A DNA stretch of 63,759 nucleotides, the filler included, from Stramenopiles sp. TOSAG23-3 (lineage: Eukaryota), in assembly GCA_900128585.1 (NCBI GenBank). It is 14 parts of 14 records of this genome, joined end to end, with 100 filler letters (N's around TTAATTAATTAA, not from the genome) between each part and the next. Parts side by side here need not be neighbours in the genome. Positions count along the whole stretch, not along the records: positions 45,137 to 51,463 come from LT643339.1; 13 more parts are not named here. One strand, given 5' to 3'. Within the stretch, counting starts at the first letter, position 1, and every line of letters begins with the position of its first letter. Below the pieces are notes generated by a model. The model made no database searches and was not told where the DNA came from. It was given only the letters and a program-made list of their open reading frames with translations. Shown one piece after another: positions 1-63,759 of this stretch. A program made the position numbers and the translations under genes.

Positions 1-21057: not shown

Positions 21058-22794
21058 ATGTCGCAGTTCGTGACGTCCGTCTCGGAGGACAGTTTCAGTA
21101 GCGGCGGGGACGTTACTGGCGCTTCTGGTTCGGGGACGATTGACTCCGGCACGAGTGGTGAAGTGATCTTGCCAGAGGAGTATCATGGTGCGTACATTAA
21201 GGTCTTATCAGATAGGTCAATTGTGCGATTGAAATTGCCTCCGCCCTCTGGGTTGGCTGCGGAAGAAATGTTCCAGAAGATCCAAGGGCAAGTTGCAATT
21301 AATGCAATTTTGAAGTACGAGGAGAAGGGGGAGCTGAATAGTTTGCGCTCGTTGCATAAACGTGGGCTTGGGGACGTTGGGGCTGAGATTGTGGCCAGAT
21401 TTATCGAGACTGACACGCCCCTCAACTCGCTGCGCGCGAAGGGTTACGTTAAAACGATTGGGTTGGCCGGAAACGGTATCGGGTCGGACGGGGCGCGGGC
21501 GCTGGCCCGAGCATTTTCGTCGAGGTCTCCCCGGGCAGTCGCGCTGAAGAGCATAGAGGTGTACAGCAACTGTAAAGGTCCGTTTTGGGGGTCGTTTGCG
21601 GGCCAAATTTTGGCCCATAACCCGTCTGTGACAAACATAGACTTGGGTGGGAATGATATTGGGGACGTTGGCGTATGTTCAATGCTCGCGCAAGCCAGCA
21701 CATGGATTGCATCCCGGGCGGGGGTGCCACTCACGTTGCATTTGGACTACTGTGGGTTGACCGATTCCGGCGCAAGTTTGCTGAAGAAGAGCATTCCAAA
21801 CGCACAGCTGTGGCTTCAAGGCAACGCAGTGTCAAAAATGTACCTGCGCCCGCCCGTTCCAACGCCAATGCACGACAATGAAATATTAGGCCTGCTGAAG
21901 CTCTCGGCACTAAATCTGATGGAGCACGAAACTGCGCACAGGGAGATGTACGACATAAACCAGTCGTCCAGCTCGGATAGCTTCCCCGACGCCGTCGCTT
22001 CGATGACCCTGAAACTTTGCGAACGCCAATGTCGTGACTTTATGAAAGGAATTGTGGGGCAGTGGACCATTGCCAGTTTCGTGCAAGAAGACATGTCCAC
22101 AAAAACGTGCCGTATTGTCAGCTGGGGCATGGGCACAAAATTTCTAAATTCCCAAGTTGCCAAGAATTGCGACGACCTGCTGGTCAAAGACTCCCACGCG
22201 GAGGTACTGGCTCGTCGTGCATTGAAAAAGTACTTTTGTTCCCATCTATTGGCCTTCGGCTCTCCCCCGACGGGAGAGCACATCAAGTACCATTTGTACA
22301 CATCAACTGCGCCATGCGTTAGTTCAAAAGGGCACACGGGGTCATGCTCCGAGAAAATATTGGGATGGTGCAAAGAGGGCATCATGGGGAAAGGACCGTA
22401 TGGAACCTTTTTTGGGTTTGTGCCTTTGTCGTCCATGATCATTGGAAAGAAGTACAAAAATAAAATAGTGGATAAGTTTGCGGAGTATTGTCCCGCCATT
22501 CGTCCGACGAAAATACGATTAGAGCACCTGACCCGTGCCAACAACACGACCAGAGGCGATACGGACGAATCCCGCGCCTTTTATATTGGGGGGAAGAGCA
22601 GCCTACGTGAAAAGCGCGCCACACGAAGTGCACCAATTGACAAAGGCATGTACTTTGCACACGACGGAAGAACTGGTATGGATTTAGACGGTGCGATGAG
22701 TCCTCTTTGCTCTTATGTGCTTCACCGTGAACAGGAATTAGCTGAGTTGGAGTGGGATGCCAATCAAGCAAAGCTGCGTTATCAACGCGATTGA
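21058..22794 (+). CDS. RNI-like LRR fused to an ADAR/ADAT1-type adenosine deaminase domain
   Basis: LRR units (LAGNGIGSDGA, LGGNDIGDVG, LDYCGLTDSGA), then VSWGMGTK, DSHAEVLARR, HLYTSTAPC, SCSEKILGW..GIMG, and C-terminal SPLC. Confidence 0.8.
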   Translation: MSQFVTSVSEDSFSSGGDVTGASGSGTIDSGTSGEVILPEEYHGAYIKVLSDRSIVRLKLPPPSGLAAEEMFQKIQGQVAINAILKYEEKGELNSLRSLHKRGLGDVGAEIVARFIETDTPLNSLRAKGYVKTIGLAGNGIGSDGARALARAFSSRSPRAVALKSIEVYSNCKGPFWGSFAGQILAHNPSVTNIDLGGNDIGDVGVCSMLAQASTWIASRAGVPLTLHLDYCGLTDSGASLLKKSIPNAQLWLQGNAVSKMYLRPPVPTPMHDNEILGLLKLSALNLMEHETAHREMYDINQSSSSDSFPDAVASMTLKLCERQCRDFMKGIVGQWTIASFVQEDMSTKTCRIVSWGMGTKFLNSQVAKNCDDLLVKDSHAEVLARRALKKYFCSHLLAFGSPPTGEHIKYHLYTSTAPCVSSKGHTGSCSEKILGWCKEGIMGKGPYGTFFGFVPLSSMIIGKKYKNKIVDKFAEYCPAIRPTKIRLEHLTRANNTTRGDTDESRAFYIGGKSSLREKRATRSAPIDKGMYFAHDGRTGMDLDGAMSPLCSYVLHREQELAELEWDANQAKLRYQRD

Positions 22795-23099
22795 CGATTG
22801 AAACAGCAATTCAAGGAAGGTCGCTGATAAATATGTAAATTTTTTAGTCGCACGAAGTATCTTTTTAAGAGTAGATAAACTAACAAACTGAGAAATTTAA
22901 TAATAAAATATTTAAAAATATAGAAGAAGAAAAGAAGAAGGAGGAGGAGGAAGAAGTTATATAATAAAAAATTAATATTAATAAGAAGAACACAGCACCG
23001 TTAATTATAAGAATATTATAATAATATAAGAATAGCATTTTTATAATATAATTATTAATTATTGATTGAAGAAGGATGATAATGTAATAATATGATGAG

Positions 23100-23400
23100 A
23101 TGATAGAAGAAGAATGAGAAGTGAACGAAGAAAGAAGAAGAATGAGAAGTGAACGAAGAAGAAGAAAGAAGAAGAAAGAAGAAGAAGAAGAAAGAAGAAG
23201 AAGAAGAAGAAGAAAGAAGAAAGAAGAAGAAGAAAGAAGAAAGAAGAAAGAAGAAAGAAGAAAGAAGAAAGAAGAAAAGAAAGAAAGGAAGAAGAAAGAA
23301 AGAAGAAGAAAGAAGAAAGAAGAAAAAAAGAAGAAAGAAGAAAGAAGAAAGAAGAAAGAAGAAAGAAGAAAGAAGAAAGAAGAAGAAGAAGGAGAACGAA
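23100..23400. repeat. (GAA/GAAA)n microsatellite
   Basis: Directly visible simple repeat. Confidence 0.9.
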
Positions 23401-23680
23401 TTATAATAAAAAATATTATATATAATAATAATTTTATAATAATAATAATAAAAAAAAGCTTCGAAGAACAAACAACAACACAACCACCAACAAACACAAC
23501 AAAAAAAAACAAATAATCTTTGAATGTGAGAAATGCAAATGTGATACATATACTTTCTGTCATTCTCTCTCTTTCGTGAAATCTCAAATCAATATGGAAC
23601 GCCCGGCGAATATGCTACGGAATAATTCGTTAACCTCGTAATATAACTAAGATTATCTTGCCTCCTATTTAAATACGACG

Positions 23681-24181
23681 ATGGAATCGGCTGGTTTTTG
23701 CCCTGTGCCCCATAAACCCCGAGATTTTGCGTGGCTGTCCCTTGGCGTGCTGGCAACTTCTTTGTACTTTATGGCAAAGGATAGAAAGAAACAAAGTTTG
23801 GTGGCAAAGACGCCGAAAGTGGTTGATTCGAAACGTGTTGCTACCACCGAAAACCGTGTCATAGACGAGGTTTGCGGGGGGCCTTCCTCTGGCGACGACG
23901 CTTGCTCCATTGCGTTGGTCACAGTGAAGAGCAGCACGCCGGCTTCGGAGCCTAGTCAACGCCCTGAGTTCGACGAAGTGGTTCTGGTCCTAGAGGGGGC
24001 GATGAAAGTAAGCTATGGAGGCGACGGCGACCTGTCCGTAGAAGCGAAAGCTGGCCAATCGCTCCACTTGCCAAAAGGATATATTTATTCGTACGAGTTT
24101 CCCACTGGCCACTGCAAGTACGTGCCGGTTTGCCTTCCGGCTTTCTCCCCGGCCAGAGCCCCAAGTGCTTTGTACAATTGA
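23681..24181 (+). CDS. Small cupin (EutQ-like) with N-terminal hydrophobic segment
   Basis: EPSQRPEFDEVVLVLEG...AGQSLHLPKG...YVPVCLPAFSP cupin pattern. Confidence 0.75.
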   Translation: MESAGFCPVPHKPRDFAWLSLGVLATSLYFMAKDRKKQSLVAKTPKVVDSKRVATTENRVIDEVCGGPSSGDDACSIALVTVKSSTPASEPSQRPEFDEVVLVLEGAMKVSYGGDGDLSVEAKAGQSLHLPKGYIYSYEFPTGHCKYVPVCLPAFSPARAPSALYN

Positions 24182-24279
24182 ATGTTTATAGAATAATCTA
24201 AGTATTACAAAGTAGAGACGAGATGCGCGATTCCAGTGCAGCGTTATCAAGAATACCATAACGCAAGCGATCTCATTAT

Positions 24280-25329
24280 CTAAACAATACTATCGACGTA
24301 ACTTTCCCGGTACCGCCTTATGGTCTCGCTCGCTTCGTTCGGCTGCCCTTTCACCGATGCCCCACTGTTTCCCAAAACGGCCAACGCCCCCGACTGCCGC
24401 GAGAGGTTCAGGGCTTCCTGGGCCGCATTCGCGAGTAACTTTTCTTTTAACTCTCCGTCTTCCATCGAATCGATCTCATGGTTTCTGACCGTAGGGCGAA
24501 TTGCATGGCAAAGGCTCGTGACTGCATGCTGTATTTTTAAAATCTTTTGAAACTGGCCGGCCTCCGTCGCCCCTTGCTCCATCGCCCCCGCCGCCTCGCT
24601 GTCGTTGAAACCGTTCTTGTTGTTGTTCTCCGATGCGATGAGCTGGTTGGCCGCGATCAAAACCTGTTCTTCTACATTCTTTGCGCCCATAAACTCGGAG
24701 GCAAGCTCGCTCCCATTCCCCCCTACCCCTATTTTTACGACAGGAACGTGACTTTGCAACATCGCCTGGACTTTCTTCGCAGAAAAGCCTATTACCATCG
24801 AACAAACAAGCGTGCTGGACTTCAATTTTCCACGAAGCGACGCTGCGACGGTGGACATCTGTGCGGGCGTGCAGGCGAGGAGCAGCAGCCGGGAGACCTT
24901 TGCGACACCTACGTTGTCGCATTGGATGACAAGCCCCTCCCCGTACTTTTCTTGCAAATATCTTCCACGCCCCTCCTCCGGCCGCCTGGTGGATATACAA
25001 ACCGAGCTGGTCGATATCCCAGCTTCCAGTATTTTATCGACCACGTGACTCCCGTTTTGACCACAACCAATCACGCCCAACTTGAACGACCGCTTGGACC
25101 CCCGCAGCATAATGGCGCGACGGATGCAGCGGGACACGAACAGCACATGCATGGCCAAGATATCACGCAGTGGTTTCAGCGCGACATACATGTCTAAATA
25201 CCGACCATTGATAGTTATCTCTCCACCAAACGACAGGTTCTTCAACACATTTTCCGGGTTTTCCACATTGGTGGCACTCTCCGTATCCCTGTCCCCACCT
25301 TCTGTTTTCGAAGACCCTGTAAAGTCCAT
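24280..25329 (-). CDS. NOXRED1-like NADP oxidoreductase (P5C reductase-like Rossmann domain)
   Basis: LGVIGCGQNG dinucleotide-binding motif followed by ISTRRPE and LLLLACTPAQ. Confidence 0.75.
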   Translation of the reverse strand: MDFTGSSKTEGGDRDTESATNVENPENVLKNLSFGGEITINGRYLDMYVALKPLRDILAMHVLFVSRCIRRAIMLRGSKRSFKLGVIGCGQNGSHVVDKILEAGISTSSVCISTRRPEEGRGRYLQEKYGEGLVIQCDNVGVAKVSRLLLLACTPAQMSTVAASLRGKLKSSTLVCSMVIGFSAKKVQAMLQSHVPVVKIGVGGNGSELASEFMGAKNVEEQVLIAANQLIASENNNKNGFNDSEAAGAMEQGATEAGQFQKILKIQHAVTSLCHAIRPTVRNHEIDSMEDGELKEKLLANAAQEALNLSRQSGALAVLGNSGASVKGQPNEASETIRRYRESYVDSIV

Positions 25330-25814
25330 TTCTCCGGCTTACTTCTCTATTCACGGCAATAAATCAACACCAATCAAAACCACCAATAGCTCTCTGTAAA
25401 GTGTTAATCATGATTTTTTTCCCGGGAAGCCTTTACCATTTCAATTTCTGTCGGTTACTTATATACTTATTAAATATATTCATGGAAGAAGATGGTGGAT
25501 AATAAAAAATAATATTTATTAATAATAATAATAATAATAATTCAAACATTCAAACACAACAACAAAAAACTTCTTTTTTTTTGTTGTTGTTGAATTTCGA
25601 ACATTCAATGGTATGATTATGTGAATACATAAATGTATACTATACAGCATAATGAACCAACAATATTATTTGGTGTGTTGATGTTATTATTCATCCAATA
25701 TGTACATAGCAACANNNNNNNNNNNNNNNNNNNNNNNNNNNNNNNNNNNNNNNNNNNNTTAATTAATTAANNNNNNNNNNNNNNNNNNNNNNNNNNNNNN
25801 NNNNNNNNNNNNNN

Positions 25815-26442
25815 TCTCTTTCGTGATCGACAGAGCTGGCCACGACACCATCGCCAGGTGGAAGGCGATAGCCGCCGGGAAGGGGGGGGGGGATCGCAAT
25901 TTATCCACGCTGAAAGAAAGCCGGAAGATGATGGGACGACATATGTCTTGGAGATGCACTCGGACGGTCATTACTCGACAATTTACGGCGATGGGAGCGA
26001 CGCGGAAATGGAGAGGGAAGACTATTACGACTCGACCAATTTGGTCGTGCACTTGGACAGCGGCTCCGAGGGTATCTTTCTTCCCAACAGGTTTTTGAGC
26101 GCCATGGTAATCAACTCCACGTGGGATTTGACGCTTACCTTTCCAGAGAAAAAAACTCCAGTAGTAATAAAGAACCTAAAGGTTGGCAGGGACCTCGGGT
26201 TCCTGCCCCCTACACCAAAGGGGTCGACAAAAGCGCAATCCCCGGTCCATCCGGATAGCCCAAACAGGCCCCTCCCTTCGCCGACGTACCTGGAGATTAT
26301 TTTAGGGGCACCGTTTTTTAATCGGCAACCCGTCGTTTTTGTGAGCAAACAGGAAGTCAAGAAGACGAAGAAGACGAAGGACCAAGTGTTCGAAGAGGAG
26401 TTTTACGTTGACAAGAAGCCGTCTTGCGTGTTTGTCTCTTAA
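25815..26442 (+). CDS. 3' part of a pepsin-like aspartic protease (partial, 5' end off contig)
   Basis: VHLDSGS (second catalytic D[ST]G) and IILGAPFF. Confidence 0.55.
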
Positions 26443-26716
26443 ATCCTGATAAAGAGCGAGAGAGAGAGAGTTAGGATTATTTTATGTCTTATTTATAAGA
26501 TAACATATAATTCTTAAGAATTGCGCTTATATTTTTTTAAAGAACACTATATGTAGGAAATTAAAAGAATTAGAATAACGTTTATATAACTTCAAGCAGT
26601 GTGCCAGCCCATATCTCAATTAGCATGCACACATTCGCTGCCACAGCACGTTCAAACCGGAAGCAGGAACTTTTTCCTGACTTAATAATGACGTTTCACT
26701 GGAGGCACATTTCCTT

Positions 26717-27205
26717 TTACAAATACTCGAACTTTTTCGCTTGGAGCTGAAAGGCGTTTGCCCTGCCTTTGTTTTCCACAGCTTTTGCATCCATTTTTTG
26801 TTGGTCGCTCTTCAAAAGCATGTACACAGCAGTGCATGCGACCGGTAGCCAAAAAACAGCTTTGGGGGTGGTATCTGTGTCAAAAGTCCAAGTCTATGGG
26901 TACAAACAAAGCAAAAAAGTTTGGCAGAGAGTTAGAGAGACTGTTCAATAGGAAGAAGGAGGAGGGAGGGAGGGAGGGAGGGAGGGAGGTTCGCAGAGGA
27001 GAGGGAGAACTGCGGCCATGAAAGAAAATAAAACAAAACTTACCTTGTGAGTATCTTCCCTTAAGTTATTCCATTGCTCAATGTGGGCATTCTTTCGCAC
27101 ACCCATAGCCCCACCGAAACGGACTTGTTGCCTAGAGCTTGCTCGCATCATGGCGGTTGGTGCAAAAGCGGGACGGGAAACTTTTGTAACTAGAGAACGA
27201 ATCAT
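26717..27205 (-). CDS. Mitochondrial complex I NDUFB4/B15-like subunit, two exons (27205-27044, 26893-26717)
   Basis: Presequence-like N-terminus and KNAHIEQWNNLRE motif. A 150-nt GTAAG...CATAG intron (27043-26894) splices in frame to TWTFD...AVFWLPVACTAVYMLL...EYL*, giving 112 aa. Confidence 0.7.
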
Positions 27206-27566
27206 TGCTTACCGTTTTGTATAAATATCTATATACGTATATATATATATACTTTCAGACTTTTCAATAAAAATCTTAATTCAAAGAAATTCTAAATTAC
27301 TTCACACTCTACGTTTACTGTTAAGATGCATTTTCTTCATGCGATTAGTTAGTTAACGTGGATTGATCATTAAATAATTTAAATAATAATAATAATTATT
27401 AATAATAAAAAATATTATTATTATATTAATATCGATCGTACCAACCAACAACCAAGAAGAAGGAAACAAAAAAAAGAAAATGGATGATGTGGAAAGTTCC
27501 ATAGTCCTTCTTTTGTTCGTTGTTGTAATCATCCAGTGTAGTATTATGTGTATGTGGTGGTGCAAA

Positions 27567-27598
<32 letters not shown>

Positions 27599-28469
27599 AA
27601 TCTAAAAAAGAAAGAAATCTAAAAAAGAAAGAAATCTAAAAAAGAAAGAAAGAAAACTAACTACTACAGTATTATCATAAATAATAATATAAAACACCAG
27701 TTGGAGGAGGAGGAGGAATGGGAAAGAAAGACGGACTAATTATTAACTGTACTTCTTTTAATAAATAGTGTCTTCTAATTTCACTAATATAATAAATACA
27801 ATGAATAATATTTGAGGATTATGCATATTCTTCATTGTTGTTATTTAATATATCATATTAGCTATTATTATTCTATACGTATATATTCCAGAGTTATTCT
27901 AGTTAAATTTACACCGTACAGCATTATCCTCGTAATTTTAATAATTACGTTGGTTGTTCATCGATCTGATGACTACGTAGTCCTATATACGTATAGCATA
28001 GATAGACACTATGAGGATAAATACGAGGGAAGAACTAAATGTTCATGTTATTTATATGTTATTTTATTTTTTTAATAGTTAAATGATGATGACTTCGTCG
28101 TGGGTCGTAGTAGGTGATAAAATAATAAATAATAAATAAAATAATAATAATAATACCACCCGACCGACGATGATGACGATGACACTGATGAAAAAAGATG
28201 ACCGGTACGGGGTACTGTTCTTCCACCGGACAACTATCAATAAATATAATAATTAGTATAAAGAAGAAATAATAACGAGAGATACCTTTAACGAACGGAT
28301 CCCTATAAATATTATACGTTTCCGTTTCTCTTATGCTTTTGTATATCTTCTTTATTTGTTATGTTAACCACCAGGTCAACAGTCCAGGCTTTTGAATCGT
28401 AACCAAACGGTTAGAGTAGCCTGGTGAACGCGTGAGGTGCAAGAACTCCCGAAAGTACAGCCAGTGGGC

Positions 28470-31400
28470 ATGTCGGGCCTGGGTCCAGAGACGCCCGGGG
28501 AGGGCATGCCGGGGGGTGGGGCGGATGCGGCAGTCGCTCCAATGCCCTCTCCTGTAGCAAAAAAAATCGTCGGGGCGCAGGGTATTCAGACGAAGCTTCA
28601 GACGAAGGCGAAGGTGGTGCAATGGCTCTCCGCGAAGCACGGCGTCCAGTCCGAGTTCCTTTTGAAAACCTATGTCACCCCCTTTCTCCGGTTCGACTCG
28701 AGGGAAAAGGGGGACCGCACCGAGGACAGGTTTGCTACGCTGATGACGGACTACTTCCACAGATTTTTTCACAATCGCTTCAGGTTTTTCTCCAGCCTGC
28801 TCCACCCATTGTACGGGCTGTTGATGTGCAGTATTCTAATGTTCAACGGCCTGTTCGGTTGGTGCGTCACGTACGAAAAGGACTTTCCCACCTGCACTCC
28901 CCGGAACGTGGCCGTGGCCGTGGCCATACTGCTGCTGAGTCTGGTGAGCTTCGCGGTCACGCGAACCGAAGATTACGTTCAGGCCACGAAAAGGGTAAAG
29001 GCCTTCCTTCACGCGGCGTACTTTCTCCAGGGCGTCCTTCTTGCCGTCGTGGAAGTCTTTTCGCCCTTTCCAAAATACTTCCGGGTCGTTTTGCACTTTG
29101 CGTTTGGGTACAGCTTCTTCCCCTTAGTTCCTCGAATCATGTTGATGATGAACGTGTTCGTGGTATTCCTTTACGCCCTGGGGTGCGGCATCACTGCGAA
29201 CAATGCGTGGGCGAACAATGCGCCCGGGATTAGCCTCGAAAGACTGCTGATGAATTATCTGGTCCTCGTGCTCCTGCTGATATTGCAAGCCACGGCTCAG
29301 TACAACCGGCACTTCAACATCATGTGCAGCGAGCTGGCGTTTGAGAAAAGCAAATACCAAGAGAGGAAGTTGAAGTTGGAGGAGAAGAAATGCTCCGAAC
29401 TGCTGACGAGCATGCTGCCGGTGAACATCGTCAAGCAGCTTATCAGCGGGGGGGAAGTGGAGCCGGAGTACTTTGAGAACGTGACCGTCATTTTTGCTCA
29501 ATTCTGCGACTTTTCGACCGTCACGGCGGACCTAAACGCCGGCCTGGTCGTCGAGCTCCTGAACGAACTGTGGAGCAAGTTCGACCTTCACATCGACGAG
29601 TGGGGGCTCTACAAAATCGAAACCGTGGGCGAAATATACCTTTGCGTAGCGGGGTGCCCCATACGCTTTGCCAACCACCCCTTGATCGCTGCCAACATGG
29701 CACTCGGGATGCAGGAGGCCATGGGCGTCGTCGAGTCGCTGGTGAAAGGGCGGAAGAAGTTCCAGGCGCTGAAGGACCGACCGCTGCAAGTCCGGGTCGG
29801 GCTGAACTCTGGGCCCATCCGGGCAGGCGTGGTCGGCATACAGAACCCTCGGTACAAGATGTTCGGCGACACCGTCAACACAGCGTCGAGGATGGAGAGC
29901 ACGTGCCCCTTTGGTAAGATACAGATGAGTGACAGCACGTACACGCTAATGAACGACAAAGACGTGCTCAGCCAATCCCCGTACGCGTACGAAATCACTC
30001 CCCGGGGAGCGATTGATGTGAAAGGAAAGGGTAAAATGAACACGTATTTGCTGCTTGGAAAAAGTGTCGTGGAGACGGTGATGCGCACGTCGTCGTTGGG
30101 GGGAAATGTGCAGAAGAGTCCTTCTGGGTCCAAGCTGGTGGAGCGGTCCTCGTCCTATATCGTCTCTCTGCGGGACAGGCGAAACAGTATGAACAAGGAG
30201 AGCATGACGGACATTAATGCGGGTGCCCTCTTGCAACAGTTGCGGGTTGCGGGCTTGTCGCGAAGCGATAGTGTCAAAGATAAAGTTGAGAAGACGATCA
30301 AGGCTAGGCGAAAAAGCCATATTCGGTACATGGCTTCGAAGAAAAATCCTGAAGAGAGCACCGTGGTCAGCATAAACGTTGACTCCGACAACCAGAGCAT
30401 GGTGGGGACTGGCTTTGATAAGTCCCTCGTTGCGAGGATCCAACGGTTCTGTTTGATGATATCGGACGACGACGAGTCGTTCAATCCCGCGCTCATCCGA
30501 GACTTGCAGAGAAAAAAAGAGGAGTTCGTTCTGTCGCGATGGAGCGTTCACGTGCGCCTGCTGCGCATGGTGGCGTCCGGGGCAATCGTCTTCACGTCTG
30601 TGATCGCTTGGAACCAGTACAGAAAACGAACGAACAACGTGCCTATTAACGAACTGGAGACGCCCGCCTGGTTTGGACTGACCGTGCCCCTGCTGGGCCT
30701 TTACATATTTGCAACCATCTACGATCGCTATTTTCGGAAGTGGGGGCGGGTCCTGACGTGGGTGATCTTGCTGCTCTTGCTTTTCGTTTTCACGTTCACG
30801 TGCGTGTACATTTTGAAGGACGGGACCCTGGTCCTCGTAGTCACCCTCGTCTCCCTCAATGTGCAGATCATTCCGTTCTCGAAACGGGCGCTGTTTGCGT
30901 TTTTTGGCCTGGTGCCTTACTCGCTGCTGGCCAATTTCTTGCCCCCGAGTGACATTTCTGCAGAGGGGATCATGTACAGGAGCATATGGGGGGACTACTT
31001 TACGTACGTTGGTATCCTATTTTTGCAATTCTTTCCCCTGTACGCGAACGAGTACTACCAGCTCTACAGCAGCTACCAGAAGGCAAAGATTGAAAAGAGC
31101 ACCAAGGCCTTGTCCGTGAGTCAGGAAGGCACGCTGAAACTTCTGGAGAACATGCTGCCCTTTTCAATCGCCCAACAAATAATGAAGAACAGAAACGCGT
31201 TCATTGCCGACACGTTCGAGGACGTAACCATCCTCTTTACCGACATCAAGGGCTTCACCTCATTTTCCCAATCCATCACCCCCGGGGAGCTGGTCGAGTT
31301 TCTGAACAACATGTACAGTGCATTTGACGAAGTCCTCGCCCAGTGGGATGCCTACAAAGTAGAGATCCTGGGGGACGCCTACTTTGTTGTTTGCGGGTGC

Positions 31401-31910
31401 CCGGATGAGAGCACTGGGTTGATAAATGCCGCGAACGCTACTGAAGTCGCGCTGCTGCTCCAATCGCTGATGCCTCAACTGACAAGTGAGTCTGTGATGC
31501 CAGAATCCGCGGCTGGTGTCTCGATCCAGATGCGCTGCGGGCTTCATAGCGGGGAGGTCGTCGCCGGTGTCGTGGGTAAAAAGGACCCACGCTACCACCT
31601 CTTCGGTCGCTCTGTCGTGTTTGCAAACAAAATGGAGAGCCACGGGGTCCCCGGCAAAGTGCACATTAGCTCGAGCACGTACGAGCGTCTGCTCCCGCTT
31701 ATCGACGACAAACGGGTGGTGGTAGAAAAACGCGAACCGATCGAAGTGCAGGACGAGCCGGGTGGTCCAATTGTCGTAGAAGGAAAGGAAGTGGGGCACT
31801 ACCAAACGTACTTTGTATCCAAATCGAAGTGGGGCAGTCGCAGAAAGCGCCAAATGCGAAAACGGCACACAATTGCACTGTCGACCTCTGGGGGGTTGAA
31901 AGATATATGA
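28470..31910 (+). CDS. Membrane class III nucleotide cyclase with two TM blocks and two catalytic domains, probably guanylyl cyclase
   Basis: LLTSMLP...KIETVGE...VRVGLNSG...RYKMFGDTVNTASRMES, and LLENMLP...ILFTDIKGFT...KVEILGDAY...RCGLHSG...ANKMES. Confidence 0.93.
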   Translation: MSGLGPETPGEGMPGGGADAAVAPMPSPVAKKIVGAQGIQTKLQTKAKVVQWLSAKHGVQSEFLLKTYVTPFLRFDSREKGDRTEDRFATLMTDYFHRFFHNRFRFFSSLLHPLYGLLMCSILMFNGLFGWCVTYEKDFPTCTPRNVAVAVAILLLSLVSFAVTRTEDYVQATKRVKAFLHAAYFLQGVLLAVVEVFSPFPKYFRVVLHFAFGYSFFPLVPRIMLMMNVFVVFLYALGCGITANNAWANNAPGISLERLLMNYLVLVLLLILQATAQYNRHFNIMCSELAFEKSKYQERKLKLEEKKCSELLTSMLPVNIVKQLISGGEVEPEYFENVTVIFAQFCDFSTVTADLNAGLVVELLNELWSKFDLHIDEWGLYKIETVGEIYLCVAGCPIRFANHPLIAANMALGMQEAMGVVESLVKGRKKFQALKDRPLQVRVGLNSGPIRAGVVGIQNPRYKMFGDTVNTASRMESTCPFGKIQMSDSTYTLMNDKDVLSQSPYAYEITPRGAIDVKGKGKMNTYLLLGKSVVETVMRTSSLGGNVQKSPSGSKLVERSSSYIVSLRDRRNSMNKESMTDINAGALLQQLRVAGLSRSDSVKDKVEKTIKARRKSHIRYMASKKNPEESTVVSINVDSDNQSMVGTGFDKSLVARIQRFCLMISDDDESFNPALIRDLQRKKEEFVLSRWSVHVRLLRMVASGAIVFTSVIAWNQYRKRTNNVPINELETPAWFGLTVPLLGLYIFATIYDRYFRKWGRVLTWVILLLLLFVFTFTCVYILKDGTLVLVVTLVSLNVQIIPFSKRALFAFFGLVPYSLLANFLPPSDISAEGIMYRSIWGDYFTYVGILFLQFFPLYANEYYQLYSSYQKAKIEKSTKALSVSQEGTLKLLENMLPFSIAQQIMKNRNAFIADTFEDVTILFTDIKGFTSFSQSITPGELVEFLNNMYSAFDEVLAQWDAYKVEILGDAYFVVCGCPDESTGLINAANATEVALLLQSLMPQLTSESVMPESAAGVSIQMRCGLHSGEVVAGVVGKKDPRYHLFGRSVVFANKMESHGVPGKVHISSSTYERLLPLIDDKRVVVEKREPIEVQDEPGGPIVVEGKEVGHYQTYFVSKSKWGSRRKRQMRKRHTIALSTSGGLKDI

Positions 31911-31994
31911 AGAAGGAGGTTTGATCTGTTTTAAAAAAACAAGTTATCATATATAAAAAACAAAGTTAGAAGAAAAAAAAAATTAAATTAAGAC

Positions 31995-32159
31995 ACTCAA
32001 ATGTCGCTACCGTCCAAATCCAAAGTAATCTGTGTCGTTATGTATATTCCAAATCAATCTCTGAAATCATAAATCTAATTTGTCAACGAAGTATTCACTT
32101 TCAACGCCTCTGCAACATATTTTGCCCCTTCAGCACCAATGTTGTTATTGCGCAAATTA
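31995..32159 (-). pseudogene. RNI-like LRR fragment at contig end
   Basis: Minus strand reads NLRNNNIGAEGAKYVAEALKVNTSLTN*, followed by broken LRR-like remnants. Confidence 0.55.
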
Positions 32160-33044
32160 NNNNNNNNNNNNNNNNNNNNNNNNNNNNNNNNNNNNNNNNN
32201 NNNTTAATTAATTAANNNNNNNNNNNNNNNNNNNNNNNNNNNNNNNNNNNNNNNNNNNNAGAATAATACACACACACACACAAATGTATTAAATTTCAAA
32301 TCTCAACCAAAAACAACAGAAGAAGAATTTCAAAGAGATACTTAGCACATTGTGAGACGGAAAATAAGCATCTAAAATTCTTAACAAGTGAATATCATTG
32401 TTCCAATTTTTGGACTTGTCCACGCCGTCTCACTTTGTGCACTTCCTGAGATTTGGACCTAAAAGTTTTGATAGGTAAAGGGAAAGACTCTACAAAAAAA
32501 TTAGGCTTAATTAGTATCGAATTAGCACACGTATGTGCTGTGACCTGTAATAGTTCTTTAATCCTGACTTTTTTTGTGAACAAAGTGAGACGGGACACCC
32601 TAACGGACAATACGGTTTTCCCATGCTAGTACAATTCCTATCAAATGATGAAACGGCATCAACGCTGCAGTTATGATTTATGTAAAAAAAAATCTGCTTA
32701 TTCCAAATATCTCACGCACTCTCACATACAGTAAATCTACATCTTTTATACCACCATCACTACCGTTATGGTCACTTTCACTACATATCTGTTTCATTCT
32801 TCAACACAAGAAAGAAGAGAAAACGATACAGAAGATAATTCAATAGTGCCAGTACAAAGTTTTCTCTCGGCCAGGACCCGAGAAAATCACAAGGCTATAA
32901 CCCCGACAACAAACGCTAGTAAGTCAAGGCTACAATTGACTCAGAGATTCTCTACTCTCACTTTCGCTGCCGTTGTCGCTGCCGTTGTCGCCGCCGCCGT
33001 CACTGCCACCGTCACTGCCGCCGTGCGGCGGCTGTTTCCACACT

Positions 33045-34739
33045 ATGGACCGGCGCGTCATGGAGACGGTCTCCGCCGAAACACAGGTGACGACCGCGTA
33101 CGAGCCGACGCGCGAGCAGGCGCTTGACTCTGATACGCCCGCCGACCAAAGCACACCCGTCAGCACAACGCTCCGCGCCTTTGAAAGAGCTCGCCTGGAG
33201 GCCCTCATTAACGACAGCAATGTCAAACTCTCACGCAGCACTCGCATCCGTCTCTGCATTCTGGGGTTGCGCTGCTGCCACGGCTCGCCCGCCGTGCTCC
33301 GGGCTGAATTTGTATGCCACGCCATCCTCTTCATCATGGCGTGTTCGTATCACTTCCTTATAGCGACCACGATGAGCTACACCTGCGTACCGGCCGTCTC
33401 CAACCCGTTAATATTTATTCCCTGCCTCGTGGACCAACTCGACTTTGAATCGGCGATGCGCAGTAATGATACGCTCATCACGTCGGAGATGCAGAGTTTC
33501 GTCGACGGCTGGGAAAAAGAGAGAAAGGAGGGTACTTGGTTGTCTCAAATGGGTGCCCTTCACGACCTATTCATAGCGGCGGAAAGTGCGGACAACGGAA
33601 CTACCGTGAGGTACGCGGCCGACGGAAGAGGGAGTCAAACGCAAGAAGGCAAACTCAGCTTAGCATACGCACTCCAAGGATGGAAAGTTGGCCTTGGACT
33701 CGATGCGACGGCGCCGACAACGACAACGACGATGGATTGGCTCGCTTCGTACTACGAGATGCGCAAGTTAGGGTATGCGACAAGAGTCCAGTGGGTTGAC
33801 GGGAACGATTTTTGGGACCAGAAAAGCGCCCTAATGACCCTCCTCAACTACTTTGACCAGACGGTCCAAGCGCTAAATCGCTTCTCTGTGGTGCTGTACG
33901 TGAAATGGTTGTTTGCCAAGATGAGTCTCAAAGATCTGAATCCAACGCCAATCCTCTACTCGGTCGCGGTCGCTGACGTGGCGTCGCGGGGTGACAGCTC
34001 ACGTTGCGAGGTCCGGTCTCGAACAGATCGGATGTTATTGAAAAACATCCTGCTCGTGACTGGACCCTTGTTCGTTATCTTTGGCATTGCAGTGTACAGT
34101 TTTTTTATCCCTAACTATCCATGGAGTTCGATGATGCGCATTTTTTCCTGGGCGGCGGCGCTCGGCACCGCTCAAACTTTTGGATGCTTGCCGTTAATCT
34201 GGACAAATATTGACACTCATCTTCGGAACGTGCGAGGGACGGCATCTTTGGTGTTGAGGAACGCGCCGCCAGAAATAATTGCTAAGAACTATGCAGACAC
34301 GGTCGCATCGCTCCAGCTGTTTTGTGATTTATATAGTCCAGTCATGCTAGGCTGTATTGCGGCAGCAGGATTCGCCGCCCTGACGAACACACTATTTGTC
34401 GCTCATGGTATCATGACGGCCAAGCTCAACGAGGAAGTTCAGGTGACCCCGATTATTGTCATCAGCAGCACTGGTGTAGCTTTGATGAGTCTCTTGTGGA
34501 AAATCTCAAGAGTGCACGTGGAGCACCAGCGGCTGGCGATGCTGGTGAGCTACAGGAGGTTGAATGGTGCCCTGACAGGTCTGCACGCCCTGGCAGCACA
34601 CCGAGGCACAGTGCTTCTGTTTAAAAATACGCCACTGACACCGGCGGCAATCCGATTGGTGCCGGAAGTCATCGGGAGTGTGCTGGTGGCGGCACTGATC
34701 CCAGTGCTGGGAAGGGAACTGCAGGGAGAAGTGCAGTAG
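33045..34739 (+). CDS. Multi-pass membrane protein of unknown function
   Basis: ~565-aa ORF from ATG 33045 with about seven hydrophobic helices and a large loop after the first. Confidence 0.7.
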   Translation: MDRRVMETVSAETQVTTAYEPTREQALDSDTPADQSTPVSTTLRAFERARLEALINDSNVKLSRSTRIRLCILGLRCCHGSPAVLRAEFVCHAILFIMACSYHFLIATTMSYTCVPAVSNPLIFIPCLVDQLDFESAMRSNDTLITSEMQSFVDGWEKERKEGTWLSQMGALHDLFIAAESADNGTTVRYAADGRGSQTQEGKLSLAYALQGWKVGLGLDATAPTTTTTMDWLASYYEMRKLGYATRVQWVDGNDFWDQKSALMTLLNYFDQTVQALNRFSVVLYVKWLFAKMSLKDLNPTPILYSVAVADVASRGDSSRCEVRSRTDRMLLKNILLVTGPLFVIFGIAVYSFFIPNYPWSSMMRIFSWAAALGTAQTFGCLPLIWTNIDTHLRNVRGTASLVLRNAPPEIIAKNYADTVASLQLFCDLYSPVMLGCIAAAGFAALTNTLFVAHGIMTAKLNEEVQVTPIIVISSTGVALMSLLWKISRVHVEHQRLAMLVSYRRLNGALTGLHALAAHRGTVLLFKNTPLTPAAIRLVPEVIGSVLVAALIPVLGRELQGEVQ

Positions 34740-35194
34740 GATAGTAGGCATAAATACATTCTTATTCGTGCCATCTTTGAGATGAGGAAGGCAATAGAGA
34801 TGACACGTCACTATCGCAGCGTCGCAGCAGTGACAGGGACTGTCGCCACCGAAGTGGTGGCTGAAATCGTCGCAATCTTCGTGAGCATCAAAACGAACTG
34901 TAGCTCAATGTGAGGCACACCTCGCAGATGGCTCGCCATGCTTGGAACGCGCCAAGTACAAGCACGACGGTACGGTTGTACAGTGTATGCGGCATTCACC
35001 ATCCGAAAGGAAAGTCCGCGACACCGCTCGACGTTCTGCAAACAATACTCCGTCCGCCATACAAATACAGCCGTACGCGTGGTATGACGTAGTGTGAGAT
35101 ATAGACCTAAACGCGACTTCCATCACAGCTGGCTGCCGTAGCGGGGACCATAACGCAGCAAGGGGCTTTGCGGGATTCCAAAGTTGCCAAGATC

Positions 35195-35710
35195 ATGTCT
35201 GTTGTTGGAATGGTGTCCCTCGTCATTAGCTTTATACTGATGGGAGTGGCGGGCGACACTTTCTACGTATTTGTAAATGCGGACGAGGTTGCAGCCGGTG
35301 ATAGGAAGTTCACAAACGCCGCAGGAGGGTACTGTACTGCCAAACACTCGTTTGCAGCGGCGAAAGCTGTTGACGCAAAGTATACGCAAGCAATGTACTG
35401 CTCCGTTTTCAAAAAAGATCTGAATGCGTTGGTGTTTACACCGGAAGATTCCACGGCGTGCACAAGGGCAGTGGCCCAGTACAAGTCTGTCCATGGGAAT
35501 TCGACCGATTGCAGATGCTCCAACATGCTTGATTTGGATCCATGGCCAGAGGCAGTAACCTTTGCGTCATGGATCAACGTCACACAAATTAGTAACTTGG
35601 TGGCGGCAGTTGCCATTGCCCTTGAAATTATTACAACTTTAGTATCTTCGTTCATTGCCAAAGGAAAAGGGGGCGGCGGCAGCAATGCTAAAGTAGTCCC
35701 AGAGGCGTAA
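35195..35710 (+). CDS. Small two-TM protein with Cys-rich loop
   Basis: Hydrophobic N- and C-terminal helices flank a loop with five Cys; ends ...AKVVPEA. Confidence 0.55.
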   Translation: MSVVGMVSLVISFILMGVAGDTFYVFVNADEVAAGDRKFTNAAGGYCTAKHSFAAAKAVDAKYTQAMYCSVFKKDLNALVFTPEDSTACTRAVAQYKSVHGNSTDCRCSNMLDLDPWPEAVTFASWINVTQISNLVAAVAIALEIITTLVSSFIAKGKGGGGSNAKVVPEA

Positions 35711-35760
35711 ATGTTTGCTCCTCGTCAATATCCGCAGAGAAAGAAAAAAAAGAGTAATAC

Positions 35761-35800
35761 AAAAAATTATATAGTAATCATGATTACTATATAATTTTTT
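35761..35800. repeat. Perfect 40-bp palindrome
   Basis: AAAAAATTATATAGTAATCA|TGATTACTATATAATTTTTT. Confidence 0.9.
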
Positions 35801-36169
35801 TCATATTTTAAATTATTATTATTTAATACTTCTTCTTTTTTTTACCTGGTGGTGGTACCTACACTGTGGGTAGTTATAAAAAATATAATAATATAATAAC
35901 AACAGCAGGCAGCAAATATTCCGCCGTTGTTTGTTGTTTGTTGTTGACGACGGATGACGGACTGCACAAAAACAACATGATGATGAGTTAGTAGTAGTAT
36001 CATTTTGTTTCCATTTTGTTCCTCAATCGCATGCATTTTGGCAATGCAACACTTGGTGTTCAATAGTATGAAGTTACAAACCAAAACTTGCAAGGGTACA
36101 TGCACATTTGATTTTTTAGAGGGGGAAGAAGGCAAAGAGCTAGACACGTTTTTGTTTAGTTTTTTGGGA

Positions 36170-37120
36170 ATGGCAAGTCTCTCGCGCCTTCCCACATTTG
36201 TGACTTTCATCACTACCAATCGTTACGCCGAGGGGGCGATTTGCCTTGCCCAGTCTTTGCTGCTCTATGGCGTTTCAACCCCGGTGCTCTTGATCCAGGC
36301 AACACCTCCCGTGCTGCCGACATTAAAACGCCTTGCAGAGCGTGACCTGCCGCCTGGCAGCGTTGAAATTGCTAACATTTTTGAAACGCGGGAAGGGGAC
36401 GACTCTTCGCCCTCGACCGACGTGCTGGTGACGACCGACGTCCCAGAGAACGAAAACACGCACAACGGCGCCGGTGCGCGTCTTGAATTTGATTCCCCTC
36501 GAAGGCAGCTTTTCGCGGCAGGGACCCCGTTCATTTATTTAGATGCCGACCTGCTGTGCGTGTCCCCACCTATGGACGCGCTGGCCGACGTCTTTGCCCA
36601 GCTGAAGAAAGACGCCGGGGCCCGTTTTTCCATCGGGGCCTGCCCGGCGTTTCGGTTGAAGAAGAAACAGTACGGTTCCGCGGACAAGGGGTTCAACGCG
36701 GGGGTCATTGTCTGCTCCCAGGGCATAAAGCGGGAAGAGAACGATAGAATCATGAGTGAAATTGAGAGAACCGCGGAAGAGGCAGCGCGCACGGGGAAAC
36801 CGTCAGACACGACGGAGGAGAGGATCCTCAGCCAAGTTTTTAAAGATCGATGGCTGCCGATGGATGCAAAATTTAACCTGATCAAACGGGTGTGGAAGCA
36901 CGCGCCGGCGCTGTGGACGGAACTGAAAGGCCGGGCCGTCTTTCTGCACTACATGGGCGCAAAGCCGTGGATGCTGACGGAGAAAGAGAAGCAGCAGGCG
37001 GACTGGGACTACGATGGGTACGATATCTTGGAGAATATCTGGCACAAGGTTCGGCGAAACGAGTTCAAAAGCGGCGACGAGCTCACAGAGGCGTTCCGCA
37101 GCTTGGCGGGAGCGCAGTAG
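36170..37120 (+). CDS. Glycosyltransferase family 8 (glycogenin/galactinol synthase-like)
   Basis: FVTFITTNRYAEGAICLAQSL, YLDADLL (DxD), FNAGV, LHYMGAKPW. Confidence 0.85.
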   Translation: MASLSRLPTFVTFITTNRYAEGAICLAQSLLLYGVSTPVLLIQATPPVLPTLKRLAERDLPPGSVEIANIFETREGDDSSPSTDVLVTTDVPENENTHNGAGARLEFDSPRRQLFAAGTPFIYLDADLLCVSPPMDALADVFAQLKKDAGARFSIGACPAFRLKKKQYGSADKGFNAGVIVCSQGIKREENDRIMSEIERTAEEAARTGKPSDTTEERILSQVFKDRWLPMDAKFNLIKRVWKHAPALWTELKGRAVFLHYMGAKPWMLTEKEKQQADWDYDGYDILENIWHKVRRNEFKSGDELTEAFRSLAGAQ

Positions 37121-37355
37121 TGGAGTTTCTATGCGTGTGTGAGTGACAGACACACAGGTTGCAGCTGTATTATACAAATTTTATTATAACTTCTTAAGTT
37201 TATTTAAATTAAACCGTGTGCATCTTGTATAGACTGGTTGTACAACTATAATCTTGCCGTGTATACATCTGCAATAAGATTTTTACGAGAGTAATACAGG
37301 AACTTAAAATCTAACGCACTTTAAAAAGTGGCAAGCTATAAATTCTTAATTTTCA

Positions 37356-37982
37356 TCATATCTTACAAGAATTATCCAGCCAGTTCAGCGCGGGGGGGGG
37401 AATCTTCGAGTTGGCCTGGAGCGACATGAAATTTCTAGGGGCTTCGTTCTCCCGTGCAAACATCTCTTTGCGCTTCAACGGTGTCAAAAACTCGTCCCTC
37501 TCTTTCAGCAGGGCGTCGTCTCCATCTGTACTATTAGTCGAATTTCGGATGGAATCCTCTGCAGCTCTACGGATTGCCCGGGCGGTCAGTTTTTGGAACG
37601 TCGACTTGACCATGTCCTTGACGCAGGTGTCGAACTCGCTCTTGCAGGCCTCGACGTCTACGAGCATGGTGGTTTCGCAGAGCACCTTGTCCGTCTTGTC
37701 GATCCCCGGTGCGACCACCGGGGCCGGGAGCTTTGTCGGCAGCTCCGCGAACGCCGTCACCCTGTTGTGTTGTTCCCGTTCCAGGAACGTCTCTAACCGT
37801 TTGTTCTCCACGAGGAGCCGTCGGTTCTCTTCCTTCAGTTTGTCTTGAAGGACCAAGCGCCGGAGGGGGGGGCGATTACCGTCCACCGCAACGGCCTGGG
37901 CCGGGACAAAAACTACAGAGGACAAGAGAAACAAAACAAAAACGCAGCAAGGGCTGGCTGGACGGGCAAAGGGGTGCACCAT
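37356..37982 (-). CDS. Secreted hypothetical protein with coiled coil
   Basis: Signal-peptide-like VFVLFLLSSVVFVPAQA; GC-rich ORF of ~208 aa. Confidence 0.55.
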   Translation of the reverse strand: MVHPFARPASPCCVFVLFLLSSVVFVPAQAVAVDGNRPPLRRLVLQDKLKEENRRLLVENKRLETFLEREQHNRVTAFAELPTKLPAPVVAPGIDKTDKVLCETTMLVDVEACKSEFDTCVKDMVKSTFQKLTARAIRRAAEDSIRNSTNSTDGDDALLKERDEFLTPLKRKEMFARENEAPRNFMSLQANSKIPPPALNWLDNSCKI

Positions 37983-38339
37983 GCTCTGATATGATACGGT
38001 TATATATTCAAACAACTAAAAAAACCAAAACAAAAGCGAAGAAAGGGCGTGTTCTACTACTTCCACAAGGACTCACTAAAGGAATATTGCCAGCGAGCGA
38101 GTATAAATAAATAGTACGATACGCTGTGTATATATATTCTACCACCAAACAGTTAATCAAACACCCGCACGAAGTTTAAAACAAAGAAGCAAATCTTCTA
38201 CTGCTACATTCAAAGAAGTCAAACAGAAACAACTCTTAATAGTTTGTGACACTTTTCACGTTCGTGTAAATTACTTAAATTCTTCTTCGTCGTCGTTTTC
38301 CTCCTCATCCTCCTCCTTTTTCATCATCACTAATTGTTG

Positions 38340-38600
38340 TTGCTTCTTTCTTTCTCTTTCTCTTTCTCTTTCTCTTTCTCTTTCTTCTTCTTCTTTCTTC
38401 TTCTTCTTCTTTATCTTCTTCTTCTTCTTCTTCTTTCTTCTTTCTTCTTCTTCTTCTTCTTCTTCTTCTTCTTCTTCTTTCTTCTTCTTCTTCTTCTTCT
38501 TCTTTCTTCTTCTTCTTCTTTTTCTCCTTCTTCTTCTCCTTCTTCTTTTCTTCTTCTTCTTCTTCTTCTTCTTCTTCTTCTTCTTCTTCTTCTTCTTCTT
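38340..38600. repeat. (CTT)n microsatellite at contig end
   Basis: Directly visible simple repeat. Confidence 0.9.
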
Positions 38601-39204
38601 NNNNNNNNNNNNNNNNNNNNNNNNNNNNNNNNNNNNNNNNNNNNTTAATTAATTAANNNNNNNNNNNNNNNNNNNNNNNNNNNNNNNNNNNNNNNNNNNN
38701 TAATACTCATAGTATGTAAACATTAACATGTCTGATAAATACATCACATAACATAGAATAATGAATGGTGAGGACTTTTGTCTCCTCGTGTTGCTTCATT
38801 TATATGCTATGTCATTGTATATTATATATAATATTATATTTTAGACGAATATAATCGACTGAGTTGACACCTTGTATTATTAAATACCAGGATTGAATAC
38901 GACGTAGTACATTGTATCTACACAGCATGGACGACAACTCCACCCGGACTACCGTACCATAAACGGCAAAACCTTCTTTATTTTTCTAAATAATTTTTAA
39001 ATTATAGTATAGTATATACATTGTATTCTAATCTTTCTATCAAATCATCTTCTTCCGACGAATGATGAGGGAGGATGAGGAGAGGAGAAGATGATGAGAA
39101 AAGAAGAAGAAGGAGAGGAATCATTTCTTATTTTTTTCCATGAAAAGAAGAAAGTCTCCGCCCCGGTGATAGTTATTTGTTCAGTCCAACTGAAGCTTAA
39201 ACCA

Positions 39205-40230
39205 TTAGTTGTCTTCTACGCCTTTGGCTGAAAGCTGAATCTGCGCGTCACCTTCTGGCATTTCTGGCGAATCGATCAGTTTCACGATCCGGCTGTTTTC
39301 TCGACCTTTTTTCATTAGTATTCGAGTTTGGCACGCGTGCGCGACAATGTTTCCCCCAACCGGCTTCTGCGAGCAGGCGGCGATCATCGCTCCAGGGTCG
39401 GCTGTCATTTGGTTCGTAACGACGACGGCAATGTTAAACTCATCGGCTATCCTCTGTAAATCGTGAAGATGTCTCCCTAGCAGCTGCTGTCGGATCGAAA
39501 GCTCTCCTCGTCCACTAAACTCGACTCTGAACAGACTCATCAACGAATCGATGATCACAAGTTTTATAGGCTCGGGCGGCTGCTGCGTCAGCAAGGCGGC
39601 TATTTGCTGCGGAGCAAGCATCTGCTCGTCGTGGGTCATCACACGCTTGAACAGCACGTTTTCAACTATCTGATCTGGCTCAAACCCGTAAGCGGTTGCA
39701 ATTTCTATCAAACGTTCAGGTCGAAATGTACCCTCTGTGTCGATGAAGACTACCTTCCCCTCCGCTCCCCCCTCGCTCCGTGGCATTTGGGTCGTTACGC
39801 ATAGCGTGTGGCACAACTGGCTTTTTCCCGTACGAAATTCGCCGTGGATTTCTGTGATCGATTTTGATTGAAATCCTCCTCCTAAAAGCTCGTTCAAAGC
39901 GGTGGCACCAGAATTTATTTTAAGAATGCACTTTCGGGAATCAAGGGCTTCTGTTGCTGACATGAACCCGGACGGCTGAAGCTTCTTGCAGCAGTCGATG
40001 AGCTTTTGGACTTTGGCTTCGCTGAATCCTTTGATGTTCTCCAAGTGCTTAGCAGGCGTTGAGAGTACCATGCCCACGGTTCCTATGTTTGCTGCGTGCA
40101 GCTTTGTAATGTCTGACATGTTTATTCCTAAATTCTGCAGTTCGTCTACGGATTTTATGACATGTTCTTCGGATTCTCCATGTTGATTCTCTGCTGAGTT
40201 CAGGCGACGAGTTGATTGCGAGACGGACAT
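39205..40230 (-). CDS. DMC1: Meiotic recombinase DMC1
   Basis: GEFRTGKSQLCHTLCV, IDTEGTFRPER. FRVEFSGRGEL..RQQ and TNQMTADPGA are DMC1-type rather than RAD51 (YRTDY..RQMHL, TNQVVA). Confidence 0.88.
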   Translation of the reverse strand: MSVSQSTRRLNSAENQHGESEEHVIKSVDELQNLGINMSDITKLHAANIGTVGMVLSTPAKHLENIKGFSEAKVQKLIDCCKKLQPSGFMSATEALDSRKCILKINSGATALNELLGGGFQSKSITEIHGEFRTGKSQLCHTLCVTTQMPRSEGGAEGKVVFIDTEGTFRPERLIEIATAYGFEPDQIVENVLFKRVMTHDEQMLAPQQIAALLTQQPPEPIKLVIIDSLMSLFRVEFSGRGELSIRQQLLGRHLHDLQRIADEFNIAVVVTNQMTADPGAMIAACSQKPVGGNIVAHACQTRILMKKGRENSRIVKLIDSPEMPEGDAQIQLSAKGVEDN

Positions 40231-40831
40231 CCTTCGGTTCGCTGATTCGGGGAAGATGATGTTTGGGGCGCGTTTGTCTTTTGTCGTTTTTTTAGTTTAA
40301 TTTCGTTGGTTCGGTGTAAAGGCGGGGTATAATTTTTATAAGTTGGCATACGTTTTAAAAGTAATTGTTTAAAATTAATTAAAACCCCATTGACTATATT
40401 ATATTGATATTTATTTTGTTCATACATGAAACACATGAATGGTAACCGGCGTACCGCGGGTGGTGAGTAAACAAATTATTATTTTTTTTCATCATCATCA
40501 ATGATGATGCTTATAAGAAAAAAGAAGAAATAATAATAATAAATAAATAATGTGCGTGTTTTGCTATCCCCATGCTATTAATATGAAGTTTTGTATTTTC
40601 TTCCAAAAAAAAATGAAGAAATAAATAAAAAATAAGAAGAAGAAGAAAAGAAGGAAAAAAAGAAGAAAGAAAAGAAGTTTTTTCATCATCCACACCATTA
40701 TATTCCTATGCTGTGTAAAGATAAGTAGTCTAATTTGTATTGAAATAAAAATTAAACATTCTATTACGTATACACAGCATACATTTCAAAAATGATGATT
40801 GATTGATTGATAAATTAACCCAAAGAAAGAA

Positions 40832-40888
40832 NNNNNNNNNNNNNNNNNNNNNNNNNNNNNNNNNNNNNNNNNNNNNNNNNNNNNNNNN
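40832..40888. other. Internal scaffold gap (no TTAATTAATTAA linker)
   Basis: 57 N without the concatenation linker, so it lies within one scaffold. Confidence 0.85.
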
Positions 40889-41152
40889 TTTTGTTATTAT
40901 TTTCATCACCACATCAAAAAAAGAGTCGTCTTCTATTTTTGTTCCTCCTTTCATGCGTGATGATGGTTTACATTTGAAAGAAGATTGATACGATTTAAAT
41001 GATAAAAAGTTGGAAAAAACGAAAAATTATGGAAGCAAGAAAAACTTGCGTTGAGTTATCGATAAATTAGTTTACTGTTCATTCAACTTAACCGCGTTTT
41101 AAAGGTTTTCTGTTCACGCCAGGGAGTGTATTGTATCTGTATCTATCGAGAG

Positions 41153-42355
41153 ATGTCGAACGGTTTGGTTGCATCAATGAATGCCATGCGGGGTGATCAA
41201 GGACTCAATACCGTACTATCACGGTCGGGGCAAATCGCGGAGCAGAATTTTACAGGACAACAAACCGAGGATGAATCGAAACGAATGGACAAACAGATAC
41301 TCCTGTCGCGCCTTTCTAATGCAATTGATACTCTGAAATGCTTGCTGGAAGAGAGACTACGGGGTCGCCGGGTTGCGTTCAGCGAGTGCTTCTCCCTCGC
41401 GCCCTTCGCTAACAGTACCCCTCGCGGCCGCGGTAAGATTGAACGAGTTCTCTACGTGCTTCACCGTTCGGTTGGCCTGATAAGGCGGGGTGAGTTTATT
41501 TCGCTGCGACAATTATATTATGAGTCAGAACTATTCCGCTCGCAAAGAATTAGCGACGATGCCGTTGTCCTGGCGTGTGCGTTCGTGGGTCTTCCTAGAT
41601 ACAAACTGGGATTTCTGGCCAGTCATTCTGGGTATTTGTTCGGTGGTTCGCCGCAAACGAGGGACTCCGACGGCGTGTACCATGGGCTATATTACCGCAC
41701 ACAACTGAATCCTGCATGGAAACTGATTAAACAACCCTTGGAAATAAATGATGAGTTTGCGTTTGCAGACGGCCTTGAATTCAAAAGTACGAGACCAATT
41801 CGTTCAATCGTTGTAGTCGAGAAGGAGACGATTTTTCGACAGCTTCGCACAGAGCTCTTTTGCGAAAAGACCTCTTCGATTATCATAACGGGGGGGGGTC
41901 AGCCAAGCGTTGCCGCGCGTGCGTGTTTGTTCTACATCCGGAGAGACGTTCCGCGAATTGCCGGTACGTTCGGTGTGTGCGATTACAACCCTTCTGGTTT
42001 TTATATAATGCAATCGTGGATGTATTCCACGCCGATTTGGAACGAATTGGCAAAATTGGAAGATTACAAATTATCGTGTGTGACTCTGAAAGTCATAGGA
42101 TTGCGTGCTCGCCACGTTAGGGAAAACGATAGGCGAAGGCCGCACGCCGTGGTAAAGAAAAAGTTTACAGATCTAGATCGTAGCAAAATGCGAAAATTAA
42201 AGGAAAGGCTCACAAAGAAAGGCAAAGTTGACTTCGTGCGAGAAATAGAACTAATGGAGCAGTACGGCCACAGTATCGAACTCGACCACATCAACTACAT
42301 CACGCTGGCATGTTTAATTCAGCAAGCAATTTTGCGAAAACAATATTTGCTGTGA
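41153..42355 (+). CDS. SPO11: SPO11 / topoisomerase VI A family protein (SPO11-2-like DxN)
   Basis: SLRQLYY (catalytic Tyr), FRSQ, LPRYKLG, IVVVEKETIF, IITGGGQP, CDYNPSG, IELD. Confidence 0.88.
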   Translation: MSNGLVASMNAMRGDQGLNTVLSRSGQIAEQNFTGQQTEDESKRMDKQILLSRLSNAIDTLKCLLEERLRGRRVAFSECFSLAPFANSTPRGRGKIERVLYVLHRSVGLIRRGEFISLRQLYYESELFRSQRISDDAVVLACAFVGLPRYKLGFLASHSGYLFGGSPQTRDSDGVYHGLYYRTQLNPAWKLIKQPLEINDEFAFADGLEFKSTRPIRSIVVVEKETIFRQLRTELFCEKTSSIIITGGGQPSVAARACLFYIRRDVPRIAGTFGVCDYNPSGFYIMQSWMYSTPIWNELAKLEDYKLSCVTLKVIGLRARHVRENDRRRPHAVVKKKFTDLDRSKMRKLKERLTKKGKVDFVREIELMEQYGHSIELDHINYITLACLIQQAILRKQYLL

Positions 42356-42534
42356 GTTTTTCTCAAGAAAAAGCGATTAAAAAAGTGGTTATGATTGGTT
42401 AACACTTTTTTGAGTTTTATGTATTTCTTTACGCTAACTTTTTGTTCCTTTTTCGTGGGTTTTCGGCCCCATCCTCCACTCCATCTTTTTCCACGTCGTC
42501 AAACTTTCGTTTCTTCGACGATCTGTGTACTACT

Positions 42535-43062
42535 TTACTTGTCGGGGAACGCTAGCATCGTTGCATCAGTTGTATGAATATCATTGAGCCCCAGCCCTCT
42601 ATCAAAATCTGAAACATTGTCCGCCGCACATAGTATCCAACAGACAGTGTACAAAAAATGCTTCAGGCCTCGGTCTTTGAAAGCTGCGAGCTTTAGATCT
42701 ATTTGTGCAAATATCGACATGTTCTTAAAAATTTCAAAAGAAGAGCTCGCCGTAGAGTCAAGGTCTTCCTGGGCTCCGTGCACAACGACAAAATTTGTCT
42801 CGAACGTCTCTTCGGAAACTATTATATTTCCTTTTAACCTCTGCCCACATTTTATTGAGAAAAGAACATTACGCCCTGGGTGTTCTTTGACAGTGCAAGA
42901 AATTGCCTGTAGGGGGGCTGCATTTTCTGAATTTTCCTCCAAAACTTGCTTCAACCTGTCCAGGGAGGCGCGATTGAACGGCCCGGACGTGTCTCCGTGG
43001 CCCAGCATCTTCTGGGCTATTGACGTAAACGCGCGGCTCTCAGCACCATTCCGTTCCTTCAT
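42535..43062 (-). CDS. Hypothetical protein, weakly similar to Mediator MED27 C-terminal region; 5' end uncertain
   Basis: VVVHGAQED...SSFEIFKNMSIFA loosely recalls the MED27 G..E...S.Y.VF.K.T..A pattern. Confidence 0.4.
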   Translation of the reverse strand: MKERNGAESRAFTSIAQKMLGHGDTSGPFNRASLDRLKQVLEENSENAAPLQAISCTVKEHPGRNVLFSIKCGQRLKGNIIVSEETFETNFVVVHGAQEDLDSTASSSFEIFKNMSIFAQIDLKLAAFKDRGLKHFLYTVCWILCAADNVSDFDRGLGLNDIHTTDATMLAFPDK

Positions 43063-43823
43063 TAATGATTCCCGTAACTAGTAGAGGCATCTTTCTTATA
43101 CGTTCCGTTGAGGAAACTAGTAAACAATTCCTTCGCAGAGGAGTCAGTTAAACGCCACCCTTGTCCGGCTACTGTCTTTGTCGCCATACTCTTTTACACA
43201 AAATAGATTGTTTTGCAGGGGGCTCGTGGGAAGGAAAACTTGCCTTAGCGTGAAGCAAATGGAAACGTGTATGTTTTCGCCCTTAACTAATTGTTATCTT
43301 TCATCCTGCAATTGAACGTACATTAATAAGTGAAATGATTCGCTTGTTCTTTTTCCATTCATTCATTTCTTCTACAAAATTAATTTTATTATTATTATTA
43401 TATTATTTTTTATTATACTACACATCATAGTAGTACAGTAATAATAATAATTATATAAATAATTTTACTCCTCTCTTCTCTTCTTCTTCTAAAATATTAC
43501 TATCCTCGTACCAAGGGTACCGGTATTACTATTAGTCGTCTCCTTCGTCTTCTTCGTCTTCTTCGTCTTCTTCGTCGTTGCTGCTGCTGCCCCCCGTATA
43601 ATTCATATTAATACCTTGGTATTTACAGGATCTGGTGGTAGTATTCTTCCAGCATCATTTATTAATTAATTTTTAAAAAATTATTAAATATTATAGTAGA
43701 ACAAAACATACAAACCAATTCGAATCTTAATTATTATTATTATATTGATAGGATATTAAAAAAAACAAAAAATTGGCTGTTTTTTAAGTAAATGAAAATT
43801 TATATCTTCCTCATGTATATAAT

Positions 43824-44825
43824 CTAAAATCCGGTTCCATGAAATGGGTTTGATTTGTCGTCAATATCACCGGGGGTGTCCCCCAATGGTTCCTTAACAG
43901 GTACACGCTTCTCCTGTGGAATAGACCCGTAGGAAGAAGACGCCGATGGATGTGGCCCACTTACCAAAGCATCGTAATCTGGAGTAGCTTTGGAGTACGT
44001 GTCCTTCTCGGGAGCTTCCCGCTTGCTTGCAAGTCCTCCACATATACGCTTGGAACAAGAGAGTATCCGAGGTCCTGCACACTTAAAGAAGAAAACGCAG
44101 CCGTCTTTCACGTAAAAGGGGCATTCTTTGGCGTGCGGGGGGCAAGCTTTGCACCCGAAGGGTACGTTTTTCACTTTGACTTTAAAAATTATACCAGCTA
44201 CGATGTACACAAAAACGACGGACAGCACAATGATGTTTGTAGTCCAAATCCAAGCAGGAAAGATAACAGCGATATTTTTCGGACAAGCTTCCACTGTCCG
44301 CAGCGTTATTGTTGTTGCGCACGTCCCAGAGGATACAACGGTAAAATTTCTAGGCCGTGTCGTCTGCCCAGGGTCACACACAAAGTTAATCGCTACGCGT
44401 TGAAACCCAGCGGAGCCGCACTTCGGGCCCTTACCAGCGGTCATTCGTATACCACTCGACGGGTCTTGCTGGTTTATCATAGCCCAGGTTGCTCCTTTAG
44501 GGGACGAAGCAAGAATGGCGGATGAGATCCCTGGATCACATTTGGCAACCATTCCTTTAAAAGCACCACACAGGGTCGCAACTCGGCAGGGGGCCACGTA
44601 ATATGTGTAACCAGCATTCGGGCCTTTCGTCACTTTCGTTGCCAGCGGTGAACCAACCCCAAAAGAATTTAAATTATAAACCCACTGTCCCCCTTTTTGT
44701 CCTTTTATCTCCGAGCCACAAGTAATGGGAATTTTTGGATCATCGCCCTTTGCTTGATCGACAGTTTGCAAAATGTTCAATACGAAAAACAACACACAGC
44801 AGAGACGATACGCAGCGCCTTCCAT
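43824..44825 (-). CDS. MRH-domain type I membrane protein (M6P receptor/ATG27-like)
   Basis: Signal peptide, YYVAPC...C, GPKC...VAINFVCDP...C...LRTVEACP, TM FVYIVAGIIF, tail with YDAL and NPF sorting motifs. Confidence 0.8.
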   Translation of the reverse strand: MEGAAYRLCCVLFFVLNILQTVDQAKGDDPKIPITCGSEIKGQKGGQWVYNLNSFGVGSPLATKVTKGPNAGYTYYVAPCRVATLCGAFKGMVAKCDPGISSAILASSPKGATWAMINQQDPSSGIRMTAGKGPKCGSAGFQRVAINFVCDPGQTTRPRNFTVVSSGTCATTITLRTVEACPKNIAVIFPAWIWTTNIIVLSVVFVYIVAGIIFKVKVKNVPFGCKACPPHAKECPFYVKDGCVFFFKCAGPRILSCSKRICGGLASKREAPEKDTYSKATPDYDALVSGPHPSASSSYGSIPQEKRVPVKEPLGDTPGDIDDKSNPFHGTGF

Positions 44826-45499
44826 GGCCGTCCTGAACCAAGCCAAACCACGACAAATTGCCCGGGTAACCTGTTTCGCCCTTTGTTTGGCTTTCCCTTT
44901 GTACTTTTCTTCTACTTCGAAATTTCTGTCCTCTGGAAAGCGCGCAATGATCTTGTATAGTTTTTCATAAATATATTGATGTTATACACTGCTTGATAAA
45001 TCAATCAATTCTTTCAATATACTTATTTTACAAATANNNNNNNNNNNNNNNNNNNNNNNNNNNNNNNNNNNNNNNNNNNNTTAATTAATTAANNNNNNNN
45101 NNNNNNNNNNNNNNNNNNNNNNNNNNNNNNNNNNNNTAAAATAAATGTGCGAACAACTTCTCTCCTTCTTCTTTCTTCTTCTTTTTTTATTTTCAACTTT
45201 TTTTTATTATTTTTTTCCTTGGTTCCTCCTTGGATGGTATCATCGATATAAGATGGGCACCGCACCACCACCACCGATATTCATTCATGATGACGATTAT
45301 AATCAATGCATTATTAAAAAATTAGAAAAAGAGCGGAAGTTATAACACTCTTTCACCAGGAAGAGTAAACAGAGACTTGTTGAAAGGAATGTAAAATAGT
45401 TAGACCAAGAGAGAAGCAAAGAATGGTTATAAATTATTGGTGCTGTCATAGGTTTTGATTAAATTTTTGTATTTCTCCTCGCGAATATTACATAGTACC

Positions 45500-47209
45500 A
45501 TGTCGGACTTTGAACGAAGGAAGTTAAACTGTTTGGGAAAGCTTGACAAGTCTTCGGCTGGGCGCATTGACGCAAAGGCGGTGGAGATATGTGGTGCAAT
45601 CAACAACCTCCCCGATTTTTACACAACATCGTCCTGTGCTGGTAGGACCCATTTATGGCGCGGTGTCGGGTACAAAGGAACGCAGGGGAAACGTTTTGAG
45701 AGGTTTCGGGTGAATCACGACCTAATTGACGACGTCGACAGTTATTTCGACTTGAACGTGTCCGAGACCTCCGACGCCGCGTCGGTCCAAAGTCACGACA
45801 GCGAACCGAACGGATTGAGGGGTGGTATATCGCCTTGGGCGGAGCAATCGAATGACTTAGACATTGAAGCCGACGGGACGCTCTGGCTGCGCTGCGAACC
45901 TTTCATCCTGCACGTGTGCTGTCGCACCCTCAAGGCGGCACACGCCCTGGTTTCCGTGTCGAGGGCAGCGTTTAAGAATGTCGGACTGCAGAGCTGGAAA
46001 GATGAAAAGTACATGGTCTCCGTATGGGGCGATGATGGGCTGGACATGCCATTGACGGCGCCAGGTACACAAGGCAAGGTGCCCTTGTTCCCTGAGACTT
46101 CTCAGAAAGAATGGATAAAGGCTGTAGTTAACGGAAAGCACCAGAGAAATTGGGGTAAAATCGATAAGCTGGTGGAGGTGGTTCGGAAGGAGTTGGCTGG
46201 GTTGGACTTTTCGGAGGACGTTGCGTCGACGGATCAGGGGCAGGGCGCCGGAGTCCCAAGGCATTTTGACGTAATTGGTGACGTGGCCCTCTTGCACGAG
46301 CTACCTCAGAACTGCGCTACCATCGAGGAGAAGAAGGAATTAGGGGAGGCTGTGCTAAAAACTAACCGTAGACTGAAAGTGTGCGCTGTTCGGTGCGGGA
46401 AAATGGAAGGCGACACGAAACGCGTGGACCTTGAAATCCTTGCAGGGCACGTACGTACGCCCCTGCTGACGACTCACTACGAGTACGGCGTCGGCTACAT
46501 TGTAAATGTCGGTGAATGCTTTTTTTCTCCAAGGATGGGCCTGGAACGGCTGCGCTTGTGCAATTCAATCAGTCGGGGGGAAGTAGTGTGCTGTTTATTC
46601 AGTGGTTGTGCTGCCGAAGCCCTTCAAATTGCTGTAAAGACGGAAGTAGCAAAGGTCGTGGCCGTTGAAATGAATTCAGCAGCCGTCGCATGTGCCCGCA
46701 AAGGCGTCGAGGCGCTGAGGGGCAGAAACAAGGCTAAAAATCCGGAAGCTGCGGCGAAGATCGAGCTTATAGAGGGCGACGTGGCGTCCGTACTGCCGTC
46801 TATGCAGCATGGTTCCTTTGACAGAATTGTAGCGCCCAGGCCGAAAGGGGCAGACCCAGGCGTGAACGGTGGAGGCGGGGACGGCGGCCTACTTTTTCTC
46901 AGGCTGCTCCTGCCCTTGCTTAAAGCGGGGGCGGAGTGCCACTGGTACGATTTCGCGGGGAAGCAGGAACTACCGCAGTGCGCTCGAACCACGCAGTTCT
47001 TAGTGGACAACTGCCTCGAGCATGGCTTGCAGTGCGATATTCTGTACGTAGGAAAAGCTGGAAAGAAGAGCATTGCCGCAGGGCAGTACAGAATTTGCGT
47101 TGATTTTCGCGTGCGTCCGATTAGTGTTGAAGCGAAGCAGACGCACGGCACTGATATTGTCAAAGAACGAATGATGAATCATACGGCAAAGCGACAATGG
47201 GCAGAGTGA
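45500..47209 (+). CDS. tRNA wybutosine synthesis fusion: TYW3 methyltransferase + TYW2/Trm5 (Met-10) domain
   Basis: DKSSAGRID...FYTTSSCAGR and EPFILHVCC (TYW3), then FDVIGDVA, EYGVGY, FFSPRMGLERLR, VVAVEMN, FDRIV (Met-10). Confidence 0.85.
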   Translation: MSDFERRKLNCLGKLDKSSAGRIDAKAVEICGAINNLPDFYTTSSCAGRTHLWRGVGYKGTQGKRFERFRVNHDLIDDVDSYFDLNVSETSDAASVQSHDSEPNGLRGGISPWAEQSNDLDIEADGTLWLRCEPFILHVCCRTLKAAHALVSVSRAAFKNVGLQSWKDEKYMVSVWGDDGLDMPLTAPGTQGKVPLFPETSQKEWIKAVVNGKHQRNWGKIDKLVEVVRKELAGLDFSEDVASTDQGQGAGVPRHFDVIGDVALLHELPQNCATIEEKKELGEAVLKTNRRLKVCAVRCGKMEGDTKRVDLEILAGHVRTPLLTTHYEYGVGYIVNVGECFFSPRMGLERLRLCNSISRGEVVCCLFSGCAAEALQIAVKTEVAKVVAVEMNSAAVACARKGVEALRGRNKAKNPEAAAKIELIEGDVASVLPSMQHGSFDRIVAPRPKGADPGVNGGGGDGGLLFLRLLLPLLKAGAECHWYDFAGKQELPQCARTTQFLVDNCLEHGLQCDILYVGKAGKKSIAAGQYRICVDFRVRPISVEAKQTHGTDIVKERMMNHTAKRQWAE

Positions 47210-48072
47210 CCATTGCCAAGTACAACGTGGGGGGTGGATTCTCGTGCGTACGATCAGTTTTAAATAGCTGTGCATTCTTAAGTCGTCTGATTATATATTA
47301 TTTTTTTTAAAACAAATTATATAGTAAATATTTATTTCTTTAAAAAATTCTTTAATTTTATTTAGGACGTGTATCAGTCTAGATATTATACTAGAAGACA
47401 CACGAAATATTTATTCATACCTTGGTATAATATTTATAAGTAAGAGACGTTCACTGCTGCTATATTATTATTATGGTCTTTTATTATTCGACTACTCGTA
47501 GTCCGCTTAGACGACTGGTTCTTTCTGACTCCTCTATTTTATTTATTTTATCACTTTTTGTTTTTTGGAGGGGAGGGTAAAATCCAATTTCTTCATCTCA
47601 ATTTTAATTTATGCTGTGTATATGTTATTTTCAGTCCACCACCGAACACGTAATAATGCATTTCTCTAAAAAAAATCATCTTCTTCTCAAAAAAAAATAG
47701 AAAAAGAAGAAGAAGCCCCGGTAAATATTAGATTTTTTTGGTGCTGTGTCCCTCTTGTTTTTGTTTTTTCTCTTTTTCTCAATTCTTTACCAAAGCACAA
47801 ATGTTCGATTATGTTCCTTTTGTTTTTTGTCGCGGCGGGGGGTGTGGGTGGTGGGTGAATACTATACTCTCTTCGTAACAACTCGATTTACTGTTATCGT
47901 ACCGACGAGTGAAACTCAGGCATCGTTACGTTGTCTAGAGATCGTCAATTTTCTTTTCTTGTCGGATGTGGTGTGAATTATATTTTGTGTGAAGAAGAGT
48001 ACTAAATTAGAAAACGTCTGAAACGCAAATAAAACAAAGGAAGAAAAAAAGAAACAAAACAGTTTTAACAGC

Positions 48073-51000
48073 ATGGTCTTTGGAGGAATCATAAACCATT
48101 TCGGACATGTAAAGGGCGTGTCGAAGAACTGCTTCTTGGTCACTGCGCCAGAAGAGGTGGTGAGCACTGCGAAGCTGGGGGACAGTATAGCTCTTGACGG
48201 GGTTTGCCTTACCATTACGTCGATTGAGGGGAATGTACTGTCATTTGACCTTAGCGATGAGACGCTTCGAGTGACAACGTTCGGCACGGCGCCTACGACC
48301 GTCCATCTCGAGCCAGCGTTGAAACTCGGCGACTCCATCGGGGGGCACATCATAAACGGGCACGTCCATGGGGTTGGTCTATTTACCTCGCTGGACAAGA
48401 CATCGGGCGAGATGGAAATATGCCTGCCTACTACAACGTTTAAGTCAAGGCCGCTTTACAAGGACTGCATCGCGGTCAACGGGATCTCTTTGACAGTAGC
48501 GAAGGTTATCCCCGAAACGGAGTCCGTTGTCATTGCCCTGATCCCGCACACCATCAAGAAGACACTTTTTGCGACCATGTCCGAGGGACAGAAAGTCAAC
48601 ATTGAATTGAACGTGAAAACTCTTCAGAGGGATCATCCAGATAATAATGGTAACGAAGGCTCCCAGGATGTGCGCTTCATGCGAAAGGCAATTGAGGAGG
48701 GAGAGAAAGGGCGATACACTGCTGCCCCGAACCCATGCGTTGGTGCCGTCCTTGTCGACCCGTGGGGCACTGCCATCGACAGCGGATTCCATCGCAGGCC
48801 GGGGGAAGCCCATGCAGAGCGCTGCATAAAATCGTCCATGGTAGGGTGCACGCTGTACGTTACCTTGGAACCGTGCGTGCATAGTGGTCGGACCCCGCCA
48901 TGCACGGACTATATCATTGAGCGCGGTCCCGAAAGAGTTGTTATTGGAACACTGGACCCAGACGAAAGGGTCCGTGGCCGAGGGGTCTCCGCGCTGCAGG
49001 ATGCGGGGATCCAAGTTACGGTGGGCGTAGCAAAGGAAGAGGTCGAGCACAGCCTTAGGGCGTACCTGTGGCATCGCGCTAATCAAAAGACCCCCTACGT
49101 TGTGTGCAAGCTTGGGCTGTCCCAGGACAATTGCTTCGCGTACACAACGGACACGAGGATTAAACGAGAATGGATCACAGGGGAGCACGCACGGAAACAC
49201 TCCCACGGTTTGCGAGCTCGATCTCAACGGATTGTTGTAGGCAAAAATACGCACGAATTGGATAATCCGAAGTTGACAGTGAGGTACGGCATTGACGTCG
49301 ACACGCAGCCTGAGACTTGCATGAGCACGAGAGCGCTCAACTGGTTGAAACCAAACGACGATTCTTGCGTGCAAGTTCTGGTAGAAGGCGGGCCTGAGCT
49401 GGAAGACGATCTTATGCGTCGCAATCTCGTGAACGAGTTTGTTCTTTACCGTTCTAGCAAGATTCTAGGTCTGAATGGGGTGCGCTGGAATCCCTCTTTC
49501 CCTTCGTCAAAATGGAAATTAGTCGAGACCAGGACGTTTGAAGACGGGGACACCATGCAGCGCTTTCTCTGCCACGCCCGCGGTTTCTCCTCATCCTCCC
49601 CGGGCGCAGACATCGAGGCGGAAGAGAAGCTGAAGTTCGATTCCATAGAAGATGCCGTGAATGCCCTCCGGCGCGGGGAGCCAATCGTGGTGATGGACGA
49701 TGAGACGCGTGAGAACGAGGGAGATTTGATGATTCTGGCGGACCGAATCACCATGCGGTCCATGAAAACGTTACTCGCACTAACGACGGGCATTGTCTGC
49801 GCAACGATCACCCAGGCCCGGGCCAACCAACTTGCACTCCCGCTTATGGTGGGGGAGAACGACAACCAGGAAAGTCACAAGACAAAGTTCACACTCTCGG
49901 TCGATGCGGCCGAGGGGGTTACGACGGGTGTCAGTGCCGCTGACCGAATGCGTACACTTACGGTGATTGCAAAGTCGAGCACCAAGCCGAGAGATCTTGT
50001 TCGGCCGGGGCACGTGTTCCCACTTGTCGCCGCTGCCGGTGGAGTCCTAGAGCGTCGGGGGCACACTGAAGCCGGGGTGGATCTTGCACGAATGTGCGGC
50101 TGCATGGAACACCCCGCCATGGTAATTTCAGAGCTGTACGATCACGGCACCGGCAAGATGATGAATGCGGGGCAATGTCGTCACCTTGGTTTCCCAATGA
50201 TCCACATCGAGGCCCTGGTCCAGCGGCTTTCCAGTTGGTCGCTGTCCGCTTCGGTCCCGCTCCAGCACCACAGCGGCGACTGGAGAGTGGCCATCGTCGC
50301 TGGGTGCCGCATCGTCTCCTGCGGAAATCCGGTAAGAACCGACAACAACCGTACTGCTTCCGATAAGCAACGGCTGCTGCTGAGAATCCATTCTGAGTGC
50401 TTCACGGGGGACGTGCTTGGGTCGTCTCTGTGCGATTGTGGGGAGCAATTGCACGGTGCAATGCACGAGATATCGTCCCGCTCAGAGGGCGGCATAATAG
50501 TCTTCCCTGCGGAGCAAGAGGGACGGGGAATTGGCCTAGAGGAGAAGATCAAAGCGTACGGGCTGCAGCGCGACCGAGGTGTGGATACTTTTCAAGCAAA
50601 CCAAATTCTTGGTCACGGCAAAGACCTGAGAGAGTACGGCAGTGTGGTGTTTGCCCTGGGGCGCATAGGCGTATTGCCTGCGACTCACCGCATTGAAATC
50701 CTGACAGCCAACCCTGGAAAAGTAAAGGCCCTCAGGGACGCAGGGTACGACGTGACGTCCACCGCCCTGAAATCATCACCTTCGCACCACAATGCAAAAT
50801 ACATGAGGGACAAGCATGTTGAGTTCTCCAGCCTGGCCGATGCCCCAGCAATCGCCTCGTCTGCAGTGAGCGTCTCCCTTGACAAGCTAGCAAAAACATC
50901 GTTGCAGCAACACAAAGTGCCGGAGACAAACCTGTCGAAGCAGTCAATGCTAATGAAGCAGGCCCCACGCGTGATCTCCCTCACTGCCGACGAGCGAACG

Positions 51001-51450
51001 ATACTGAAAGACACGAAGGTATGTGTTGTCCAAGCGGAGTGGCACAAACACATGAGTTCACCCCTGGTGGGAACAATTCAGAAAGAGCTGTTGGTGCACT
51101 ACGGAGTCCCACTCAGCAACATCCGGATCGTCCCTGCCCCAGGATCGTTCGAAGTTCCGAGAGTTATCTCCCACCTCGCGTCGAGGGATCCTCACCGCGG
51201 CACGACCATCTACATCGCAGTCGGTATTTTGGTCAAGGGCAACACGGACCACTACGACCTGGTTGCGAAAGAGACGACGTCTGCAATAATGCGCCTGGGA
51301 ATGGAGAAGGACTTGTGGATTGTAAATGCAGTCCTGGCCTGCCACAACATGACCCAGGTTCGTGAGCGTTGCTTGGAAGAGTTTGACCACTGCGTTGGCC
51401 CACACATGGCGCAGGCTGTCGCCCGATTATCATTATTATCTCGATCGTAA
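48073..51450 (+). CDS. Multifunctional riboflavin biosynthesis protein: riboflavin synthase + RibD deaminase/reductase + RibB + RibA + lumazine synthase
   Basis: One 1125-aa ORF: MVFGGII/GDSIALDGVCLT/GGHIINGHV/IAVNGISLTV; PNPCVG/HAE/LEPC..GRTPPC; WITG/DNPKLTVR/VEGG; DDETRENEGD/TTGVSAADR/RPGHVFPL/GHTEA; RIHSECFTGD..CDCGEQ/QEGRGIG; PGSFEVP/GILVKGNTDHYD/QVRER. Confidence 0.95.
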   Translation: MVFGGIINHFGHVKGVSKNCFLVTAPEEVVSTAKLGDSIALDGVCLTITSIEGNVLSFDLSDETLRVTTFGTAPTTVHLEPALKLGDSIGGHIINGHVHGVGLFTSLDKTSGEMEICLPTTTFKSRPLYKDCIAVNGISLTVAKVIPETESVVIALIPHTIKKTLFATMSEGQKVNIELNVKTLQRDHPDNNGNEGSQDVRFMRKAIEEGEKGRYTAAPNPCVGAVLVDPWGTAIDSGFHRRPGEAHAERCIKSSMVGCTLYVTLEPCVHSGRTPPCTDYIIERGPERVVIGTLDPDERVRGRGVSALQDAGIQVTVGVAKEEVEHSLRAYLWHRANQKTPYVVCKLGLSQDNCFAYTTDTRIKREWITGEHARKHSHGLRARSQRIVVGKNTHELDNPKLTVRYGIDVDTQPETCMSTRALNWLKPNDDSCVQVLVEGGPELEDDLMRRNLVNEFVLYRSSKILGLNGVRWNPSFPSSKWKLVETRTFEDGDTMQRFLCHARGFSSSSPGADIEAEEKLKFDSIEDAVNALRRGEPIVVMDDETRENEGDLMILADRITMRSMKTLLALTTGIVCATITQARANQLALPLMVGENDNQESHKTKFTLSVDAAEGVTTGVSAADRMRTLTVIAKSSTKPRDLVRPGHVFPLVAAAGGVLERRGHTEAGVDLARMCGCMEHPAMVISELYDHGTGKMMNAGQCRHLGFPMIHIEALVQRLSSWSLSASVPLQHHSGDWRVAIVAGCRIVSCGNPVRTDNNRTASDKQRLLLRIHSECFTGDVLGSSLCDCGEQLHGAMHEISSRSEGGIIVFPAEQEGRGIGLEEKIKAYGLQRDRGVDTFQANQILGHGKDLREYGSVVFALGRIGVLPATHRIEILTANPGKVKALRDAGYDVTSTALKSSPSHHNAKYMRDKHVEFSSLADAPAIASSAVSVSLDKLAKTSLQQHKVPETNLSKQSMLMKQAPRVISLTADERTILKDTKVCVVQAEWHKHMSSPLVGTIQKELLVHYGVPLSNIRIVPAPGSFEVPRVISHLASRDPHRGTTIYIAVGILVKGNTDHYDLVAKETTSAIMRLGMEKDLWIVNAVLACHNMTQVRERCLEEFDHCVGPHMAQAVARLSLLSRS

Positions 51451-51563
51451 AGACTGTACCTAGNNNNNNNNNNNNNNNNNNNNNNNNNNNNNNNNNNNNN
51501 NNNNNNNTTAATTAATTAANNNNNNNNNNNNNNNNNNNNNNNNNNNNNNNNNNNNNNNNNNNN

Positions 51564-54500
51564 CCTGGGGGGGGAAAACGGTGGCAAAACAATCCTCGTA
51601 CGAAATTGACGTTTCTGGGAGTACATTTGAAGCCAACCGCGCAGTGCAAGGCGAAGGCGGCGCCATTAAAATCGACAAAGGGTCGACCAACGGAGATTAC
51701 AATTGCGTGGAGCAAGGGTGCGATGCCCACCACGTTGCTGTCAGTCTGTTCAACACAAAATTTGGAACCAACAAGGCCGGAAAGTCAAACGAGGACGATG
51801 ATGTCGTCGGTAACGTGGAAGTAGACGACCAAGCGTCGGCGTGGAGGCACATTGATAACTTTAAGAACGATCAACAATGCAACGCTGATTGCTGCTCTGA
51901 GTCCGGGTCCGCGTGCGCATTAAAGGACGGCGGGCAAGCAAAATGCAATTCGTACGAAAACGATTGGGGCACGTCGTACGTGTGCAACGATGGGATTTTC
52001 ATGGAAGGAACGGAAACAACAAACTTGTGCACGATAACCGCAAAATCGAACACAAGGTGCCCTGCAGGGTACCACTACGGTCGCATGCCCGGGCGATGCA
52101 TACCTTGTGAAAGCGGGCGGTACCAGGACATAACGACAATGGATACCGACCCCGGGAGTGAAACGTGCAAAGTGTGCCCTGCTGGTCAGTACAGTACAGG
52201 GACGTCCCTGGACGGGGCACGAAAATCACTTGCATGCACAAAGTGTGAAGCAGGAAAGTACCAAGATGTGCCGGAGCAGCCCATTTGCAAGGAGTGCAGT
52301 GCGGTCATTTCAAACAGCTTCGGCTCAGTACTTGGCGGAACCTCGAGCCGCAGTTGCGAATGCATGGCCGGGTTCTATGATGTGAGGCCCAACCGATCGG
52401 ACGATTCCGTGCTAGAGCGCGACGGCGTAGATACGACCCGCTGCGTCGCTTGCCCCGAGGGCGCAAACTGCGTTGACCCTGGGCAGCACCTGCGCGGCCT
52501 GTTGTCCGGCCCTGGGTACTACCGAGCGTCGGAGGTTTCTATCATTTTACACCTTTGCAGCGATGTGAGTTCTCCAGGGGCAGATGTCTCGAAATCGACA
52601 GTGTGCATCGGCGGAAATTACACGCACCAGTGCGCGGCAGGGAGAAACATCAGCGTGCCCCTGTGCGACGAGTGCCAAAACAATTATATTGCCAACGCCG
52701 AAACAAATCTTTGCGAATCGTGCGAGGGACAAACCGGGGGGGTGGATTTAAACGCGGTAATGTATGCCTGCATTGTCCTCGGGATCATCTTTGGGTACAT
52801 TGGTAGTTTTGTATACCTAACGAAGGCCGCTATGATGTTCGACATGCTCGACGACGATGACAGCGGGTACATAGAGCTTGAAGAATTCAAAGATGCGGTC
52901 AGAACGTACAAAAAGGTGCCAGAGTCAAAATTGCCCGACGAGCGTCTGAAGATAATATTCAGTGCCTTCTGCGCCAAGGGGACGGAAGGAATACCAAAGA
53001 CCGTCTTTTCTGGGTTGTGGCTTCACACGCTGAGGGAGGCGAAGGACCCGAAAGAGAAGAAGTATATGGGAAAGCGCGCTATCCACACTCTCGTGAAAGC
53101 CAACAAGCACGAAAGTAACCCCGGCACGGTACAAAAACGCGAGATTCACATTCGCGCCCTGTCGGACGAGAACCAAATCGATGTGATAGGCTCCCTGATA
53201 AACGGAGGCGGGGGCGGAGGCGGAGGGGGTCGCCATGTCGCGTCTGCGGAGATGGAGGTGGATGAAGACGCCGACTATGCTCTTCCAGGGGCAGGGGGAG
53301 GCAACAACTCTTCGGAGAACGCCCCAGAGGCACCGTCGCAAACCCCAAGCATGGGTGCAACGGCAAGCATGGGTACAAGTGTCGGGCATAGCGCGAGCAT
53401 CGTGATGCCACACCTCCCGGCCTTTCCTAAAATGGGCTCGACGGTGAAAATCATATTTTCGTGGGGCCAGATACTTTCCTCGTTCAACCTGACCTTTACT
53501 ATTCCTTGGCCCGAGGGTTTTAACACGATGATGACCGCCCTGTACGCCCCGTTTAACATCGATATATTCTTCCTCTTCGGAAATTTCAAGTGTCAGGTAA
53601 ACACCAACTACTCCGCCCAATTCGAAGCGCACATGATGGTCCCGATAATAATCTTGTCCGTGATCGCAGCAGCGTACATTACCGCTCGCGTAGTAAAAGT
53701 TGTTCTGTGCTGCGGAACGTTCATGTACGACAACAAAACGCTAAAAGCTCGGGTGATGAAATTGATTAATTTGGTTGTGTTCGTGATGTACCCCGGCTTG
53801 GGGCTGAGAATATTTCGAGTCTTTGCCACTGAAAAATATGGAGACCATGAATTTTTAAGAGCAGACTTAACGGTTCGAACGGATACAAAGGAGTACCAGG
53901 ACATGTACGCCGCGGCTTGGGTCTGGATGGTGGTGTACGTGCTATTCATTCCTATGGCGTATTTTGTCATTCTGCACTTGAACAAAGATAACATCCTTAT
54001 GGATCCTGACAACGAGGAGCAAACTATACCAGTGGAGTTTCACACCCAAGTAATTGCAACGAGAACGTCCTACGGTGCAATTTACAAAGATTTTAAAAGA
54101 AAATTTTATTATTTTGAACTTGTAGAAATGTCGAGAAAAATTGTTTTGGTGGGCGTGTTGGTACTGCTCGGGGAGAGTGCAGGAACGCAAATATTTGTCG
54201 GCGTTCTGATTTGTTTCTTTTACGTCGTTGCGTGTTGTCTTGCGAAGCCATTGGTGAGTGAAACGGACCAGTTCCTGCAGTACGTTACGTCTATCCAGTT
54301 GTTCGTTACACTCATTATTGGCCTGCTCCTGAGGAATCGGGCGTTCGAACGTGAAAAGGGTATGGGGGGCAAACACGATGACGCGGTTATTGACTTCTTG
54401 CTTGTTTTTATGACCGTCGTTGTGTTCGGGACAATATTTATCGTTGTTTTTGTAATCCTTCGGGATGCCCTGTGCCCAAACAAAAAGTGTTGCAAGAATG

Positions 54501-54604
54501 CCAAAAAATCAAAACTGGGATCGAAGAGCCCTTTTGGGAAGAGAAAGAAGAAACTGGCTGCCGTTGTACCCGACAATGGCACGACGACAGGGTCAAAGAA
54601 ATGA
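51564..54604 (+). CDS. Large membrane protein (5'-partial): Cys-rich TNFR/GCC-like ectodomain, TM, EF-hand, ~7-TM C-terminal domain
   Basis: CPAGQY/CEAGKY repeats, canonical EF-hand DDDDSGYIELEEF, then KIIFSWGQI..F..PWP, YP, FLRADL, YGAIY..F...YYFELVEM.RK. Confidence 0.8.
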
Positions 54605-54844
54605 TGGGATAATCGGATGGAGGTGTGTGGTGTGTGGGTATGATCGATGCAACACACTGCTGCAAAATTTAAAATACAGACTTTATAAGCAATCAAGAAC
54701 TACTGCTCTTGAATTCAGTGCCTCTGTACGTAATTATATTATCTAATTATAGACGACTACTGTAAAAAAAACACTAATGACGACTACTGTAATATTAATA
54801 CTTTGACTAAAAATTATTTCCTTGAGTCTACAAAATAATAAAAG

Positions 54845-54960
54845 TCCTAATTTAACCACAAGAGCAAAGATAAGTTCGAAATTTAGAGTTCAGTTCGCAG
54901 TACATTAATTTTAATTACCTAAATATTAATAACTAAACAGCCAATTTTCTTGTTTTTAAA
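54845..54960 (-). repeat. Dispersed repeat family A, copy 2 (internally deleted)
   Basis: Reverse complement: AAGAAAATTGGCTGTT...TAATGTACTGCGAACTGAACTCTAAATTTCGAACTTATCTTTGCTCTT. Confidence 0.8.
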
Positions 54961-55363
54961 TTTAATCTGATGTTGTAGACGACATTGGTCGTATTAGCTG
55001 TTGCAAAAAAAGTTCTTCTTCTTCTTTTTTTCCTCATCGTCTTCCTCACTCCATCCATCCTGTTGTGGTGTTCCTTCTCTCCTCTCTCGTGTTATTTTAT
55101 TAATATTAAATATTAAATTAAATAATCATCATGCATCATCATATCTCCTCATCATCGTTCTTCGTCGAGATGATGATCCGGGATTGATTGTGCTCTTTTC
55201 TACATCTGTTTAACGCTTGGCCAGAGAAGGAATTGTTAACCAACTTCTCCCAAAGGTAGGAAATTTCTGCCATAACTAGGGACTGAAACAGGTTGTTTGT
55301 TTCTTTTTCATACGCATATATAGGGTGGGGGGGGAAACAAAGCTTAAATTTACGAACAGTCCA

Positions 55364-56158
55364 ATGCCTTCGTCCATAAACGTTCAATTCATTGGCACCG
55401 CCGAGTTTGTGCCTCGTGCCTTAGTCGAGCTTTTGAATCAGGTGTCCAACCCAGACTGCGATGACCAGTTCCCGTTGCTTACGCAGAAGGCGGGCCTTGC
55501 TCGGGTTGCCCTACACGGTGGTCTGTTGTTCTTTACTTTCGGTTGTCACTTGGTGCTTTTGTGTTTTAGCTATTCGCACGGGTGGAGTGCGATCATGCAG
55601 TGGTGCCTGTACGTACTAGGCCTGACGACTTTCCACGTACTGGAATTTTTAATGACTGCGCTGTACAACCCCCGAACTTGTACTGCAGACTCTTTCTTGA
55701 TAAACCACAGCAAAGCATACACCATTGCAGCCATTGCTAGTTGGGTAGAATTTTGGGTGGAAATGTGGTTGTGGCCGGGCATTAAGGGCGCCACGTGGAC
55801 GATTCTTTTTGGGACGTCCGTAGTTTTCGTTGGACAGTTTTGCCGCACGCTAGCCATGTACACGGCCGGCAAGAGCTTCCACCACATCGTTCAAGTAAAT
55901 AAAGATAGCCGTCACCGCTTGATTACAACTGGCATATATTCCCTCCTGAGGCACCCCTCGTATTTCGGTTGGTTCTGGTGGTCCATTGGGACGCAGGTGC
56001 TTCTCGGGAACCCTTTTTGTGTGATTTGCTACGCCTTCGCTTCTCGTGACTTCTTTGCCAACCGAATCCCGTTTGAAGAACAGGCCCTTCGGCAAATGTA
56101 CCCGAAGCAATACGAAGCATACTGTGAAAGAACCCCTGTGTTGATCCCATTCTTGTAA
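55364..56158 (+). CDS. ICMT: Isoprenylcysteine carboxyl methyltransferase
   Basis: FHVLEFL.TA, SFLINHS..Y, RTLAM..AGKSFHH, GIYSLLRHPSYFGWFWWSIGTQ, RIPFEE. Confidence 0.95.
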   Translation: MPSSINVQFIGTAEFVPRALVELLNQVSNPDCDDQFPLLTQKAGLARVALHGGLLFFTFGCHLVLLCFSYSHGWSAIMQWCLYVLGLTTFHVLEFLMTALYNPRTCTADSFLINHSKAYTIAAIASWVEFWVEMWLWPGIKGATWTILFGTSVVFVGQFCRTLAMYTAGKSFHHIVQVNKDSRHRLITTGIYSLLRHPSYFGWFWWSIGTQVLLGNPFCVICYAFASRDFFANRIPFEEQALRQMYPKQYEAYCERTPVLIPFL

Positions 56159-56386
56159 GTAAGTGAGAGAGGAGACATGGTATTGAGAGAGTGTGCTGAG
56201 AGTTGTACGGTTTTGATAAAAATGCAAGCGATTGAACATTGGCACAAGGCGCACACGAAGTTGAGTTTAATTTACGAAGTTTTGACAACTATGATATGAT
56301 AGATATCATAGTGTGTTTTCAACAACGTTTTTATCTGATAACAACAATTTAAAGGTTTTTGTGTAGTTTTAACTTCATAACAATTA

Positions 56387-56590
56387 GAAAATTGGCTGTT
56401 ATTAAACAAGAAAATTGCTTGTTATTTAAGTTATTAAAATTAATGTACTGCGAACTGAAACCTAGATTTAGACATTCTCGGTTTACATTCCTTCATGAAC
56501 TGCGAACTTATCTTTGCTCTTTTGGTTTTACTATTGGCTGTTATTTAAGTAATTAAAATTAAATGTGCTGCGAACTGAACTCTACTGATG
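56387..56590 (+). repeat. Dispersed repeat family A, copy 3 (with partial tandem unit)
   Basis: Near-identical core to copy 1, followed by a second ATTGGCTGTT...CTGCGAACTGAACTCTA unit. Confidence 0.85.
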
Positions 56591-56855
56591 TGATTTTAGT
56601 AATCAATATATCCTTGTCACTTAGCCTTGACTATCATTATCACATATGTACTCCATGCATGATCCGAATCGGTGAGTGAAAAAACGCGTTAACGCCATAA
56701 GACCCATAATCAACTTCCTCATCCAACATCTCACTCATAGATGAATCATTCCTTGTGTGGTTATCCTAACTTATCAATCATAAATGTTCGAATGCACGAT
56801 ATCGTCAATCCTATCGTATTCGCCCGCCGGGGTTTGCCTGGTTTCTACATGACAC

Positions 56856-57686
56856 TCACGTCGGTACAGGGGCGGCGAAGAAATGTTTCAAATCATTTAT
56901 GATCAACGTCTTTTCGTACTCGTTCGCGCGGCTAAACATGGCTCGGAAATGATTGACTTTGGCTTCCGGGTCCAGGTTCTTGAAGTATTTTGTCCACTCC
57001 TCTGGGAACGTCAAATCTTCATAATTTTTCATGGGCAGAGAGCTCATGTCCTTCTTCGTAAACTTCGGCATGCTCGGTGCGCCCTTGGTGGCCCCACCAA
57101 TAAGCCCCAGAAAACAATTAAAAATCATCAACCGCTCGTTCTTTTTTGACAAATTCCAAAACTCTGCCATTATCCCGAGGCGCATGCGGATGTCCGCTTC
57201 CGCTCCGTGAATGGCAAGCCACTCTGGCAAATTTCGGATGGTAGAACGCGTGTTTCGTGCCGCCTTTAGTTGAAGCCGGGCTGCCTTGAGTCTTCTTTTG
57301 TAATCCTCTGCTTTCGGGTCTATCTGCACTGCCTTTTCGTACGCTTCGATGGCTTCTGCGTAGCGTTTCAGCGATGAAAGTGCACTTCCCTTTCGGTGGT
57401 AAGGCTTTAACCAAGTGGGCGAAATGGAAATCGCTGCGTTGGCGTCTGCCAGTGCACTCTCGAAATTTTCCATTTTGAAGTACGCCCCGGACCTGTTACT
57501 GTACAATTTAAAATTTTGGTCGTTCTCCGCGAGCCCTTTGCTGTAAAGGTCCACGGCCTTTTGGTACTCCCCGTTCGCAAAGGCCACATTGCCCTCTTGC
57601 TTGCACTGTTCGTCCAGGGGCACCGTGCTCGCAACGGGCGCCCCTGCAGCTCCTTCGCCCCCTGCCTCGTTCGCCAGTGACGCCAT
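56856..57686 (-). CDS. TPR-domain protein (STI1/HOP TPR1-like N-terminus)
   Basis: KQEGNVAF...AVDLYS...LYSNRSGAY...ALADA...PTWLKPYHRKG.AL: three TPRs plus an unknown C-terminal domain. Confidence 0.85.
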   Translation of the reverse strand: MASLANEAGGEGAAGAPVASTVPLDEQCKQEGNVAFANGEYQKAVDLYSKGLAENDQNFKLYSNRSGAYFKMENFESALADANAAISISPTWLKPYHRKGSALSSLKRYAEAIEAYEKAVQIDPKAEDYKRRLKAARLQLKAARNTRSTIRNLPEWLAIHGAEADIRMRLGIMAEFWNLSKKNERLMIFNCFLGLIGGATKGAPSMPKFTKKDMSSLPMKNYEDLTFPEEWTKYFKNLDPEAKVNHFRAMFSRANEYEKTLIINDLKHFFAAPVPT

Positions 57687-58940
57687 TCTTATTCTCGAAG
57701 AAACTAAATATCAAGCGAATCGATTAGTACGGCAATAACAACGAAAGAAAACGATATTTCTTTTCAAGGATTGATCATGGGTAGAAGGGGGAGAGAGCAA
57801 TAAAAGAGCCTAAAATCTCACACGCTGTTTTTTTTTTGTCAAAATGAAACATAATTATCGCGCGGTGCGGGGGGGGGGGGGGNNNNNNNNNNNNNNNNNN
57901 NNNNNNNNNNNNNNNNNNNNNNNNNNTTAATTAATTAANNNNNNNNNNNNNNNNNNNNNNNNNNNNNNNNNNNNNNNNNNNNGGAAGCGGGTGGCCATGG
58001 AAAAAATCGTGATACATAACAATTTTCCATAACGCTTCTTCCATCTCACATCATCAAATCCTCTCTTCTTCTCCTCTCTCTCCTCTACTACTCCTCGTAC
58101 GTACACTACTTCGAGGACTTCTCTTCTTTTCTTCTTTTTCTTATATCATCATAGTATTAATAATTTAATAATAATAAAACTAATATTATTATATATTAAT
58201 TAGTATAATAGAAGAAAGAAGAATACGCATTTAAGCGGAAAAAGAAAACGTGCAACAACAATGAGTAATAAATAATCCAACCAGAAGAACGCAACTCAAA
58301 ATGGTTGATGATGATGAAAAATTGATCAAGAAATCAAATTAAATAGTCGTCTAATTATTAGTGGGGGGGGGTGCTATACGTATGCTATACGAGGAGTAAC
58401 ACAATTCAGGTTCTTCCTTTGTGTTCTGTGTTAACTAACTACAGAACAGAGCAAAAAAGAATAGTACCGTATAGTAACCCAGAGTCGGAACGAACAGTTG
58501 ACCCAGTTTGACTCATTTTTTAATTGTATTAAGGATTGCTAATAATTTGTTTACCATTGATGCAGTGGATAAATAACAAACCACATAGATTAGATTGTTT
58601 TTGTTTTCCTACATGAGCGTTGCGTTTCCCTTAAGCTGTCAAAGAAATTTCCTGGATAAAAAAAACTGGGCACAACAAAACCGGGAGGGGGGGGGGCACA
58701 GTTGTATTCCGCTGTACCTTGGATTTTACCTTGGTAGTAGAAGAGGAGTAGAGAGCAAAAAATTGAACCAAGAAACTTTCTTTCCACTTGTCAACTACGG
58801 TACGGCACTAAGATTTCCTTGAATGCACAATTTGTTCTCTCGTTCTCTTTTTTGTTGCATTTAAAACTCAAAGAAGGGGTCGCTTTGTGTACCATACCCC
58901 AATTGAACATTCTTCGTGCCAACCCACTGCCGAACCAGCC

Positions 58941-59058
58941 ATGGCCGACTTAACCATTGAGGAACAGATGGAGTTAGCTCGTCAAGAACGTCTTATCAAA
59001 CGAATGGTGGTAAAATTGACCAGTGTCCAAATGAGCAAAGGGTTTTGGCAATGGAGAT
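58941..59058 (+). CDS. 5' end of a hypothetical gene (cut by contig end)
   Basis: GCCATGG start; MADLTIEEQMELARQ...KGFWQWR open to the gap. Confidence 0.45.
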
Positions 59059-59158
59059 NNNNNNNNNNNNNNNNNNNNNNNNNNNNNNNNNNNNNNNNNN
59101 NNTTAATTAATTAANNNNNNNNNNNNNNNNNNNNNNNNNNNNNNNNNNNNNNNNNNNN

Positions 59159-59942
59159 GCAGAAGTCAGATTTAAAAAAGATGAAGAAGAGCATTGAGCG
59201 GCAGAATGAAGCGGCGTCCGCTACAAACAACACGTGGAACAAGATCCGAGCCATGGATTTAGAGGCAGATGGTGATCCGAGGGTCCTGAGCAGAAAATTA
59301 GTTCTTCTCGAAGAAAAGTTCCAAAACGAACTCGCCGAAGTAAAACACTCTTTGGCGATAGAAAGGGCGGCGAGATTGCGTGCGGAAAAGGGCATGTTCA
59401 TGGTGCAAAAATATTCTGCAAATCTGGTGCCAGACATGTATGCGACGGATGACACGGTTCGGGAGAAGGTGCAAAAAATTGACAAGGAACGGCAAGTTGC
59501 GGTTGGCAACGCCCAAAAGTATCGGAACATGTCGAACAAATGGGAGGAGGAGAACAATAAATTGAGAGGAATGGTGGATTTCTTAAAAGAAAAGTTAAGG
59601 TCAAAAAGCCAGGACTTTTGTCTAGTTAAGCGGGAAGTGCACGCATTGTTCGCGGAAAGAAAAAATTTCAATGCGACTGTTGATAGAGAAATAGAGAAAG
59701 AAAAGTTGAGGCAAATGGTGCACTCTTCACGTCTGCAGGCACAGCTTGACGCGGAAGTGGAATGGAGGCTCCGTACAACAAAGCAAGATATAAGTTACCT
59801 GCATAATAAGATAGAACAACTTGGCGTGGGGAAATCTGTGAGTGCACAAGAAGCTAAGTCGCCACCCGCTGAAGTTTTGGTGAGCGTGCACTCAAAAACA
59901 ACCCGCAAAAGTGCTCTTGGGAAAAAGACAAAGAAGGCGTAA
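59159..59942 (+). CDS. 3' part of a coiled-coil protein
   Basis: Open frame from contig start to stop; heptad-rich. Confidence 0.65.
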
Positions 59943-60334
59943 CGAGGGAAGCGGCCCCAATTACATTTCAATGATTATTTTTTAAAATATGAGATATATG
60001 TTAATACATGTGTAATTTTACTTTAAAAAATCGTAAATCGTAAATGAATTTTACACGTCTTACAAAAAATTAAAGTTTATTGCTATAATGATGTACATAT
60101 CATACCCCGATTATTCCATCAAGATAGGATTAGGGTTGGAACTGAAATAGTACGAGGAGTAATTGTTGATTTAAAATGAGAGTCTTAAAACAATACTAAA
60201 ATATATAATTTGTTTTTTTTCATACCCCGATTATNNNNNNNNNNNNNNNNNNNNNNNNNNNNNNNNNNNNNNNNNNNNTTAATTAATTAANNNNNNNNNN
60301 NNNNNNNNNNNNNNNNNNNNNNNNNNNNNNNNNN

Positions 60335-61409
60335 TTTGTTTCGTTGGGCCGGGGAAAGCGTGGCCATTTCACTCGATATTCTTCTGGACGTATTCGACAT
60401 TCTGTCATAGCGGTCGAGGTCTAACCGTTTTCCAGCCTGAAGCAACTTTCGAACGGTCTGTCTCCCTTTTAAACTTGAGATGTTCAGCCTTTTCATCTCT
60501 TGCACACAATGCAATATAAACTTTTCGCTTTTCAGCCATGGGCTGACAAGGTCGACTGCGAAGTCACCAGCATATTTGACAATGTCGGCTTTTCCGTCAA
60601 CGCACCCGGCGTTTTCGTACGCGCTATCCTTTACATCAGCGTAAATGTAAACATCAAACGCGCAGCCGTCGGGGTTGTTGCATTTCAAGCCTATGTAGTA
60701 CGTCTTAAGGCCGTACGATCCGCCTACTTTTATTTCCAGTCGGTTGAGCAGGGCGTTGCCGCGACGGGCCACGCTTTTCCATGTATACTGGCCACGACTC
60801 AGCGTCGGCTGTTTGTTTTCTTTTCCAGACACAACTATGTCCACGCCCTTGTCAAAGTCGGTTTCATGAGCGGATTGAACCAAGACGGTCAACGTGCCTT
60901 CTTGCTTTACTAAGCTCCCCCCTGCCTTCAAGTACAAATAATCGGCTGGGTCCTTCCTGTTCTTCGTTAGTGACATGGTGCGACGAGCGGACTTGCTGTC
61001 GGACAGAAAATTCATCAATTTACGAAATCGCATCTGCGTTGTAATGCCTTTGGGGTCCCTGTACAGTGAAGATTCCAGAAGAAAATCCAACGACTCCTGA
61101 AGCTTTTCTTCTGGGATACGCTTGCACGTGCCACCCATAAACTCTGTCCGTTTTGATTGTGATTTGTACGTTTGTTTTACGTTTGAGTGCAGCGTGTCGT
61201 CTACAAAATGCCCAGGGTTCTCTCGGCCCAAATTTCGGAACAATCGTGCGTTCGTCATGTTGACCGTAGCGTTGTTGCTTCGTCGGTCAGAGAGTTGTTG
61301 AAAATAGCTCACAGCACTTTCTATTGAATTTATTTCAACGGTGCAATGGGGCCCGGTCTCCCCGACGCTGCACTCAAACGTAAAACAAACGTACAAATCA
61401 CAATCAAAA
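60335..61409 (-). CDS. Internal fragment of a hypothetical protein
   Basis: Frame open across essentially the whole contig; no recognised motif. Confidence 0.55.
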
Positions 61410-61509
61410 NNNNNNNNNNNNNNNNNNNNNNNNNNNNNNNNNNNNNNNNNNNNTTAATTAATTAANNNNNNNNNNNNNNNNNNNNNNNNNNNNNNNNNNN
61501 NNNNNNNNN

Positions 61510-62584
61510 CAGAATATCTTGGTGGGGATATCCCAGTAAGTCTTGCTGCGTGTATATGCGATCCGCCTTGGTCGGGGCCACTTTGTGATCAAAACGTGTG
61601 TGAAGGACCCCTGGCCCGTAATTGCAGTGGACACGGGAAGTGTATTCCCAGCGGAGGCGAAGCAACGAAATGTGTATGTGACCCCGGTTTCTCTGGAGAA
61701 GATTGCGAAACCTCTTGTACATCCGTATGCAAAGGAACGTATCCATACGGCTGCAGCACCAATTGGGGCACAGCAGGATGGAATTTAAGATGCAACTCTG
61801 GAGGAGGCTGCTCATATGGCATACACCCACTACCAGGTTGGTGTACTTTTAAGGTCATGCCAGATGATTTAACCTCTTCAATTGATGACGGTTGCAAAGC
61901 CGAAAGCGACTGCACGTACGATGGAACGTGGAATTGCACGGCGGGAAAATGTTCAAACGTAATAAATCGTAAAGATGGAACGCCTTGTAACTCAAAACCA
62001 TACGGCACTTGCACCAATGGAGTTTGTATCGGTCAAAATGTACCTGTTACAGTGTTTCATCCAGTACCGGAAAAGACTACGAAACCTCCCCCTGATTTAG
62101 ACGTTTCTTTAGAAGTCGTTTTGGAAAGTGATGAAAACAGAGTCCGTATTACAATTAATGGGCCAAGCAACGATGCTTGGTTTGGGGTAGGTTTTGGCGC
62201 TGTCTCTATGGCAGATAAACCGTACTCCGTTATTGTGCAAGGTACAGGGGCGATAGTTGAAAGAAAACTTGGGACGCATAGTCCAGGAACAGCGATTCAA
62301 TCCTCCCTTAAATTGGTTTCAAATTCTATTTTTCAAGGTCGCCGGAGAATTGTTGCAACTAGAAATATGACCGGGGCAACGCCGAAACATTACACATTTA
62401 CCAATGCATCAGAAATTAAATATATTTACGCCATCGGTCACACATTACAATTTGCATACCACAAAGCAATGGGGAAGAAAATAGTCAAAGTCGTTGATCT
62501 GAACAATAATCCTGTAGTGACAGCAACAACAACTGCTGCTCCTGCACCTTCCAATGCAGGCAGTAACCAGCAACAACAACAAAA
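61510..62584 (+). CDS. Fragment of a secreted EGF-like/Cys-rich + DOMON-domain protein
   Basis: CSGHGKC...CVCDPGFSGEDC (EGF); ITINGPSNDAWFGVGFGAVSM...ERKLG...IYAIG....YH (DOMON). Confidence 0.7.
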
Positions 62585-62684
62585 NNNNNNNNNNNNNNNN
62601 NNNNNNNNNNNNNNNNNNNNNNNNNNNNTTAATTAATTAANNNNNNNNNNNNNNNNNNNNNNNNNNNNNNNNNNNNNNNNNNNN

Positions 62685-63175
62685 TGTTTTTTCTGCCGCA
62701 GAGGCCGTACCTTTCTCTGGGTTCGTTGCGCTCTCAATTGATATATCCGCATGAAGAAAAGCAGCAACAACTACCTGACTCCTACCTAGTGAATATGTTA
62801 AAGATGATGCGGTTGGAACATTTGCTAGAAGCTACAGAAGAAGACGAGCACGTTCCTGGGGGGCTCGACAGGGTATCGCAATGGTCAGATATTTTGAGTG
62901 GGGGTGAGCAGCAACGAGTTGGCTTTATTCGAGCCTTTTATCACCAGCCACATTTTTGCATAATGGACGAAGCGACGTCAGCATTGGACGAAGAAATGGA
63001 AAGTGTATGCATGGCAGAATGTAAGCGAAAAAACATAACGTGCGTTAGTGTTGGTCATCGCGTTAGCCTAGTCAAATACCATGATAAGATTCTGCACTTG
63101 AAGAGGCAAGACGATTGCGATGACGGAGAATTAAATTTTTGTTTAGAGGACGTGACAAAGACCGCCTCGGATTAA
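62685..63175 (+). CDS. C-terminus of an ABC transporter D family member (5'-partial)
   Basis: FLPQRPY..GSLRSQLIYP, WSDILSGGEQQR, MDEATSALD, SVGHR. Confidence 0.92.
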
Positions 63176-63246
63176 TAGAAAAAGAATTAAGTTTAAGAGT
63201 TTTCTAAGTATACTTGTCATTTTTTTAACTATGTGATAGATACTAG

Positions 63247-63335
63247 AAATGTCTAAATCTAGATTTCAGTTCGCAGTACATTAATTTTAATTACTTAAAT
63301 AACAGCCAATTTTCTTGTGATAGATAACAGCCAGT
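63247..63335 (-). repeat. Dispersed repeat family A, copy 4
   Basis: Reverse complement: CAAGAAAATTGGCTGTTATTTAAGTAATTAAAATTAATGTACTGCGAACTGAAATCTAGATTTAGACATT. Confidence 0.85.
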
Positions 63336-63759
63336 GTCTTGTTTTTTTGATAGCATTAACACAGCATATTAAATAATTACTTCAATTTTTTGTTTTTAAT
63401 GTAAAAAGTCAGTGTTACAACCTCGTAACATATATTGATTAAAAAATAAATGGCCTGTTCAGAGCGTTCCGCCCTTTAATTTGGTTTCTCTTTCATGTTT
63501 CTGCCACTTTTGTGGGCAATGGGTTGTGTTCGATTTTGCATCAGGGAGGCCTGGTGCTTACGTCCATAATTTTCAGCGACCCTTCGCTGAAAATATGGAC
63601 CGTTCCAAAAATAACATAGACAAATAATGTAAGCTCCAAAGGTTGATTGCGTTTCTGTAGTGTAAAGGGTTTTGCGGAGGACTAAATCTGTTAGCTCTGG
63701 GTTTCCTTTACAATGAACGTACACGCACCATGTCAACACAGCGTGATATAACATTCCTG

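What the first reader, a model, noticed from the sequence alone, without database searches (positions are those of the whole stretch)
48073..51450. Nearly the whole riboflavin pathway in one polypeptide (six catalytic domains)
Seen: one intronless, stop-free 1125-aa ORF with riboflavin synthase (~48073-48620), RibD deaminase and reductase (~48665-49575), DHBP synthase RibB (~49635-50230), GTP cyclohydrolase II RibA (~50250-50830) and lumazine synthase (~51010-51450). Signature motifs look intact in each: HAE/PC..C, RENEGD/GHTE, Cx10CxC/QEGRG, GxTxH and ER. Known: these cover every step from GTP and ribulose-5-phosphate to riboflavin except the pyrimidine-phosphate phosphatase; the usual fusions are only RibD and RibBA. 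It sits on a eukaryotic-style contig beside a TYW gene. Inference: a bacterial rib operon collapsed into one eukaryotic megaenzyme, analogous to AROM or CAD. I know of no description of this architecture but cannot search for one.
Basis: partly seen in the sequence, partly recalled or inferred. Interest (0 to 1): 0.93.

Follow-up and report, generated by a model that had tools for sequence, protein, structure and literature searches.

The report
One-gene riboflavin pathway in a protist
An uncultured marine protist carries, and appears to transcribe as one message, a single gene that joins six of the seven enzyme activities needed to make vitamin B2, and related fused genes occur in other protists and in giant viruses, apparently without ever having been studied.

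Summary
Window 48073..51450 (+) is one stop-free 1125-aa ORF. Pfam finds riboflavin synthase, pyrimidine deaminase, reductase, DHBP synthase, GTP cyclohydrolase II and lumazine synthase, in that order, all above gathering score. Catalytic motifs are kept. AlphaFold gives six folded domains joined by three disordered linkers. Three metatranscriptome contigs from two studies cover 48018..51463 colinearly, with no gap or joint.

The window is many contigs joined by spacers. The gene's real contig is 45137..51463. Its only linked neighbour is a TYW3-TYW2 gene whose named relatives are all stramenopiles.

The architecture is not unique. 25 of the 150 best 50%-identity representatives have the same six domains in the same order. 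One named relative is Indivirus ILV1, a giant virus by the literature. Orpheovirus carries the two halves as separate genes.

The fused order (E-D-BA-H) differs from the bacterial operon order (D-E-BA-H). Trees suggest two half-fusions were joined stepwise.

I found no paper describing or testing the six-domain enzyme. I rate it a new variant of a known kind. Activity is inferred, not shown.

The parts
45137..51463 (.). The real contig that carries the gene (6327 bp), bounded by artificial N44-TTAATTAATTAA-N44 spacers
   Evidence: One search lists N runs at 45037-45080 and 45093-45136, and at 51464-51507 and 51520-51563, with spacers at 45081 and 51508. One search shows the sequence.
45455..47209 (+). 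The only physically linked neighbour: a TYW3 + TYW2 (wybutosine synthesis) fusion gene. It serves as a taxonomic marker for the contig.
   Evidence: Pfam TYW3, TYW2_N_2 and TRM5-TYW2_MTfase. Named relatives are Heterosigma akashiwo (52% identity), several diatoms and one MMETSP 'Pyrod...' record. GC3 is 0.60 against 0.64 for the rib gene.
48018..51463 (+). Extent of RNA-library contigs covering the whole gene (about 55 nt before the ATG, about 13 nt after the stop)
   Evidence: table 8: X10 covers 48018-51463, X12 covers 48021-51452, X14 covers 48022-51463. Each is a single contig of 3432-3470 nt with 0 gaps and no joints. No ATG lies between 48018 and 48072.
48073..51450 (+). Whole ORF, 1125 aa plus stop: the six-domain riboflavin multi-enzyme
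   Evidence: An identical 1125-aa protein was called on 9 contigs in JGI/IMG, Logan and ENA (P0030).
48073..48627 (+). Riboflavin synthase domain (aa 1-185; two Lum_binding repeats)
   Evidence: Pfam PF00677, 2 stretches. Aligns to 1i8d and 9ryj riboflavin synthases. G43, C45, L46, T47, G91, H92 and H97 are invariant in alignment A1.
48664..49077 (+). Pyrimidine deaminase domain of RibD (aa 198-335)
   Evidence: PF00383. H247, A248, E249, P267, C268 and C277 are invariant in A1. Aligns to RibD structures 9no2, 2o7p and 2g6v.
49084..49581 (+). Pyrimidine reductase domain of RibD (aa 338-503), shortened by about 40-50 residues in this clade
   Evidence: PF01872 in 2 stretches. D397, G439 and G440 are invariant. 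The distance from the DxP motif to the EGG motif is 41-46 aa in 9 clade-A rows, 63-99 aa in the other 12 rows, and a median of 93 aa in 32 bacterial RibD. The model is still folded there.
49582..49626 (+). Disordered linker (aa 504-518)
   Evidence: pLDDT below 50.
49636..50232 (+). [quoted passage not shown]
   Evidence: PF00926, E 4.7e-61. TIGR00506 scores above its cut-off. R546, E547, E549, D551, H647, H664, T665 and E666 are invariant.
50245..50841 (+). GTP cyclohydrolase II domain (aa 725-923)
   Evidence: PF00925. Aligns to 4rl4, 2bz0 and 4i14. C776, C787, C789, Y829 and R818 are kept in 20 of 21 rows and R853 in 21 of 21.
50845..50961 (+). Long disordered linker (aa 925-963)
   Evidence: pLDDT below 50. 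One population variant, S920R, lies at its edge.
50986..51447 (+). Lumazine synthase domain (aa 972-1125)
   Evidence: PF00885. The best solved matches are 1kz6 and 1ejb, entries with 5 chains each. W990 and H1060 are kept in 17 of 17 rows that have the domain; R1099 in 15 of 16.

Best explanation
This is a genuine nuclear gene of an uncultured marine stramenopile. RNA-library contigs indicate that it is expressed. It is read as one mRNA and one 1125-aa polypeptide. The polypeptide carries, from N to C terminus, riboflavin synthase, pyrimidine deaminase, pyrimidine reductase, DHBP synthase, GTP cyclohydrolase II and lumazine synthase, as six separately folded domains on flexible linkers.

Inferred working: GTP cyclohydrolase II opens GTP. 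The deaminase and then the reductase (bacterial order, using NADPH) give the ribitylamino-pyrimidine phosphate. A separate, unlinked phosphatase removes the phosphate. DHBP synthase makes the four-carbon unit from ribulose 5-phosphate. Lumazine synthase condenses the two. Riboflavin synthase dismutates two lumazines into riboflavin plus one pyrimidine, which goes back to lumazine synthase.

Fusion fixes the enzymes at 1:1, keeps reactive intermediates local, and makes almost the whole pathway movable as one gene.

The gene belongs to a family shared by protists and giant viruses. The family seems to have arisen by joining two earlier half-fusions (RS-RibD and RibBA-LS), not by read-through of a bacterial operon.
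For: Shown:
- ORF and six Pfam domains in order.
- Catalytic and metal-binding positions conserved across 21 relatives, and aligned to solved enzymes. The roles I assign to these residues are recalled from the literature, not taken from a call.
- AlphaFold mean pLDDT is 82.1, with only three low-confidence linkers at 188-195, 504-518 and 925-963.
- Single RNA-library contigs in 3 runs from 2 studies run from about 48020 to 51452/51463 with 0 gaps and no joints. A fourth run gives 8 pieces.
- The same protein appears in independent assemblies (P0030, 9 contigs). 20 runs from 8 studies hold at least half of the sampled words.
- The linked TYW3-TYW2 gene has stramenopile relatives.
- GC3 is even across the six domains (0.61-0.67) and close to the neighbour's 0.60. 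Intergenic GC is 0.33.

Family:
- 17 of 28 hits carry all six Pfam families.
- 25 of the 150 best representatives have the six domains in the same order, 25 have RS-RibD only and 24 have RibBA-LS only.
- Viral contigs: L001 has the full protein; L002+L004 and L005 carry the halves.

Origin:
- The RibBA-block tree separates all 41 six- or five-domain rows from all 80 bacterial operon rows (support 91), with RibBA-LS proteins basal.
- The RibD-block tree does the same (support 99), with RS-RibD proteins basal.
- Operon order differs from the fused order.
Against: - No activity has been measured for any member. Function of every domain is inferred from sequence and a model.
- The reductase domain of this clade lacks about 40-50 residues present in bacteria and in the other clade, so that step is the least secure.
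- The RS, GTP cyclohydrolase II and LS domains score below NCBIfam equivalog cut-offs.
- Riboflavin synthase is a trimer, lumazine synthase a pentamer or 60-mer, and the others dimers or tetramers (recalled). How these symmetries coexist in one chain is unexplained. The model's domain arrangement is not confident (pTM 0.39).
- RNA evidence is from assembled contigs in RNA libraries, which can contain DNA (tool warning).
- One other assembly splits the gene by a frame change near aa 221 (P0032 + P0034).
- The trees are FastTree on sequences picked by similarity to the query. They include no plant or fungal references. Some 'half' proteins may be fragments of short contigs.
- The contig is only 6.3 kb, so the genomic context is thin.
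Confidence: 0.75

Rival explanations
1. The fusion is real, but one or more domains are no longer catalytic. The first suspect is the shortened reductase. The divergent riboflavin synthase, GTP cyclohydrolase II and lumazine synthase domains could also be affected. The protein would then do only part of the pathway, or use the dead domain as a scaffold, with separate genes or uptake covering the rest.
For: - Clade-specific loss of about 40-50 residues in the reductase domain (alignment gaps).
- Three domains score below NCBIfam equivalog cut-offs.
- A close relative, P0005, has lost the zinc-binding cysteines and other conserved positions of GTP cyclohydrolase II.
- Relatives P0019, P0020 and P0022 lack lumazine synthase altogether.
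- So domain decay and loss do happen in this family.
Against: - In the window protein every checked catalytic position is kept.
- The shortened reductase is conserved in 9 rows that share only 41-70% identity with the window protein. It keeps D397, E438, G439 and G440 and is modelled with block-mean pLDDT of 67-92. That pattern fits continued selection.
Confidence: 0.15
2. The 6.3-kb contig comes from a giant virus, or from a viral insertion, sequenced together with the cell. The gene would then be viral, not part of the protist's own metabolism.
For: - Relatives occur in the record named Indivirus ILV1 and on IMG/VR contigs of 151 kb, 362 kb and 1.47 Mb.
- The assembly seems to come from small runs labelled with an organism code, a setting where viral contigs can be co-assembled. 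That last point is my general knowledge, not a call result.
- The contig is short.
Against: - In the 44-row tree the window protein sits in an 11-row clade (support 99) with a cluster named after MAST-4 and a Papus transcript. It is apart from the 33-row clade that holds Indivirus, L001 and L003.
- The linked TYW3-TYW2 gene's named relatives are stramenopiles at 38-52% identity.
- Coding GC is 0.54-0.56, with an 860-bp intergenic region at GC 0.33. That resembles the other contigs of this assembly. Viral locus L001, by contrast, is tightly packed at GC 0.38.
- The DNA is found in marine metagenomes from 8 studies, 2015-2024.
Confidence: 0.07
3. The long ORF is an artefact: a chimeric assembly, or separate genes merged by sequencing error.
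For: - The window itself is an artificial chain of contigs.
- One ENA assembly calls the gene as two pieces.
Against: - The spacers lie outside the gene.
- An identical full-length protein is called on 9 contigs from three data sources.
- Three RNA-library contigs span it end to end without indels.
- 25 of the 150 best representatives, plus the 70%-identical P0003 cluster and the Papus transcript, have the same order.
Confidence: 0.02

Closest known systems
Indivirus ILV1 protein ARF09969.1 (UniProt A0A1V0SE20), annotated 'deoxycytidylate deaminase'
   Same: The same six Pfam families in the same order, in 1101 aa. It is 36% identical over 98% of the query.
   Different: It is encoded by what the literature treats as a giant virus. 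It lies in the other main clade of the family. It has a full-length reductase domain (86 aa between the motifs, against 42 here). It is AT-biased in composition. I found no paper that studies it; it is only cited as a homologue.
Orpheovirus IHUMI-LCC2 ORPV_596 and ORPV_666 (tri-domain riboflavin proteins)
   Same: They are homologous halves. One is RS-deaminase-reductase and the other is DHBPS-GCHII-LS. I found them as L004 and L002 on a 1,473,573-bp IMG/VR contig, the same length as the published genome.
   Different: They are two separate genes about 90 kb apart, not one. The paper describes the first as DHFR/dCMP deaminase/RibD and does not mention a riboflavin synthase part (passages only). 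In my trees the RS-RibD half (L004) falls in the basal grade; the RibBA-LS half (L002) falls inside the clade that holds 30 of the 32 six-domain rows.
Bacterial bifunctional RibD and RibBA, and the Bacillus rib operon
   Same: The deaminase-reductase block and the DHBPS-GCHII block have the same internal order as in bacteria, and align along most of their length.
   Different: In bacteria these are separate genes in the order RibD, RS, RibBA, LS (27 of 80 loci). Here all are covalently joined, with RS first. A 2026 review of the pathway mentions only bifunctional forms (term search of the text).
Bacillus subtilis 'heavy riboflavin synthase' (60 lumazine synthase subunits enclosing a riboflavin synthase trimer)
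   Same: It brings the last two enzymes together, so that lumazine and the recycled pyrimidine stay local. This is recalled knowledge; the complex is named in the abstracts listed.
   Different: That association is non-covalent and involves two enzymes only. Here the two are at opposite ends of one chain. The lumazine synthase domain matches best the S. pombe and yeast enzymes, deposited with 5 chains each. A capsid-type assembly is therefore not implied.
AROM (pentafunctional shikimate enzyme), CAD and type I fatty acid synthase
   Same: These are eukaryotic multi-enzymes that join consecutive steps of a pathway encoded by separate genes in bacteria (recalled).
   Different: There is no sequence relationship; this is an analogy only. 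Unlike AROM, this fusion is patchily distributed and shared with giant viruses.

Membership tests
Riboflavin synthase (RibE/RibC; Pfam Lum_binding x2) | Two tandem lumazine-binding barrels covering about 190 aa | tested here: met
   PF00677 with 2 stretches, 98.1 bits against a cut-off of 27. Aligns over aa 3-181 to solved riboflavin synthases. Two beta-barrel halves appear in the model.
Riboflavin synthase (RibE/RibC; Pfam Lum_binding x2) | NCBIfam equivalog score, and conserved N-terminal MFTG-type start, Cys in GxCLT and His pair in GGHxxxGH (residue roles recalled) | tested here: inconclusive
   NF006767 scores 152.3 against 155 and TIGR00187 scores 140 against 156.6, both just under their cut-offs. 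C45, H92 and H97 are invariant in 21 rows.
RibD deaminase (CDA-fold zinc deaminase) | H-A-E and P-C...C zinc and catalytic motifs | tested here: met
   H247, A248, E249, P267, C268 and C277 are invariant. TIGR00326 eubact_ribD scores 210.8 against 156.35.
RibD reductase (RibD_C, DHFR-like) | Complete domain of about 200-220 aa with DxP...R and EGG motifs | tested here: inconclusive
   The motifs are kept (D397, G439 and G440 invariant). But the Pfam match is split in two, and about 40-50 residues between the motifs are missing compared with bacteria and clade B. The region is still modelled as folded.
DHBP synthase (RibB) | Full-length match, with the acidic RENEGD loop and the GHTE motif | tested here: met
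   PF00926 profile positions 1-190 of 191, E 4.7e-61. TIGR00506 scores 194.5 against 177.45. R546, E547, E549, D551, H664, T665 and E666 are invariant.
GTP cyclohydrolase II (RibA) | Zinc site Cx10CxC plus the QEGRG, Tyr and Arg catalytic positions (roles recalled) | tested here: met
   C776, C787, C789, R818 and Y829 are kept in 20 of 21 rows and R853 in 21 of 21. Aligns to 2bz0, 4rl4 and 4i14. The Pfam match starts at profile position 38 and TIGR00505 is below its cut-off, so the N-terminal strands are divergent. They are present in the model (E725-750).
Lumazine synthase (RibH) | Flavodoxin-like domain with the aromatic residue, His and Arg of the active site (roles recalled) | tested here: met
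   PF00885 scores 91.6 against 26.7. W990 is kept in 17 of 17 rows, H1060 in 17 of 17 and R1099 in 15 of 16. TIGR00114 is below its cut-off at 67.7 against 84.6.
Lumazine synthase (RibH) | Oligomeric state (pentamer, decamer or 60-mer) | not testable with these tools
   There is only a lead: the best solved matches are entries with 5 chains. I ran no complex prediction.
Six-domain RS-RibD-RibBA-LS fusion family (protists and giant viruses) | All six domains in one chain in this order | tested here: met
   for the window protein. 25 of the 150 best representatives share the order. It falls in an 11-row clade with support 99.
Any member of the above | Measured enzyme activity | not testable with these tools
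   No assay exists in the papers I could search.

The most novel reading that the evidence does not exclude
Protists and giant viruses share a portable 'pathway in one gene'. A single mobile ORF confers de novo vitamin B2 synthesis. It has moved between viruses and distant eukaryotes: stramenopile, kinetoplastid and others. Because it unites a trimer-forming and a pentamer-forming enzyme with dimeric ones in one chain, it would assemble into a new kind of higher-order particle or network that channels the reactive pyrimidine intermediates. In viruses it would be used to raise the flavin supply of the infected cell.
Probability: 0.3. Interest if true: 0.85.

Novelty: new variant of a known kind. 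Interest (0 to 1): 0.68.

Why it matters
All enzymes of riboflavin synthesis are textbook, but reviews treat them as separate or at most bifunctional. If active, a natural chain with six activities would do several things.

- It would give enzymologists a ready-made system to test channelling of the unstable pyrimidine intermediates.
- It would pose a structural puzzle: how trimer, pentamer and dimer enzymes fit together.
- It would offer biotechnology a one-gene route to vitamin B2.
- It would add a complete vitamin pathway to the metabolic genes carried by giant viruses.
- It would mark gene flow between viruses and unrelated protists.
- It would imply that an abundant group of uncultured marine grazers can make its own riboflavin.

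Tried and rejected
- No whole genome is held for this window, so I could not ask whether separate rib genes or the phosphatase exist elsewhere in the organism.
- Rfam and tRNA scans of the window found nothing.
- A viral-contig scan with the single protein found nothing. The alignment A1 was needed to get 7 loci.
- The one metagenome-contig scan returned 80 loci, all bacterial operons with separate ORFs. They were useful as an outgroup and for gene order. They gave no genomic context for the eukaryotic or viral relatives.
- The genome-contig scan with the five-domain MAG protein P0067 gave only matches of 37-42% identity in bacterial genomes. I did not check their ORFs. This does not settle whether prokaryotes have long fusions.
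- The alanyl-tRNA synthetase search for taxonomy was uninformative. Apart from a few unnamed relatives at about 50% identity and two fungal records, the listed hits are about 40-46% identical, and nearly all named ones are bacterial. I later saw that the gene lies on a different contig of the chain.
- At first I took Rad51, Spo11, CFAP77 and others as linked neighbours. One search shows they are on other contigs, so they describe only the assembly, not this locus.
- Cluster look-ups of 20 further relatives gave almost no names.
- The first read-laying run failed because of N runs. I repeated it on 47500-51490.
- Not attempted: fold search of single domains, complex prediction of oligomers, and per-domain trees with plant or fungal references (no such sequences were on hand).
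Table S2 of PMC4921024 (a catalogue of riboflavin gene fusions, including 'triple fusions') and Fig. S12B of PMC7052976 might list longer fusions.

Full report
**1. The observation**

Window 48073..51450 (+) is a single ORF of 1125 codons with an ATG start and no internal stop.

| Pfam family | Residues | E-value |
|---|---|---|
| Lum_binding (two stretches) | within 3-181 | 2.9e-28 |
| dCMP_cyt_deam_1 | 198-293 | 2.4e-13 |
| RibD_C (two stretches) | from 341 | 1.8e-17 |
| DHBP_synthase | 526-717 | 4.7e-61 |
| GTP_cyclohydro2 | 764-896 | 1.1e-34 |
| DMRL_synthase | 981-1119 | 5.6e-26 |

NCBIfam is stricter. The RibD and RibB equivalog models pass their cut-offs. The riboflavin synthase models fall just short (152.3 against 155). 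The RibA and lumazine synthase models fall clearly short. Three of the six domains are therefore divergent members of their families.

**2. Integrity of the domains**

I aligned 21 relatives (A1). The following positions are invariant or nearly so:
- Riboflavin synthase: C45, H92, H97.
- Deaminase: H247, A248, E249, P267, C268, C277.
- Reductase: D397, G439, G440.
- DHBP synthase: R546, E547, E549, D551, H647, H664, T665, E666.
- GTP cyclohydrolase II: C776, C787, C789, R818 and Y829 in 20 of 21 rows; R853 in 21 of 21.
- Lumazine synthase: W990 and H1060 in 17 of 17 rows that have the domain; R1099 in 15 of 16.

The catalytic roles I attach to these residues are recalled from the enzymology literature, not taken from a call.

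AlphaFold2 on A1 gives mean pLDDT 82.1. It shows six compact domains and three low-confidence linkers at 188-195, 504-518 and 925-963. The pTM of 0.39 means the relative placement of the domains is not predicted.

There is one structural oddity. In the window protein and its eight nearest rows the reductase domain has 41-46 residues between its DxP and EGG motifs. The other 12 rows of A1 have 63-99, and 32 bacterial RibD have a median of 93. The shortened form is conserved across rows that share only 41-70% identity with the window protein, and it is modelled as folded. I therefore read it as a trimmed but probably working domain. It remains the weakest link in the functional inference.

**3. 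What the window is, and what is linked to the gene**

The window is not one contig. Thirteen N44-TTAATTAATTAA-N44 spacers cut it into pieces of about 6.3 kb and then about 1.1 kb. This is a chain of separate contigs.

The rib gene's contig is 45137..51463. It holds one other gene, a TYW3 + TYW2 fusion at 45455..47209. The Rad51, Spo11, CFAP77, adenylate cyclase and other genes that I annotated sit on other pieces. They say only what kind of assembly this is.

The linked TYW gene was the useful marker. Its named relatives are Heterosigma akashiwo (52% identity), a series of diatoms and one MMETSP record whose name is cut off at 'Pyrod'. The 90%-identity cluster of the rib protein's nearest relative (P0003, 70% identical) contains a EukProt entry named 'Stramenopile-MAST_4'. 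I conclude that the organism is an uncultured marine stramenopile. I did not try to identify the record.

GC3 is even along the six domains (0.61-0.67) and close to that of the TYW gene (0.60). The 860-bp intergenic region has GC 0.33.

**4. Reality and expression**

An identical 1125-aa protein was called on 9 contigs from JGI/IMG, Logan and ENA. Twenty public runs from 8 studies, mostly marine metagenomes from 2015-2024, hold at least half of the sampled words. Six of these runs are RNA libraries.

I laid four RNA runs on 47500-51490. Three of them, from two studies, each gave a single contig of 3432-3470 nt. These run from 48018-48022 to 51452-51463, with 0 gaps and no joints. A fourth run gave 8 smaller pieces. 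No contig laid in these four runs reaches the TYW gene.

There is no ATG between 48018 and the start codon. The four differences seen are two synonymous changes, V985I, and S920R at the edge of a linker.

This fits one unspliced mRNA of about 3.45 kb covering all six domains. The tool's own caveat applies: contigs from RNA libraries are not proof of transcription.

One ENA assembly splits the gene by a frame change near residue 221, inside the deaminase domain rather than at a junction. I take that as an error or a variant of that assembly.

**5. The family**

The word-indexed search gave 28 hits, 17 of which carry all six Pfam families. The exhaustive search of 1.84 billion representatives gave 38,176 hits at E <= 0.001.

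| Architecture | Number of the 150 |
|---|---|
| All six domains, same order | 25 |
| Five domains, lacking only lumazine synthase | 7 |
| RS-deaminase-reductase | 25 |
| DHBPS-GCHII-LS | 24 |
| RS-DHBPS-GCHII | 12 |
| Plain DHBPS-GCHII | 28 |
| Other combinations or fragments | 29 |

Named members are few:
- Indivirus ILV1 ARF09969.1, annotated 'deoxycytidylate deaminase'.
- A transcript of the free-living prokinetoplastid Papus ankaliazontas (53% identical).
- The MAST-4 entry.
- One five-domain protein from a MAG.

IMG/VR holds a full six-domain gene on a 151-kb contig (L001). It also holds the two halves on a 1,473,573-bp contig (L002, L004). That length equals the published Orpheovirus genome. 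On a 362-kb contig (L005) the two halves lie next to each other on opposite strands.

A 44-row tree (IQ-TREE, LG+G4, quick search) separates two groups. An 11-row clade holds the window protein, the MAST-4 cluster, Papus and eight unnamed rows (one of them five-domain). A 33-row clade holds Indivirus, L001 and L003.

**6. Origin**

The 80 loci returned by the metagenome scan are all bacterial-style operons with separate ORFs. 27 have the order RibD, RS, RibBA, LS. Three have RibBA, LS, RibD, RS. None has RS ahead of RibD, and none joins more than the usual bifunctional pairs. The fused order, RS-RibD-RibBA-LS, is therefore not what loss of stop codons in such an operon would give.

FastTree trees rooted on those bacterial proteins agree with each other:
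- For the RibBA block (210 rows), one branch (support 91) separates all 41 six- or five-domain rows and 24 of 25 RibBA-LS rows from all 80 operon rows. RibBA-LS proteins form the basal grade. 30 of 32 six-domain rows form a nested clade.
- For the RibD block (116 rows), a branch with support 99 separates all fused forms from all 33 operon rows. 12 of 24 RS-RibD proteins are basal.

The simplest reading is a stepwise history: two half-fusions came first and were later joined, with later losses of lumazine synthase or of GTP cyclohydrolase II function in some lines.

The limits are real. The rows were chosen by similarity to the query. Plant, fungal and amoebozoan references are missing. Some 'halves' may be fragments. 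FastTree support is only approximate. Whether the first fusion arose in a virus or in a eukaryote cannot be told from these data.

A kinetoplastid transcript nested among stramenopile-like sequences means either transfer between eukaryotes, or carry-over from another organism in that culture.

**7. How it most likely works**

Shown: the domains, their order, their conserved sites, and the single-message RNA contigs.

Inferred from established knowledge of the pathway:
- GTP cyclohydrolase II converts GTP to the diaminopyrimidine ribotide.
- The deaminase and then the NADPH reductase, fused as RibD in the bacterial manner, produce 5-amino-6-ribitylamino-uracil phosphate.
- An unlinked phosphatase, not encoded here, removes the phosphate.
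- DHBP synthase makes the C4 unit from ribulose 5-phosphate.
- Lumazine synthase condenses the two.
- Riboflavin synthase dismutates two lumazines, returning one pyrimidine to lumazine synthase.

Covalent linkage sets a 1:1 ratio and keeps the enzymes together. A paper on gene fusions notes that the product of the deaminase is highly reactive, and that enzymes flanking unstable intermediates tend to be fused (passages read). That fits a channelling or damage-limiting benefit.

For a virus, one gene carries nearly the whole pathway.

Unexplained: how enzymes with three-fold, five-fold and two-fold symmetry (recalled) assemble when tethered in one chain. The lumazine synthase domain matches best the S. 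pombe and yeast entries, deposited with five chains each. That is only a lead towards a pentameric form.

**8. Comparison with what is in print**

I saw these texts:
- The Orpheovirus paper (PMC5786535, passages). It reports two tri-domain riboflavin proteins with homology to Indivirus ILV1.
- Butenko et al. 2020 (PMC7052976, one passage). [quoted passage not shown]
- A 2026 review of the pathway (PMC13151069, term search). 'Fusion', 'fused' and 'multifunctional' occur 0 times; only bifunctional RibD and RibBA are discussed.
- Henry et al. 2016 (PMC4921024, passages). It catalogues binary and 'triple' fusions of riboflavin genes, with the list in a supplement I could not open.

Eight full-text searches turned up no description or assay of a six-domain enzyme. 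Supplements, and papers outside the library, may hold one.

**9. Verdict**

It is also less singular, because the architecture already sits, misnamed, in public databases and in giant viruses.

I rate it a new variant of a known kind: known enzymes in an uncharacterised, nearly pathway-complete fusion. Interest is 0.68. My confidence that it is a real, expressed six-domain gene of a stramenopile is high. My confidence that all six activities work is moderate.

Noticed in passing
window 6365-6464, 12819-12918, 19267-19366, 25715-25814, 32160-32259, 38601-38700, 45037-45136, 51464-51563, 57883-57982 and four more up to 62684: The window is a chain of separate contigs, sorted by falling length (about 6.36 kb down to about 1.08 kb). 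They are joined by N44-TTAATTAATTAA-N44 spacers that carry stops in all six frames. Gene neighbourhood across a spacer means nothing.
   Followed up: yes
window 45455-47209 (+): TYW3 and TYW2 (two steps of wybutosine synthesis) are fused in one 584-aa ORF. The same two-family layout recurs in all 120 listed relatives, including the named diatoms and Heterosigma. It looks like a stramenopile-wide fusion.
   Followed up: partly
window 39208-40230 (-) and 41126-42352 (+), same contig piece 38701-45036, with an N run at 40832-40888: A Rad51-family recombinase and a Spo11/Top6A homologue lie head to head on one contig. I did not test whether the recombinase is Rad51 or the meiotic Dmc1. Together they hint at a meiotic toolkit in an uncultured protist.
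   Followed up: no
protein P0005 (relative, 57% identical; no locus): A close six-domain relative has lost the three zinc cysteines, Y829 and R818 of GTP cyclohydrolase II. Its precomputed Pfam list lacks PF00925. This is an apparently decayed domain inside an otherwise conserved fusion.
   Followed up: partly
proteins P0019, P0020, P0022 (937-940 aa); P0020 lies on a 120,879-bp contig: A sub-clade of the virus-containing group ends after GTP cyclohydrolase II and lacks lumazine synthase.
   Followed up: no
L005 9905-11743 (+) and 11808-13508 (-): On a 362-kb IMG/VR contig the two half-fusions (DHBPS-GCHII-LS and RS-deaminase-reductase) are adjacent and convergent, 64 bp apart. One inversion plus loss of a stop would not give the six-domain order directly, so the joining step needs its own explanation.
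   Followed up: no
proteins P0032 + P0034 (ENA contig of 53,969 bp): Another assembly of the same gene calls it in two pieces, after a frame change near residue 221. That 54-kb contig would give the missing genomic context, but I could not fetch it.
   Followed up: partly
protein P0004 (Papus ankaliazontas transcriptome, EukProt EP00760): A kinetoplastid transcript groups inside the stramenopile-like clade at 53-55% identity. This is either gene transfer between eukaryotes or carry-over from another organism in the culture.
   Followed up: no
window 21058-22794 (+): An ORF combines a leucine-rich repeat with an adenosine-deaminase (editase, A_deamin) domain. I did not examine this pairing further.
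   Followed up: no
protein P0029 (Gonapodya sp. JEL0774, 1347 aa): A chytrid protein combines Lum_binding and DHBP_synthase with an acyltransferase family (PF01553) and PF19277. This is another unusual riboflavin-enzyme fusion.
   Followed up: no
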